A stretch of 63,626 bases of DNA, the filler included, from Pelomyxa schiedti (taxonomy: Eukaryota; Protista; Evosea): NCBI GenBank assembly GCA_020536535.1. It is 8 parts of 8 records of this genome, joined end to end, with 100 filler letters (N's around TTAATTAATTAA, not from the genome) between each part and the next. Parts side by side here need not be neighbours in the genome. Positions count along the whole stretch, not along the records: positions 35,976 to 46,589 come from JAHLWZ010001260.1; 7 more parts are not named here. One strand, given 5' to 3'. A model generated the notes under the pieces. It was not told the origin of the DNA. It worked only from the letters and a program-made list of their open reading frames with translations, and searched no databases. Shown one piece after another: positions 1 through 63,626 of this stretch. Every line of letters starts with the position of its first letter. Within the stretch, counting starts at the first letter, position 1. The position numbers and the translations under genes were made by a program.

Positions 1-433
1 CCCGCACCTTCGGGTATTCCAAAATGTGTGTCGGCGAGCAGGCAACCCATTGGCATTCACTGCCACAATCAATTTCCTTCACCAGGCAGGAGGCGTCGGG
101 GCCACGGCCCGCCGGCGCCCCCTCGACGCCGAGCAGCGCGCGGGACACCGAGAACGACAGCACCTTGGCCGAAGGGTGGGGTGCGTTCACCAAGACGGCG
201 AAGGAGGCAGGGTCGAGGAAGCGGCGGAGGAAGGAGCGGGAGGGTGAGGAGAATGGGGAGCCGGGGAGCCACAGCGCCCGCGCCGGGCTGCGCGCCCCGC
301 ACCGTGCGTGCGACGACGTGGCCAGCGCTGCGAGTTGACTGCGTGTGGTGAGGGCAGGAACAGACCGCAACGTTGTTGCTGTTGTTGTGGTTGTTGGGGC
401 GGGGCGTTCGCCCCAACTCCCAGAGATTCCCAT
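1..433 (-). CDS. 5' part of a lineage-expanded hypothetical protein (R[SD]Q..ALA...H.RCG family); runs off the window
   Basis: Open frame from ATG at 433, not in the ORF track: MGISGSWGERPAPTTTTTATTLRSVPALTTRSQLAALATSSHARCGARSPARALWL...KVLSFSVSRALLGVE. The same motif occurs at 29111-29716 and 63180-63626. Confidence 0.7.
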   Translation of the reverse strand, partial: MGISGSWGERPAPTTTTTATTLRSVPALTTRSQLAALATSSHARCGARSPARALWLPGSPFSSPSRSFLRRFLDPASFAVLVNAPHPSAKVLSFSVSRALLGVEGAPAGRGPDASCLVKEIDCGSECQWVACSPTHILEYPKVR

Positions 434-1091
434 CAGATGGTTTTATCAGAAACGTGGTTCACAACAAAAAATCAATCATTCTGAAATTGAGTTGATCACT
501 CTTTGCTGTTTGTTCCTGGAGCTCTGTGGGTTGAACGATGAGGCTGGAAAGAATCACCCAACCTGGAACGGGACTCAGGACTCTGATCTCCTAGCACACA
601 CAATACTCTATCCTGCTGATGTCAGGGGTGCAGTGCACCCTGCAGGACCACGAACTGTTCATACAAAAGGGAAATGAGCTTACTGTCAAGGAAGCACTCA
701 CAGGGTGCATGAAACAACTTCGTGTGACCTTGCTGCCAGCACTGCACGTGCTGCAAGTTGGTCACCCTGATGTTGTATCGATTTTTAGTATTTAAGCACT
801 TGCCAACCCAGTCAGGCTTTTGCCAGAAAACCAGGCTTCGTCTGGCTTACTCCTTTTCAGAAATGCCTGCTCATTTGTGGGTTTTGGGGGATGAAACTCT
901 CATTTTGTTTCAATAAGTTTTGGTTTTTACAGTGTTGGCTCAGAAGAACACTGTTGGCTGTTGTTGGGTGTTATGTAGTTAGCATGGAATTGTCCAAGGG
1001 GGAACATCACCACCCAAGAGCGTAAAGGAAATTTCTGTTGGGTGAGCAGTGACTGCTTGCACCAGAGAGAAGCAAGCATTGGGGTTGAAGT

Positions 1092-1191
1092 NNNNNNNNN
1101 NNNNNNNNNNNNNNNNNNNNNNNNNNNNNNNNNNNTTAATTAATTAANNNNNNNNNNNNNNNNNNNNNNNNNNNNNNNNNNNNNNNNNNNN
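1092..1191. other. Artificial contig linker (N-TTAATTAATTAA-N, stops in all six frames); same linker at 26566-26665, 33376-33475, 34742-34841, 35876-35975, 46590-46689, 48208-48307
   Basis: Identical 100-nt N block with a central TTAATTAATTAA at each site. Confidence 0.97.
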
Positions 1192-2765
1192 CATCAACAG
1201 AACCACAAACAGATCCAGAACCAAACACAAACCCAAAAAGAACCACTCACCACCAACAGATCCAAAAGCACAAGCCTGAACAGGACTACAAACAACACCA
1301 ATACAGCACCACAAATCATGCAACCACCACCAGATTTAGGTTGGATTTGAGTTTGCACTGTTGTTGCTATTGAACTTGTGGTAGTGTGGGTTGTGGGTGG
1401 AGGTGGTGCTGTTGTCAGTGTTGGTGCTGTTTGTGGTTCTGTTGCTATTGATGTTGGTGTTGTTTGGGTTTGTGTCTCTGGGTCTTCCTGTGTTTCCCGA
1501 GGCTTCTTCAAATTCGAAGCTGTGTGGGCCCGCTCCAAAAGAACCCACAGGGAAGCGTCTGTCCAGCCAAGGAACTTTGCAACTTGGAACAATGGTCAGG
1601 ACTAGGAGGTAAATTGTGTTTGCCAGTAAGTCCACAACAATGACAACGAGAAGTGGGGACAGCTGGAGTATGATGGTACTTGGCGTAAGGTCTTGAGGAG
1701 GAGGGGCGAGCGGGAAGGAGCAGGGGGCTGACATCGCGGTTGTTCACCGAGGTGCCCGCGCGGACCAGCAAAGAAGAAGACTCGGAGGAGGAGGCGGCCT
1801 ACCCGTGCCCGCACTCGTACTCGTAGGAGGAGGACAGAGGGAGGATGGCTTCGCAGCGGGAGTCGTCGTCGAGGTAGTCCTTGATGGAGTTGCACACGCG
1901 CTGCGTGTGGTGGCACCAGGGAAGCGGCAGCCCCCGGCCCCAAGCCAACCAAGAGGCCTGCCGCCACGCGTGCAACAACTACTCCATCAAGGACTACCTC
2001 GACGACGACTCCCGCTGCGAAGCCATCCCATCACCACAGTCGTCATCGTCGTCAGCATCACCATCAACCCACTCGGCCCGTTCTCCAGGAAGTTTCTTTT
2101 GTGCACAAAGAGATTCGCTGGGGCCAACAGCCCCAGCATTCCCAACCAAAGCAACTGCCCCACAGGTGCCGCACTCTCCACAAAGCCCGAACATGCACAG
2201 CCAAGGGCTTAGACAGGTCGCAACTGCCCAACACAAATGGAAAAAAGAAAACAGTGCAAACACCAAATCTTCCCTAAGTTGGAGCAAGAAAAAATACAAC
2301 CAAAACCAACAGAACCACAAACAGTATCAAATCAACCAACAGACCCAAACCCAAATCCAAAAACACAGACCCAAACAGCACCACAAACAACACCAACATC
2401 AATAGCAACAGAACCACAAACAGCACCAACACAACCTACAGACCCAAAAACACAAACCCAAACAGCACCACAAACATCACCAACACCAACATCAACAGAA
2501 CCACAAACAGATCCAGAACCAAACACAAACCCAAAAAGAACCACTCACCACCAACAGATCCAAAAGCACAAGCCTGAACAGGACTACAAACAACACCAAT
2601 ACAGCACCACCAATAGTATCACAAACAGAACCACAAACAGCTGGCAGCACCAACACTGACAACAGCACCACCTCCACCCACAACCCACACTACCACAAGT
2701 TCAATAGCAACAACAGTGCAAACTCAAATCCAACCTAAATCTGGTGGTGGTTGCATGATTTGTGT
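1192..2765. repeat. Rearranged region of nested inverted and direct repeats encoding Thr/Pro/Gln-rich fragments
   Basis: Perfect 48-bp inverted repeat 1843-1890/1981-2028. About 120-bp inverted repeat ~1310-1430/~2645-2763. About 120-bp direct repeat 1192-1310/2490-2608. Confidence 0.9.
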
Positions 2766-2885
2766 AAACCTTACTTACCACCATTAGGTTGTAAACCATT
2801 ATTCCATTTTTCTTTCTTCTCAACCTCTTCTTCATTTGTATCAGAGGACAATAGAGGAAGCATTGCAGGTCCCTCCACAGATTTT

Positions 2886-3006
2886 CCAGTGATTACAATG
2901 GCACAGATGTGGGGGTACAGGGACCCCCATGACTGTCAGTGTCTGTCTGCAGCACATTTGCACAAAGCCTGAGGGACCATCACATCTGTGCCATTGTAAT
3001 CACTGG
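2886..3006. repeat. 26-bp perfect inverted repeat with 69-bp spacer
   Basis: ccagtgattacaatggcacagatgtg (2886-2911) is the reverse complement of 2981-3006. Confidence 0.9.
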
Positions 3007-4147
3007 CAGTGTGCTATCCGGCAATGGGGCTCAACTACATTGAGGGCCATTCAAAACATACAATCAAGGTACAAGTCACAGGCTGTCAGTGGGCAGTTAT
3101 CTCTTTGACTATGGCCACTTCTTTTCCCCTCCCATGGTGTAGTCACTGGGAAAACTTCAAATTCAACTGCACTTCTGGAAATGCCGGCCCATGATTCATC
3201 GACCAAAAGAAACCACGAATGATCAGAAACAGAAGGTTCAGATCTGTGATTCCTTCATAGTGTCTTAGAAGCAAGCGGGGTGGGATACCCAGCCATTTTT
3301 AAGTGCTGTACGGGGGCCTGCAACTATAGTAACTACGGACCCAACCACTGTCATCATGGGATGCAGTGTCAAGGACATCACTATCACTACATTGTTGCAA
3401 CTGCCCAATGTCAGGCACCACCAGGCACCCACCTGGTATGTGAAGTGAAAGTGTCATCATTATTGCAACTGTGCTGTGTCCGTGGTCTATAACAACCCCA
3501 CCATTGAAGAGGTTGGTTTTTTCCTTCCTCCCCCATAATAATCATCACACTAATAAAGCCTCACAGAAATGCCGCAAATGAGAAGGTGCAACAGCCAAGC
3601 CATTTTCATTTGTTTCATTTCTCTCAATCATGATCATGACAATCACAATTATGTGGAATTACTTCTTTCTCCAAATGAGATTACAACAAGAAAATACGTG
3701 ATTGAGGCCTCTCAGATGAAGTGTCTTACCATTGTTGAGTTCCTCCTCCCTGGTTGATCTTTTTGAGCTGTTCTCCCAGAAACCTCTCTTACCTGGTGAT
3801 GTCAAATGGAGATTTCCATAGCAAAACATTTGGAATCGAAAATTCCCCTCAGTACCATGTCCCTTATGATACCAGGTGGTTCCCACAACAAGCTGGATCT
3901 GTTTCTGTGGCTTCATGTCTTTCTGTTTGGCATTCTACCCACAGGAGGATATCCGCCTTTTTGTAAGAATAAACACATTTGCCAAGTACCAGGGTATCAA
4001 AACAAAGAGGCTCAGAGAGTTACCAGATCTTCTCAAAAACACCCCTTTTCCGGTTTTTTGATTACAACGACGTGCTCGAGAATCACCAACCAGAAAATCC
4101 AAAAATCTCGCACAAATAAAAAAGCCACGAGCCCGTAGAGGCACCTA

Positions 4148-7100
4148 ATGTCGAAACCAGTGACATCCGCCGCGGCAACGTCGTCAGTGGGCGGAGGCGT
4201 AGGCGGGGGCAACATTATGGGACAGCAGTACCCCCCGGCGCGGCTGGCCCTTGGGCGACTGCCAGCAGATCCCTCGAATCTGGGGGCACCCGTGGGACAA
4301 GGGCCACCTCCTGGGACACCGGTGACCACGAGCATGCAGCGTCAGGACGCTGTCAATGTGACGGCAAAGGCGTCATATCCGTTTAAATTAGATTTTAGCT
4401 CTGACATGTTCAAACTCACTTCGGATGCTTTTCTATCTGGCTGCCAGAATGTTCTAAAAACGTTGGTTTCCTTTTCCCTTTTTTGTCATTTTTTTTTCCA
4501 CCTCTCCATTCACTATCATTGTTTGGATTCAATTATTGTTTGTAGGCTGGACTTGAGAAGGAATAATCTAGTTGAAGTTACCACTGCTTTGAGTCATTTG
4601 AGTAAACTCAAAGTGCTCCGTGTTGATGGGAACTCCATTCTATCTTTCTCCTTCAAGGGTCTTATCAGTGTGGAGTTCATATCTGCTAGGGATAACAAAT
4701 TATCCACTTTGAGTGACATGACCGACCTCAAAAAGATAGTGAGCCTTGATTTTGCTCATAATCAGCTATCTTGTATGTTTTCCTTGTTGTCACTCTGCAC
4801 AGCCTTCCGTTATTGAAGTCTTATATCCATCTTAATGCAGCGGGATTTGAGGAAATAGGAAAATTGAAAACACTCAGAGTGCTAGATCTCTCATTCAATA
4901 GGATGGATTTTTCTCTTCATGACTTCTTTGAGTATGCTTCCTTCTTTAGTTCACGTTCTCAATGCGAACCCTTCGAATTTTGTACCATTTTCTTACTCTG
5001 ATTATCGCAGACTCGTCATGAAACCCCTTAAAAAAATAACCAAGTTAGAATATCTCGCCTTTGAAGGAAACCCCTGCGAGTCACACATTCCTGACTTCAA
5101 GTATTATGTGTTGAGTGAGCTACCAAAATTGAAGTACTACAATTGGGTTGCCCTCTCCAGAGAGGTTAGTGAGCCTTTCTTTTGAATCATATAAGCTCAG
5201 TCTTATTTAGGATCACGCTCGGGCAGAGAAAATGGACTCTGAAGGGAGGTGGCAAGCAAAATTACAAGTAACTAAATTTCTAAATAAAAAATTCTCACAA
5301 CTTATTTCCAGGCCACAAGACCAGTTGCTACCACAAGTATTCAGTGAATGAAATTCCTTTTTTAACCCACGATGAAATAGGTGACAAGGCAGCAACTCAG
5401 CAAAACAAGAGACTCACTACAAGACTTGATGAATTACTTTCTGACATTGACCAATTCGAGATGTCTGCCGACCCTGAGAGTATGGACCAAGTAAATGCAA
5501 TTTGTATGTAACCCAACCAACAAACAGTGACTGCAGCGTTGAATGCCGCTAAGCAAGCCCAGCAAAACTCTATGGTATTGCCGAAGTTGAGTTTAGCATC
5601 TAAGGCCATAAACAGGCTCAAGCAGATCCTCTCAAGGACATTGATGAATTCTTCAAAACCATTGGGGATGCTCCTACTACAACACGACCCAGCGCTGTTC
5701 CCCAGTCTCCAAGCCAGGTCTCAGAGCTCGATGCTATGCTGGCAAACATTGAGCTTGAAGCAAAGCAAACTGGTTGTGTATCCTCCTACAAGTTTACAAC
5801 TTCTGAGTAATACGTTAGAAAAAACGAGTACCGACACTCTAGATAAATTGATGGAACAGATTGGGCATACACCAGCCACTTCGAGCTCCTCTCTTTCGTC
5901 AGGTTTCTCATCGTTTGAGTACACATTTTCAATTAAAAATTAAAAAGGGGCAGACCTGGACGAACTCCTTGAGGAAATGATCAGCACTGAAACTAAGAAA
6001 GAGGTCAAACCCTCTGGCCACTTGAGTAAGGTTCCTTACAATCAACAATATTCTTAATCAGTAAAGAACCTCCTCCTAATAATACATTACGGAGAGAAGT
6101 GCATAAGACACTCACTGAGCTGGAGGCATCTCTTACTGTTGGTATGTTTTCTTGGGGTGTCAACCTTCGGTAAATTGTCACCCCTCTAGGAATATCCCCT
6201 CCCGATGTCCCACCTCCTTCCAGCATTCCACCTCCCTCAACAACTGCTAATATTCCACCTCCCCAAGTCACTGATATACCACCCCCCAATAGCGATATTC
6301 CTCCACCACAATCCAATGTACCCAAACAAACCCGGAAACCGCCACCCCAAAGGAGGAATCTTGCCCCTACAAGAGGTAGTTTTTTTGAAAAAAAACAAAA
6401 AAAAATCACTCATCCGCCATACTTAACAGGACATAGAGAACCCCAAAAAGCTGGTACAATTGCTCCATTTTTGTTGAGAAAATCTATTAAGAATCATAGA
6501 TGCGATTTCTGCTGAGGACTTGGACTCTGCCCTTGACACATTGCTTGGAGCTGACTTGAAAACATCAACAAGCAGTACAACCACACCCGAACCAAAACCT
6601 GTTACAAATTTCGCTTCGTGTGTAGTCAAATACCAAAAGGAGAATCGCTCAGTTTACTTCTAGGCTATTAACATCGGAGAATCTTGACGATCTTTTAGCA
6701 TGCGTGGAGCAGGAAATCACTCAGCCACCACAACAATCACCATCAGAGCAAGTCATCCCTCCACCAGCATTGGAACCACAACAAATTATAGAGCCCCCTC
6801 CCCAACTTGAACCTCAAGTCGTTCAAGTTGATACCAAACCTCAACCAACACCTCAACCCCAGCACCCATCACAACCCGAAGTACCTCCCACATCCGAGCA
6901 AATAACTCTCCCACAATCACTGCGACCCGAACCTGTACCGGTACCGGAACCACAACCGGAGCTGGAACCAGAACCGCAAGTTGAACAAGATACCGCAGGC
7001 AAGCAAGATGATCTAGATATGTTACTTGCTGAGGTGGAATCACAAATGACAACGTCCGCATCTCCACCTTTAACATTGACACCACAAACGGCACCCACAC

Positions 7101-10100
7101 AATACCCCGAACTTCCATCTACCACTTTACCTGCGCAGTCTTCTCCAGCACCTGTACCTATTCAACCTGCCGCGCCTGTGAATCCACACTTAGCCAAGAT
7201 CGTGGATCTTGAGTTCAAGGGCAAACTGGGTGATGGCGCTTTTGGAGATACATACAGAGGAACATGCAAAGGTGCTGAGGGCGTTCTCAAGAAAGTACGA
7301 CCCCAGAGGTTCCACAGCGCATTTTTAGCCGATTTTGTTTCAGAATCCATGAAACTTGTGTACGCAACCCAAAAGTTCCCGAATCCTAACTCACAAGAAT
7401 AGAAAACTGAAGCACGAAAACATTGTATCTGTTGCAGCCTATTGTACTGACGAAGTTGTCTGCTTCGTTACTCCTTTTATAGAGGGGCAAAATCTTTTCA
7501 ATTGGTCCCGAAACGCAAACAACAAAGTGCACAACCAGCCATTTTTTCTCTTTAATTTTTACACAGGAAGATATATTAACACGAGTGAATATCGCTAAGG
7601 CTCTGGCCAGTGGTATGCACTATCTGCATGAAAACGGTGTTGTTCACGGCTCACTCAAGTCTTCGGATATTATTGTGCCTCCCTTTCATCCTTTCTTTGG
7701 TGATTCATTTGAAGTATTATTATGCAGTTGAACAAAAGCAATATGCCACTGATAAGAGACTACGGTTACAATAAAATCAAGAGTGGAAACTTGACAGACA
7801 CTGTACATTACTCCCCAGAGTACTACCCACCAGAACTTTTTGCCAGTGCACGGTTTTCACAGGAAGTATGAAAAAGTTCATATCTTTTTTTTTGAAAAAT
7901 TAACTTTTGGCTCAGGGGGATGTATACAGTTATGGTATTATACTATGGGAGATGTTCGAGTCTGGGTTCCCCCACGGCAAACCAGCACCACAAGATCAGA
8001 AAGCACTGGAACTGACTTTCACAAGAACACCTCCCGTTTTTACACAGCTGATTAAGAGGTGCACAATGGACCCTGGGATGAGGCCTTCATTTTCTGATCT
8101 TTTCACTGTAATGGAAGCAACTGTAAGTCATTCAAGTGATTAAACGAAGTAATAACCGTCTCCAGCCCATGTCAGAGTTGACAAGAGTTATCGATACCGC
8201 AGATGTTGGTAATCCACAATTAAGTACCCTCTGTTATGTCTTACTGCTACTAGAGCAAGCAAAGAAAATTAAAATTATTGTTGGGAAAATGATCGAAATG
8301 ATGAAATTACCAAGTGATCTCGTGCCTGTCAAAGCCCTTCGAGCTGTTCAGAACTATGTTGAAAACCGTATTTCCCCCTCTACTTTTGTCAAAATATGAT
8401 GCTTTCCAGATAACTCTGTTGCCGAACTTCTGAAGGAGGGGATACTCCCTCCAATGCTAGATTGCCTTTCTTCACCATACGAGCAAGTTGTAGAAGCTGC
8501 TTTAGCTGCTTTCATTGATTTGTGCAGGCATAGTAAGTACAATTGTATTGTTGGGTTATTTAGCATTCAAAAAATCAAAAGAGGCATTCACCGATAGCTT
8601 GCAAACCTGCGGGTCTCTTGCTCAAATTGTGTCTCTGTACAGCCACTCAAACGACACTTTAGTCATATCAGCTCTGAAACTCTCCTTCATTCTCGTTAAA
8701 AACAGTACCTCAAGATAACGAGTCCCTTAATCTAATTGAACTGCAGAAATACTGGCCGAGAACCTCGTTTCAGTTGGATGTCTTGACCATCTCATCGAGA
8801 AACTCCACATTCCCAATGATCTCATTGTGGTCACAACCTTGCGTTTGTGCACGAAGCTCCTCAAATTTCGTATCATCCTCAATTCCCCTCAATCCCGAAA
8901 CTTACGCTCATTAGCTGCAATGCAAGAGAAGTTTCTCGACTCCAATCAAGTGCCATGGTTATGCAGTAACATCGGAGCCAGGGCGAACCCCGTGGTCCGC
9001 GTTCTTGCATTCCAAGCGCTCGCATTCTTATCTTCCCACTGTAGTTATACAATTTGCATGCATTATCTAATACTGTATAATAACAGCCACCGTTTCTGCT
9101 ATACTTCTTCAGAGAGGATTTCCAGATCATGTGCTCAATTTACTCTCAGAAAAGAGCGAATTGTTGCATGTTGTGGGCTCAAAGTGTGCCGCTGTGATGA
9201 CCAAAAATGGTTTTTCCCTCTTTTCTTTTCCTTTGGTTACCTATTCTAATACAGTTATTTAGAAGAAATAATCTTCAAACTTGGTGTAACTGAATGGACT
9301 ATTGCCCTTATTCTTTTACTGAAATCGCCGAATCCTAAAATAATCAAGAATACTTTCCAGGCTTTTTCAAATTTCTGCAAGTTTGTTGGTAAGCTGGCCT
9401 CTTGGGGAGTGTCTTTTTATTGCTCACACTAATCACCAACAGAAGGTACAGCTGAACGTCTCCACCCCCACGGAATTATGAAATCCGTCACCTCTGCACT
9501 CTCTTCTCCCACTTCACCTCCTTCTCTTCTTGTTTCTGCACTTGCACTTCTCAAGTGCCTATTCACTTGTGGTAAGTCTCCTCCCTTGAGATATTGTCTA
9601 AATGTATTGCTTCTAGACAAGTACAAGCTCGCCCTTAGTGACCTTATCAAGGTCTTCCCAGGCCTTATCACACACGACAGCATGAAAGTCAGTCAAGCAG
9701 CACTGGAGGCCTTGCAAATACTTGCTAGTGATGGTGTGGTTTCAATTTGTAAGTATGCATTCCTGACACTATGAAGCTTCTGGAATGGAAGAAATCAAGG
9801 CAACGGAGCTTATCCCCACTGTAATACTGCAGTTATGCAAAATGGACAGTACCTCTTTTGGCCACTCTACCTCCAAACCCGAAGTTTTCAGCTACACTGT
9901 TGACCTTGTCAAACTTGTGCGCGCGTTCGCGGAGGGAGGCGGCGACAGTATGATTGTATCTGCTGGTGGAGTGATGAAACTTGTAGAATTAGTGATGAAG
10001 AGGTACCGCACAAAGTCCTACTTTTCTAAAGTTCCCCAAGTGAGACAATTTCTGAGGAAATACGTACAGAAGCTGGCCTAGCTCTTTGCACTTTCCTGGC

Positions 10101-10630
10101 ATCAGGTTTGTTGAAATATTGTATCCTGTACCCTCATCCACTGTTTTCAGCTGAAAATCGGCAAGCCCTCATTCAAGCGGGGGGTCTTCAGCCTCTACTT
10201 ATGCTAATGTCTCCAGTCCAGCAAAGCCAAGAAGCACTCCCAGACGCACTTCTAAGGGCTGTATCTGCAATATGCAAAGAGCGTAAGTGCCGCATGTTTT
10301 AATTAAGATTCTTTGTAACTAATTGAACTCAGCTGGTGTTGCACCCCTTCTGTTTAATAGTGGGGCCATTCCTTGTTTACTTGACAATTTCAAATCCGGT
10401 TCGCAAGTTCTCAAGTCAAATGCACTTAAATTGATGCTAATTCTCTGTCAGTCGCGTAAGTCCCTTTTTTGCAGCTCAACATTGGAAGCTAACCTAGCCC
10501 TACAGCGCAAAACATAGTCCAGCTCAAGAGATTCCAAACCATACAAGTACTAGAAGAGTTTGCAGAAATGACAACTCTGCCTCCCTTCAAAGCAGCCACT
10601 CAAAAAATCCTCACAAACCTCCGACAGTGA
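4148..10630 (+). CDS. Multi-exon LRR - LD-motif/Pro-rich linker - TKL-like pseudokinase - ARM/HEAT repeat protein
   Basis: LRRs (LDLRRNNL, LRVDGNSI, LDFAHNQL, LDLSFNRM, LAFEGNP cap). Kinase motifs GDGAFG, KLKHENIV, VVHGSLKSSDII, IRDYG, DVYSYGIILWEM, RPSF. ARM-like exons (ENRQALIQAGGLQPLLMLM, LFNSGAIPCLL). Ends ...QKILTNLRQ* at 10630. Confidence 0.85.
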
Positions 10631-10946
10631 AACCTGCAACAACAAAAACCCACATATCTTTGTACAACAGCAAACAAAAAAAAAAGCCCAAAATCCACCA
10701 ACCACACGCAACAACAAAATGAAAATAAAGTTATCCTATCCCCAATAGCAATCTTTGGGCACGCAGGTGATTGTTTGTTCATGTCAACAAAAGGTCCTCC
10801 AACTACCAAAAGAAAAAAACGAAGGGCGAAAAAACAAAAAGAAAAAAAAAGTCTGCATCTCAACAGGGAGGAAAAAAAAACAGACGCGACACCAACACAA
10901 CTGAGCCGAGACGAGCCGAGATTTGAAAGAAAAATTATAAAAAAAA

Positions 10947-11999
10947 ATGAAGGGAGATGAGGAGCAGGCGGCGGTGTGGCTCGAATCTACGCCCATAGAC
11001 AAGACATGTTCCAACCAGAGGTGCAAACGTAAGACCAAGGTGTGGGAAATACGTGCCGAGTACTGCGGCCGCACTCCGCGACATCGCCTCTGCGGCGCCT
11101 GCATACGAAGATCTGTGATGCCAACCGAAGGCTGCTGCCCCGTGTGCGAAGAAATTGAAGGCAGGCGGATGATCGCGTCCGCGACCGGCAGGAAGCGCAG
11201 CAGCCTCGGCGTTGGCGTGGGGGCACTTGTCAATGTTGGATATGGTGATAACGTGAACGTGACGGACGGCGGCGGCGCTCTTTGCTCTGCTGCTGGTAGT
11301 CTGCTGGGATTGCAGACATCGCCTCAGGTTGTGGCAAAGAGGACCAAGTTCGTTAAGACGAGGCAATTGCAGCAACAACAACAGCCGGAAGCTCAGCAAA
11401 TGCAACAATTCAACCAATATAACTCACAACAACTACCACCTACACAACAACAAATACTGAATGTAGCGCCAGGCCAGGAGGGAAGGGTCGAGGAGCCACC
11501 CTCTGAATATATAATGCCTTCTCCACATTCTTCAGCAACTTCATCCCCAAACCTGGAGGAGGGAGAAACCGGACAAGCCGAATCCCAACTTGGAAATCCA
11601 CTTGGTGTAAGCAGCACCACAACCACTTCTGTCACATCCAAAAACTCGCCCCCTAGCCCCGCAAATATCCTCACCGCGCCTCAAAACAGCATTAACGCCA
11701 CAGCACCGCCATCACATCTCACTTCACCCCCACCAAAGGCACAACTTGACCGCATGGTTAATGCCGAGCTTGAAGCAGTTGTTCGGGTACAGGATATCTT
11801 GTCCCCTGATGCCACTTGCCCTGTATGCGGCCATTCTTTTCACGGGTCTAGTGCTCAGAACCCACCTGCATTGTGGATTTCCAACTGCCTCCACCTCTTG
11901 TGCACAAGGTGCTCCAATAAAGTGGCTACGTATGGCAAGTGCCCTATGTGTTCCAAAGAGGTCACCAAATTGATGCGGACATACTTTGAAGGGAGATAA
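10947..11999 (+). CDS. RING-finger protein (N-terminal Cys/His finger, low-complexity linker, C-terminal RING-HC); probable E3 ligase
   Basis: Single 350-aa ORF. C-terminal CPVC...CLHLLCTRC...CPMC; N-terminal C..C...HRLCGAC...CPVC. Confidence 0.8.
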   Translation: MKGDEEQAAVWLESTPIDKTCSNQRCKRKTKVWEIRAEYCGRTPRHRLCGACIRRSVMPTEGCCPVCEEIEGRRMIASATGRKRSSLGVGVGALVNVGYGDNVNVTDGGGALCSAAGSLLGLQTSPQVVAKRTKFVKTRQLQQQQQPEAQQMQQFNQYNSQQLPPTQQQILNVAPGQEGRVEEPPSEYIMPSPHSSATSSPNLEEGETGQAESQLGNPLGVSSTTTTSVTSKNSPPSPANILTAPQNSINATAPPSHLTSPPPKAQLDRMVNAELEAVVRVQDILSPDATCPVCGHSFHGSSAQNPPALWISNCLHLLCTRCSNKVATYGKCPMCSKEVTKLMRTYFEGR

Positions 12000-12182
12000 G
12001 CAACAGGAACAACTACAAAAAACTTCAGATTTGTTTTCTTAACATTGGACAAAAAACAAAAAAGCTGGTTTTCACCAGCCCTCTTTGTAGACATTATTCC
12101 TTGCTTAAGTGACATCTGCCATTTTTTTTTGGAAAATTCTCCAAATGTGCGGCGGTGGTGGACAGATCATGGTCTTTGACTC

Positions 12183-12225
12183 CTAGTGTCCCGTAGGTGT
12201 TGTCGTAACTTCAGGAGTACCGGCA

Positions 12226-12274
<49 letters not shown>

Positions 12275-15200
12275 CTGTGCCTGTGCCTGTGGCTGTGCTT
12301 GTTCCGGTGGCTGTGGTGGTGCCGCTGATTGTTACTGTGGTGTTGGCTGGTTCCTTCTGTCTATTAGGTGAGAAATGGGCAGCCAATACATCCATCTCCC
12401 TAAAAAGTGCGTTTTCGTCTTTGGTGAAGTCCCACTTTCCATTGTATTCAAATGCATAATCAAAGTCTATGCTTAGTATGGCGTTATTTTCCCCAAGGCT
12501 ACAGTGCCCTGGAGAGTCTCGCTTTCGTAACGTGGTTGGTGCTACAGGCGTTGCTTGTGCCTCTTCACGGTCAATCGGCTCAGCTTGAACTACTGAAATG
12601 CTCTGAAATGGATGGCGTGTGAGGCAAACGTATTTGTACAATCGTCTTGCAAAAGCAATAGAACACCACTTCAGCCAATTTTGCAGTCCTTCCTGAAGGT
12701 CAGACAGTATTTTTTGTTTGTTCTCTTCGTTTTCCAGTAGTCGCAGTAGGTGGTGTCGGCGGGGTGGCATAATGTGTTTTTCCAGCATAGCAGCAGCTTC
12801 TGCAATATAAGGGAACTTCAATAGCTGAAGGTCAAAAGGGGGAGGGATCCAAGATAGATGGAATAAGCGTGTTAAACAGCAGGATATAGTAAACCACGAT
12901 CCCTTCAGAACTGGAGACCAATCTCCTTTTCTAAATTCTAAGTCATTGCACCACAGTGTGAAGGCATTCCAGTTAATTTGTGAGCCAGGTGTTGTCTTTG
13001 TTGCCTCTGGCTTTAGTGGCTCTGCCTGTGGAAGGAGTTTCGAATCAGCAAGGCAAAGAAGATTAAGGCAATCTTGTAACCCAAGTGTTGGATTTGAATC
13101 GATGACTGAATATTGTCAAAAAAATCTCAATAAGAGAAAGGTTACCTGAAATCAAGTGCGTAATAAGAGAACTCGTATTCATTAGTTTGTCACCACAGTC
13201 ACTAACTTTTTTACCTTTGCACATTTGAATAGGGGGCAAATGTTTTTAATTTTTTTACCTGATTGACATGCATACAGTATATAGGTTTTAGAGCCCGAGG
13301 GCTGGGGTGCTGGGCCTGAGCCCGTCATTATCTCACGACAACAATCCAGTATAATGATGCTATATTTCACTTTCGCAAGTGATTCTATTTTTCGGATGAT
13401 TGATGACAGGCTCTTCTCGTTTTGATGTGCAAAATTAATTTGAGGCTTATTGGGAGGGAGTTTTTGAACACTGGCACTTGCTTGTGTTGAGGAGGTTGTG
13501 AGCAAACTGTCCGCATCCGAAGTTAAAGGTTCTTTTGTCTGAGTTAGGGAATCAGGGTCTTCAGAAGATGGAGTTGCATGAGATAGTGCAATTGTATTAT
13601 GCAAGGCAATGCGTATGGAAGAGCGGCGTATAGGTGAGGAAGGGTGAAAAGTCTGGGAAGGTATGCGAGGGGTATCGTCTTGGGTATTGGAGGGTAATTC
13701 CAGAGAGGATGCACTGGCAGTTGATGTAACAGGGGAAAGAGCAGGTTTCTGTGCAGTGCCCAAGAGAGGACGATGTGTTCCCAGTGCGGCCACACGGGAG
13801 TCATCCGGACGATGCTTTTCGTCAGCTGAAGGTGGAACCATTTCAAGCCACATATCGGTCGTGTCTTCATGGCCATGGCCAGCATAATAAAAAAGGGATA
13901 TTGCCTTTTTCACTGATTGGAGGTTCTGCATGTGCTTCTCGAATTCCATTTCAAACCCAGATAAGCATAAATCCAAACCAGCCTCATAATTGTTGCACTT
14001 AAATTCGCCAAAAGTTTCAAGTCTTGTCTTTAAATCAAAGGCATCATTCTGTGGGCTTGAAAGAGTTTGACGGCCTAGCCCATAGTGGGAGTTACCAACA
14101 AGTAATCCAAAGCAAGATCCTATCTGACTGAAACGTGTGCCTGTTCCAAAAGGAATCTCGGCGGTTGTCACTACCTCCTTAAAGGGTTCTCTTACGCGAT
14201 GAATTGTGTTCAGATGGCAAGTGAACAGCTGTGATCCAAGGTATTCACAACAGCTGTACCCCTTAGGCTTAAGGATTTTGTTGGGTTGACTCATCCGTAT
14301 GTCCCAGGTACATAACCCTTCATCTGTAACTACACAAAGTGCATCATATGAGAGTGACGAAGAACTTTGCTGCCCATCAAAAGAGAACCAATTGATAGTA
14401 CCAGAATGAGGATAGGTGAACACAATGCTTTTGCGGTCTCGGAAATCTACCAAATAAAGACTGTTTGCTACACTCAAGCAACAAAATTCTCTGAACCGCG
14501 GCCAGATTCTATATGCTTAATAAGAGAGTGTTCTTAAAATGGGGATTCAACTTGCATTGCTGGGGTAGCAGATACTGTATTGTTCTACATTCCATTCCTC
14601 GCTCTATGTCATAATTGCAAAGTCCGAAGTCTCCAGCAAAAATTACATTTCTCTTGTTCATATCGAAACTGCGGATGAAAGCTGGCCCACCTCCGAATGG
14701 TGGAAGCGAAATTTCTTGCTTTTGGCACCATTCAATAGAGGGAATGGAAGGTTCTGTTTCCGTAACGCTAGGAGTAATGCTTCCATTGCATTGGGTCAAG
14801 TGCCACTTGTCGTTAATGGAAACAGCAACAGCATTGAGATCTGGTTTCATAACAAGAGATACGAGAGGCATACTGGGATACTCTGTATACCCAGTAAACA
14901 TTTTCTCGTCAGATTTTGCCAACAGCCTAAGATGTGGTTTTTTTTGTACCTTGTTGGCCCCTATAAGAAAGTAAAAGTGTCTGTCATTGCAAGTGATGCT
15001 ATTTCATACCGTTTACCCAATACAGTGACAGTACAGGTAATTTTTTGTATGAAACGGCTGCAACATATGGCCGCGATTCGCCAACAAGAAGAGTGTCACA
15101 AGTACTTGAATCCGCACCTTGTGAAGCAGCCACGGCAACTCTTCTAAGACCTTCAAATTCTGGTGTGTCGCACAACTTCTCTCCCTAACCATGTGTTTGG

Positions 15201-15380
15201 AGGGGGGGGGGGAAAAAAAATTACCACTTACAGGACATGACGCAGAGACAAAAATCCACTTCTGGGAATGCTTGGTGTAGTCGAATGGGTGGTGGTACGT
15301 TTTTACAGCTACAAATCCCACGTCTGTTTCCTCAAGGCTATGAGACTTTCCACCCAAATTCGTAAAAGATACCTGCAAGA
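12183..15380 (-). CDS. Multi-exon protein with WD40-like beta-repeat region and peptidase C14 (paracaspase/bacterial caspase-like) domain; 5' end uncertain
   Basis: GLLVGNSHY...LSSPQNDAFDLKTRLETFG...SLFYYAGHG (His motif) and IIILDCCR (Cys motif), then YILYACQSG. Upstream beta-rich repeats ending LCNYD, YLVDFR, LCTWDIR. Confidence 0.75.
12226..12290. repeat. (GTGCTC)n/(GTGCCT)n hexamer tract encoding a TS/TG dipeptide run
   Basis: Directly visible tandem hexamers at the 3' end of the caspase-like gene. Confidence 0.9.
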
Positions 15381-15727
15381 AACCAAGCGAAAAAAAAAAA
15401 AAAAGCGCATCAATATTACCGCCTTTCTGTATAAAATCACACAGGACATATTTGCGTGAAATCTCCTTCTCCAGATCGCCACCAGTATCGCTCGATTGGT
15501 TCGTTTTTTCCCGCTGCTGGCGGTGTAGAAGATGAAGTAGAACGTTTCATTTTCCCCTATTTTTTTTCCCTAAGTTGTTGCACTGGTCAAAGAGATCAGA
15601 TCTGATCTGGTCCTGAGCCAACGTCTAGTTGAAAACGATGGTATTTCCCCAGTACACTACCCCAGGGCAATGATGCCAAAGAGCATTTACCTGTCAAGCC
15701 TAGATCATTATTGTAACCAAAGTGTTG

Positions 15728-18700
15728 ATGCAGCAACAGCATGTGTCCCGTACGGCCGATGAGAACAAAGGATCTTTGACCGGAAGCAAGGATGAGGGCT
15801 ACATGTCCTTCCGTGCAATTTCTCCTCGGGGATGGACTATTCCTGAGAGGTTATTATTGTCTCACGTTGTGCAAAAGGTGCTTTTTCCCCTTTTTCTCCC
15901 GTGGTGTTGGTTCGACTTACGTGCGTTTTTCAGGTTGGGGACGTTAATTGGAAGGCAGTAGCAAAAATGATGACGGAGTCATCACCGCAAAATGTGAGCC
16001 CTGACGACCCAAAGAGAGACAAATTGTTTTTTACATCTAAAAACTGTGCTTCTGAGGTAATTCCCTCCACTTATTTTCACAAGCCTTATACATCATGCCC
16101 AAATCCAATAAAGAACCCTTGTAGTACTACCAAATGATGGAGGAGGTTGACAATGAAAAAACAAGAAAAATGAGTGGTAGAAGGCCCAAGCAATCCCCAC
16201 AGAAACCGTCTAGAGGACCTGAATCAAACATTCCTGGCCTTGTTGCAGATCACATTAGGAAAGTACGAATACAACAGCTGAAGCAATCAATCCTCCAAAA
16301 AGACAAAGCTATTTTACAGCTGGAGCAAGAGATAGCTGATGTAGAAAGTGGCAAATGCGATTCCATTCTTGATAAAATGTACGAGGAATTGTGTAAAGAA
16401 CATGTCACATCTGCAGCTGCAGCTGCAGCTGTTGCTTCTGCTACTTCGTTTCAGGAGGTTGAGGGCGACCAAACTGCCACTCCTGCTGTCGGTATAAGCA
16501 ATACACCTTCTCCAGTACCACCTCCGTTATCTCCATCAGTTTCATCCCCTTCCCCACCAGCAATGTCCACTCCCAGTTCCCCTCATGGTCTTTCTGAGAG
16601 AAGAGAGAAGAAAGAAAAAGCCCTCGTGGAACAACTTTTTGATGTAGAGTCACCACTCCCGGTCAACCTTAAAAAACCAAACAAATCCGATGGACAGAGC
16701 GATACTTCAGAGGGAAAACCCACACCCACCATTGTAGAACTGCCATCAGAAATTCTGGCCCCTGAAAAGGAAAGGGAGCATATCGTGGATTCTTCTGAAG
16801 ATAATGCAACCAGAAAAAGAAAACGAATAGAAGACGAGAAGACAGCTAATGGTGGGACCCTACAGGAACCCCCTCCTCAACAGCCATCCCCAGAAAAACG
16901 GTCACGGTCTTCCTTGGGTAATGACTCAGCACAAAAGCAACAAGCTAACCCACCAATAATACCACAATCTCCAACGGAACATAAAGTGGATATCCCTGTT
17001 AGTACCCTCCCTGTGACGGAATCTGACGCCCTGAGTAAGGTGCAAAATGTGCTTTCTGACAAGCAAACCTTGTTACAAGTAGCCAATATACCAGTTGAAC
17101 CTCATTGCCAATCTGTACCACTGACACACATCACTCAACCTGAACTTCAACCTCAACAACCTGAACCTGAACCTCAACCTCAACCTCAACCTCAACCTGA
17201 ACCCGAACCTCAACCTAAACATCAACCTCAACCTCCTACACCTCAAGTTTCGTTGGAGCGTTCCGAGACCGTTACCTCGTGCCAAAAAAGTGATGTTTCG
17301 AATCCCAAAGAACTGGATACAGAGCCACCTGGATCACCCAAATCAGACCGACCTCTATTACCAGTTGCAGACAATACAGATTCAAATGTGATTGCTGAAA
17401 TCAATTCTAGCATGGAATGTGACCCTCTCACATCACACCAGCCAGTAATTCCTCAGGAACAAGTCCCTGAAAAAGAGGAACACCACCATAAGGAAGTAGC
17501 AAAAGAAATTGTTTCTACTGAAACTCTTACCATGGTTGATGACACAAGCAAGGATCAGAAACTAATTGCTAATGACCCAGTGCTTTCTCAAGACTCACAA
17601 CCGTGTGTATCATCTAGCTCAGAAATAAAAACAAGTGGAACGACTAAACCTGAAGAGGCAATCACACATCCAGTTCAAAGTGCACAATTAGAAGCACAAC
17701 AGCCCTCAACTAAAACAGCATCTCATCCCCTTCCAAAAGAACAAGAAGCGTCACAAAAGCTTTCAGCTAATGACAAAATCCCTTCAAAGAACACTGTGCA
17801 AAAAACCAAGCCAGGGGATCCGTCTAAAGTTCCTAATCAAACTACAGTGCACTCAAGTATAAAGCCCCAAATTATAACCACAAAACCACCAATCAAACAC
17901 CCTGTGAAACAACCAGAGAGTGCCCATTCAACGAAGATTCATGATAGCCTGAGCAAACTTCATGACAACCCTGAACGTGCCAAACCTCATGAAAGTCATA
18001 TAGATAGGCTTCAGAATCCACACGCCACTAAACCTCTGGACAAATTTGCACCAACTAAACCTCAGGACAAATCTGTGCCAACTAAAGCTCCAGACAAATC
18101 TACACTAACTAAACCTCAGGAAAAACCTGTAGTAATGAAGCCTCAGGATAAATCTGCTCCGACTAAACCCCACGACATTTTGTCAGTTCCCAAAGCCCAC
18201 ATCAATGCAGTTTCTACCAAGCCTCATGACAACACAGTCCCTAATGCTCACCACCCAACTGTAGGCAAACTTCATGACAACGCAGCTTCTACGAAATCTC
18301 ATGACACAGTGCCACCTGCGAAACCTCACGTTGCACCAAGTGAAAAAGTTCGTGGAACTACAGCACCTCGAGTTCACGATGGCACCACCTCTAAACCCTC
18401 AAGCTCAGTTCCTGTTAGACCACATGACAAGTCATCTACCAATAAATCTCAAGAGAACTTGGCCGCACCAAAACTTCACAGTACACCAGTCAAGCATACA
18501 GACTCCAGTGTGACCAAATCTCTTCCCGCAGAACCTTCATCAAAACCTGAATCTGAAAGTGGTTCACGCTTAAAGGATGCCCCTTTGAACACCCACCAAG
18601 AGGATTTAAATAAGGCCTTGCCAAAATCCCTGCAAGAAAGTAATCAGAAACACACTGAAGCTGCGGTCAAAACGAAATCATCAACCGAACAACCTTCAAT

Positions 18701-20195
18701 TACCACTAGGCAGCCCTCTCAGCAAAAACCAGTGAAACAACTCACATTAGAAGCCACGGCACCACAGCCCAACACTAAATCTACACAGGCCAATAAAAAG
18801 CTCACACCTACCAATGCACACCCACAATCTGTTCCCTTACATACGGCAACAAAACTGACCCCTCAAATGCAAGGATCCCTTTTTCAGATATGGAAATCAA
18901 TATCAAAACAACCAGAAGCCTTCTGGTTTCGCGAGCCTGTTGGTGACGAAGCTTCTGATTACGATGAAATAATTAAAGTCTCTTCATCGAACTCCCTCCG
19001 ACCCACGCATTAATAAATGCCACAGGAAAGAATCGACCTGAGAACCATAAGGCTTAGACTATTAAGTGGGAAGATACAGAGCCCTGTTGAGTTTTACAGG
19101 CTGTTTATGTTAATGTTTGCAAATGCTTTTGTGTTCAACCACGAACACACCGAAATCTTTATGCAAACGGCAAATCTAAAGAAGTATTTCCTCGATGCTT
19201 TGCACAGATCCAGTGTATGGTCTGTGATAGAGGAATCCATCACCGGAAAGACTGAAACCCAGAAGCCAACCAAAAAAACGGATACTGAGGACTCAAGACC
19301 AAAAAACCAAACTTCTACTACTGCCAGCAAAATTGAATCCTGTGTGAAAAAACCTTCTGATCCAAGTCATGCACTAGGTCAGCACAACATCCCTCCTTCA
19401 AAAGCGGCCTCACAGTCTAGACTGACAGGCCAAAAGCCACTTCAGCCACCGAAATCATTACCCCAGGAAAAGCCAAATGCGCAATCAACTTCACAACACG
19501 CCTTACCACACAAACAAGAAAAAGAAACGTCATCAACAACATCCACTGCAAAAGGTGTTCATGAGTTGAGTTCGGGTCTTCTCGTCACTCACACCAACAC
19601 CCTCGAAAAGTATTTCCCAGTCAACGAGACAGGACCTCAGAAAGGGTCTATTACACAATCAGCACCTGAAGTGCCAACTAAATTACCTCCAGAGGCCCTT
19701 TCTACACCAGCGCAACAACCCCAGTTGACCACTTCAACAACTGACTTGCCCGAAGCAGACACAGAGCAAACAATTCCACCCCCACAAGCACCAAGGCTAC
19801 CGCATGCTCCCCATTCCTCACGTAGAAGAAGACCAATTTCCAGTGTCCCGGCAGTGGCACCGGTCCCAGCCACAACCTCGAACCCCACGCACACAACTAC
19901 CGCACCAGAACCCTCCAAACCAACAACAACTTCCGCCGCCACCACCACAACACCGCCCGAAACAACTGAGAACCCACACCAAGAGCAATCACAACAACCG
20001 CAACTACAATCACAACCTGAACCGCAACCACCTACGCAACTCCCAGACAATACAAATCCGGTGCCCGAAGCGGCGGCCACAACTACAGACCCAACAATGA
20101 CACTCACCATCACCACCGGTGGTGATTCAGCCACACCACCTGCTCCCAAGAAATCTCGCCTACAGCAACAAGATGGCCAATCCCAAGACGGCTGA
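15728..20195 (+). CDS. BRD8: BRD8-like bromodomain protein (NuA4/TIP60 subunit family)
   Basis: N-terminal WTIPERLLLSHVVQK-VGDVNWKAVAKMM...FFTSKNCASE followed by a coiled coil, resembling the BRD8 N-terminus. Bromodomain AFWFREPV...DYDEIIK/ERIDLRTI...LMFANAFVFN is split by an intron near 18978-19026. Confidence 0.75.
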
Positions 20196-20377
20196 CCTGT
20201 TTGTAAATCGAACCCTTAATTAACCAGATTTCTCATTACACCTTTTCCTGAATCCGGAAGAAAAAGTACACACCCCTTCGTGTCTTCTCAATCAAAAGGA
20301 CCAAAACAAAAAAAAAAAAACGATCCAAGAGCCGGCTCCAACAAAGAGAAAACAGAAGGGAAACCGAACACAATACA

Positions 20378-23300
20378 ATGGAACAAATACTCGAGGCAAT
20401 AGCCGACAATGTATCCAATTTGATGATGGCTGCTTCGAAAGCAGGTCTCGTTTGCATTCTCTGTCGCCTCTTTTTTTTTTTTCTTTTTGCAAATTGTCGT
20501 TGGTTGTGTGTTTTTCTTTTCTTTCCCTCTTGATTGATAGTATCCACAAATATCTCCGTCGAAAAAGGGGGTGGAGTTGTATTTGGCAACATGGTACCAG
20601 CCGCTCAGCTGATCAAAAACACCGTGGATGGGATATGCACTGCCGCCACAGAGTCTCCTGCCCTGTTATCTGTGCCAGAGATAAAGGTACTTAGTAGGAG
20701 AGATACTTTGGAGTAACATAGGAAATTTCTAAGTCTAGGATGGCTGAAGAAGCTGCGGAGCTTAGGGGAGCAACTCAGTCCCTGTTGACTTGCACGTCAA
20801 AAGCACGAGATTGTACTGGAAGGTATTTCTTTCCCAGAACTGCAAATGATCTATTAACCGTGTATTAATTACTGTTGGCTTTGTTCAGTGCTCAACAAGA
20901 AGCGCAGCAGGGAGCAATTACGGCAGCTAAAACTGTTTTACAGAGGGTTGTGAACCTCGTTCTCACTGAGGATTACTACAATATTCTTCAGTTCGTGGAA
21001 GTTGCCAAGTGTTCAGCTGAAGCCTCTAAGTATGTTAAGAGATTTACCCAGGTGGAATAATACGTGAATAGGAAACTCAGCACTGCCAATACACTGCAGC
21101 ATCTAGTTCCTCATGTATCGGCCTGTAATGACCAACACATCGAATTGATCAAGGCAATGGCTTCAAGAAAAGCCTTAACCCAGTCCTCTTCCTATCAAGC
21201 TACCTTTGATGAATGTATAGAAGATTTGAAAGTTGCTGAACCTAAACACATTGAGTGTGTGTGATTTTATAATTGCCAGCGTTTCTTGACTATTTCATCC
21301 AGGTGTCCATGCAGCCATTAATAATCCCAGCACGGACTCTACAGCTGCAGCAGAGAACGCTCTTCAGGGTGTGATAACAGTGATTGATAGAGTGATCTAT
21401 TTGGTCAAAGACATCGCAGCTTCGAATCAGAATTTCATCGAAGGGGCCATGGCAGATCGACCAATTACAACTGTTAGAGAAGACGACCTGGAAAAAGTAA
21501 ACCGATGTTCATCTAGAATTCATATCTAAGTGCATGAAGAAAGTCTCAGAGTTTGTAACCAGTCTCGGTTCTGTAGTTCCAGCAATAAGGAGCCACGATC
21601 ACACTGCTGCAGCAAAAGAAGTAGTTCTCCACGCAAATCAAGTAACTGAAATTGGCTCCCCAACTTTTACTGATAGCAAATCTTTGGTGTCGAGGTTGCT
21701 GCAGCTCTCAGAGCTGTGGCGGATGAGTGCACTGATCCTACAAGAAAAGCATTGATTGAGGCGTCACTTCCCCAGATTCAACAAAAAACCGCAAAAGTTC
21801 TAGCAGCCATGAAGAATGTTGTCGAACACCCAAATGGTTATCTTTCCCAAATTTTTCCCTGTATGATGTTGTATCAAGATCCGGCTGCTGCGAAAGAACT
21901 TGAGGATGTACTTCAAAATCTCAAGCAAACACTGGTAACCTTTTAACTATGGAACCTTATGGTAATATTTTTTAGCGGGCAGTCACTGCTTTTGCAACAG
22001 GGAGCCTAACAGATATAGCTGCAGTCACTGGCGTATCTGCTTTAGAAGTAATGCAAGACCTGAAAAAGTTTGTACAAATAAAAGAAAAAGTAATTTTCGA
22101 CAAATGAAATACTAAAAACGGTAATAAACCAAAGGAGTATAGAAATTACTGATGGGGCTTCAGCTCAACGAGCACAGGGCATTCTGGCAACAGGCCTAGA
22201 GGCACACATTGCTGCTGCAAGTATTCGAGCTTCCATAGATTCTTGAGAGCTAAAATCAAATAGGAGCACTTCTTGAAACTACAACTGATCCCGTGCACCG
22301 TGCCCAAATAGAGGAAGCAATTCACAAGTTGGAAAATATCAAACCAAAGCTGTTGGTTGCAGCTCAGTATGCCATTGGTATAGAATACCACAACATTTTA
22401 TTATGTAACTCCGCTTTAGACCACCCCAATGACATGGAGGCACGACCAGTTCTTGATAATTTGATCAATCAAGCAAGGCAAGCAATTATGGTTATCTCTG
22501 GTCCCAGTAAGGTAAGTCAACAATAAGAAGAATGAGATAGCACCAACTTTTACAGGTGGCTGATGCACACTTCAATGGGAGAGCCATAGAAGAATTAGAT
22601 GAAATTATCGCCTCTCTTCAGAGAGATGACAAAAACACTGAAAGAGATTGCGTTGCACATGCCAAGAAATATGGTATAGAAAGCCGATTTCACTCTTTTG
22701 TTAACTTTCAAAGCCGCTGCATTGCAAGCCCAGATAGCCGTTGCCAATGAGGCCCTTGCGAATGTAACAGACCCAAGACGCCGAGAATTAATTCAATCTG
22801 CCATAGTCGAAGAACAGTAAGATTCTATGCTTGTTCCTTCCTATCCTACTTAATATGTAATAATCTCTAGAGCAACTTTGGGTAAAATACTTGAGCTCAC
22901 TAAAGTATGCCTTGCTGACCCAAGAAATACTGCAAAACTCGTTCAACTTCAAGAGATGGTAGCCACCGCCAAGCAGTCTTCAAACAAACTTGTTACCCTT
23001 CTCAAGTGTGGAAACTTTTTGAGATTCGATCGATTCAATTGTGTAGGCCAACTGCGGAAGAGACAGCAGCATCCAGAGAAAAGGAAAAGAATCGTCTGCG
23101 TGAAACTCAGGAAAGAGAGCAAGCTGCTGCTCAACATGCAGCCCAACAAGCTGCACTTCAAGTGCACCATACCACAGCTGTGAGTAAAATTTGTGGCTTG
23201 TAGTAACTTACGAAGGCGATAGGCACATACCGGAGAACGGGTTTCCACACCCATTATAGTTGAGGGTCCGAAACAGCCTCAGATATTTGCAGCAGCACTC

Positions 23301-24011
23301 AAACTTGATGGAGATATCCCAGCTGCTCCAAATAATTCCAGTTCCGAAAGTGGCACTCCACAAGGAAAACTTCTAACATCCAGCCATGGAATTGCCCAAG
23401 TGTGTCACACCTCCAATACCAGATTACTCTGGTTGATGCCTAACCAAAAAAAAAAAGGTTATGGCTAAGCTCTCAGCATTATCAGTGTCAGGTGACATCC
23501 AAGGAATGATAACAGCTTCAAAACAGATATCAACTATGGTAGCAGATGTTATCACACAAGCTAATAAGATTGCAGGTGCCAATTTACCAGAGGTTTCCAC
23601 CTTTTTCTAACTTAGTATTAAGATACTTGCAATGATCCCCGTGTCAAGGCTGATTGTCTCACTTTTTCACAAGCATGTCAGAATTTCGGAATTCAATTGA
23701 AGATTATGTCCGCGGTCAAAGCAGCTTCCAAAGAGGTCCTCCTTTTCCTGGTTTTTGCAAATCCCAAATCTGAGACTTAAATGTATAGAACGATCCTACG
23801 GCGGAAGATCAGCTTATTGCCGCAGCCACAGGTTTATCAAACATGGTTATCAAAACTGTGAAAGCTTGTGAAACAGCACAACTTTTGGCATCACACCCAA
23901 AGGGAACAACCTCCAAGTATGTATCTGACTTGGCTCCCACAGCACTAACTAAGAGTCACACGAACTAGATCCAAACCAGCCACAACAAGCACAAATCAGC
24001 GGAGATCTTGA
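20378..24011 (+). CDS. Vinculin/alpha-catenin family protein, multi-exon
   Basis: Starts MEQILEAIADNVSNLMMAAS, followed by successive helical-bundle exons. Tail domain MITASKQISTMV...CNDPRVKADCL...NFGIQLKIMSAVKAA...AEDQLIAAATGLSNMVIKTVKACETA matches the vinculin tail. Confidence 0.85.
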
Positions 24012-24157
24012 AAGCCGGCCACAAGGCACACACCTACCCTGTCATCTTTTCTGTATTTCCTCAAAAACCGGGTGACTTGGAAAAAAAAATCGCTCGTTTC
24101 AGAATACTGACATTCGTTCGCAAACAACAAACAGATAAAACAAAAAACGAAGGCGAG

Positions 24158-25574
24158 ATGAGATCTAATACGCCAGGGATGATGGGGTCGCAGCACGGTC
24201 CGGCGACAATGCATAACTCACAAATAAGATCTCCCACAGGTCCCCCTCCTCCTTCCATGGTCTTATCGCAACAACACGCACTCGGCGGTCCCGCAATCGC
24301 GCCCGCGTCCGCGGCGCCTCCTCCTTCTTCCGCGACATCCCCGCCTTCCGTGCAAGCGCAAATGCCGCCGACGATGGGAGCTGGCCCAATTCAGCCCCCG
24401 GTTTCGCCGATCAGCGTCGTGCACCCGTTGGTTCCCCCGCCAAACGAGGGGTATTTTCCGCTCCCACCGCCGTCGCCAACTGACCCTCCGCGATTCGCTT
24501 CAATCGAGCACCTTTTGGCGCCGTTTTTCCCGCAGGATTTGTTGGACCCCACCACTAACCACGTTTTGAGGTATGGGCTTTTCTTTTTGTTTGTTTGTTT
24601 GTTGTAGCTAATTGTATGGTTTTTCCATTTATCGCTGGCTAACATGTTGCTATTTCGAAGGGATCCTGTTGTTACCGGTAGTGGAAAGTACTCACTGGCA
24701 ACTTTGCAGCAGAGGAAGGTCGACCCTGTGACGGGGCGTCCACTGCCACAAACGCTGACGGTGGTTGCTCAATTACAAGTCGAAATAGACAATAGAATGG
24801 ATGACCTCTTACAGATATTCATCTCAACTGTGGGTGTGTCTTTTAGTTTTAGTTAAATACTGATGTGAGCAGGCACTGACCTTTTTTGCCCTCCCCAAAG
24901 GCCGACACAGAGATGCCCTCCTCTCTGCCGAATATTCTGCGACTGGCTGAGCTCGTTCGTGATAGACAAACAAGCCCTGCATGTGTTAAACTCTGCAGAA
25001 GCATAATCAACCTTCTAGTGAGGCATTCCTCGTTCCTGTCTCTTGGCAGCTGGCCTGCAGGCTATATTCTATCTATTATCCAGATTGCCAGTCACCCAAC
25101 AGTCGCGGGTTGGTATACTCTTTCCATTGCCACAAACTCTTACTCAAACTCAGAGGTTGGTTTTGTTCATTGGATTTTGAGTGCATGTGGTGAGAATAGT
25201 CGCATCATCCATATGCTTTCACCGGCACAGGTCTCCAATCTACTCTCCTTAGAGTGGTATGCCACAACACGCGAAAAAAGACTGCTTATGAGTGGTACAA
25301 TGCTTGCCATGTTTCCCGAGAAGCAGCAAGACATCGTTAGGCTTATTGCGTGTAAATCGAGAGCAGCTGCTATTGCTCTGGCCAGAGCTCACCCAAACCA
25401 ACAGGACAGGACTTTCTTGTGTAGCACCCTTGGAGAACAGGTACCATTAGTTTGCACCATTTTACTTTCACTTAGCACAAGTAAAAGGTACCGGGACCTC
25501 TTTTTGCTGTTTGTCCCCTTTGTGAAGTAACTTTGAACCCTAACGCCTGGCAATCACACATGGAAGCACACTAG
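24158..25574 (+). CDS. Pro-rich protein with degenerate U-box-like domain and C-terminal C2H2/UBZ-like finger
   Basis: FFPQDLLDPTTNHVLR-DPVVTGSGKYS...DPVTGRPL resembles a U-box. Last exon reads CPLCEVTLNPNAWQSHMEAH*. Confidence 0.6.
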
Positions 25575-25669
25575 CTCTTACATCCAAGTACATTGGGTGA
25601 GGAGGTGTCAGTGACAGTAAACAGAAAAAAAAATTGCTGGTTGTGTATCAAGTACACATGTACAGGATT

Positions 25670-26565
25670 TTATTGGTAGTATTTACCTCTAGAAATATAC
25701 AGTAAAACGAGGAGCAGTAATGCCCGCCGTTCCATCAGAATGTAGTCCAGAAGAAGCAAAAACAAGTCGAAAGCATAAATGCCAGTATATAAACGGGTAC
25801 AAATACAACAGCCCAAGTGTAGTCCCTGACGCTGTCCATTACAACAGAAACCAGGTAGAAAAAAACTCCAAGTACAGGTGCCACAAAGCTTCCAAAAAGA
25901 GTCCACATAATACAAAACATTGCCTCGTCATACTCGATCCTAAGCCGTTCCAAAAAATTGGCAAAACTACACAACAGTGAAAATGGAAAGGCATACGAAT
26001 TCTTGAATATTATGGTGCTTCCTAGAAAATAGACCATTGGTGTAATCCAATCCAGGCCCATAAGAAATAGCAAAGGTGAAACAACAAATCTCCATGATAA
26101 ATAACGGGGATTTGCAAGCTTCCATGACAGTAAAAACAGAAATATGGATATGAATGCAGATCCGTCGGCGAAACATATTTTTAGCACAAAGCGAATATTC
26201 TCGCTCACAATAAAATGACGGTGCCTCATTGCTATTGTTCCAGCCAAATACATGTACAGTGACACCAGTTGCAAAGGTATTGGCAGCATCCAACAAGGAA
26301 TAAGCTCTCCCTCAGAGACAACAAAGATCAGAAGAATCACAAAAAAAGGTAGAAAGCTGGCAACCCCACATAAAGTGAGGAGTTTTCGCAGGGCTCGACT
26401 GCACGTGAGTCGTCCGTTGGTGAAAAAATTGACAGTCGATCGGAAGCAAATGAGATCAGCAAACAAAGGCACAGCACATTTGGCAAGGCCTCTGGACTCA
26501 TAATGGAGTTCAGCGTCCTCATGACCAAATTTATACAAGTACCTGTAAAATAACTTGAAAGGAAT
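25670..26565 (-). CDS. Multi-pass membrane protein, TMEM185/TMEM60 (fragile-X-F)-like; 5' truncated by gap
   Basis: Repeated hydrophobic helices with SWRFVVSPL and TWAVVFVPVYIL motifs. Confidence 0.6.
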
Positions 26566-26665
26566 NNNNNNNNNNNNNNNNNNNNNNNNNNNNNNNNNNN
26601 NNNNNNNNNTTAATTAATTAANNNNNNNNNNNNNNNNNNNNNNNNNNNNNNNNNNNNNNNNNNNN

Positions 26666-26785
26666 ACACTCCCTTTTTATCCCCTTACAACAACAACCAA
26701 ACAAACAAGAGAACCCTTTATTCTCTTCACTCTCACTCGTTTTCTTCCCCTGTGGGACTTATTCTCGAGCCTACAGAAGCTAACA
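26666..26785. repeat. About 120-bp dispersed repeat, copy 1 (copy 2 at 30625-30745, diverged copy 3 at ~32127-32211)
   Basis: Shared acactcccttttt...caagagaaccctttattctc...ctgtggg-N-ccYacagaagctaaca. Confidence 0.9.
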
Positions 26786-26793
26786 ATTCAAAC

Positions 26794-28836
26794 TCAAAAT
26801 GAAATGTGTTGAGCATCAGAAGCAGAGAGCCTGGTGGCACGATCACGTGACATCATCCCAACAAGAACCTGTGCAATGGTGGTGCTCATTCCTGTCGTTG
26901 TTGCTGTGATACTGTTGATGTTCCATTGTGTAGGGAGAGGAGGGAGCAACTCAGTGGAGAAGGTGAACATGTCTTGTTTGAACTGGCCAATGAACTTGTT
27001 GGTGGGTGGCAGCATGGCATCGTAAAAGGTGAGGGCGAGGGAGAATGAGTCACACTTGGCAAATGAGAACACACAGGATGGGCCATGCATCCTCATGAGG
27101 TCTCTGGAGAGTGCACTCACCTTGGGGGGCATTGTCCCGGCGTTTCCCCACACCTGACCTTTGCCCCTGGTCACTGTAAATTGCAAGTCGTCAGTGGAAC
27201 ACTCCACAGCTTCTCCAAAGTCAATCAATGTGAGCTTGTGAGTGGCTGGGTCAACAAGTATGTTGTCTCCTTTGATGTCCCTGAGAATTGTGAATGGGAA
27301 GCATACACAACAGGGAAAAAACCAACCTGTGGACGACATGTGCCCTTTCAAGGTGGGCAACAGCACTCAGTGATTGGAGAAGCAGGTTCCTCACTGTACG
27401 GGATACACCATTATCAGCACCACCAACCTGAATTCGTGTGGTTGCTGCAGATCTCCCATAAACAATGGTTGGCAGAAGTTTAACCAATGGAACACCACAG
27501 AAAGGAAGCAGAAAAGCCAGTGACTTGTTCAGTGCAAATTCTCTGTAAGCTGTCTGATTTGAGGGAATTGCCTCAATGAACTCAGTTGGAAATCTGAGGG
27601 TGTGGAATTGGTTGGTTGCTGAGGATTCTGGATTTATTATATCCATTAAACTCTTGGTTTGTGATGTATATTTCCTTATTATTGCTCTTCTTATGTGTAA
27701 ACACACACCGAGGAATGACAAGAGTTCCAAGAGGGTGGATAACATTTGGATGAAGTGGCACTGATGCAAGAACAATGCACTCTTTCATGTATTTCTGCTT
27801 GATCAGTGTCTGTTGCAGTGTGTTCTCCCAGTTGAACATAACTTTCATTGCCATGGTTGTTGGTGGTGCGTTGTTTTCATCACTTGTGGTGTTGCCCAGA
27901 GGCTGTGTGGTTGATGGAGATGAAGAAGGAGACACACCGCTGCATCCTCCTCTGGGGAAAAATTTAACCTGGAATGTTGCTGCATTTGAGCCTGAACCGA
28001 GGAATTTTGTCATTGCAAATGAATCAATGTTTGCTCCAATCAACGATGTCATTGTCTCTGCTCTCTCCTGGTTTTTTTTTTTTTTGTTGGTTCAGTTGAA
28101 GTACTGGGGGGAAGACAGAGCAACACCTTGTAACATGCTTTGAGAACAGAGTTCTCCTCCTCGAGTGTCTGGACCCACTTCTCCTTTTCTTGCAGAGAGA
28201 ATCAACACCCTCTCGTTCATTTCCCTCAATGAATCTCCAAGCCTCTTGTTCTCCACTGTGATTCTTGCAATTTCTCTCTCTTTCTCTCTCATCTCAACTT
28301 CAAATGTGTTGCTATTTTTTGGTGTGTTGATGGTTGGCTTTGAGCATTGCAGTCTGGCGTTGTGATCCGTCAAGAGGTTACAGATGTCAGTGCAGTTCTT
28401 TCTTTTGGCTACATCAAGTGGTGTTTCACCATTGATGTTTTTGCAGTTTGTTTCAATTCCATTGACTTTGAGCAGAACTTTCACACCTTCCACGAATCCC
28501 TATTCACAAGCCACGTGCAGGCTCTGACCAGTGGGCACCCCTTGTTGACATCCATCTTGCCACCAGCATCCTCACCACTGCCTCCTTGCCCTCGCGAGCA
28601 GCGAGACACAGTGGCGTGTCGCCATGCCTGTCAGTTTTGTTTGGGTCGATCAGGGGGTCGCGTGATGCACCCACCACGCCAAGGAGCTGCCCAACAAGCG
28701 ACTCGTGCCCGAACCAGCACGCGTAGTGAAGCATGGTCCAACCACCAGGGGTGATGGAGGCATTGATGTCCCACGCGGGTGTGAGTGGCATGTCCTCACG
28801 GGGAGTGACTGCTGCACTCATTGTTGTAGTGGTCAT
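26794..28836 (-). pseudogene. Ankyrin - coiled coil - PINK1-like Ser/Thr kinase; ankyrin part disrupted, kinase exons apparently intact
   Basis: Ankyrin motifs TMLHYACWFGH, GDTPLCLAAREG, GETPLDVA. Frameshift plus in-frame TAG near 28500 (LHVACE*GFVEGV). Kinase LGSGSNA, AMKVMFNW, HPNVI, VVHR/DIKGDNILV, LIDFG, WGNAGTMPP, KCDSFS. Confidence 0.7.
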
Positions 28837-29110
28837 TTTGAAAGGGAAGAAGAATGTATTTATTATTTTACTTGTTCTGAGGTGAGTGAAAGCGGTGTTG
28901 CTTATAAGCCCAGAGTCCCATGAATTCTGAGTATTCTGTGGACGCGATGCACAGCGTCAGGTGCCATGGAATTCCTGGAAGTTGTCCGACTTCTGTGGGT
29001 TGCTCTGTGCCGACACCGCGATTCCCTTTTTCGGGAAGTCATCACTTTCACACGGGTGACGGCCCCGCCGGCACGCATGGCCTCGAGCTGAGCCTCTCAC
29101 AGTGCTGTCG

Positions 29111-29650
29111 TCATCGCGATGACGGGTTTGTTGTTGAATAAAAAACCCAGTCCTTACTTGAAAACACCCGTATCTCCTTCCCCCTCCCAACCACACCGTA
29201 AACGCAGTCCACGTTGGCGCCGCAGACGGCGCGGTCGCCGGGCCGCTCCGCCCACCACATCATCTCGTGAGTGAGCGACATCAGGGCCAGGGACACCCCG
29301 AACGTGACCATCACGCACCCGCCGCCTCCTCGTTGCTGATAGTGGCGCCACTTGACGCAGTAGAACCTCGTCGTGTTGTTGTTGTCCATCACCCACAGCC
29401 ACACCAGCCTCACGGCCAGCGCGCCACCCATAATCGACAGCAGCGGGCACCCCGCCGCCCCGCCGCACCGCCGGTGCGTCCCCGACGCCAGCGCGCCAAT
29501 CTGGTCCCTCGCCTTGGTCGTCGCGACGGCGCGCTGTTGCTGTTGGTTGTTGTTGTTGTTGTTGTTGGGACACGCCACGGCGACCACCGCCTTCCCTGTG
29601 CGTTGTTTTCGTCGTCGTTGCTGCTGCCCCGGGGCAGACTCGCCATCCAT
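29111..29650 (-). CDS. RDQ..ALA...H.RCG family protein, possibly truncated or pseudogenised
   Basis: KARDQIGALASGTHRRCGG...VRLVWLWV...VTFGVSLALMSL; GC-rich like the other two members. Confidence 0.6.
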   Translation of the reverse strand: MDGESAPGQQQRRRKQRTGKAVVAVACPNNNNNNNQQQQRAVATTKARDQIGALASGTHRRCGGAAGCPLLSIMGGALAVRLVWLWVMDNNNTTRFYCVKWRHYQQRGGGGCVMVTFGVSLALMSLTHEMMWWAERPGDRAVCGANVDCVYGVVGRGKEIRVFSSKDWVFYSTTNPSSR

Positions 29651-30749
29651 TTTCCGTCTTGGTTGTTGTTGCGATCTTTTTTGATCAGGTCGATGATGAA
29701 AAATCAAGGCTGGCAAATGTGATGCTCGGGTGCACGAATGGGAGACAACTCAATTGAATTCTGTCAAACCTGGGACGGACCTCGAAAAGGAATATCGTCA
29801 CTAGACAGTGTAGTACAGTGCAGAGTGAGAGTAATCCACCCTATTAAAGGGTCAACTCGTTGTAAACACATGTGTTGTGTGTGCAGTTCCAAGGCTGTGA
29901 GCGAGTCAGCAGCGATGTTGGTAGTGAGTCAGCAACATCAGGAGCCCTCAGAACTGCCAGCTCATTTCTGAAATCATCAGCCTGGGGTGCAAGTGCGTCT
30001 GTGCAGTTCTATAAACAGGGTGCCAGGTGTGTGTGAATGATGCACCCTTCCACAGAGTGTATCCCCACCCAGAGATGCGTGGGCTAATGATACTGCTGTT
30101 GCTGGCGGTTCTGGCACATCCCTTGATAAAGTTGTTGCAGAACTGTGATTGAACCTGGGGTGCATCAGCGTGTAAGTGCAAGGTGGTGGTGGGGGGTGTG
30201 GTGATGACAATGGGCCGTGCTGCTGTCCTTGGAACTGGCAAAGTGTTGAGGGCCTGTGTGCAATAAACACCTTGGTTAGAATGTGTCCTGGGCATGACTC
30301 AGCCAAAGTTGTTTCAAGATTATCTGGGAGCATGTGTTGCTTCTGTGTACTTCCACAAAGTACACGAACTCGGCCTTGCTTGCGAGGCTCTGAAGTCTGG
30401 CACACTTTAGCGGGATGATTGGAGAGACTGAGGACTGAGCCGAATCTGGACTATTACCAGAATGAGACAGCGAAGGTAATGATCAGCGCACAGCGCAGCT
30501 GGGCGCACAAATACAGCAACAACAACGTGGCAGGCGGTTTTGATTATGTGCACACTTGTCCAAGAATCCATTTGAACATCGCAGCCTTTTAACCCAATCA
30601 CACAACCACTCTGCGAGATTTTACACACTCCCTTTTTACCCCCTTTACAACAACGACCAAACAAACAAGAGAACCCTTTATTCTCTTCACTCTCACTCGT
30701 TTTCTTCCTCTGTGGGACTTATTCTCGAGCCCACAGAAGCTAACACTTC

Positions 30750-31300
30750 AGCGGTTTGCATTGAAGAGTTTGCCTGTGGATTCACTGAATCACACAAAGA
30801 TAAAGACATTTTTCATCAAGTGATCCTTCTCAAAGGCAGACTGCATTTCCATAATGAACTGCTCCATTGTGTCAATTCTGGTTTTCTTTGTCCACTCATT
30901 GTAAAATTGGGACAGCAGCCCAAAGTGCCCATCAACTTTGGACTTTCCATGCTTTGCTGCCCACAAATGCCAGGAAAGGTGGCAGTTCAACTTCCCTCAG
31001 AAGGAATAGGTGTGCCACCTCATAGTTGTCAAGAGCTTGATGTCAGAGATCCCCTGAAACTAGTCAAGGTGGTCTGTGGTGAACTCTTCAAGTGCACCAC
31101 CAACAAAAGTGGCATTTATGTAGGACACAATGTCCCAGTATTTCCTTTCTGTCTTGTGTGTGGGATTTTTCCTGATTGTCTGGATCCCAAAGACAGACAA
31201 GGGTTGCCAGAAGTAGAAATCCCTGTTCAGCTGCACATAGTGATAATCATTTCATTGATGTGGTGGTGGTCATCCCAATGGGCAATTCCCTGCCTCTTGA
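30750..31300 (-). mobile_element. Decayed DDE/DDD transposase fragment (HGKS..DG class, Sola2-like)
   Basis: Fragments in order, broken by stops and frameshifts: VQLNRDFYFWQPLSVFGI, RKYWDIVSYINATFVGGAL, WHLWAAKHGKSKVDGHFGLLSQFY. Confidence 0.5.
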
Positions 31301-31606
31301 GTGGGAATTCAGGAATTCAAAAGTGGTCTTGTCTGAAACACCAAATGTGTTGTTTTCTCTTGTCCCATCAGAAGGAGATGTGGGGAATTTGATTGCTGAC
31401 CTCTTTAGAAATGCTCTGCTGTTTTTTTTATTTTACCCAAGTGAAAGTTACCATACCTACCTGTTATAAGTTACATTTAACAGCACAGTTAACAGTTTCC
31501 ACAGTATCCTGCTCTATGAACATAGTGGTAACCACACAAAAATGTGCGAACAAAGTGAGCCATTTTTGTGTGGAGAAAGGCACCACAGAAAAAATATTGC
31601 AGCTGG

Positions 31607-31850
31607 CTGTGAATGGTGGAGAAAAAGTCAAAGAAAGTTCTAAGAAGCCATCCGGGGCTAACCGGGGGGAAACAGCAACCCCAGGGTGGTGGCAACCCTG
31701 AGCAGATGCAACCCAGGCATGCAACACACAGGACTTGCTGCCTATCCCTTTGGGGTTGCAGCTGGCTGTGAATGGTGGGAGGTGGTTTTGTCTGCATGTG
31801 CAACAAACGAAAGTGGAGAAAAAGTCAAAGAAAGTTCTAAGAAGCCATCC
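31607..31850. repeat. Local direct repeats (22-38 bp blocks)
   Basis: tgcagctggctgtgaatggtgg occurs twice; gtggagaaaaagtcaaagaaagttctaagaagccatcc occurs twice (~31616 and ~31813); atccggggctaacc.gggggaaacag occurs at ~31650 and ~32212. Confidence 0.85.
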
Positions 31851-32302
31851 TGTGTACTTTAGCAAGTACACAAGCTTTAGCTCTATGGACACTCTGTGGA
31901 CTCTGTACGAATCTCGACTCTCAAGACCCAATGCGGGCTTGATGGAATTACTGGAATAAGGCAGTGACGATCTTATGAGACACAGAACACACTAATGCGG
32001 ACTGCAGTGGTGATTGATTCTAAGGTAATCTCAACTGAGAATTGGACAACAGTGTGGCTTCAAAGCTAACCGCACCTAACCGCACCAAATTAATTATCCT
32101 TTGAACACATGCAACCCAAGCACGAGAACAAGCAAGAGAACCTTTACACTCTTACTCTCTTTCGTTCTTTTCCCTCTGTGGGGCTTTATTCTCTTCCCAC
32201 AGAAGCTAACAATCCGGGGCTAACCAGGGGGAAACAGTCAGTCTCTGTGAGTTATTTATTACTTGATTGAGAGAGAAGAAGTGGTGAAAAATAAATAAAT
32301 AA

Positions 32303-33230
32303 CTACCAAGGGATGACCAAAGCACCAAGAGGGTGGATCACGTTTGGGTGATTTGGAACCAATGAGAGCACAACACATTCAACCATGTATTTCTGCCTCA
32401 TGAGTGTCTGCCGTGGTGTGTTCTCCCAGTTGAAAACCACCTTCATCACCCTGTCTGTTCTCGTTCTTGTTGTTGTTCTTGTTTGAGCTGAGGCTGTTGT
32501 TGAAGTGGATCTTATTTGGTTGTTGGTGCTGTTGAACATTGTGGCTCGGTGTTGCACATGGAACGCAGCAGCATCAGAACCTGTGCCAAGCAGTTTCATC
32601 ATCGCTTGTTCTCCACTGTGATTCTTGCAATGTCTCTCTCTTTCTCTCTCATCTCAACTTCAAATGTGCTGCCACTTTCTGGTGTGTCAGTGGTGATGGT
32701 GGTGGTGGGCTTTGAGGATTGAAGCCTGGCGTTGTGATTCCTCAAGAGGTTGCAGATACCAGGGCACTGCCTTCTCATTGCCACATCGACTGGTGTTTCA
32801 CCTTTGTTGTTTTTGCAGTTTGTGTCGATCCCATTGACTTCTAGCAGAAAGAGAGCCTTCACCCCTTCCAGGGATGCCTCCTCACAAGCCACGTGCAGTG
32901 CCGTTCGACCATCTGTCTGCGCCACCAGGTTGACGTCCACGCGTGGGCACTCAAGCAACACCACCACCACCTTTGTGTGGGACTTGGGGTAAAATGCCAA
33001 AACGACTGTTTTGTGTGGGGAGTCACAGTTTGAAAGTGGTGAGTCGCAGTGTGGCCCCACCACACTTCCCTTGTTATTTTTTCCACAATCAATGTTCAGT
33101 GGCACTTCTCAAGCTGTCACCAACAACACTGACCAACCACGCCCACCCACGCCCCATTAACCGTCGTCGAACCACACTCCCGCACTCCAAAAACAAAATG
33201 ATGAAAATTTTCTGAGGAAAACGGGACGCA
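32303..33230 (-). pseudogene. Second, truncated ankyrin - PINK1-like kinase paralog
   Basis: GRTALHVACEE, NNKGETPVDVA and TFEVEMREKERDIARITVENKR* are nearly identical to 28092-28493. MKVVFNWENTPRQTLMRQKY...HPNVIHPLGALVIP is followed by no further kinase sequence. Confidence 0.75.
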
Positions 33231-33475
33231 CTGGTGCGTGAAAAGAAACACCAGCATGAGAGGAAACTCAAATCAGTGGCCCACTTCCTGACACTTTTCC
33301 TTTTTAAGAAATATGGGGGTTGGAATTTTATTTCTTTCTTACTTGGAGCTCAAATAACTCTGAAAATACGCATCCNNNNNNNNNNNNNNNNNNNNNNNNN
33401 NNNNNNNNNNNNNNNNNNNTTAATTAATTAANNNNNNNNNNNNNNNNNNNNNNNNNNNNNNNNNNNNNNNNNNNN

Positions 33476-33699
33476 CAATGCTGACCATGGTAGCACAGAC
33501 TGTTCTGCCGGAGGCCTACTTCCACGCACAGAACCTCTCAGGTCTGTCAACACTCCTTGGGTTCCTCACAGCATTCCTTATCGATGTGTGGGACACTGAA
33601 TACCCGATCCACGACCATTACTCCTCCTTATCTTCAGGACTCTCATCATCACTGTCCTCCTCATTGTCTTTTGCCTCATCATGGAGCAGCACATTATGA
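33476..33699 (+). CDS. C-terminal end of a ZIP/ZupT-family metal transporter
   Basis: MLTMVAQTVLPEAY...LSGLSTLLGFLTAFLI matches the last two ZIP helices (PEA motif). Confidence 0.7.
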
Positions 33700-33912
33700 T
33701 GGCCTGACTACGAGCACGTGAATCTTTGGGTTTTGTTTTCAACTCAGAAACACTACTGAATTTCTATCCTGTAACCAATGTTGATGGAGAGCCATCATTT
33801 TTGTCACTCCACATCAACTACAATAGCGGAGGTGGTGGACGCCAACGCGCCGTCAACTGTTGGAGTAGTTTTTTCGTCTGTTTTGATTTTAAATCTGTGA
33901 TTATTGGTTGAT

Positions 33913-34741
33913 TCACTCAGTGGGACTTGCTTTTATTCCCACACAAAAGATGGTTGTCGTCGACATGAGTGTAATGCGGATTTCCTTGAACAGTGGAAAT
34001 GTGAGAGTGACAACACAGAACCCACTGAATGGCTCAATCACCCTCAAGTGTGGCCCTGCTGTGCACAGGACAAGCCCTGACTGTGCATGCACCTCAAAGT
34101 TGTCACCACGGCGGTGGCGGGGGGGTTTCTTGTCGGAGCAATGGGAATTTGTGGTGGACATGATGGAGGAGACACCCACTTTTGAGGGGTTAGTTGTGTC
34201 ATTGCAATCGCAAATAAACAGGCAGTTGTGTTCTGAAAGACGATCCGTGATGAGGAACACAGAGTCACTCACAGGGTCAAACCGAGAGTATGGGGAAAGT
34301 GGAGTGACACGCCCAGTTATTTCTTCAACTGCAACACCACGCATTTCACCTCTATCAATGTGTTCTGAGCAGATGAAACAACGGGCACCACTTTTCTTCC
34401 TCATCACAAAGGTGGATGTGAGACAAGCAAATGGGGATGCCCACGAGGTGATGCTGAGGACGCACAGTGTTCCGTTCGAGTGTGTCTGCTCCACATCAAT
34501 CACAAGGGCCACGATTGATGACTCTGCCGTCCTTGCTTTTCTCACAACGACAAGAAGCAACTCATCGGGCCTTTGCCAATCGAACCTGAGGCACGAACCA
34601 CCTTCAGCAATGAAGTCCACTGGAACCTTGAAAGTGGAGAATCCACCAATCCTGTTCCTGTCATCGTTGAAGCGATGAACAAGAAGCTCATTCTCACCAC
34701 TCCTCTCTCCACAACCAAGTATCACCATCCACTTTGTGTTG
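33913..34741 (-). CDS. 3' part of a lineage-specific beta-rich hypothetical protein
   Basis: 271-aa ORF open into the gap. LVIDVEQTHSNGTLCVLSIT is paralogous to LVVDMEQTYNNRKLVVLSTT at ~61000. Confidence 0.6.
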
Positions 34742-34841
34742 NNNNNNNNNNNNNNNNNNNNNNNNNNNNNNNNNNNNNNNNNNNNTTAATTAATTAANNN
34801 NNNNNNNNNNNNNNNNNNNNNNNNNNNNNNNNNNNNNNNNN

Positions 34842-35875
34842 CAGCGGTTCTTGCCATCAGAAAGAAGCCGGAACAAGAGGGGGTTGTTGTAACCTTTGAT
34901 GTGGGAGTACTCAAGGTTGAACTTTCGAATCACCCACTTCACAATTTTGCTGCGTGGGTGCTTGTATGTGGTGAGGCACTGGCCCACGAACTCCGGTGTC
35001 AACAACGAAGAATCCACACCAACAGACTGAATGACGCGCTGAAGAGCTTTCAGATCATTCTCCATCAGCCCAACAAGAAAGAGCTTAAACAGGAACGGGT
35101 TTCTCTGGGGCTGATACTGGGTGAAGGTGTCCAGCAGGAATAAAACTGAATCCCATTGCTTGAAAGTGATCAAGGGTGAAATCGCACTTTCGATAACGCT
35201 CGCTTGCCATTGCAATGGTTGTGGGAGGTGATTTATGAACCACTTCAAACCTTTCAAAAGAGATAAACCACACAACTCAATCAGCATGTCTTCAGCGCAA
35301 CCTGGTTTGGAATTGATGCCATCCATCACATGGAAGGTGGCATCAAGCCAATCTGCAACTTCAATTCTACTGAACGGCAGTGCGTTGGTGAGGCCTTTGA
35401 TGATGTCACTTGGAGAAAGTGTCACCCTCGTTGAAAGCCACCTGAGAAGTGAAGAATTGGTTGATGTGTAACAAGCCAATAAAAACGATTCAGGAGTTGG
35501 TGCAAATTTCTTGGTGGCCACCAACCACTCAGCAAACTCCATGTTTCCAAGACTGCTGCAGAGATAATTCAGAGACTCCAGACTTGGATCAAGAGACAAC
35601 GTTGTCAGAACCCACTTGGCAACGTCTGGATTCTGTATATCTTTCAGGAGGTTGTCATCAACACCAACACTTCGAATATCAGCTTCAAAATATTGGCAAT
35701 CTTCCACAGATGCATGTGCGTTCCTGAGCAATTCACTCACTATTCTCTCCTTTGTTGGAACAGGAAATTTCTTCTCAATGAACCACTTTGAGTTTGCAGG
35801 GCAGTTGCCTCTGACACACGACATGAACAGATCCTCAAACTTGAGGGTGCCAAAGCTTTCCTCCAAATGGAACTC
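34842..35875 (-). CDS. Internal fragment of a degenerate ankyrin-like helical repeat protein
   Basis: Frame is open across the whole contig, with periodic VAKWVL/FAEWLV/LLRWLS/VADWLD/GLKWFI/IVKWVI motifs. Confidence 0.6.
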
Positions 35876-36348
35876 NNNNNNNNNNNNNNNNNNNNNNNNN
35901 NNNNNNNNNNNNNNNNNNNTTAATTAATTAANNNNNNNNNNNNNNNNNNNNNNNNNNNNNNNNNNNNNNNNNNNNACCCCGCCAAGTGTAAAGAGCCCCC
36001 CAAACTCCGATTTTTTGATGGTGGTATTTTCAAAAAACGCCTCCTCAACCTGTCATTTTTAACGCTCAATTCTCCGGTCATTTGCACACCGGTGTAAGTT
36101 TAACTTTTTTCCCTGTGGTTTTCCGGTGTATGCCTTTAAAGAAAGTGGGATCAAGGGCCACAGGGTGAGGAGCAACTTAGCCCTTTTGCCTGACCTTAGC
36201 GGAATCATCAACCTTACCGCCTAGGCGTGATGTTTACCATACACAGCACGGACGGCAATACAAATTTGCCCTGCAAAAACTTTGTTTTTGCTCAGGTTAA
36301 GTATTATCAGTCAGAGAAAAATTTAGTGTTCTTGAAGCACTAGCTGTT

Positions 36349-36838
36349 CTATGGTGTAGCAAATTTACTTGTCCACTCTTTCGCGGTTTGAGCGAAAGTG
36401 GTGGGAGCAGAGGAAAGCACCGCGCCAACCTCTGGGTTAATGCATCTTTCCATGGAAGGATCCGATATAAGCATGAACAATTCACACAGCACGTCAGAAG
36501 CTCTGTTCGACATGGACCAATCTTGGACCACATTTAAGCACACTTCAGACGCATTCACACCAGGGTGGAATATCTTGGTCTCAAAAACTATGGCTGGTGG
36601 GGCAAAGGGATAGTTTGAATTGAATTCCAGCAAAACCGTAAAAACTCCTCCCTCGTAAGGTGTACCCTACTGCACGTTAGTCATGTGAAGCAAGCACAAC
36701 GAGAATGACCTGGGCACCGGCGATCTGAGCTCGCCATTTGTTTACGTTGTTGTCAACTAACTCAACTCCTATGCACCCCAGCGGTAAATCGTGCTTGAGT
36801 TTTGTGAGCTCGCCCACTAGTTGCCTCTGCCTGGACAT
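36349..36838 (-). CDS. Ubiquitin-conjugating enzyme E2 (divergent UBC4/5-like), 2 exons
   Basis: MSRQRQLVGELTKL...WRAQIAGAQ/GTPYEGGVF...YPFAPP...TKIFHPGVNASEVCL. Intron 36667-36709 has GT..AG and a GACTAAC branch site. Confidence 0.92.
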
Positions 36839-37715
36839 TTTTGATTTTCTGTACGGTCGTTGTTCTTCGAAACTGATTTGGTCCTCGTTGTTCCCAAGTT
36901 GTTGGACCAACTCACGAAAAGCAACGGCACAAACACACAAACAAAAAACCAAAAAACCTACCAATAAACAACGAGCCTCCATGTTCACAATATTCATTAA
37001 GCTGAATGAAACTATGACTTTTTCTGAGCCCGAAATATCTCAAACAATGACGGTATGGCATTTCACAAAGGCTTCCGTAGAACTAAAATACGAAGGTGGA
37101 ACAACTTATCGGGGTCATCAAACGCCGCACTAGGGACCCCACTGGCGACTATGCCCTCTTTTATTTGGTAAAAGCCCTACAACCACAGCACACACTGGAG
37201 TCTTATGGGGTGAGAAATAACTCCACAATACATGCATCCAAAAGGTAGTGCTGCTCTTCCTAAGTTTGTTACTACCTCTATTACAGAGGGCGTGGTGGCG
37301 ATTCATGTGAATAGATTATGTTCAGCCAAAAGGGTTGGAAAACAATAAAGAACACAAGAAATAAATAACCGGTTTTTCATTCATTGAAAATCTGAAGCTT
37401 AGAATAACATCTACCGGGAAATGTTATTCCGGGTTCAATCTCGGCGCTGCTTCGACAACTCTGACATTTGCTGAATGCCTCAGTCCCGACCCTGCACGAA
37501 CGTAGGTCTTGATGGTAAGGGTCTTCTGTTGGTACCTCTACCCCACACCTGCGTGTTAAGGCTCTAGCTATTGTCCACTCTAACTTCTAAATTCTATACC
37601 TTTACACCCTAGAGACCTGCCTGGATTGGGTTTGGGTTGCTTGATGGGGCTGGTTAACGAAAAACCCAACAGCTATTTTCTTCAAACCTACATCCAGTTG
37701 TCGTTTTCACTTGTT

Positions 37716-39595
37716 TCAGAGAGCCCAGGTTTTCTGTAAAAAAGTTAGTTCATGATGTGTAAAACTTGGTTGCAACCAATCTGCTTCCAGACGGGTGTAA
37801 AACAATACAAGTGCATTGGAAGTTGTAACCCCAGTTGAGAAAGTCCCGCTCATTTGAGTGACAATTGTATCAGAGATGCTCCAATGCACACCATCCTTTA
37901 TTACATGAGCTGTGTAGTGTCCACTACTTAGCTGCGACCCCTGATGTTCCTGGGAAGTGCAAATTAGTGCTGGAAAAACTACTGTTTGGCATACTGAAAG
38001 TGCATAGAGCCTGTAGGAAAACGTCCCACTACTCAGACAAGAAAAGTTGGTATGAAGAGGCACTGAAACAGGCGTGCGGATCTTGGCTGATGTGTGGTCA
38101 AATCGCTGGAGATGAATAATCACTATTGGTGGAAGCAGTATGACAATAGACATTTTCTGAAGGGATTGTTTCCCACACTGCGGGCACCCAATAGTCTCGG
38201 GCCGGGAAAAATCAGAAAGACAATCTTCTAAAGGAACGGTTCTGCTGCGATCGGGAATTGGAATGTCTAAAAACGCCATTGGAGAATATGAGGAAGTGTT
38301 CTAATGCTGTGATTAGAGGGAAGATATCGGTATACAAATAATACCCAGCCGCAACAGCTCTCTGTGCAATCCATTTTTTCTAAAGTTAGGCCATGGAAAA
38401 GGTCCACAATAATTGAACTGTTGGATCCTAAGTGCTCATTCCAGGCTTCAAATGCCAGAGAAGAGGCAGCATCTCGTGGTATTTCCAAAGGCCTTGGTGT
38501 TGTGGTGCAGATTCCATTTAGCTCTTGGTGAAGAGCGTCAAGGAGAAGAACCAAGCATTCAAATGAGTCCTGCTGTTGAGTACCACTAAATTGATTTGCA
38601 ACTTGGGCTATTTGTGACTTCAAATTCACTGGAGATATTACCCTACTGGCTGAGTGGAAAGCTTGAATAACCTCCATAAAGCTCCTGGTGAGTCTTCTGG
38701 CTGAAGAGCTCCTTTTCTTTCTTTTCATCTCTTTCTCCAGTGCACCGCTTGTAAAGAAATCAACTAGAGGAGATGTTACCAATAAACACTGCAGGGTACT
38801 ATTCATGTAGCATGTATTCCCCAGATTTTGCAACCCTTTTGGTGTGTAGGGTCTGTGCAAAATTTGTTTGGCGTCGGGCTGTTTAATACTTCTTAAGTCG
38901 TCAGTGCAATGAGAAGGAAGAGCCGAAGGACATAAATGTGAGCTCTGTTGCACTTCTGGCTGTTTGTGCAGAGGTGGAGGTGAAAGGGAGCGTATATCTG
39001 TATCTTCATTGATGCATATTTTGATCGCGTGATGTTGGGCCGTTGGTGCACTTTGTTGTGGTGGTGTAGGAGGTTGCACTGACCCCACCTCTGTTGCGCG
39101 AACGTCTGCACACGATAGAGGCCCGATAAGAGTGGTAGATTGTTGGGGAGCCTGCTTGTCACAGCATTGGACCTCTATGACGCTGTGCTCAGAAGGCACC
39201 TCTTTGAGGCCAGTGATAATCTCAGAAGGAGAAAGAACTTCATTCGTAGCAGGACGGTGGACTACTACTGCTTCCAACTGAATAGTGCTCTGTGGATCGG
39301 AAATGGTATTCGTGTGCAGCGGCTCATGTTTTGACTTTGGAGACCCCCCCGAGCTCACAGTTTTGTTGGTTTCTCTTTTTGTTGTTCGGTTTGTGCTCTG
39401 TGTGGATCGCGGAGCATCGGAAGTAAACAGGCTTCCCGGTTCCTCTGCACGTGCAACTGGGAGTGGCTTAGGCTGAAGAAGTTGTGAAGAGGCTGTTCTT
39501 CGTCGTTTGGTTCCGCTCTTTACGAAGACCCAAAAAAATAGCATACAAATAGCCGCAAACCCAAGCCAACACAAAGCGAACGCTGTGCTGTCCAT
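37716..39595 (-). CDS. USP-family (peptidase C19) deubiquitinase with N-terminal transmembrane anchor; 3' end may extend further
   Basis: Cys box GLQNLGNTCYMNSTLQCL, QQDSFECL, IHLQRF, His box HQGSQLSSGHYTAHV...WSISD. N-terminus MDSTAFALCWLGFAAICMLFFWVFVK followed by KRRR. Confidence 0.92.
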
Positions 39596-39791
39596 TTGCC
39601 CAATGCAACGAGAGTCTGCGATAAGGTGTGTAGACACTCGCGTCAGGCCAGGTAAATTTCCCCTAGCACCGATTCTAGTTCCGGAAAGTGCTCCCAACTT
39701 CGTCGGGAAAGTTGGTCCTAGCCAAGTTGAGAGAAAGCAAGTGTGAAAAACGAAGGTGAATTAATTAAACTTCTTCACAACCGAGTCGGAC

Positions 39792-41055
39792 ATGGCAGCC
39801 AACCTAACCATACAGTTGGACAATAGTGCGAGAGGCTCCCCGAACTGTGAAATCACAGTACCAGTGTCTGCTACACTCGCAGAGCTTCAGACGGCTGTTG
39901 AGACAGCGACTGGGGTCAAGATCGGGTTCCAGAGCCTGATATTTGAAGACAAAACCATTGCACAAGGTGCTGATGCGACCAACACATCGGTTACAATTGC
40001 TTCTCTGGGCATGATACCTGGCCAAACGTTGGTTCTGGAAGTGACGGTTGCTTTTCCCACCTTGAACATTTTACTCATTTCAGTTTCTTTCACTCCAGAA
40101 AAGTGGAGGGCAGAAAACAAACGCCGATCCAAAAATGTCCATATCTACTGCGACTGATGGTCACCTGGCACAACTTCCCTGTGGACACTTCATCTCCCCA
40201 GACGAGCTTACCGGCTACATACGGTAAGGTACTGATTGTTGTCCTTTGACATTGTGGCAGTTACATTCTTGGTCTTGGCAGAATTGCCATCCAGTGCCCT
40301 TTCAAACCATGTAGGTCCTCTCGTTACACTTTTCTTCTTGCAAACACTATGTGCAGCGAAGACGGGTACCGCCTGTAATCGCAATTTCACAATGGAAGAA
40401 CTGGGAGCTGCCGCCAGATTGACGATTGCAGAAACTCGCGAGTTTGAGGAAAAAGTGGGAGACAACTTTTTACTAGCATTGGGAATGCAAAACTGTCCAA
40501 AGGTATAGGTATTCATTCCTCCAATATCTCACCAAAGGTTTTAGTGCAATATCATGTGCCAACGTACAGTTCTTACCGACCCACGAGTAATTTGCTGTGG
40601 AAAGCCATGGTGTTGGTACTGCAGACGAGAATGGAAGGGCAGCGACGCTGTATTGTGTGGTAATGAGGACTGCCCCAAAAAGGACCCATTCATCCTCATT
40701 TTGGAGCAAGCAGAAGAAGCTGTATGGGCTCCCTGTTTTGTTGTACCTTACCGACTCATAAAAGCTGGCCTACGATGTTCCTATTTTCAAAACTAGAAGC
40801 TGTGTTAACTGTGGGCTTCTAATCACACACAATGGGGTGGGTATTTTTATCTTAGGATAACCACTACTGTCATTGACTCCTAAAAAACAGGCATGCAAGC
40901 ATATGCTCTGCACAAGATGTCAAGTTGAATTTTGCTTCAGCTGCTTGAGCCGAAAAACAGCAGGCAAGTACCCTCCTTCTTGTGGAGCCTACAGCACCAA
41001 GTGCCCAAGACACCCTAGGCAAACAGTCAGGGCTTCCCTGCCATTAGGTTCCTGA
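39792..41055 (+). CDS. Ubiquitin-like domain (ending in GG) fused to an RBR-type E3 ligase
   Basis: Ubl fold ITVPVSATLAELQTAVETATGVKIGFQSLIFEDK...TIASLGMIPGQTLVL, spliced to KSGG. Degenerate RING1 (LPCGH). IBR CPKC...CCGKPWCWYCRREW. RING2/Rcat RSCVNCGLLITHNG/ACKHMLCTRCQVEFCFSCL. Confidence 0.85.
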
Positions 41056-41427
41056 TTTCCCCCAACATTCAGGTGTTCTGCTTCTTAAAAACTTCATACT
41101 TGCCTCCTGTAGCAACAATTGTTTTGTGAACGTGTAGCTTTATTCTATTTTACCTCGTGTTAACAAACTCTCTATTGTTGTAGTGCAACAAAACACGAGG
41201 AGGGTGTTCTTCTTTTCATCATGGATTTCAGACATGCAACCTTGGCACCAACGAGAATCATTGCGTAAATTCGGGTAACTACAGGAACCTCTCCGAACAT
41301 CCAGAAGAGCTTCGAGTATAACTGGTTCACGCCGACTATGAAAAACAACGTGACACGTTGACAGTAATTTCTTCGATTTTAATAATAATCGTGTTCCCCA
41401 GACAGGGCTATTTCTGTTGTTTAACAT

Positions 41428-44400
41428 TCACCAATGGATGTGGAGAGGTGGAAGGGACGGAGTGTCTTCAGTACCGATCACCTTTTTCCTTCAGTTACAA
41501 GCAAGTTTTTGAGGGTTGGTTGTTACCTCCAAACGGAAAAAATTATGGTGTTCAGGGAGTACCCCTGGTAGTTTGGACAGATGGAACTGCATACTGACAA
41601 CGATTTAGTAACATCTTTAAAAAAGAAGGAAACCTTTTGTTCAGATCTAAAGTAGACCCAAGCCTAAGAAAGACAACGATATCATTGAAGAGAATCGCTT
41701 CTACGGTTGTTTGGTATTTCCCCTTTTTCAATGTTAGGTTGAATAGTAACTAGTAAGCTTACTTCATAATGCCGAATTGTCTCCTGGAGAGTAATGCCAG
41801 GTGGCAACTCCAAGTGATCCCACTCTGTCCAAGCCCCATCTGATGCAGGTGGAAATGGCTCAACGAAATTCCATGCCTCAATATCATCGAGATTTAGGAA
41901 TGATGATCTCAGCTGTTCAATAGACAAATTAGCGGAAGCTAGCTTCACCAGCTCAATGCATTGAAGGCTAAACCACACACTATTACTGTGAAAGACTTTG
42001 TTAGATTCATTTACCCGGCAATAGCAGCTGTGGTGGAAATCAATGCAGGGATAATATTTCCAATTATTCTTCGAGATGAATGAAAGTCTATGGGATCAAT
42101 GCCATAGTTATTCGCTCTTATCACTGCAGCAGCATAGACAAACGGCATATGATACAGGGAGTCATCATCCTATCAAGGGGTGGTGAGATCCTTGGATAAG
42201 TGTACAACAATCTCACCTTATCAAATTTTGCAGGTAGGAAGTCCGCGGGCAGTGCGGCAGAGAGGTCACTAGCACTTTGAGTGGCAGTAATGTTGAAATT
42301 CTTTGCCCTAATATTAGAAGCAGACTGCACAAATGAAGCATGCAAGGACTTCGTGCTATCGTACTCAATTGGTTGAGGTTTTCTTCGAGGGGGCACCCAG
42401 AAGGTTTCTAATTTTACACGTGTCACAACGAATGCTATTACTTAATAACTGATTTACCAGTTGCAGGATCCTCTGAAGGAGGGTACAGCACAAGTACATG
42501 TTTGACATCATCATGAAAAAGTTTATGAAAGATCTTACAAGACCAGTCCACGCAGTGAGAAAATGTTGTTGGGATCCCCATATCACTTTCCTTGTTTTTA
42601 ATAAAAAGAGCTTCAAATTGGTCACGTGCCCATTGTAAAGTATCTTTCATCTCCACAGGGAAAAACTTGAGTGTGCACAGAGGTATGGAGCTGGTATTTC
42701 CATCAGTTCCATGATTTCCAGCTCCAAAAGACTCAGTGATGTGGGGAACAGCCACTTGAACATTTCCCTCTGGTCCAATTGTACCACCATCCACGAATGG
42801 TTTGGAGTGAATTTTGGATTGTAGGTCTAAGTATCTGCGGGCTGACATGGAGTCTAATGCAGAGATAATTACATCGATTGATGAGAAAAATTCGTAAGTA
42901 AAAACATCTGGACTGAAGTGAAAAAGGAAAGGGTCAGAACAAAAATGTACCTGAGCGTTGCAGCATCATGTTGTACGCAGTGGCATTAATCTCGGGGTTA
43001 ATCTTTAAAGCCGCTTTGACGGCAACCTGGGACTTGGGTAACCCTATGTCGGTGGGGCGGAAGAGAAATTGCCGACTTAGGTTGGAGTTTTCGATGCTAT
43101 CCATGTCAACGACATGCAAGTGTCCTATGGTACTTAGTAAACTCAAGAAAAAAACCTCTCACCATTTCTTTCTGTGGCAGCCCCCAAAAGACTCAAATTC
43201 TTGATAACTTCACATCCTATAGCACCGGCTCCAGCCTAAAGAAAGTGTAAACCGACTAAAACAGAGCAGGGATATACTAGCAAAATATTTGATTTTCTAA
43301 GCGCGTCATGCAAATCCTCCCCGATTAAAGCGGCTTGGGCTCTGTAACGAGTAGGAACTCGGTCTGTCAAAGGTACCCGTTTTGTGGATATAATTTCGGA
43401 AAAGTTAAAGAGTAGCCACTGGTCAATTGGGTTTAGGCGATGGGAAATAATTTTGATGACTTCGTGGCAGAGTACTCCACCAATGAAGGAAATCTAATTG
43501 AAATAAGAGGGAGTAGAGGAACAAACTTACAATGGGTGGAAAGGAGCAGCCACACGTTGTGGCAATCAAGGACACGAGATCGAGGTTTTCATGGGTGTTG
43601 TAGTTGAGATGTCTGTAAATGTTCAAGAGTTCTTGCTCATGTATCTGTAGGCTCGTGAGGTCAAAGAATATCTTCTACAAGTTACAGTGTTTCCTGGTTC
43701 TGGGAGAGTCGAGTGTTTGTCAAACCACATGCAAGCTGAGAGAAGTGCTAAGTGACACTGAAAATATGTGTCCTGCAGATAAGGAGCATGAACCTTGATT
43801 TTAGATTCAGGGGCTCCAGAAATAAGCTCAGTGAGAGGACTCTGGTATGAAGTATGAATAAATAAAGAGTGAACTTAGTGTTTACTGCGTTGAGGACGCA
43901 GGAATCCCGCCATAATATTAAAGTGCCAGTGGAGATTGACACTGAAGAGGAAATCTCCCCAACCTTGTATGTGCATGTGCCTTGAGTTCATTTGAATGTG
44001 AAAGAGGTATTAGAAGAATAACCAACTCGACAGAATGAAAAAAGTGGCTGCTTCGTTTCTTTATTGAAGGTGAGATCCCCAGCACCTTCAAAGTAACCTC
44101 GAAAAGTGTCCGGAAACAAATCAGATGAAGTCGTCACAATGCAATCCTGCAGATGAATAAGAGGAGGGAAAAACCCACCGTATCTTACATGTAAAGATAC
44201 AACAGGAGAGCTACACAGCGGTTTGCCGCCATTTTGGACACAGAAAGAGGTACCAAAATCATTGAAAATAAATCCAAACCCGCCAAGAGAAGTCACCCAC
44301 AAAAATGTGGTATGGTGATTTCTACATAAAATATCCAGCTCACAAGCGGTATTAAACGAGTACCCAGTGAAAAGTACAATCTTTTACATAATTGAGAAAA

Positions 44401-44845
44401 AGATTATTTGAGAAGGAATGAACGTCATGGCACTCTATTATTCTTGGTGAAATGCTTGGTTCAACAGCAACTTGAACAAATTCACTCAATTCAGTGAGGT
44501 GAGGCCTTACAGCTTCAGCAGTGACTTGGCCTATGTCTTTGGCACTCAAAAATAGCTACAAAGGATGAGTGATTCGTGTGAGTCGATTGTGAGCGCAGAC
44601 CTGTGAGCCAATGTCAGTTGGTGAAACAAGCGAGGAGTCACTTATGGACACGCGGTCCACGCCCATAAGTACCAAGTTTTTCGCTGTGTGTTACTTAGAC
44701 CTACTCCAAACGTAGAGTTACCTATTTCTGTGCCGATATCCTTTTGTCCAACAATCAACACTTTGCATGTAGATAAACATGTTTGCACGTCCGCGCCCAG
44801 AGCATAAATCTGGCGACTGTACCGCTGCCATTGGTCGGCTTGCAT
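41428..44845 (-). CDS. Divergent monomeric UBA1-type ubiquitin/Ubl-activating enzyme E1, multi-exon
   Basis: RYSRQIYALG, AKNLVLMGV, GAGAIGCEVIKNL, DMDSIENSNLSRQFLFR, ALDSMSARRY, GNVQVAVPHITESF, catalytic SIPLCTLKFFP (Cys codon 42675-42677), IIPALISTTAAIAG, UFD WTEWD...; ends ...PSLPPLHIHW*. Confidence 0.93.
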
Positions 44846-45365
44846 GTTTAAACAAAACAATAAATTCAAATTGGTCTTGCTGTTCCAACTTGCCTCCCGG
44901 CCGCAGAGCCCTGTCTCTGAGTAGTGTACGGGTGTTATGTAGGTAAAGGCAAGCACGCTGTTCACTGTTTGGGGTCGCAGACTTCCACACCTGAAGAACA
45001 TGCATATCTGGTAAATAGGTTTAAAAAGGTCATGGTTGATAAAAAAATTGTTTTGCCATTTATGTCAACAGAGACCACTGATTACAAAAGTAACTAACGC
45101 CACTATTTTCCATCCCCACACAAGCCACCAAAGACACTTTCCCCAGCAATAAACACCAATGCCACCAGCAACAACAATAACACCATTATGTGCGCCTGGT
45201 AGCTAAAAAAAAGGTGATTGGTTACTTTGCTGTGAATACAGTGGTGTGCCCCTTTCCTTTCAAGGTCTCCTGAATCTCCCTCAGGGTCCCACAACCATTC
45301 GTCTGGCAGAGTTCCCATAAATCCATCTGATTAGAACTGTACTTAGAGTATAACGACGCGAAGTC

Positions 45366-46589
45366 ATGAGCACGGGAGGCATAGGCGGGTTTCTCCGTGG
45401 GATCACGGCGTCGCAGGACTGTGGTGCGTCGCCCAACCAGTTGTCGTCGTTGGCACGTGCGGTAGGCGGTAGAGGGGGCGGCGGATCTCTCGTTGCAATG
45501 CAAGATCGTTGGATGCGCGTTGCACAGAGGGTGTGTGCCATTGATTACTTTTGTTGTGTGTTTGTTGTTTGTTTTTTTTTAATAAACCACAAAGCCTCCG
45601 AATGTAGTGCCACTCAGCAGTGAGCAGATGACAGACATCTTACACACATTCATTCATAGCACAATGAGCGCAACTCCAATGCCTGTGTAAGTTCCTTTTA
45701 ATTCACATGGGCTTTGTATTCACTTTTCCTTCTTCCAGTGGAATGATTCCAGATCCTGGACTATCTGCCGTTGAGCAAATGAAAATCATGCAACGCTCAC
45801 AAATGTTAGCACGGCACATGTGTGCGGATCAACCTCCAGAATTTGCCGATTCACAAGTGAGTTTGTGCTCGTCGTAGGGATTTCAATATTCACACTTTAT
45901 CAACACAAAATATGCCTAGGTAGGTGCTATTCTTGGTACGCTTCACATCTCTCCTGAGCAGCTGGAAGCATTTGATGCTGGTTGGGATGCTGGTGAATAC
46001 ACAGGTCAGTTCGAAGGAGCTTGGGCTTCTCAAACTGGAGGTGACTGGGCTGAAGAATTTACTGCAGCACCACAAGTTCAACTTCCTCAGGACCAGCCTG
46101 AAAGTACATTCTATTTCTGTTTGACACCACGAGATATCAGTTCTAACTTTTTGCCGCAGCTTGGGTACAACAATTTGCTGAGCAAGGAGAGGCAGAAGAA
46201 TTTTTTGACAACACAGCTGATCTTGAACTTGAAAAGGCTTGGAACGCAGAGGAGTCCGCCGCCGCACCTGCGAAGTTGTCAGACCCCATTGAAAGAGAAC
46301 TCGAGGTTTGTGTTTCTGAGAACTGTTTGTGTCAATGTAATAAGTTTACAGAAACAACGATTGCGTGAGGCAACAGGGCGGCTCGTTGATGCTGTGAGTG
46401 ACCCCAAAGTTAGAGCAACCAAATTCATGCAATTTATGAACCAACTTCGCACTGGGGAGGTACCTTCCCCATTTCCTAACCATGCCTCAGTTTTGTTTAT
46501 CTCTAAAATAGATGGAAGTGAAGGACAACACTGTAGTAGTCGGAACTGCTGCGAACACAACAACAGGGGAAGACTGGGCAACTGAATTT
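45366..46589 (+). CDS. PEX5: PEX5, peroxisomal PTS1 receptor, N-terminal half (TPR domain lost beyond gap)
   Basis: N-terminal Cys motif QDCGASPNQLSSLA. WxxxF motifs DWAEEF, AWVQQF, DWATEF. PEX7-binding-like box DPKVRATKFMQFMNQLRTGE. Confidence 0.85.
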
Positions 46590-46689
46590 NNNNNNNNNNN
46601 NNNNNNNNNNNNNNNNNNNNNNNNNNNNNNNNNTTAATTAATTAANNNNNNNNNNNNNNNNNNNNNNNNNNNNNNNNNNNNNNNNNNNN

Positions 46690-48207
46690 CTGTGCGATGT
46701 GAAGGCCGGGTGTAAGAAAAATGTAGGTAATAAGAGGGGGTGGAGGGAGAGTAAGAGCGGGAAGGTTACTGGCCACCGAAAACAAGTGCTCCGTCTCTGA
46801 TGCACGCGAGTTGGTGGTCTGCTCTGGTCCAGGCATACTTTTGCTCCACTGGGTGCAGTGAAAAGAGGAAGCTCTCACTGTGGTGAGGGATAAGTATTAT
46901 AAAAGAGCAACTTTGTGAGGGCTGCACCAGTCTTGTGTGCCACCCCGTTTGGCTAGCTCGGGAATCGTTTCTGACAAATAGCCTCCAAAAATCTCATAGA
47001 AACGATTAATTTCTTGCGGTGGAGGAAAACGGAGTTAAGTGATTTAAAAAAGTATTCGGTTCTTACATGTTGTGCAGGTGACTTGACAAGTACTAATAGC
47101 GGGAAGGCATCTCCACATTTTGTGAATAACGTACTGATGTTGAAACCGTCCACTGCTGTGGAAAACAGTAACGTGGGATCCATGATACCATATCGGTGTG
47201 GAAGCATGCTCCATATTTTCTCACACTGGTAAAAATAAGTTATATTCTAAGCACAATAAGCTAAAGGATTTACGAACTTGCTGCTGGGAAATAATGGATG
47301 AAGGCTTTTCCATAATTGGCCGGTAGTAAACCGGCTCCACTTTGAGGGGGCTTGTCAGAAGCAACTGGTGGCACTTAATGCGGTCTGAGTTAAGTTTGTC
47401 TAACTTACTCAGCTGCGCCTGCTTGACACGGAAGCAGAAGGCTGTTTTGAACAAGGACTCCGAATCCGTGGAAAACAAAGCTGCTTGATGTAGTATCTAT
47501 GGGAGTTAGACTACTAGCTTGAGGGCAGGGTAAATCCACAGACTTGAAGAAAGTCCTCAGTGGTTGTTGCTTTGAGCAGGTATTGCTTACATTTACACAA
47601 AACTGCAAGGCCAAATCTATAGAAAACCTTGAAACCCTCGCTCAAAAAGCAGTCAAAGAGTCTGCAAGTAATTAGAAGTAAACTCAAATTATAAGTGACT
47701 ACCTTAGTACAATGGAGTATTTTACATGCCCAACAAAAAGAGAGGAGAACCAGTCCTTTGCAAATGATTCTGTTGTAGATACGGACAATTTAATCATATC
47801 TATTTCATTTTAGTCTTGGATGCTTTATAAGTTTCCATACGTTTATACAATCCTGGCAGGTGCATGGATATAAGTGAATCAAAGGTGCTGCAGAACACTA
47901 GGTGTTGCTCAAAAGTGTGATTGAGAAACCATCTCGTTCTTAAAGACTGAAAAAGCATAATTTCTAAACTTACAAATGCCTGAAAGGGATGAGAATTAAT
48001 TAGAAGTTGTTTTGAATATTGTATAGAACCTGTTCTTCCGTCATAAAAGTTAACAGAAGAAGGACTGAAAGAGTGAGTACTCAATTAAACTGAACAATAC
48101 TTACTCAAATCGGGAATGCCCACTGCATAAACTAGAGTTGGATTTTTCAATCCGAAAATTGCAAGTATGCGGGAGGCTGCTTCCAATCCTTTCTCGCCTA
48201 CATAGTG
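46690..48207 (-). CDS. TBC + TLDc domain protein (TBC1D24-like), internal fragment
   Basis: TBC end WFSSLFVG...LFDCFLSEGFKVFYRFGLAVL. TLDc start MLPHRY...LLFSTAVDGFNISTLF...LLVLVKS. Confidence 0.75.
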
Positions 48208-48307
48208 NNNNNNNNNNNNNNNNNNNNNNNNNNNNNNNNNNNNNNNNNNNNTTAATTAATTAANNNNNNNNNNNNNNNNNNNNNNNNNNNNNNNNNNNNN
48301 NNNNNNN

Positions 48308-48955
48308 ACAGAAACAGGATTAGAACGAAGTCCGGCACATTCGGTACATCCGGGGAACGGTGTCACACCAGCGGACCCTCTCCCATTATCGATTCCTCCA
48401 CTGCCCGTCACCCCGTTCATTTAAATTTTTTTTTCTAGCACCCAGGTACCTATCGACCAAGGCCAGAGTTTTTGCCAAACTTAATACAAGTTGCGTAAAA
48501 AGCGATTTCGAAGAAGTGATGAGTGGTGCCTTTATTGTCAATCTTATGTTGGCCTGTGATAATTTCTTATTTATTATCAGTAGAATGGCGACTGTGGTAT
48601 GCTGGTAAACAAAATAAATATTTATTTTGTTTTTTTTTTTTTTTTGCCAAAACCAGTTTCTTATTGTTTTATACACCTAACACTAACAATAAATATTTAC
48701 AGTATCCACGTCCAGACAAAAATTGGGTGTGTTCGTCTCACAGACCTTCTTCCTGAGAATTGGTTATTGCAATGAAGCGAGGGCGAACTTACAGAAGAAT
48801 TAACCGCAGTAAGGCTGTTAGCATTATAGCCGGAGTATCCTATAGTAGTAGTAATCACTAGGTTTGCACTTGGATTCATTGGCGTGGAATAGTTAGCGGT
48901 GGTTCCTTGTTCACCTTGGGAGGGAATAGTAGCATCAAGGGGAATAGGTGTGACA
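48308..48955. repeat. About 640-bp near-identical direct duplicate of 58481-59118
   Basis: The two copies are colinear with several small indels. This copy is bounded by a linker and a 100-N gap. Confidence 0.93.
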
Positions 48956-49055
48956 NNNNNNNNNNNNNNNNNNNNNNNNNNNNNNNNNNNNNNNNNNNNN
49001 NNNNNNNNNNNNNNNNNNNNNNNNNNNNNNNNNNNNNNNNNNNNNNNNNNNNNNN

Positions 49056-52000
49056 CTTGTGCCGGCCTTTGTGGTTTTTGGGTTTGCGCCAACAACAATG
49101 CAAACACATGTTGTATGGTCTAGTTTGCCTGGGTACATTGTGTAGTCTGAGGGTAGCTTCTGCTTGGGATTTTCTTCAACAAATTCTCTGTGAATTTTGG
49201 TTATTAACGTGACAGGAAGAGGAGTGGGGAATGGGAGTAAACCTGCTGGACTGTGTTGTGGCTACGCAGTGCTCCAACAGGGAGTTAACAATCATTTCCG
49301 GATTGGCTCCGTGCTCATCGATGATGGTGCGGATTTTCGCGGTCAGACCATTTATCCTATTCTGGTAAGTTCGCGTACAAAGGGGATTAGGTGTTCACAT
49401 GAATGAGTGAGCAATGCCCATTGTGAGCTCGGATTTGGCTTTGCATGCAGCTTCCCACGTTGGAAAGTCCGCTAAAGCTGGGTCAACATCTTTGGGCCTT
49501 ATACCGAGCAAGGAAGGCTCGAAGTTGTCATGGACGCCGTCACTATGGGTTTTTTGTTAGCGTCGGAATTACTTTTGTGGCTCCCTACCTCATGAGAAGA
49601 AGTAAATCTCCTGTGAATACTTCGGCATGTGTAACACGGAAGTTTCTCATATCTGGTTTCAGGAAATCCCTGTATGGGCCTAGACGACCTCCTGGGTCTG
49701 TACTATCCAAATTGTAGCGTGCTGAACCCCCAATGTCGACTAGTTCATTTTCACGTGATCGCCAACAGAAAATCTAAACATTCGGTTAGTTCCGTTATGT
49801 ACTCCAGCTTCACAAACCTTACAATCTCCAAGTGAGAGGTTGATTGAACACCATTTAGATTTGCCCTTGCCGCCCGATTCGGTGGTTTTTGGGAAAGGAA
49901 GAAGAACGCCACCCAGGAAAGTGGTAGTTCCGGCAGTTTCTCTATTACAAGTTACTAGAGGAGAGGAAGATTGGAGAGCAAACCCAATCTGCATTCCCTC
50001 TGATATGGAGCGGTTTCCACAAATTAGACCCCTTGCCATCATAAATCCTGCATCTTTTGTTGTTTTTATATAACTAAAAAGTGTCAGTACTAGGGTCTCC
50101 AACCCATATTTTTACCTTATGTCATCTGAAACCATTCGAATAAATGTATTTGTAACTTTGATTGCTGCCTCTCGTGGTGCATTTCCCCAATTACCTGCCT
50201 CAAAATTGAGTTTCCACAACAGGTAACTAAAACTTACAGCCGTCAGCAATGCAATAAGCAAGCCGATCATGAAATGCAGCAATATGGTATCGGTCACATA
50301 TCGGACTGCCAAGCTGGAGGGAGGTGAAATTTGTTTTTGAATGAAAATGGCACACATGAACTTTCGTTTTCCTATCAATGGGGTATGTGGTTATACCCCT
50401 GCCATAGATGCCATACATGGGAATAGACTTTCCGGAATCCGATTCATCATCAGGGCCGGAAATAGAAGCAACAACTTGTTGCCTATATCCGAATTCCACT
50501 AGTTCCTATGTAATGCAGTAAGTTTTTCTGACCTGTTATTAGGGGGGAATGTACAGGAGGGATTTTTTCCAGTTGTTCGCATAGAGGATATTTTGGAGAG
50601 GGGTTTGCAAAGACATTAATTCTAAAAATTTGAGATTTCGATATGGCAGTCTGTGTACCTCAAGGTAAGGGTGCAGGGTGCTGGAAGCTTGGTTTTGAGA
50701 CTCTTCAAATGCACGACTCTTAAGCCAGGTCTTATACAGTTGACGGGAAGAGTGTAATAAGCAAGTTGCCGACTTCCCAAATCCATAACCCTTTGAGGTA
50801 TAGAATAATTAAAGCAGCCAGGGAGCTTGGCTTTATAGTGTACCGTATAAATAGCAAAGCATGCGAACTGGCGGCAATGTGGAACTCAAATGGTGCACAT
50901 TTCCCTATCCAATCAGGATTAAACCCATTTGTATCTAAAGAAGGTTAGACAGGATGGGCATGGAAGGAACAGTCTACGAATTGGCTTTGTTTTGTGGCAG
51001 GCATAATCCTCAGAATTCCCACAGACCTCGATTTGCACATAAGGATCGACTGTTCGAGACTCACTCTCCAGTTTTGGAAGTACCCGTGCACTCAATACCT
51101 GATGTGAGGTTAGGTGAAGGGAATAAGGCCGCAATGTGAAAAGCACTTGTATGCTCAATTTATGAACTGTGTTGATTTCCTCTGGGCTTGTGTAGGTTAC
51201 ACAGTCCTCAAATGAAACGGGGTCAGCTGTCATGAACCACTGTTTTCTCAAGTAGCCACAAGATCCATTTTGCATGAATTTCCCTTATTTCTTGGATTAG
51301 ATTCAGCATATTTGTAATATGTATTACCTTCTGCAAGTGGTGCTGAGATCTCGTCATCTGGATCAACGGAAGTTATCTGAACTCCTGCAGCCCATGCAGC
51401 AGTTGGATCAAAACCATGGGTTTTCTTTTGGGCATGAACCTGTGTCATGAATTTTCTTGTATGCCTGGGAAGGGTCAAAAGGAGACATTTTAGGAGTATT
51501 TTTTCCGTACTCTACAAATCTAACAGCATCATAACTTGAGAAGTCTTTCTCGCCAATGCACAACACATCCCAGGGTCTCACTCTGTCTTTTTTGTTTAGT
51601 TGTCAGAGAAGGAAAAACCTAATAATGAAATTACACACTGAGATCACTTGGAAAGGTTTCAGGAGTAAATGTGTGTAAGAAGAAGTGTTTCCCGATTGCA
51701 TCCACAACCTGATCGACTTTTCCCTGCGACATTTAAGCCAAGGCAACAGATTTTCAAAATACCATCAGAAGGACTTGCCCTCGCAACGTAGTGGGGGAGG
51801 GTAAAAACTTCAAATCTGGTTTCTCCATACAAAGAGGTTTTGCAATAATATCCTCAAGGATAGACGAAATTGCTTGAGCAAGAATCGACTGGGGAAGTCA
51901 CTGATAGAATTTAAAAAATGCTAATGAATACCTGTGATGCGGGAGAGCCATGAACATGCAAGTGCAATATGAGCGGAAACCTTTTATTTGATTAGGTTTA

Positions 52001-54367
52001 GGTGGTGTACTTTTGCCTTACATGTTTATAGTAAAGGCGTATTCTTTCACCAACTTGAGAACCTCCTTAAAGTCATCTTCTTTGCCTTCATAGCAGGAAA
52101 CTTGGGGTTGATGTTAATATGTTGTGGTGCTATTTGCTATTTGATCTCCACTGTAGTTACCTTCTAGATACCTGCCAGCACCCCTTTTTAGAAAACGGAA
52201 AGTTTCTTCCATAGATGTCAGTGGTCGGCAACCACGAATGTAATAGAAGCTGAGAGGGGCAGTCATATCCTATAAGTATTTTAACCATTGTCAATGAGGT
52301 ATTATAGGAAAACCTGATGGATCATCCCCATATCTGGGCGGAAGATGGAATTATGTTTGGATAAAAGGTATCCCTCAAACTCGTGCAAAAAAAGCTCAGT
52401 TGGAACGACTCGTGAGCCAAGGTCAGCTTGGTTATCACCAAATCTCCTCATAACAGCCTCAGCATCCTCTTCATTGAACTCCATATCCTACAGTATATGA
52501 ACTACTACAATATGAATGAAATAGAGAACTTGCTGAATTTGCTGGTGAAAAGAAATCAGATCGGAAGTGGTAAGTGTGCTTCCTCCTGTGGATGAAAATT
52601 GGCCAAAAATCTCTGCAATTTCTTTTCTGCGTAACAAAGCATAGACTAGAACACGGAAATTTCCGAAGTTGAGAAATCCGGGCTTGCTTACTGCAAGTTC
52701 CTATCGTTTTGTTAAAAGGCAACATACTCATTTGTGCGGGAATATACAGCAAATCTAGACTTCAAACTGGACTTGGACGGCTTGAAGTTACTAAAAATAA
52801 TTAAGACACAAAAGGGTAAAAATCCAGGTAAAGGGAAACACACAGCTTCAACAGTAGTTGATTCGTTTGCTCGAAGTTGATCCAAGTTAAGTTCTCACTT
52901 CTCCATGCACTGTCAACAAAGCGCACCATAGGAGTTGCACCGGATTCAACAAGATGCTCCAAGGCTGCAACCCATATTACTCGCTTTTCTTTACTGTCAG
53001 CCACCAAGTCGAATTGAATACTAGGCTGGCGTTGTAACAGCGAGAAAATTTTCATAAAGATTGCACTCACTTCTTGCATATGATGCTGAAACTGCAGTCA
53101 AGCTTATCCTGAAGTCGGCACTTGGCAAAGGATGAGTGGTATTGACCTTGAAGTAGTTCATGTATATGATCAAGAAGAACCAGCTTAGGATCTGTAGGGT
53201 CAAGTGATTTTTGGGGAAGATGAAATAGGAGAAGTTTAGGGTAATTACGTACAGCCTGAAACAACAGTGAAACGCATGCGATCCCGTTCAATAGTTACTG
53301 GGGCAACAACGAGATAATGTTTGTCATGACTAAGTTTGACATTTACTTTGAGAGGGCCTTTATTTTTGCACAGAATGAAAACGTCTCCTGAAGTCTAATT
53401 GCAAAAGGAACGAACCAAATTAAATGTAAAACCCAATGTATGGAGCCAACCTGCATATCAGAGATAGTGTTCTTAACGTTGGAATCTGCAGGGCTGTATC
53501 GATTGCTGTTCCGCATCATTTCTCGCATTGAAGCAGCACTAGGCTACAAAGTGTTACACAAGCAAGAAGTCTACAGGGGCATACCTGGTCCAGAAATTCT
53601 TGGTAAGCCTCATCGTCACTGTGTGCAGCAGCAGAGGTAAGTACAGGTGAAACTGGGGCCGATGTTGCCCCATTTCTCAGAGGGGATACCGGGCGTGGCA
53701 TCTGTGGTGTATGCATTGGATACACAGGACTAGGTGTTCCTGAGTGTGAAGTGGTTGTAGTTGAAGTTGTGCTCGTGGTATGACTAGCAGAGTGCTTGCG
53801 GGAGTGGGAAGGACTAGAAAGAGGGCTCGGAGATGGGGAAGTCGAATTGGACCGTGAGCCATGGCGGTGGTGATGCCCGTGGTGCCGTGATGCACTTTCA
53901 GCTAAACCAGCAGAAACCGAAATCGAGTGAGTAAGGATCACAGGGCTTGCCGCCGATGATACAACTGCTGCTGCTGCTGTTGCAGCGGCCGCGATGGAGG
54001 AAGAAGAAGTTGAAGTTGAAAGAGGAGGCCTCTCAGGGGTTGATGACCTCGAGTGGTGGTGGCGGTGGTGATGCTTTTGTGAAGGCGACGGCGATGTTGA
54101 CGCCGATGAGGGAGTGAATGACCTGTCCCTGGAATGTTGCTGTTGCTGCTCCTCAACGCGTTCGGTGTTGGTAGGTTGTTCTTCTTCGTCTTCCGGCGTG
54201 TTTTTGTGGTGGTGATGGTGGCCGTGGGCGCGTTGTGATTTTTCAATTGCTGCACTATCGCCCTGTTCTTATATATTGGCATTTCTTGTACATTTTTTTT
54301 TCTGTTTTGTTTCTGTACATGTATGTAGGAATATAAAAAAAGTGCAAACCACCTCTCGGGATGTCAT
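49056..54367 (-). CDS. PI-PLC-like protein (PH, EF, degenerate X/Y, C2) fused to a PPM/PP2C-family phosphatase domain; both ends approximate
   Basis: PH end FDLVADS...WVAALEHL. FEGYLLSKHNSIF..DMTAPLSFYYI. FDPTAAWAAGVQ, NGSCGYLRK. C2 DPYVQIEVCG, NGFNPDW, CIRPGLRVVHL. Then IADGCNWG, GTTTFLGG, LGDCK, DPGGRLGP, SDGVHDNF, GKLDHTTCV. Confidence 0.8.
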
Positions 54368-54864
54368 GAGTAAAAAAACAAGCCGAAAGTACTATAGTAT
54401 TGTACAATACTATATATTGGCAACAGCAAAATCAGTGTTTCGGGTATGTGTTTGTTTGTTTCACGCTCCCTCGTGTACCCACCAACCAAGTTTTTTCTTG
54501 GAGACAGCGAAATCGCCGAATTTCTGCGAGATTGAACTTTTGTTCAATCTCAGAGAATATCTACAATTGATCCGCTTTCAGTTGTGTGGTTGTGTTCTAC
54601 TCACTGCCCACTCCCAGTCTCGGTGCTGATGCGAAAATCCGCACTCTTGCCTGTGTGTTTTGTGGGAAGGGAAGGTGAAGCCACCCGCATGGAGGAACCG
54701 GTGGCTTTTGCCATTGTGACTTTCGATGCTTTGGTTAGCCCGCAAACTCACACCAAACCGGGAAAGCCTGAGAAGAACATCTTCACCATAAAGTTGGCAA
54801 GTAAAAATTTTTTTTTGAATTGTTAGAATAAATAGAGTATTCTACAAACAAAAAGGGCTTCTGG

Positions 54865-57800
54865 TTACCAGCCCTCAGATTTGTCCAGTTTGAACAGCAA
54901 GCTGAAGTATCCCTTGTCCAGTTTCCTGGGCGTGGGGAACGTGAATCCCAAGTCATCACTCATGAACAGTTCCTTGATTGCCTTGCCAGGACCCCGGCGC
55001 CAGCACATGTAATGCTCCACAATGAACACATGCCCATTGGGCTTGCATATCCTCTTGGCCTCAGCCGCAATTGCCCTCAGTGAGTTACCCCAGCCGATTG
55101 ACAGGACGAACACAACCACGTCAAAGTGGCTGTCAGGAGCTCCTGTGTGAATGAAGTTGCACTTGTGAATCGGAAATAAGTCTTCTGTGGCATCCTCATG
55201 GTCAATGTTGGTTACCTTGGTTGGTGCCATGTTAGTCAACTTGCTCTTTGTTGATTTACTTATTCACTGGGTTTGGGGAATTATTATTTTGTGGAGTGGA
55301 ACGATAATACCTTGACTCGGGGATGATCAAGCATGATTTTAGCAAGCGGACAACTTCCGCAGCCCATGTCAGCAACTCGTATTTCTTTTTCTTCATGTAA
55401 TTCGTTGTTCATTAGGTGGAGGATGTAATTTGCTGCTCTTCTCACTGGAACTGATGCGGGTTCCATTGACCGGAACCTCTCATCCTGGAGTGCAATGAAC
55501 CGGTGCCACTTTTGCCTTGTCACGGGGTCACTCTGAATGAGGTCATGCAACTTTTGCGGATTTTCCCTTTTCAGAAGGTGAAGGAGAGTGTAAAAATTAT
55601 CCTGGGAATTGAGAGCCGGCAACTGGAAGCGGTGAATGAGGAGCTCAATGAAGTGCAAATACATCCCAGTTTTGCCAATTTGTGGCTCCGCGGAAATCAC
55701 GAACCGGTTCTTGATTCTTTGTTGTAGGTCATCTTTAACTTCGTCCTTCAAATATCTCCAAGCGGAAACTTTAGTAGGATTCCAAATGACTTCAGGATGG
55801 AAAAAAACGGCAAGTGATTCCACTTGGCTTTCCTCATCCTGATGTGCGGTGTTGTTAGAAATATATATGTTGAATGGCTAAGTGCATTTACCTCCTCTTC
55901 TTCTTCATCAGGAGTTTCTGATGATTTCTCAAGGCTTGAATCAAGTGTTGTCTTCCCTCTTGCCGATGAAAGTGCTTCAATTGGATTCTTTGCAAATTGA
56001 AAGGCCCGTGAGTTCAGGAGAACACGGGGGCAGCTTTCAGGTGAAAGTGCCCACTTGAACGCACGCCCAATGTCTTGAACAAACGAAGAATACGTGAAAT
56101 AATTTGTTCTGCTGGGAGTATACCGTGCACGCAGATCAAAGAGCTGGAATTTCTCCGGCATTGTGTCACCCATCCTCGCCTTGATTGAACATGAGAAGAG
56201 TCCAAGTAATTTAACAGTTACCTTTTCAACGAGAATGAGCAAGCAGGGACCCCTCAAACTCTGATATCCAGTGAATGGGGGAAGAATCTGAAACCATTCT
56301 TGCGAAACTGATGTCTTGCTTTCACCATCTGAATCAACAGCATCCTGAATGCAAAAGAATTCTGTCACTCCCAATGCTGAAAGCAAATGGGACATCAAAT
56401 TGCCGAAGAACTTCGCAAAACCAGAAGGCAACCGAACTGCCACAATCCCTCCACTGAGCAGTGTATCAACAGCTTGGCTTGTCTCGGTAACTCCAAGCTG
56501 AGTCCAACTGGGAAGTTCTGATTGAGGGGAAGCCATATGCTTCCTCAGGTGAAGCCTGATGAAAGCAGCAGCGTAACTCATGAGGCTTGCAACAGTGTAT
56601 CTATCTTTTAAATGCAGAAGTTTTTTTTGTAAACCGGGATCAAGATGCAGAGAGTTGATAAAGTCCGTCATGTGGGCGTCAAGGTCATCATTGGCAATAA
56701 TATGAGGCGGATTTTCGGCAATGAGCCTCTCTCTTCCATAATATTTTGCTTGGTGGTCAATTGTTGTTTCCCATGCATGAATGTGAGATTTTAGTTCCTG
56801 TATCTGCAACTCACCATCTCCCTGCAGAGAGTGGCGAAGCAAGTCTATTTGATTCCATGCAGTTGCTGAAACTTGGATGGTCAAAAAGTTTGACCCCGGG
56901 TGCGTTAGTGTATCTTTGAGTATTTCTCCAATCTGTGAAAACTTCACTTGTTTCTCGCCGTTGGATTCATTTTCCACCTCCCGCATCTTGACACCCCAAT
57001 GGCACTCATCATGGATCATGAGGAAGAAGTAATTCGGATCATCCTTGAATTCCGTTGCATTGGCAAAGAAATCTTCTGATGCTTTCTTGCTTTCTGAGTA
57101 GTTGTTGCCCTTGATGACGTGTATCGTGACATTTGGTTGGATGCCACTATTTGTTCTTTTCAGATGTTCTTCAAACTGAGAAACTCTCTCGCGTGTCTGG
57201 TTGAAAAGAGTGTTTCGAGGTGGAACAAGGATCAACACCTCCAGGCACTGGCATTTCTCTGGCAAGGTAAAGCTTAACAGGATTTTTTCCAGGAATCTCA
57301 CTGCTTCTGTTTTCTGCGAATCGTGAAGAGAAGATTCGTAGAGAGTAACTTCAGGCGCCATCGTGGAGGTGGATGTAGAAGCGGAAGCGGAAGTGGAAGT
57401 GGAAGTGGAAGTGGAAGTGGAAGTGGAAGTGGAAGTGGAAGTGGAAGTGGAAACGGAAGTGGAAGTGGAAGTGAGGGCGCGAGTTCTGTCACTCCCTCTC
57501 AGATTCGTCATTGTAACCTCAGGAATGACTAATCCAAAACAGCTCAGTGCTTCCTCAAAGGCACGGAAAATATGTTGCCGAATGTCTGCCATGTCTTCTG
57601 AAGTAAGCCTACCCTGTTTCGGTGTTAAAAGGAAAAAAGGAAAGAACAAAAGAATACAGACCACTGTGTGCTTGTCCCTCCAATGAATGGCATAGGCCTT
57701 CTGTGTTGGAAATTTTTTCCCACACTCCTTACATTTCCAGAAAGCAGTTGCCTCTCCTCTGTGTTCCTCTGAATTGTGACCCTTAAAAAGCCTGTTCTCA

Positions 57801-59900
57801 TTGAACTCTTTATTACATATGTTGCATTCAATAAGTGGTTTTCTTCTTGCCCTTTTTGCAGCGGACGAGGAAGCAACCTGAAATGGGGAATTTACGTCAT
57901 AGAAAGAGAGTTGAAGCGGAGAGGTGAATACCTGTGAAGTTTCATTCTGTTGTGGTTGTTCTGCTGGTCTTGTGCGTGGAGGAGTCGGCGGCCGTTTTTT
58001 CAAGTCCCTGCTTGTGGGTGTGGTTGAATGTTTAGGCACAGGAGGTGATCCTACTGGATCGCAGCTTTCAGCAGGTCGTTTGTGGCCGGTAAGAGTAGTA
58101 CAAGTACTGGTAGTAGGCGATGTTGTGATTACGTTTGTGTTGGAATGCGAAAAAGGCAGTGCAGCGGAATAATGGGTGCAACTTAAAAACGGTCGCTTTG
58201 GTTGTTCGGAGGGTTCCTTCTGTGTACTTGCGGAATTAGGTATCACTGTGAGTGATTGCCCTGTTGAACTGAGAGCTGTTGATTGCACAGAACATGGTGA
58301 TGAGGTAGAAGGGGTTGGTTGTTGTCTCGGTGGACTGAGAGGTCTGGGTGTGGGTGCAACATTCGACATGTGGCATTGACTTATGTGGTGTCCCAGCTGG
58401 GCACATAAACGTAAGTAGGTGTTAAAAACAAAAGACTTATTGCAAGAGTAATAAAATTATCCCAATTCAGCACAAAACATACAGAAACAGGATTAGAACG
58501 AAGTCCGGCACATTCGGTACATCCGGGGAACGGTGTCACACCAGCGGACCCTCTCCCATTATCGATTCCTCCACTGCCCGTCACCCCGTTCATTTAAATT
58601 TCTTTTCTAGCACCCAGGTACCTATCGACCAACAGGCCAGAGTTTGCCAAACTTTTAATACAAGTTGCGTAAAAAGCGATTTCGAAGAAGTGATGAGTGG
58701 TGCCTTTATTGTCAATCTTATGTTGGCCTGTGATAATTTCTTATTTATTAATGGCTACTGTGGTATGCTGGTAAACAAAATAAATATTTATTTTGTTTTT
58801 TTTTTTTTTGCCAAAACCAGTTTCTTATTGTTTTATACACCTAACACTAACAATAAATACAGTATCCACGTCCAGACAAAAATTGGGTGTGTTCGTCTCA
58901 CAGACCTTCTTCCTGAGAATTGGTTATTGCAATGAAGCGAGGGGGGCGAACTTACAGAAGAATTAACCGCAGTAAGGCTGTTAGCATTATAGCCGGGGTA
59001 TCCTATAGTAGTAGTAATCACTAGGTTTGCACTTGGATTCATTGGCGTGGAATAGTTAGCGGTGGTTCCTTGTTCACCTTGGGAGGGAATAGTAGCATCA
59101 AGGGGAATAGGTGTGACAGATGGCGACGGCCGTCCAGTTGTGTTGCCACTGACAAGGCGTTCCGGTACTCCGTCAGTTCTATATTTCTTGATCATACTGG
59201 GTGTAACAAAGTGCCAAACAGCTGTATGTGGGGAAGTGGAGGAAGGATTCATAGAACCCTCTGAAGCCTGGGACTCTTCTGAAGGCGGCCCGCGCTCTGC
59301 AGATGATCAATAAGAAATAAAGGGCAACAAAACTTGTACTGCGGGAATTTCCTTTGCGGAGAATAAAAGGATTCGACTTAACACCAAAGAGGTTGGTAAA
59401 ATGTATGACATAATAGAGGAGAGGAGTGTAAAATGGATCTCTGTGATAACATCAGGGATTGCATTTATTTTGGAGAGGTTTACATTAATGAAGAGCCATT
59501 ATATGTGCATCCGCTACAGGTAAAACGAAGAATATCATAATCATCAGGAGAGAATCCCTTGGCCCAAGTACCAATTGTAAAAAGTGATCCACACTGTGTC
59601 ATCTGCTCTGTTCAAATTGAGGAAAACTACTACAAATGCTTACCATGTTGCCGCTTCTCATAGCATGTGGCATGTGCTGCGGCCCTATATATATCCTCCT
59701 CAGAGAGACTCTGATACTTCATCCAAGTATGTGAAACGTCGAGAGTCATCTTGAAAAATAGTTCAAAATTTTTTCCTTGAAATAGCGGGATATCTTACGG
59801 TAAAGGGCTTGGTGGTCTTAACAGTGAATGGGCTGATGGATAGACGAGGAGGGTCTTGAGAGAGTGACGAATCACCCATTATATACACGTTATTTCTGTA
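54865..59900 (-). CDS. C2H2 fingers + GREB1-like circularly permuted SF2 helicase + class I SAM methyltransferase (RRP8-like); 5' exons uncertain
   Basis: Two C2H2 fingers. Helicase motifs ILVPPRNTLFNQT, MIHDECH, VSAT, ILVEK/ARMGDTMP...FDLRARY, QDIGRAF, then Walker A AEPQIGKTG. MTase VADMGCGS...FDVVVFVLSI...PNGHVFIVE. Confidence 0.8.
57380..57473. repeat. (GTGGAA)n hexamer tract encoding a TS dipeptide run
   Basis: Directly visible tandem hexamers within the helicase gene. Confidence 0.92.
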
Positions 59901-60542
59901 ATTATTACTGTCTTCAGCCTTAAAGTAAAAAGTAATCAATGTGAATTTGAATGTGAAGTAGCTGTCAACCTTAACAAAGCGTTGCTGAGGAAGGGGAAAA
60001 TTGCAAGGGTGGGGAACCTCTCCCACAGAGGCCGGGATTTCACAATGTTTACCCTACAAAAGGGATTCAGATGGTTTAGAAGGAATACCTTCTCTCAGAA
60101 GTATGAATGGGAGACATACAGTTGCGCGGCAGTGCGAGTCTTCTGGGAATTGTTTCGCAGTAGATAACACAGGGTTATTGTGCTTGTAGGGTGCTGGGTT
60201 GGTTGCTGTGCTTGCAGGTATTGTGGAAGTGTAGAGATAAGTGGGTGGCTGTTGTGGCTTTTGTTTTTGAAGTGAAATTGGAAGTGAATTTTGGATTGGC
60301 AGCTCGTGGTTGGGTGTTCCTCCCATAATGCGGCCACTGGCCGAATAGGAGACTCCAACCTCGCGCGGGTATGACAGATCCATTGGCGCTTAAACGTCCA
60401 ACCGTAGGCAGTTTGTGTATTATTGTTTTTGTATTATTGTTTTTGTTGTGTTTTGTGTTTTTCGATCGCTTCAAAGTCATTGCTTTTTGGGGTTCCCCGA
60501 AACTTTCCTATCGTAATCCGCTGTAATCCTCATTCTCTCAGC

Positions 60543-61300
60543 TCATTCGGCGACGAAAGTTTTCGGGACATAACGTCTACGCCAACTTGCGGGCGACATC
60601 AAGCTGAACTTTTTCGTTTTATCAAATAACCAAGTTGTCGAATGGAAATTCCCGTAAACCATTCTTAGTCTCAGAACTACAGCCTCCATGGCGGATGTGA
60701 GGTCTTTGGGTTCCCACGACTGGTTATGTGAGTTGGAGAAATGGAATGCACTTCTTGCCGTGTATGAAACACAGAACAACGAGTCCGTCACGCTGTACGC
60801 GCCCAGCACTTGAATGTCACCAGGGCCTGGCAGTATCAGGAGCTGGGAGGCACCTGTTGTGCTCGCTTCCACACAGAATACTACAGACTTCTTCTGATCC
60901 ATTGAGATCACAGCAAAGAATTGTGAGGATGATGACCACCATTCCGCAGAACTACCAGATGATGAAAGAGGAGAGGTGCAGGAGCAGAACAAGTGGTTGT
61001 GCTCAAAACAACTAGCTTCCTGTTGTTGTAGGTCTGTTCCATATCAACCACCAAGATAGCTGTTCCACTCTCAGAATATTCCGTGACTACCACTTCCATG
61101 TCCACCGACCGGTTCATGCACAGTTTCACCCCAAACGTCTTGTTTGACACCAAACCCACTGCCACAGGCATTGCCACAATCAAAGCAACAGCTTCACCAT
61201 CAGCTGTTGATTGAAAACACAACATCGGAAAACTCGAAATAGGTGTGCCGTGCCGGTGGGTCCACGTCGTCGATGTACACAGAGTTCACTTCACCTTGCA
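60543..61300 (-). pseudogene. Frameshifted paralog of the 33913-34741 family
   Basis: The homologous segment is split between two overlapping frames (60908-61225 and 60543-60992). Confidence 0.55.
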
Positions 61301-62062
61301 CTTCCATCATCAGTCATTGTGGATTATCGGAAAAAAACTCTGATGCTGGTGAAGAATCAACAAGGAAACTGTCTTGTAGTAGAAAAGGGGAACTTTTTGT
61401 TGTGGTAATTGGCTGAATAAAAAGAACACCAGACCGCCGATCCTGAGCGTTCCGGTCTGTTGATTATTTTATTCAGCCAATTTGAGTGTTAGCTCAGAAA
61501 ATACTTTGGGAGAATGTATTGTTGGCCCAGCCAAGGAACTTGAGGATTGGGTTTGGTTGTGTGAAGTCCACGTGGAATGGGTTGTTTCCTGTGATGCACT
61601 CTGACCGCACCTCACTCCGGCGGTAGAAATTCTCCACGGATTTGTGTATGGCTGCCAGAACAAACAAGTTGCCTATGTGGAACTGTGAGAAAGAAAATCG
61701 TGGGAGACAGGATCTTTAACTTGAAATCTTCCCATACTGAACAGTAAACTCCAATGAAGACTGGAATTCACTCATAAATTTGAACAGAGTGACAAAGTTG
61801 TCTTCTTGTATTGACATTATGGAAACAAAAATAGCCGGCCCTGTGTTTGTTTTTGGAGATTAATCTATCTATTAATAATAATAAAAAGTGCGACTAAGAC
61901 AGATTAGAATTAGAATCCTTGATTGAATCAATCGAGTGTGTACATACTGTTACGGAAGATTCGTCCTGGGATACCTGCAATGGTGGATTCCGGAACTGCC
62001 ACTCAGATTAGAGTGCAACAGAGGAAATGCATAGTTAGGTTTGCTTTCGATGTTGAGAGTGT

Positions 62063-63040
62063 TCACACACGCTTTGGAACGAACCGGCTGTCTACAATGT
62101 ATTGCCTGTTTGACATGGTGTTGAGGGAGACCAAGTCCAGTGCGCTGGTGTATTCTCTCTGGACTGGTGCTACTGGTGTTGCGAGGTAACTGTTGGTTTT
62201 TGTGAGCGGGTGCAGATGTGGTGGTGATGCAGCCACAAAAGGTCGCATTAATCTGGGGATTGATAACCGGGGTTGGTGGTGGTTGCTAGGTCTAGAGCAC
62301 AGTGAGATGGGGTTTGATGAGAAAGTACCAATGCCGGGAATCGTGGTCACGAGGTACACTATCTTAGACTTGATGTGTGTTCTGCCAGAATGAAAATAAA
62401 ATTTGGGTACAACAAAAAAAAAAAAATAATATATTATGGAATTATACAAACACCTTTGATGTAATGTCAGGTATGTATTAATAAATACTAGAATTTTCAC
62501 CACCTTGTGGATGAACACTTTGGAGTGAGGTGAAATGCAATCATCTCATTTGAGTGAGAATGAACATCAAAGCTGGTTGCGATATCCGGCAGACTCCACA
62601 GTGACATTTCCACTGGTTCTCCGTTTTTCCCATTGCACTTTGAGCATGTTGCCTCTATCAAGTCATTGAGGAGTGTGAAGTAAAAAGGGAAAGAATACCT
62701 GTGTTCAACCCCCATTTGACCCACGAGCCACCGAGAACGTGGTCTGACAGCTCGGTGTGCGATATTCCCGACGATTGTCTCCACAGCGTGTCCACAATCA
62801 ACCTCATCTAGTATCGCGTACAGTAATATTGTTTGTGGGTTGGTTAGAGTATGTGTGAGTGGACACTTTGGCACACAGCCATGCATGCATTACCATACAC
62901 GCACACACAATGTACCACATCAATCGTACAGTGTATTGATTGTGCATGCACATCACATCCGAGTCAGTCCTAAGGTACACGCTCATCGACGTCGTGAAAC
63001 TCACACTGCTCGTGCCTGTTGTCCTCGTTATCGTGATCAC
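62063..63040 (-). CDS. Multi-exon protein with possible CudA-like DNA-binding domain
   Basis: CSKCNGK...FHLTPKCSSTR/THIKSKIVYLVTTIPGIGTFSSNPISLCSR resembles the amoebozoan CudA core as I recall it (C..C ... CSSSRxH ... S.P..L.SR). Confidence 0.45.
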
Positions 63041-63179
63041 TCAGTACAGAGTCTGACAGATAAAGAGTGGAAGAAGCCCGCCCCTGCCACTGTGGCGATG
63101 TAGTTCTAGAACTCACTGATGGCTTTCTGCGAACTCCTCCTCCTCGATCGAGGGAGATTCAGCGCACGAAAACAAACTG

Positions 63180-63626
63180 ATGGCAACCGGTTCGACACCG
63201 ATTTTTCGCAGCGACAACAACAGCGCAGGCATGACGAGGGACCAAATGGCGGCACTGGCCCTCGGGTGCCACCCCAGGTGCGGCCGCGACGCCGCCCTGC
63301 TCGGGGTCATGGGCCGCCACCACGCCCACCACTTCGTGCGCGACCTGCTGTGGTCCGGCCTCGTCCGCCCCACCCTCGCCGTGCTCGTCCTCAGCGTGTC
63401 CGCGTCGCCGAGCCGCCGCGGCAGCCCCGCGACCGTGCTGCTCTCGGTGGTGCTGTCCCCGCTGCTCCTCAGCGTGGCCCGGGCACCGCGGCGCGTCCCC
63501 GGCCACTTGTGGGCGACGCACGGGGTGTGGGTCGACCAGTGGCACCGGGCTGAGTGCAGGTACCAGGACGGGTGCTGGGTTGTCCACGACCTGTTCAGCG
63601 GGGCAGCTGTGGCTGTCAAGCCGCCG
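63180..63626 (+). CDS. 5' part of a third RDQ..ALA...H.RCG family protein; runs off the window
   Basis: Open frame not in the ORF track: MATGSTPIFRSDNNSAGMTRDQMAALALGCHPRCGRDAALL...FVRDLLWSGLVRP...VVLSPLLLSV. Confidence 0.75.
   Translation, partial: MATGSTPIFRSDNNSAGMTRDQMAALALGCHPRCGRDAALLGVMGRHHAHHFVRDLLWSGLVRPTLAVLVLSVSASPSRRGSPATVLLSVVLSPLLLSVARAPRRVPGHLWATHGVWVDQWHRAECRYQDGCWVVHDLFSGAAVAVKPP

Follow-up and report, generated by a model that had tools for sequence, protein, structure and literature searches.

Eukaryotic genomes normally have the genes of Ubl conjugation pathways scattered. The genes of the ISG15 pathway (UBA7 - UBE2L6 - HERC5 - USP18), a private Ubl cascade built from paralogs of ubiquitin enzymes, are dispersed in vertebrates, and those of the UBA6 - USE1 - FAT10 system, which combines a second UBA1-type E1 and its own E2 with a non-ubiquitin Ubl, are not clustered either. 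Ubl and RBR ligase are fused into one protein in Parkin and HOIL-1, whose Ubl is not conjugated, and Parkin forms a pair with USP30 that works at organelle surfaces. Complete sets that are physically clustered occur in prokaryotic Ubl operons (Ub-E1-E2-RING-DUB of Caldiarchaeum subterraneum; bacterial BilABCD), and all clusters or operons of ubiquitination enzymes mentioned in a 2024 evolution review are archaeal or bacterial (PMC11354881).

Here we describe 8.5 kb of the genome of Pelomyxa schiedti (Archamoebae, an anaerobic amoeba) in which five Ubl-system genes, i.e., an E2, a free-standing Ubl (Ubl1), a USP, a Ubl(GG)-RBR fusion, and a UBA1-type E1, are neighbours, rich in introns, and strongly divergent in sequence. 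They lie on JAHLWZ010001260.1, which is present as a whole contig (positions 35,976 to 46,589) in the window, i.e., the whole stretch of 63,626 nucleotides that was analysed and along which all positions are counted. An earlier note made from the sequence alone had described four consecutive genes, with none in between, that together supply a complete conjugation cycle. All four were found where it had placed them, and one gene of each functional class is indeed present within the 8.5 kb, but a fifth gene, Ubl1, lies between E2 and USP, where NCBI has no annotation; the E2 gene is also not in the NCBI gene table of this contig. The features are the following:

36349..36838, minus strand: E2, 148 aa, 2 exons (36349-36666, 36710-36838) with a 43-nt GT..AG intron
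36839..36980, no strand: E2/Ubl1 intergenic region, 142 nt, putative bidirectional promoter, bounded by the ATG positions of both models
36981..37314, plus strand: Ubl1, 82-aa precursor, 3 exons (36981-37052, 37096-37244, 37287-37314) with introns of 43 and 42 nt
37733..39595, minus strand: USP, 576 aa, 4 exons, same length as the NCBI model
39596..39791, no strand: USP/Ubl-RBR intergenic region, 196 nt, putative bidirectional promoter, bounded by the ATG positions of both models
39792-41055, plus strand: Ubl-RBR, 329 aa, 7 exons
39792..40110, plus strand: Ubl2, the N-terminal domain of the RBR, 89 aa, including a 52-nt intron (40047-40098)
40111..41055, plus strand: RBR module (RING1-IBR-Rcat), residues 90-329
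41428..44845, minus strand: E1, UBA1-type, 897 aa, 18 exons with 17 introns of 37-50 nt
45366..46589, plus strand: PEX5 (5' part), peroxisomal import receptor, cut by the contig end

With moderate confidence, we read this cluster as a lineage-specific, orthogonal Ubl conjugation cascade that would operate beside the ordinary ubiquitin system; in support, there is one gene per functional class, every catalytic Cys as well as the adenylation motifs are kept, and E2, USP, and RBR are represented by RNA contigs, though E1 and Ubl1 are not (see below). The dedicated pathway proposed in the earlier note agrees with the divergence, completeness, and non-random clustering of the genes, but orthogonality to ubiquitin is a property that we infer. 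For a genome of ~20,000 genes (from 149,016 introns at 7.43 per gene) and generous assumed family sizes (2 UBA1-type E1s, 30 E2s, 10 RBRs, 20 USPs, and 10 GG-Ubls), ~1e-10 five-gene windows with one gene of each class would be expected, our own order-of-magnitude estimate with assumed family sizes by which chance co-location of all five classes is negligible. Every reading frame is unbroken across 29 introns (37-54 nt, GT..AG at all fully determined boundaries) and about 2,030 codons. Three gene pairs stand head-to-head, E2/Ubl1 separated by 142 nt, USP/RBR by 196 nt, and E1/PEX5 by 520 nt from ATG to ATG; a search for a promoter motif common to these divergent intergenic regions returned one 7-mer only, which was not significant.

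Mature Ubl1 is predicted to comprise 78 aa with the C-terminus ...IHASKRGRGG, followed in the precursor by the four-residue tail DSCE, so that R72, R74, and GG are kept in ubiquitin register together with a propeptide. Its exon 2 alone matched Pfam ubiquitin (E=4.9e-5; 23.4 bits, under the cut-off of 25.4) and can be aligned to ubiquitin 34-69 and to FAT10; exon 1 searched alone gave no matches. Ubl2 ends in ...LVLEVTKSGG (GQTLVLEVTKSGG) in register with ubiquitin's ...STLHLVLRLRGG and has weak matches in Pfam (ubiquitin 0.014, Ubiquitin_2 0.031) and in the PDB (Ubl domains of BAG1, UBL4A, and DSK2), and its similarity to Ubl1 is weak as well (z=2.9). The earlier note had correctly recognized the GG end of this RBR-fused domain and had cast it as the modifier, a role for which the free-standing Ubl1 with its RGRGG tail is the better candidate.

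In the E1, the adenylation and catalytic motifs are intact as previously reported (GAGAIGCE, DMDxIExSNLSRQFLFR, and the catalytic-Cys motif IPLCTLK); in the NCBI model KAH3732046.1, which has 850 aa, the N-terminal 47 residues (MQADQWQRYSRQ...) are missing. The Pfam search found ThiF and SCCH, gave no FCCH or 4HB match, and scored UFD at 18.5, below 25, while the NCBIfam Ube1 score was 470 bits compared to a cut-off of 750. In the SCCH domain, 32 aa and 47+7 aa are deleted. Identity to canonical UBA1s is 31-35%, compared to 39-59% among canonical UBA1s themselves and 39-48% for other Archamoebae UBA1s, and the sequence retains 55% of the positions invariant in UBA1s, versus 73-86% in the latter. 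By these figures, the divergence of the E1 would be beyond the lineage rate. The lowest share of invariant positions, i.e., the strongest change, is found in FCCH, 4HB, and UFD, the last of which recruits the E2 in UBA1. Together with the residues lost in E2 and RING1 (see below), this upholds the earlier view that the components are divergent from their housekeeping versions. On divergence alone, we infer that the cluster E1 is an extra paralog; no second P. schiedti E1 appeared among the best 120 of more than 5,000 matches. An exhaustive scan of 1.84 billion representatives returned no E1 relative with >50% identity, neither E1 nor E2 was found in metagenome scans, and across the representative library and these scans no orthologue and no conserved gene order turned up outside P. 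schiedti. The cluster would then not be a widely shared housekeeping set.

The E2 matches Pfam UQ_con (E=2e-24) and has its catalytic Cys, as the earlier note had stated, though with HPG in place of HPN. UBE2D/UBC4-type E2s are its closest PDB matches, and it appears to be derived from this type. Three substitutions stand out in UBE2D numbering, N77 (HPN -> HPG), D87N, and D117R, the alignment placing HPG, CLN, and DPSMERC at UBE2D's HPN, CLD, and DPNPDDP. D117 orients the lysine arriving at the E2, and UBE2L3, which has His at this position, is reactive with thiols only (PMC5095918). Since all three residues for lysine attack are lost, transfer to cysteine only is expected, i.e., the cluster E2 should be unable to attack lysine and be limited to transthiolation. 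The HPN Asn has a structural role too, and HPG could alternatively mark a weakened E2 instead of a specialised one.

The Ubl-RBR model is equal in length to NCBI's, and a spliced RNA contig verifies five out of its six introns (the first is without RNA coverage). Its RING1 is degenerate, a correction to the earlier description, with zinc site II only (C-x-H ... C-x10-C) and all four site-I ligands missing, which could alternatively be decay. The IBR is rich in Cys with its His substituted, and the IBR exon alone gave no Pfam and no PDB matches. The Rcat reads THNGACKHMLCTRCQVEFCFSC, and its NGACKHM motif, already noticed before, is made by an RNA-confirmed splice; the Rcat exon has weak Pfam IBR_1 and IBR matches, and its Cys falls opposite ARIH2 position 310 in the best-scoring stretch.

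The USP has a hydrophobic anchor at its N-terminus (residues ~5-25, then KSGTKRRR; Kyte-Doolittle mean 2.4 over 19 aa), followed by a low-complexity linker of ~270 aa and a USP core that matches Pfam UCH (9e-32 and 6e-13) and has both the Cys box (GNTCYMNS) and the His box (SGHYTAHV), as had been claimed. The closest solved cores are those of USP4, USP15, USP8, and USP2. All three introns (37734-37776, 37950-37994, and 38301-38344) are backed by spliced RNA contigs from two runs, and the last splice assembles the stop codon. The membrane anchor suggests that the pathway acts at an organelle or vacuole surface and, considering the neighbouring PEX5 as well, we lean towards an organelle. The roles in defence, symbiont control, or organelle quality control that the earlier note had offered are guesses.

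In the cascade that we propose, the genes would stay linked in some three co-regulated pairs with head-to-head orientation. The 82-aa Ubl1 precursor would be trimmed after RGRGG with removal of DSCE, the likely protease being the cluster USP, and then be adenylated by the divergent UBA1-type E1 to form a thioester with the IPLCTLK cysteine. From there, Ubl1 would be handed to the cluster E2 which, without Asn77, Asp87, and Asp117, would perform transthiolation only, as UBE2L3 does, with the Rcat cysteine of the cluster RBR as acceptor, and the RBR would then modify substrates. The one-zinc RING1 may provide a matching docking site for the unusual E2, and Ubl2 might either regulate the RBR, as in Parkin, or yield a second modifier by cleavage at its GG. 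The USP, anchored on the membrane with its catalytic domain in the cytosol, would reverse the modification.

A specialised ubiquitin module is an unlikely alternative that we nevertheless take seriously: E1, E2, RBR, and USP would handle ubiquitin itself for one membrane-bound process, like UBA6-USE1, and Ubl1 and Ubl2 would act as regulatory Ubl proteins or domains without being conjugated. All four enzymes come from ubiquitin-specific families (UBA1, UBE2D, Ariadne-like Rcat, USP4/15/2-like), R72, R74, and GG as kept in Ubl1 are read by ubiquitin enzymes, and the non-conjugated Ubls of Parkin and HOIL-1 set a precedent for the fusion. However, ending in GG and carrying a short propeptide is what marks out a conjugated modifier, FCCH, 4HB, and UFD are the most altered parts of the E1, and the free Ubl has its 142-nt putative promoter region in common with the E2.

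Relaxed or decaying paralogs, i.e., duplicated ubiquitin-system genes under weak selection that form no coherent pathway, are improbable. RNA contigs of E2 (spanning 36354-36622 with no differences), USP, and RBR are all present in one single-cell transcriptome, with the USP and RBR models confirmed by splicing, so at least three genes are transcribed and spliced correctly; no RNA contig covers the E1 or Ubl1 genes (including Ubl1 exon 1) in two transcriptome runs. Decay would fit the extreme divergence of all five genes, an E2 without the HPN Asn, a RING1 without four zinc ligands, the replaced IBR His, the SCCH deletions, and the failure to find orthologs in the 1.84-billion-representative library and metagenome scans. 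Yet not one frame is broken over the 29 introns, the catalytic Cys residues and adenylation motifs are all in place, the losses are patterned (one entire zinc site and precisely those three residues that aminolysis needs), and the chance of finding one gene per class together is negligible.

The frames of PEX5 agree with the Pex5 sequence (Pelo_2506) in the supplement of PMC8887013, and their PDB search gave no match. It is doubtful that the cascade serves the peroxisomal receptor cycle, by modifying the N-terminal Cys of PEX5 or by acting at the surface of peroxisomes, with the USP removing the tag. For this sub-hypothesis speak the position of PEX5 directly next to the E1 in head-to-head orientation, the conserved N-terminal Cys of PEX5 (SQDCGASPNQL), the predicted thiol-only E2, and the membrane anchor and following basic residues of the USP, which we presume to be USP30-like. 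E2-driven, cysteine-directed ubiquitin transfer is classically known from PEX5 recycling (PMC4822130), and the P. schiedti paper reports 13 peroxins with "Pex4" absent from its main text. However, a single neighbour says little, PEX5 is known to be handled with ubiquitin and by the RING peroxins Pex2, Pex10, and Pex12 rather than by an RBR, P. schiedti has these three, and no significant promoter motif is held in common.

An assembly chimera of unrelated pieces joined by single-cell amplification, or a contaminant from another eukaryote, is very improbable: although amplified single cells underlie the P. schiedti assembly and the two DNA runs are not independent proof because they share one sample and may be the assembly's source, each separately assembled run has an identical, uninterrupted 6-kb stretch in one contig (no differences) and both contain all sampled words of 36300-45100, composition is even, the introns are all of 37-54 nt with GT..AG wherever a boundary is fully determined, the genes are closely spaced without junction-like breaks, the match to spliced RNA of P. 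schiedti cells is exact, and the PEX5 at its flank corresponds to the sequence published for this species from its transcriptome.

Among known systems, the prokaryotic operons resemble the orthogonal cascade that we favour in their clustering but use small ThiF-type E1s and JAMM proteases, whereas the Pelomyxa locus has UBA1, UBC, RBR, and USP parts, spliceosomal introns in each gene, and divergent transcription; PADLOC models gave generic adenylation-domain matches only. FAT10 differs as a tandem Ubl, with Ubl1 exon 2 matching it about equally to single ubiquitin, and for the E1 exon, UBA1 gave a higher score than UBA6. Like Parkin and USP30, the cluster pairs a Ubl-RBR ligase with a USP whose N-terminus has a membrane anchor and then basic residues, but the Pelomyxa RBR has no RING0, ~20 residues from GG to RING1, and a single RING1 zinc site, and the Parkin Ubl has no GG; no specific sequence relationship to this pair was found, the Rcat being nearest ARIH2 and the USP core nearest USP4, USP15, and USP2. 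UBE2L3 shares the lack of an acidic residue at D117, is cysteine-only, and needs a Cys-E3 (RBR/HECT) (PMC5095918), but it keeps HPN, whereas the Pelomyxa E2, nearer UBE2D, has lost N77, D87, and D117 together and its reactivity is predicted. For the ISG15 pathway, the differences lie in the two Ubl domains of ISG15, a HECT instead of an RBR E3, and a soluble USP18 instead of an anchored USP; the Pelomyxa E1 matches UBA7 less well than ubiquitin enzymes, and the Ubl1 search gave no ISG15 match. The two nevertheless have in common a UBA1-derived single-chain E1, an E2, a thioester-forming E3, a USP-family deconjugase, and a Ubl whose precursor extends beyond the GG, a likeness that is best taken as analogy, not membership.

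The piece at 35976-46589 (10,614 bp) corresponds to one complete contig, JAHLWZ010001260.1, in assembly GCA_020536535.1 of Pelomyxa schiedti, with even GC content along its length (0.39-0.51). This species is an anaerobic archamoeba that harbors methanogenic and syntrophic endosymbionts and possesses anaerobic peroxisomes as well as mitochondrion-related organelles (P. schiedti literature). The earlier note had described a four-gene conjugation cluster on this contig in the order E2-USP-Ubl(GG)::RBR-E1. These four genes are indeed present together with all motifs claimed for them, i.e., IPLCTLK in the E1, the spliced NGACKHM in the RBR ligase, KSGG in its N-terminal Ubl domain (Ubl2), and the Cys and His boxes of the UCH/USP fold in the USP, while a fifth gene between E2 and USP that encodes a free-standing Ubl precursor (Ubl1) had been overlooked. 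The contig is thus laid out as follows:

36349-36838, minus strand: E2
36839-36980: region between the head-to-head genes E2 and Ubl1, 142 nt between ATGs
36981-37052, 37096-37244, 37287-37314, plus strand: Ubl1, three exons, between E2 and USP
37733-39595, minus strand: USP
39596-39791: region between the head-to-head genes USP and Ubl2-RBR, 196 nt between ATGs
39792-41055, plus strand: RBR ligase, with Ubl2 at 39792-40110
41428-44845, minus strand: E1
44846-45365: region between the head-to-head genes E1 and PEX5, 520 nt between ATGs
45366-46589, plus strand: 5' part of PEX5, frames matching the published Pex5 sequence Pelo_2506 (PMC8887013, supplement), cut by the contig end

NCBI lists three genes on this contig (E1, 850 aa; RBR, 329 aa; USP, 576 aa). 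The E2 and Ubl1 are missing from the public annotation, with no entry for Ubl1 in the NCBI gene table, and the E1 model is short by 47 residues. The word "ubiquitin" is absent from the main text of the P. schiedti papers, so the cluster is undescribed there. We built gene models by splice logic and then compared them with RNA contigs from two single-cell transcriptomes of the same study; Pfam and PDB searches were run exon by exon, and joined exons were used for translation and local alignment. Our RBR and USP models equal those of NCBI in length. Introns of all five genes measure 37-54 nt with GT..AG at every fully determined boundary, and the P. schiedti genome has a mean of 7.43 introns per gene, 98.4% of them GT-AG (P. 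schiedti literature). The RNA contigs show all three USP introns and five of the six RBR introns as joints and cover E2 exon 2 without mismatch, while no RNA contig from the two transcriptomes was found for E1 or Ubl1. The template-switch adaptor appears in RNA contigs at 36622, 39408, and 40113, each time within a coding region, so these junctions are not true transcript 5' ends; 40113 was rejected as a genuine RBR transcript start, since this adaptor likewise occurs at 36622 within the E2 coding exon. Two DNA runs contain the stretch as well; both come from one sample and may themselves be the source of the assembly. The left ends of the two separately assembled DNA contigs (X1 and X2) extrapolate to ca. 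36071, about 95 nt inside the edge of the piece, and this shared end suggests a repeat or coverage break there.

The newly found Ubl1 gene encodes a product of 82 aa (MFTIFIKL...STIHASKRGRGG-DSCE) that ends in KRGRGG followed by DSCE, and modifier precursors are typically recognized by such a di-glycine with a few residues after it. With R-G-G at the mature end, trypsin would leave a GG remnant identical to that of ubiquitin. Exon 2 alone matches the Pfam ubiquitin family (E=4.9e-5) and aligns gap-free to ubiquitin residues 34-69, with a FAT10 match of about equal quality, while exon 1 alone has no Pfam or PDB match. From exon 2 to the GG, Ubl1 stays in ubiquitin register and keeps K48, H68, R72, R74, G75, and G76 (compared by eye with textbook ubiquitin). 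It combines a beta-grasp Ubl, the GG, and the precursor tail, the completeness of the fold being judged by eye for exon 1. Ubl2, encoded at the 5' end of the RBR gene (39792, plus strand), shows weak ubiquitin-family Pfam matches, and the two Ubls are only weakly alike (z=2.9). Ubl1 is a better modifier candidate than the RBR-fused Ubl2.

The E2 matches UQ_con at 2e-24 (36352-36666, minus strand; Pfam), has its active-site Cys, and is nearest to UBE2D/UBC4, in line with its best PDB matches to E2s of that type (ca. 1e-21). Aligned to UBE2D, it reads HPG for HPN, CLN for CLD, and DPSMERC for DPNPDDP, i.e., the Asp after the catalytic Cys (Asp87) is replaced by Asn and the D117 position by Arg, so that the set of HPN triad, Asp87, and Asp117 that supports lysine aminolysis is not preserved. 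An RNA contig at 36354-36622 confirms the bases at the substituted positions. Isopeptide formation reportedly needs the HPN Asn and transthiolation does not, as Wu et al. are said to have found (EMBO J, 2003). D117 orients the incoming lysine, and UBE2L3 with a His at that position is thiol-only (PMC5095918). Given the loss of the HPN Asn, Asp87, and D117, we predict the cluster E2 to be a pure transthiolation enzyme. Upstream of its start the frame is open (36839-36997, minus strand), with an alternative start codon that overlaps that of Ubl1 in a CATG palindrome and would add a hydrophobic segment (CLLVGFLVFCLCVCAVAF). This extension was considered as an E2 membrane anchor and judged to be T/G-rich untranslated sequence because helix 1 of the E2 begins at the Met at 36838.

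In the RBR ligase, the GACKHMLC of the Rcat domain fits the G-C-x-H-M-x-C context with its Cys opposite position 310 of ARIH2. The splice creating this motif is confirmed by RNA, and the last exon that carries it has weak IBR-family Pfam matches (IBR_1, 5.7e-4). RING1 is incomplete relative to the eight ligands of a C3HC4 domain, with all four site-II zinc ligands (C-x-H ... C-x10-C) and none of the four of site I: the stretch from the GG to LPCGH contains no Cys, nor does FISPDEL, and it is covered by an RNA contig. A Cys-rich stretch (CPKCNIMC...CCGKPWCWYC...C...C) lies at the expected place of the IBR domain in an exon that by itself has no Pfam or PDB match.

The USP belongs to PF00443 (UCH; 9e-32 and 6e-13 in two minus-strand frames, profile positions 2-151 and 130-254), and its core is nearest to USP4, USP15, USP8, and USP2. 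Its N-terminus consists of a strongly hydrophobic segment of 21 residues, the sequence KSGTKRRR, and a linker of ca. 270 residues. By the positive-inside rule, the protein should be membrane-anchored with its catalytic domain in the cytosol, and a deconjugase tethered in this way hints that an endosymbiont, peroxisome, or mitochondrion-related organelle compartment is being controlled. The USP stop codon is built by the last splice (37733/37777) from two bases of one exon and one of the next; the unspliced transcript would add 23 residues.

Our E1 model comprises exactly the 850 residues of NCBI's plus an extra first exon (MQADQWQRYSRQIYALG...GTEI), giving 897 aa in 18 exons. Pfam places ThiF and UBA_E1_SCCH on the minus strand, in exons within 41.4-44.9 kb, which yields a single chain with inactive and active ThiF repeats (ThiF in two stretches, 198 bits; SCCH 122 bits with two deletions). 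The adenylation motifs GAGAIGCE, DMDxIExSNLSRQFLFR, and ALDSMSAR align with those of UBA1s, the ATP/Mg motifs are intact, and the catalytic Cys is present (IPLCTLKFFP opposite IPICTLKNFP of human UBA1). By alignment, the E1 is colinear with UBA1 from end to end. With NCBIfam TIGR01408 (Ube1) it reaches 470 bits where the family cut-off is 750 (query without the 47 N-terminal residues), FCCH and 4HB have no Pfam match, and UFD reaches 18.5, below the cut-off of 25; in the UBA1s of Dictyostelium and Entamoeba used for comparison, all five domains pass. Identity to canonical UBA1s is 31-35%, with Mastigamoeba as best match (35%), and canonical UBA1s are 39-59% identical to each other even with the fast-evolving Entamoeba enzyme counted in. 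Of the positions at least 90% invariant in 162 UBA1s, the E1 keeps 55% compared to 73-86% in four other archamoebal UBA1s, and retention is lowest in FCCH (27%), 4HB (30%), and UFD (35%), the latter being the E2-recruiting domain of UBA1. In a FastTree phylogeny, the E1 stands by itself on a long branch (1.72), within a polytomy of fast-evolving E1s and without a reliable sister, which makes its placement unreliable. The slightly higher identity to the Mastigamoeba enzyme hints that the E1 may be of host origin.

An exhaustive HMMER scan of the E1 catalytic exon against 1.84 billion representatives returned only the query itself above 50% identity and otherwise matches at generic E1 level. At the DNA level, neither JGI metagenomes nor IMG/VR yielded an E1 relative, and the best match in metagenome scans with the E2 was 42% identical and generically UBE2D-like. 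The earlier note had suggested looking for the same gene order in other organisms; profile, metagenome, and viral scans detected no conserved cluster, and the genes next to the canonical UBA1 of a gut archamoeba are unrelated. This UBA1 was one of several candidates for a housekeeping P. schiedti enzyme that turned out to come from other organisms, and word-index searches gave no second P. schiedti E1 among the matches listed (the best 120 of >5,000). Some of the loci used stem from human-gut metagenomes (L006-L009 and L073), and for these the analysis covered the gene table of the protist contigs. Elsewhere in Archamoebae E1 duplication has occurred, since two full-length E1s of UBA1 type (P0016 and P0320), 56% identical to each other, are present in Entamoeba marina. 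A contig resembling a large virus (L003; Logan SRR31214395; 17 kb, intron-less, and densely packed with XRN_N, AP endonuclease, methyltransferase, and histidine kinase/response regulator genes) encodes a UBA1-like E1 of 1,028 aa (P0171; L003:7318-10404) in which ThiF and SCCH alone are recognizable, and no ubiquitin-system domains were detected in its small neighbors. A viral origin of the cluster E1 is unsupported, as P0171 is not its sister in the tree.

Regarding the layout, the heptamer CAAGTTG/CAACTTG occurs in all three head-to-head intergenic regions and TTGGTCCT in the first two, though neither is significant against shuffles as a shared promoter motif. No repeats were found flanking the cluster, leaving a mobile-element reading without support. 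By our own estimate, ca. 1e-10 five-gene windows with one gene per class would be expected by chance (ca. 20,000 genes, generous assumed family sizes). The PEX5 frame has no PDB match, and its glycine runs differ between the genomic and the published transcript-derived versions (MSTGGIGG/MSTEGGGGIGG and RGGGGS/RGGGGGS).

On balance, we lean slightly towards the cluster being a lineage-specific orthogonal Ubl pathway active at a membrane surface. Evenly poised is the fuller version in which an undescribed Ubl modifier with its own E1, thiol-only E2, RBR ligase, and anchored USP would be encoded in one co-regulated cluster and act at the surface of an organelle or symbiont vacuole, possibly linked to PEX5; that the cascade serves cysteine modification of PEX5 itself is an attractive extension that we nevertheless consider quite doubtful. 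The main rival holds that the cluster enzymes still handle ubiquitin. The descent of all four enzymes from ubiquitin-specific families and the ubiquitin residues kept in the Ubl1 tail speak for it, the GG with its short propeptide, the strong changes in FCCH, 4HB, and UFD of the E1, and the putative promoter region between Ubl1 and E2 against it, and we regard it as unlikely. A decay of drifting paralogs would account for the divergence itself and seems improbable next to the intact catalytic motifs. The patterned changes suit one co-adapted cascade better than random drift because precisely the residues for aminolysis are gone from the E2, which adjoins an E3 that requires transthiolation alone, because RING1 as the E2-docking domain of this E3 is remodeled, and because the E1 is most altered in FCCH, 4HB, and UFD. 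Further arguments for such a cascade are that the Ubl1 precursor and E2 have a putative promoter region in common and that the USP could both mature Ubl1 and remove the tag. An artefact is hardly credible next to the RNA-confirmed splice joints of RBR and USP.

If the preferred reading of a co-adapted orthogonal pathway is true, the cluster would be a natural minimal Ubl system of five small, defined parts, useful for reconstitution and for ubiquitin-orthogonal tagging in synthetic biology. It would also represent a natural experiment on co-evolving E1-E2, E2-E3, and Ubl specificities (an E2 minus aminolysis, a RING1 minus one zinc site) and show that a signaling-cascade gene cluster with bidirectional promoters can evolve in a protist. 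Independently of function, the public annotation is corrected by adding E2 and Ubl1 and lengthening the E1 by 47 residues.

Eukaryotic conjugation enzymes are usually dispersed in the genome, and to our knowledge no complete Ubl conjugation cluster has been described in a eukaryote before. Besides this complete physical clustering, the new elements are a Ubl family without known relatives and the pairing of the altered E2 with the altered RING1. All clusters or operons of ubiquitination enzymes mentioned in a 2024 review of how the ubiquitin system evolved are archaeal or bacterial (PMC11354881). Such prokaryotic Ubl systems (Bil, 6A-MBL, and Caldiarchaeum type) employ a prokaryote-type E1 or E1-E2 fusion and a JAMM protease, which the P. 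schiedti cluster lacks. PADLOC matched only the E1 adenylation domain (1e-10 or weaker) and none of the other parts, and a bacterial defense-type system was rejected on the basis of these adenylation-fold matches only, the USP protease, and the spliceosomal introns. Unlike Parkin, which has a RING0/UPD between Ubl and RING1, the cluster RBR has only ca. 20 residues from the GG (residue 89) to LPCGH in a total of 329 aa. Ubl cascades with private enzymes are as such a known kind of system, with the ISG15 and FAT10 pathways among the examples.

Follow-up and report, generated by a model that had tools for sequence, protein, structure and literature searches.

Five adjacent genes, within 8.5 kb of the genome of Pelomyxa schiedti (an anaerobic amoeba of the Archamoebae), encode an E2, a predicted free precursor of a ubiquitin-like protein (Ubl-2), a USP with a putative membrane anchor, an apparent RBR ligase which carries its own N-terminal Ubl, and a UBA1-type E1. 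Because five different roles of the ubiquitin pathway, all held by divergent proteins, are found in such a short span, these genes may well form a self-contained, lineage-specific cassette for ubiquitin-like conjugation, in which the fused Ubl most likely remains part of the ligase. We give this reading a probability of about one half.

The window is the whole stretch of DNA that was analysed (63,626 nucleotides, filler included). Its piece 35976-46589 is the entire contig JAHLWZ010001260.1 of the P. schiedti assembly GCA_020536535.1. Three single-cell transcriptome runs of one study (X1, X2 and X3) supplied RNA contigs, which were compared with positions 37650-43600. The Ubl-RBR ligase and the USP are represented by public proteins (P0001 and P0011, respectively), and in the models of Ubl-2, the E2 and the E1 each exon was examined individually. 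The features are collected in Table 1.

Table 1. Positions of the five genes in the window, with the exons of the Ubl-RBR gene and its first intron.
Feature	Position	Strand	Description and evidence
E2, UBE2D/UBC4-like	36349..36838	-	about 148 aa; unannotated (no NCBI gene); Pfam UQ_con 68 bits
Ubl-2	36981..37314	+	82 aa predicted, unannotated; exons 36981-37052, 37096-37244, 37287-37314
USP-type deubiquitinase	37733..39595	-	576 aa (P0011), annotated; Pfam UCH 172 bits
Ubl-RBR, exon 1	39792..40046	+	Ubl residues 1-85, end ...TLVLEVT; RNA contig over 39984-40046
Ubl-RBR, intron 1	40047..40098	+	52 nt, GT..AG, phase 0, between T85 and K86; X2 RNA joint and P0001
Ubl-RBR, exon 2	40099..40223	+	KSGG, short linker, start of degenerate RING1 (LPCGH...)
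Ubl-RBR, exon 3	40261..40310	+	RING1 helix and CP motif; RNA joints X1, X2
Ubl-RBR, exon 4	40357..40502	+	end of RING1, helical linker, start of IBR; RNA joints X1, X2
Ubl-RBR, exon 5	40545..40721	+	IBR zinc finger; RNA joints, translation, Pfam IBR
Ubl-RBR, exon 6	40765..40836	+	start of RING2/Rcat, CVNC; RNA joints X1, X2, X3
Ubl-RBR, exon 7	40891..41055	+	Rcat with predicted catalytic Cys277, tail, TGA stop; RNA contig extends to 41126
E1, UBA1/UBA6-type	41428..44845 (start approximate)	-	NCBI model 41428-44666

The Ubl-RBR gene and its product

The first-pass annotation of the region 39792-40110 had placed a GT donor at 40047, and its coordinates hold when the sequence is re-read: the start codon is at 39792, the donor occupies 40047-48, and the acceptor AG is found at 40097-98. 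It had also proposed that this intron interrupts the tail of the Ubl, and had called for RNA-seq confirmation of the junction. The joint is indeed present, in one contig of one run (X2, with 62 nt on the upstream side), which passes from 40046 to 40099. The exon that follows opens with AAA AGT GGA GGG (KSGG), as predicted, with the GG codons at 40105-40110, and the spliced tail reads TLVLEVT/KSGG (the slash marks the intron). The alternative donor at 40041 and acceptor at 40083 are not seen among the RNA contigs of the three runs.

Exactly the same spliced product exists as a public protein, KAH3732045.1 (P0001, 329 aa, P. schiedti), which was returned by a HMMER search with the first exon; this model may share the same transcriptomes, and is possibly not independent of the RNA joint. 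The downstream introns (40224-40260, 40311-40356, 40503-40544, 40722-40764 and 40837-40890, 37-54 nt long) are each spliced out in two or three runs. The RNA joints thus place the Ubl and the ligase on a single mRNA, as the fusion proposed at first pass supposes.

A contig of run X1 begins at 40113, three bases past the GG codons, with the SMART template-switch oligo. An internal transcript start at this position would give a Ubl-less ligase from Met98. This idea was not retained: contigs also end in that oligo within the reading frame of the USP (38518, 38905), so truncated cDNAs are common in this data set, and a truncated cDNA is the alternative here. A G>T difference at 40647, seen in an X2 contig only, would turn Ala227 of the IBR into Ser; it is allelic or else due to an error of assembly.

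NCBI names KAH3732045.1 "ubiquitin-ribosomal 60S subunit protein L40B fusion protein". No Ribosomal_L40e match is found in the protein by Pfam, in which the ubiquitin family reaches 13-17 bits only. The identity as a ubiquitin-L40 fusion was rejected, since the L40 domain and a near-identical ubiquitin are both missing and the C-terminal part is IBR/Rcat. Judged by its domains, KAH3732045.1 is a Ubl-RBR ligase, and the public name is a misnomer.

The assignment of the part that follows the Ubl to the RBR-type ligases relies on sequence comparison. Residues 260-310 align to residues 293-344 of ARIH2 (E 1.2e-5), and the Rcat alignment extends to ARIH1. The motif NGACKHM faces NGGCNHM of ARIH2, which predicts that Cys277 (codon 40894-40896) is the catalytic cysteine. 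An IBR is present (Pfam 26.8 bits, cut-off 24.3, in two stretches), with the cysteine pattern CPKC...CC...CWYC...C in the translation of exon 5. By language-model features, the neighbours of the protein are Ubl+IBR proteins, parkin and HOIL-1. Matches to parkin in the PDB have E values of 0.15 or worse, and Pfam gives no match in the protein to the parkin-type families zf-RING_12 and zf-RING_14. A single-sequence AlphaFold2 prediction of the entire protein reaches a pLDDT of 36.

RING1 is separated from the GG by a linker of only about 10 residues, and no RING family of Pfam matches residues 90-200. By eye, C113-x-H115 and C139...C150 are kept, with no CxxC ahead of them, and zinc ligands 1, 2, 4 and 5 are replaced (S118 and E121 occupy the fourth and fifth positions). 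One zinc site of RING1 is apparently gone, and the domain falls short of the eight-ligand C3HC4 pattern; with four of the eight ligands missing, the ligase may work in an unusual manner.

The fused Ubl and its diglycine

Residues 1-89 are predicted to have the beta-grasp fold of ubiquitin, in a very divergent form. The fused Ubl is about 20% identical to ubiquitin, its score against the Pfam ubiquitin family (17 bits) is under the threshold, and its matches in the PDB are all Ubl domains, with E values of at least 0.06. The AlphaFold2 model, which depends on aligned Ubl repeats taken from distant search matches, has a pLDDT of 76 and the order of strands and helix of ubiquitin. Foldseek searches with this model give 398 matches at E ≤ 0.001; the best 50 of the 398 are nearly all Ubl or ubiquitin chains, and the TM-scores of the best ones reach 0.88 (normalized by target). 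The matches include the Ubl of Dsk2, the ubiquitin of Caldiarchaeum (second-best), ISG15, SUMO1 and NEDD8. The fused Ubl has a 7-residue insertion in the loop that precedes the 3-10 helix.

The exact register with ubiquitin that had been claimed for the tail is borne out both by the alignment and by the AlphaFold model. In that alignment with the Ubl repeats, made with MAFFT, LVLEV-TKSGG shares columns with FHLEL-RLRGG of a terminal ubiquitin unit, so that G88-G89 correspond to G75-G76 of ubiquitin. In the model, strand beta5 covers residues 79-84 and the tail is loose from residue 85. The tail has Thr-Lys-Ser at ubiquitin positions 72-74 and Glu at position 70, and the residue that follows the GG is Gln90, not a proline.

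GG is found only once in the whole 329-residue protein, and its occurrence at two fixed places has a probability of 0.6% given the composition. None of the 18 internal, non-terminal Ubl repeats of the comparison set has a GG in register. The GG of the fused Ubl is therefore more than chance. A prediction of the complex between the catalytic domain of the USP (P0011 residues 248-576) and Ubl residues 1-89, run without the use of alignments, gave a score of 0.00, which speaks neither for nor against an interaction.

The first-pass annotation had suggested a check of GG conservation in homologous Ubl-RBR proteins, with a Dictyostelium family resembling DDB_G0292642 as a possible case. With the Ubl exon as a HMMER query against 1.84 billion representatives, only KAH3732045.1 itself is found below 1e-10; since the query was the Ubl part only, distant RBR relatives with an unrecognisable Ubl could escape this search. 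Nine further matches, mostly poly-Ubl repeat proteins, are significant only by the summing of repeats, and two of these nine are other repeat proteins (P0003 and P0009). Similarly, a word search with the whole Ubl-RBR protein returned only itself, exon 2 of Ubl-2 used as a query gave no candidate homologue, and a scan of metagenome and viral contigs with Ubl-RBR and an exon of the E1 gave nothing. The literature search returned no paper that deals with DDB_G0292642, with a cluster of this kind or with ubiquitin genes of Pelomyxa.

Ubl-2 and the neighbouring enzymes

A six-frame scan with the alignment profile of the fused Ubl gave one additional match, between the E2 and the USP. This is Ubl-2, whose predicted protein reads MFTIFIKLNETMTFSEPEISQTMT / VEQLIG...STIHASK / RGRGGDSCE (slashes mark introns). 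The two predicted introns, of 43 nt (GTATGG..GAAG) and 42 nt (GTAGTG..ACAG), have splice sites read from the sequence. Exon 2 matches residues 35-68 of ubiquitin in PDB chains without a gap, as well as residues 23-68 of a ubiquitin repeat, and none of 2000 shuffles does as well. Against the Pfam ubiquitin family, Ubl-2 scores 20.5 bits (E 4e-4), and sequence comparison finds no similarity to the fused Ubl. A frame-shifted N-terminus (MTVWHF..., from the ATG at 37047) was rejected as read-through of the 43-nt intron, because the start at 36981 yields a full-length Ubl.

The tail of Ubl-2, KRGRGG, falls in the register of ubiquitin across the second predicted intron, and retains Arg72 and Arg74. 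DSCE and a stop codon come after it. Ubl precursors usually have this form, a GG tail plus a short C-terminal extension. Ubl-2 is thus a candidate for a second "hidden diglycine" and for the cluster's own modifier and, on the strength of its predicted tail, seems more likely to be the tag of the cluster than the fused Ubl.

The E2 and Ubl-2 are head-to-head, about 140 bp apart. The E2 has two predicted exons (36838-36710 and 36666-36349) around a 43-nt intron (36667-36709) read from the sequence. It is about 38% identical to UBC4/UBE2D in PDB alignments and has the catalytic cysteine, with a one-residue deletion on either side of it, and HPG instead of HPN.

The USP and Ubl-RBR genes are also head-to-head, with 196 bp between their ATGs. 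Three introns of the USP gene are confirmed by RNA. The protein consists of a hydrophobic N-terminal segment, about 230 residues without a family match, and a complete catalytic domain (254-570), whose nearest relatives are 35-41% identical. Residues 1-26 (39535-39595, minus strand) comprise the hydrophobic stretch FALCWLGFAAICMLFFWVFV, followed by KSGTKRRR. This N-terminus looks like a membrane anchor, as in USP30, the enzyme which opposes parkin and has an anchor at the same end.

The E1 gene lies downstream of Ubl-RBR and is convergent with it. The protein has two ThiF repeats, an SCCH domain with the catalytic cysteine (PLCTLK) and a UFD-like end, and scores about equally against UBA1 and UBA6. 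The crossover loop beside the catalytic cysteine (42650-42720, minus strand) reads TESFGAGNHGTDGNTSSIPLCT and has a 3-residue insertion; DGNT replaces the DPPE that is common to human and fission-yeast UBA1 and to human UBA6 in PDB alignments. The E1 and the USP that had been noticed beside Ubl-RBR are thus both in place, and both are divergent paralogues. No RNA contig of the three single-cell runs falls on 41232-43600, the part of the E1 region that was compared. The NCBI model of the E1 (850 aa, start at 44666) seems to miss the first ThiF motif, and YSRQIYALG...KVLIVG is found in an open frame (44642-45001) upstream of the annotated start.

In two short divergent intergenic regions, 36838-36981 (E2/free Ubl) and 39595-39792 (USP/Ubl-RBR), a Ubl-bearing gene is paired with an enzyme gene. 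This arrangement suggests that Ubl-bearing and enzyme genes are regulated in pairs.

Fate of the fused Ubl and comparison with known systems

We infer the following enzymatic steps, and with them a fate for the fused Ubl. The USP would trim the Ubl-2 precursor between the tail KRGRGG and the extension DSCE, the divergent E1 would activate the trimmed protein and hand it over to the divergent E2, and Ubl-2 would then pass to Cys277 of the RBR and on to substrates. The hydrophobic N-terminus of the USP suggests that conjugation would take place at a membrane. The fused Ubl would remain on the ligase and act in cis, in gating or docking, as in parkin and HOIL-1. Its GG would then be a relic of a modifier ancestry, or a secondary, occasional cleavage site.

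By analogy with parkin, the odds that the fused Ubl stays attached are about even. Retention is favored because Ubl-2 keeps Arg72 and Arg74, because a 1:1 supply of a modifier with its ligase would be odd, and because known Ubl-RBR ligases keep their Ubl. Indeed, Arg72 and Arg74 are residues read by UBA1-type E1s and USPs (for position 72, this comes from work on UBA1 and on NEDD8's E1). Modifiers usually come from separate small genes, and a catalytic E3 made 1:1 with its modifier would supply it poorly. To our knowledge, all the characterised Ubl-RBR ligases retain their Ubl. Moreover, the presence of Ubl-2 in the cluster means that the fused Ubl is not needed as its modifier. The first-pass annotation had presented the fused Ubl as a candidate novel modifier whose precursor includes its own E3; of this proposal the intron, the KSGG, the register, the fusion and the E1 and USP neighbours stand, while the role of modifier is weakened by Ubl-2.

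Other observations speak against retention. The rarity of an in-register GG in attached Ubls (0/18; 0.6%) is the single strongest hint of cleavage. The Gln after the GG and the tail that is loose in the model may be further hints, and so is the 196-bp divergent region shared with the USP, both genes being represented in the same transcriptomes. The same observations favor the reading in which the fused Ubl is a conjugatable precursor: the USP would cut after G89, the adjoining E1 and E2, divergent like the USP, would activate the released Ubl, and its own RBR would ligate it, maybe as a second tag. N-terminal Ubl fusions with a GG end are known substrates of USPs; FUBI-eS30, for example, is cut by USP36 (PMC8354635). 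This reading nevertheless appears rather unlikely. The searches returned no homologue that could show conservation of the GG, the characterised ligases and the problem of a 1:1 supply count against it as they count for retention, and Ubl-2, in the same cluster, is a separate precursor whose tail resembles that of ubiquitin more closely. Thr-Lys-Ser and Glu70 are unlike both ubiquitin and Ubl-2, so that a single E1 and a single USP would need to take two very different tails. A complete private system with two GG-ended tags, the free precursor and a cleavable fusion with the RBR that uses it, is doubtful too, and if anything more so.

That Ubl-2 is unannotated and depends on two predicted introns speaks against the cassette. 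It is improbable that the locus holds nothing special, that is, a GG that arose by chance in a Gly/Ser-rich linker, ordinary ubiquitin genes that happen to be clustered, and a Ubl-2 which is a pseudogene or an over-read. The orphan status of the fused Ubl, with its sub-threshold Pfam score, would fit this, as would the lack of annotation of Ubl-2 and the E2 and the lack of RNA contigs on the E1 stretch. However, five roles in 8.5 kb are far beyond chance, in particular as genomes hold only a handful of E1 genes, and the E1, E2 and USP are clearly more divergent than housekeeping orthologues. The gapless match of Ubl-2 exon 2 to ubiquitin, unequalled by the shuffles, and the two introns of typical form which restore one frame ending in RGRGG also argue against it.

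Least probable of all is that the fused Ubl is cleaved and not conjugated, its GG being a protease site and its removal activating the ligase or helping it to fold: the register, the loose tail and the rarity of the GG apply equally here, the short linker sets the Ubl beside RING1, where its removal could unmask the E2-binding side, and FUBI is generally viewed as removed without a further role, but nothing in the sequence separates this case from a retained or a conjugated Ubl.

In eukaryotes, the genes of Ubl pathways are generally regarded as scattered, while archaea and bacteria use operons. If the five genes do form a cassette, it would be a rare, compact and tractable example of a new Ubl pathway that arises in a eukaryote; its five parts could be co-expressed. 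It would also put directly to the test whether an E3-borne Ubl can be released as a tag. Were the fused Ubl cleaved, a ligase would join the known partners in ubiquitin-fusion precursors. Were it moreover used as a tag, this would be the first case of a modifier produced as part of its own E3, and cleavage by the USP would at once activate the ligase and free a tag that leaves a distinctive SGG remnant. Without cleavage, a parkin-like Ubl with a perfect GG tail would call for caution in taking a GG alone as proof of conjugation.

Among known systems, parkin and HOIL-1 (RBCK1) likewise have an N-terminal Ubl on an RBR with a catalytic Rcat cysteine, and are the nearest clusters by language-model features. 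Their Ubl stays on the protein, where it regulates or docks, and we know of no GG at the ubiquitin register at the end of the parkin Ubl. The Pelomyxa Ubl, in contrast, ends with GG in register and is followed within about 10 residues by a RING1 which seems one zinc site short. Pfam finds no match in the Pelomyxa protein to RING0/UPD, REP, NZF or LTM, and its sequence similarity to parkin is insignificant. In the Ariadne ligases ARIH1 and ARIH2, the Rcat of ARIH2 is the best sequence match, with its catalytic cysteine aligned. However, only the Rcat matches significantly, and the Ariadne domain, the UBA-like domain and the acidic N-terminus are all absent from the Pelomyxa protein.

UBA52, RPS27A and FUBI-eS30 also have an N-terminal ubiquitin fold that ends with GG, followed by another protein on one mRNA, and USP-type enzymes cut these precursors. 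The partner is a ribosomal protein in these fusions and an E3 ligase in Pelomyxa, where cleavage is hypothetical.

The ISG15 (UBA7, UBE2L6, USP18) and FAT10 (UBA6, USE1) pathways similarly use a UBA1-family E1, a UBE2D/L-like E2, a USP and a GG-ended Ubl, and domains of ISG15 and FAT10 rank with the top matches by fold and by sequence. The ISG15 precursor has a short C-terminal extension, as Ubl-2 does. The genes of these pathways are scattered in vertebrate genomes, whereas the Pelomyxa parts all lie within 8.5 kb; the Pelomyxa modifiers are single-domain and unrelated in sequence, and the set includes an RBR with a Ubl of its own.

The operon of Caldiarchaeum subterraneum (Ub, E1-like, E2-like, small RING and Rpn11-like) also has modifier, E1, E2, E3 and protease side by side. 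Its E1 has a single ThiF, its protease is of the JAMM type and its ligase is a simple RING. The modifier is a precursor trimmed by the neighbouring protease (PMC5654768). Unlike this operon, the Pelomyxa cluster consists of eukaryotic, intron-bearing genes on separate, divergent promoters, with an E1 of the UBA1 type, a USP and an apparent RBR ligase.
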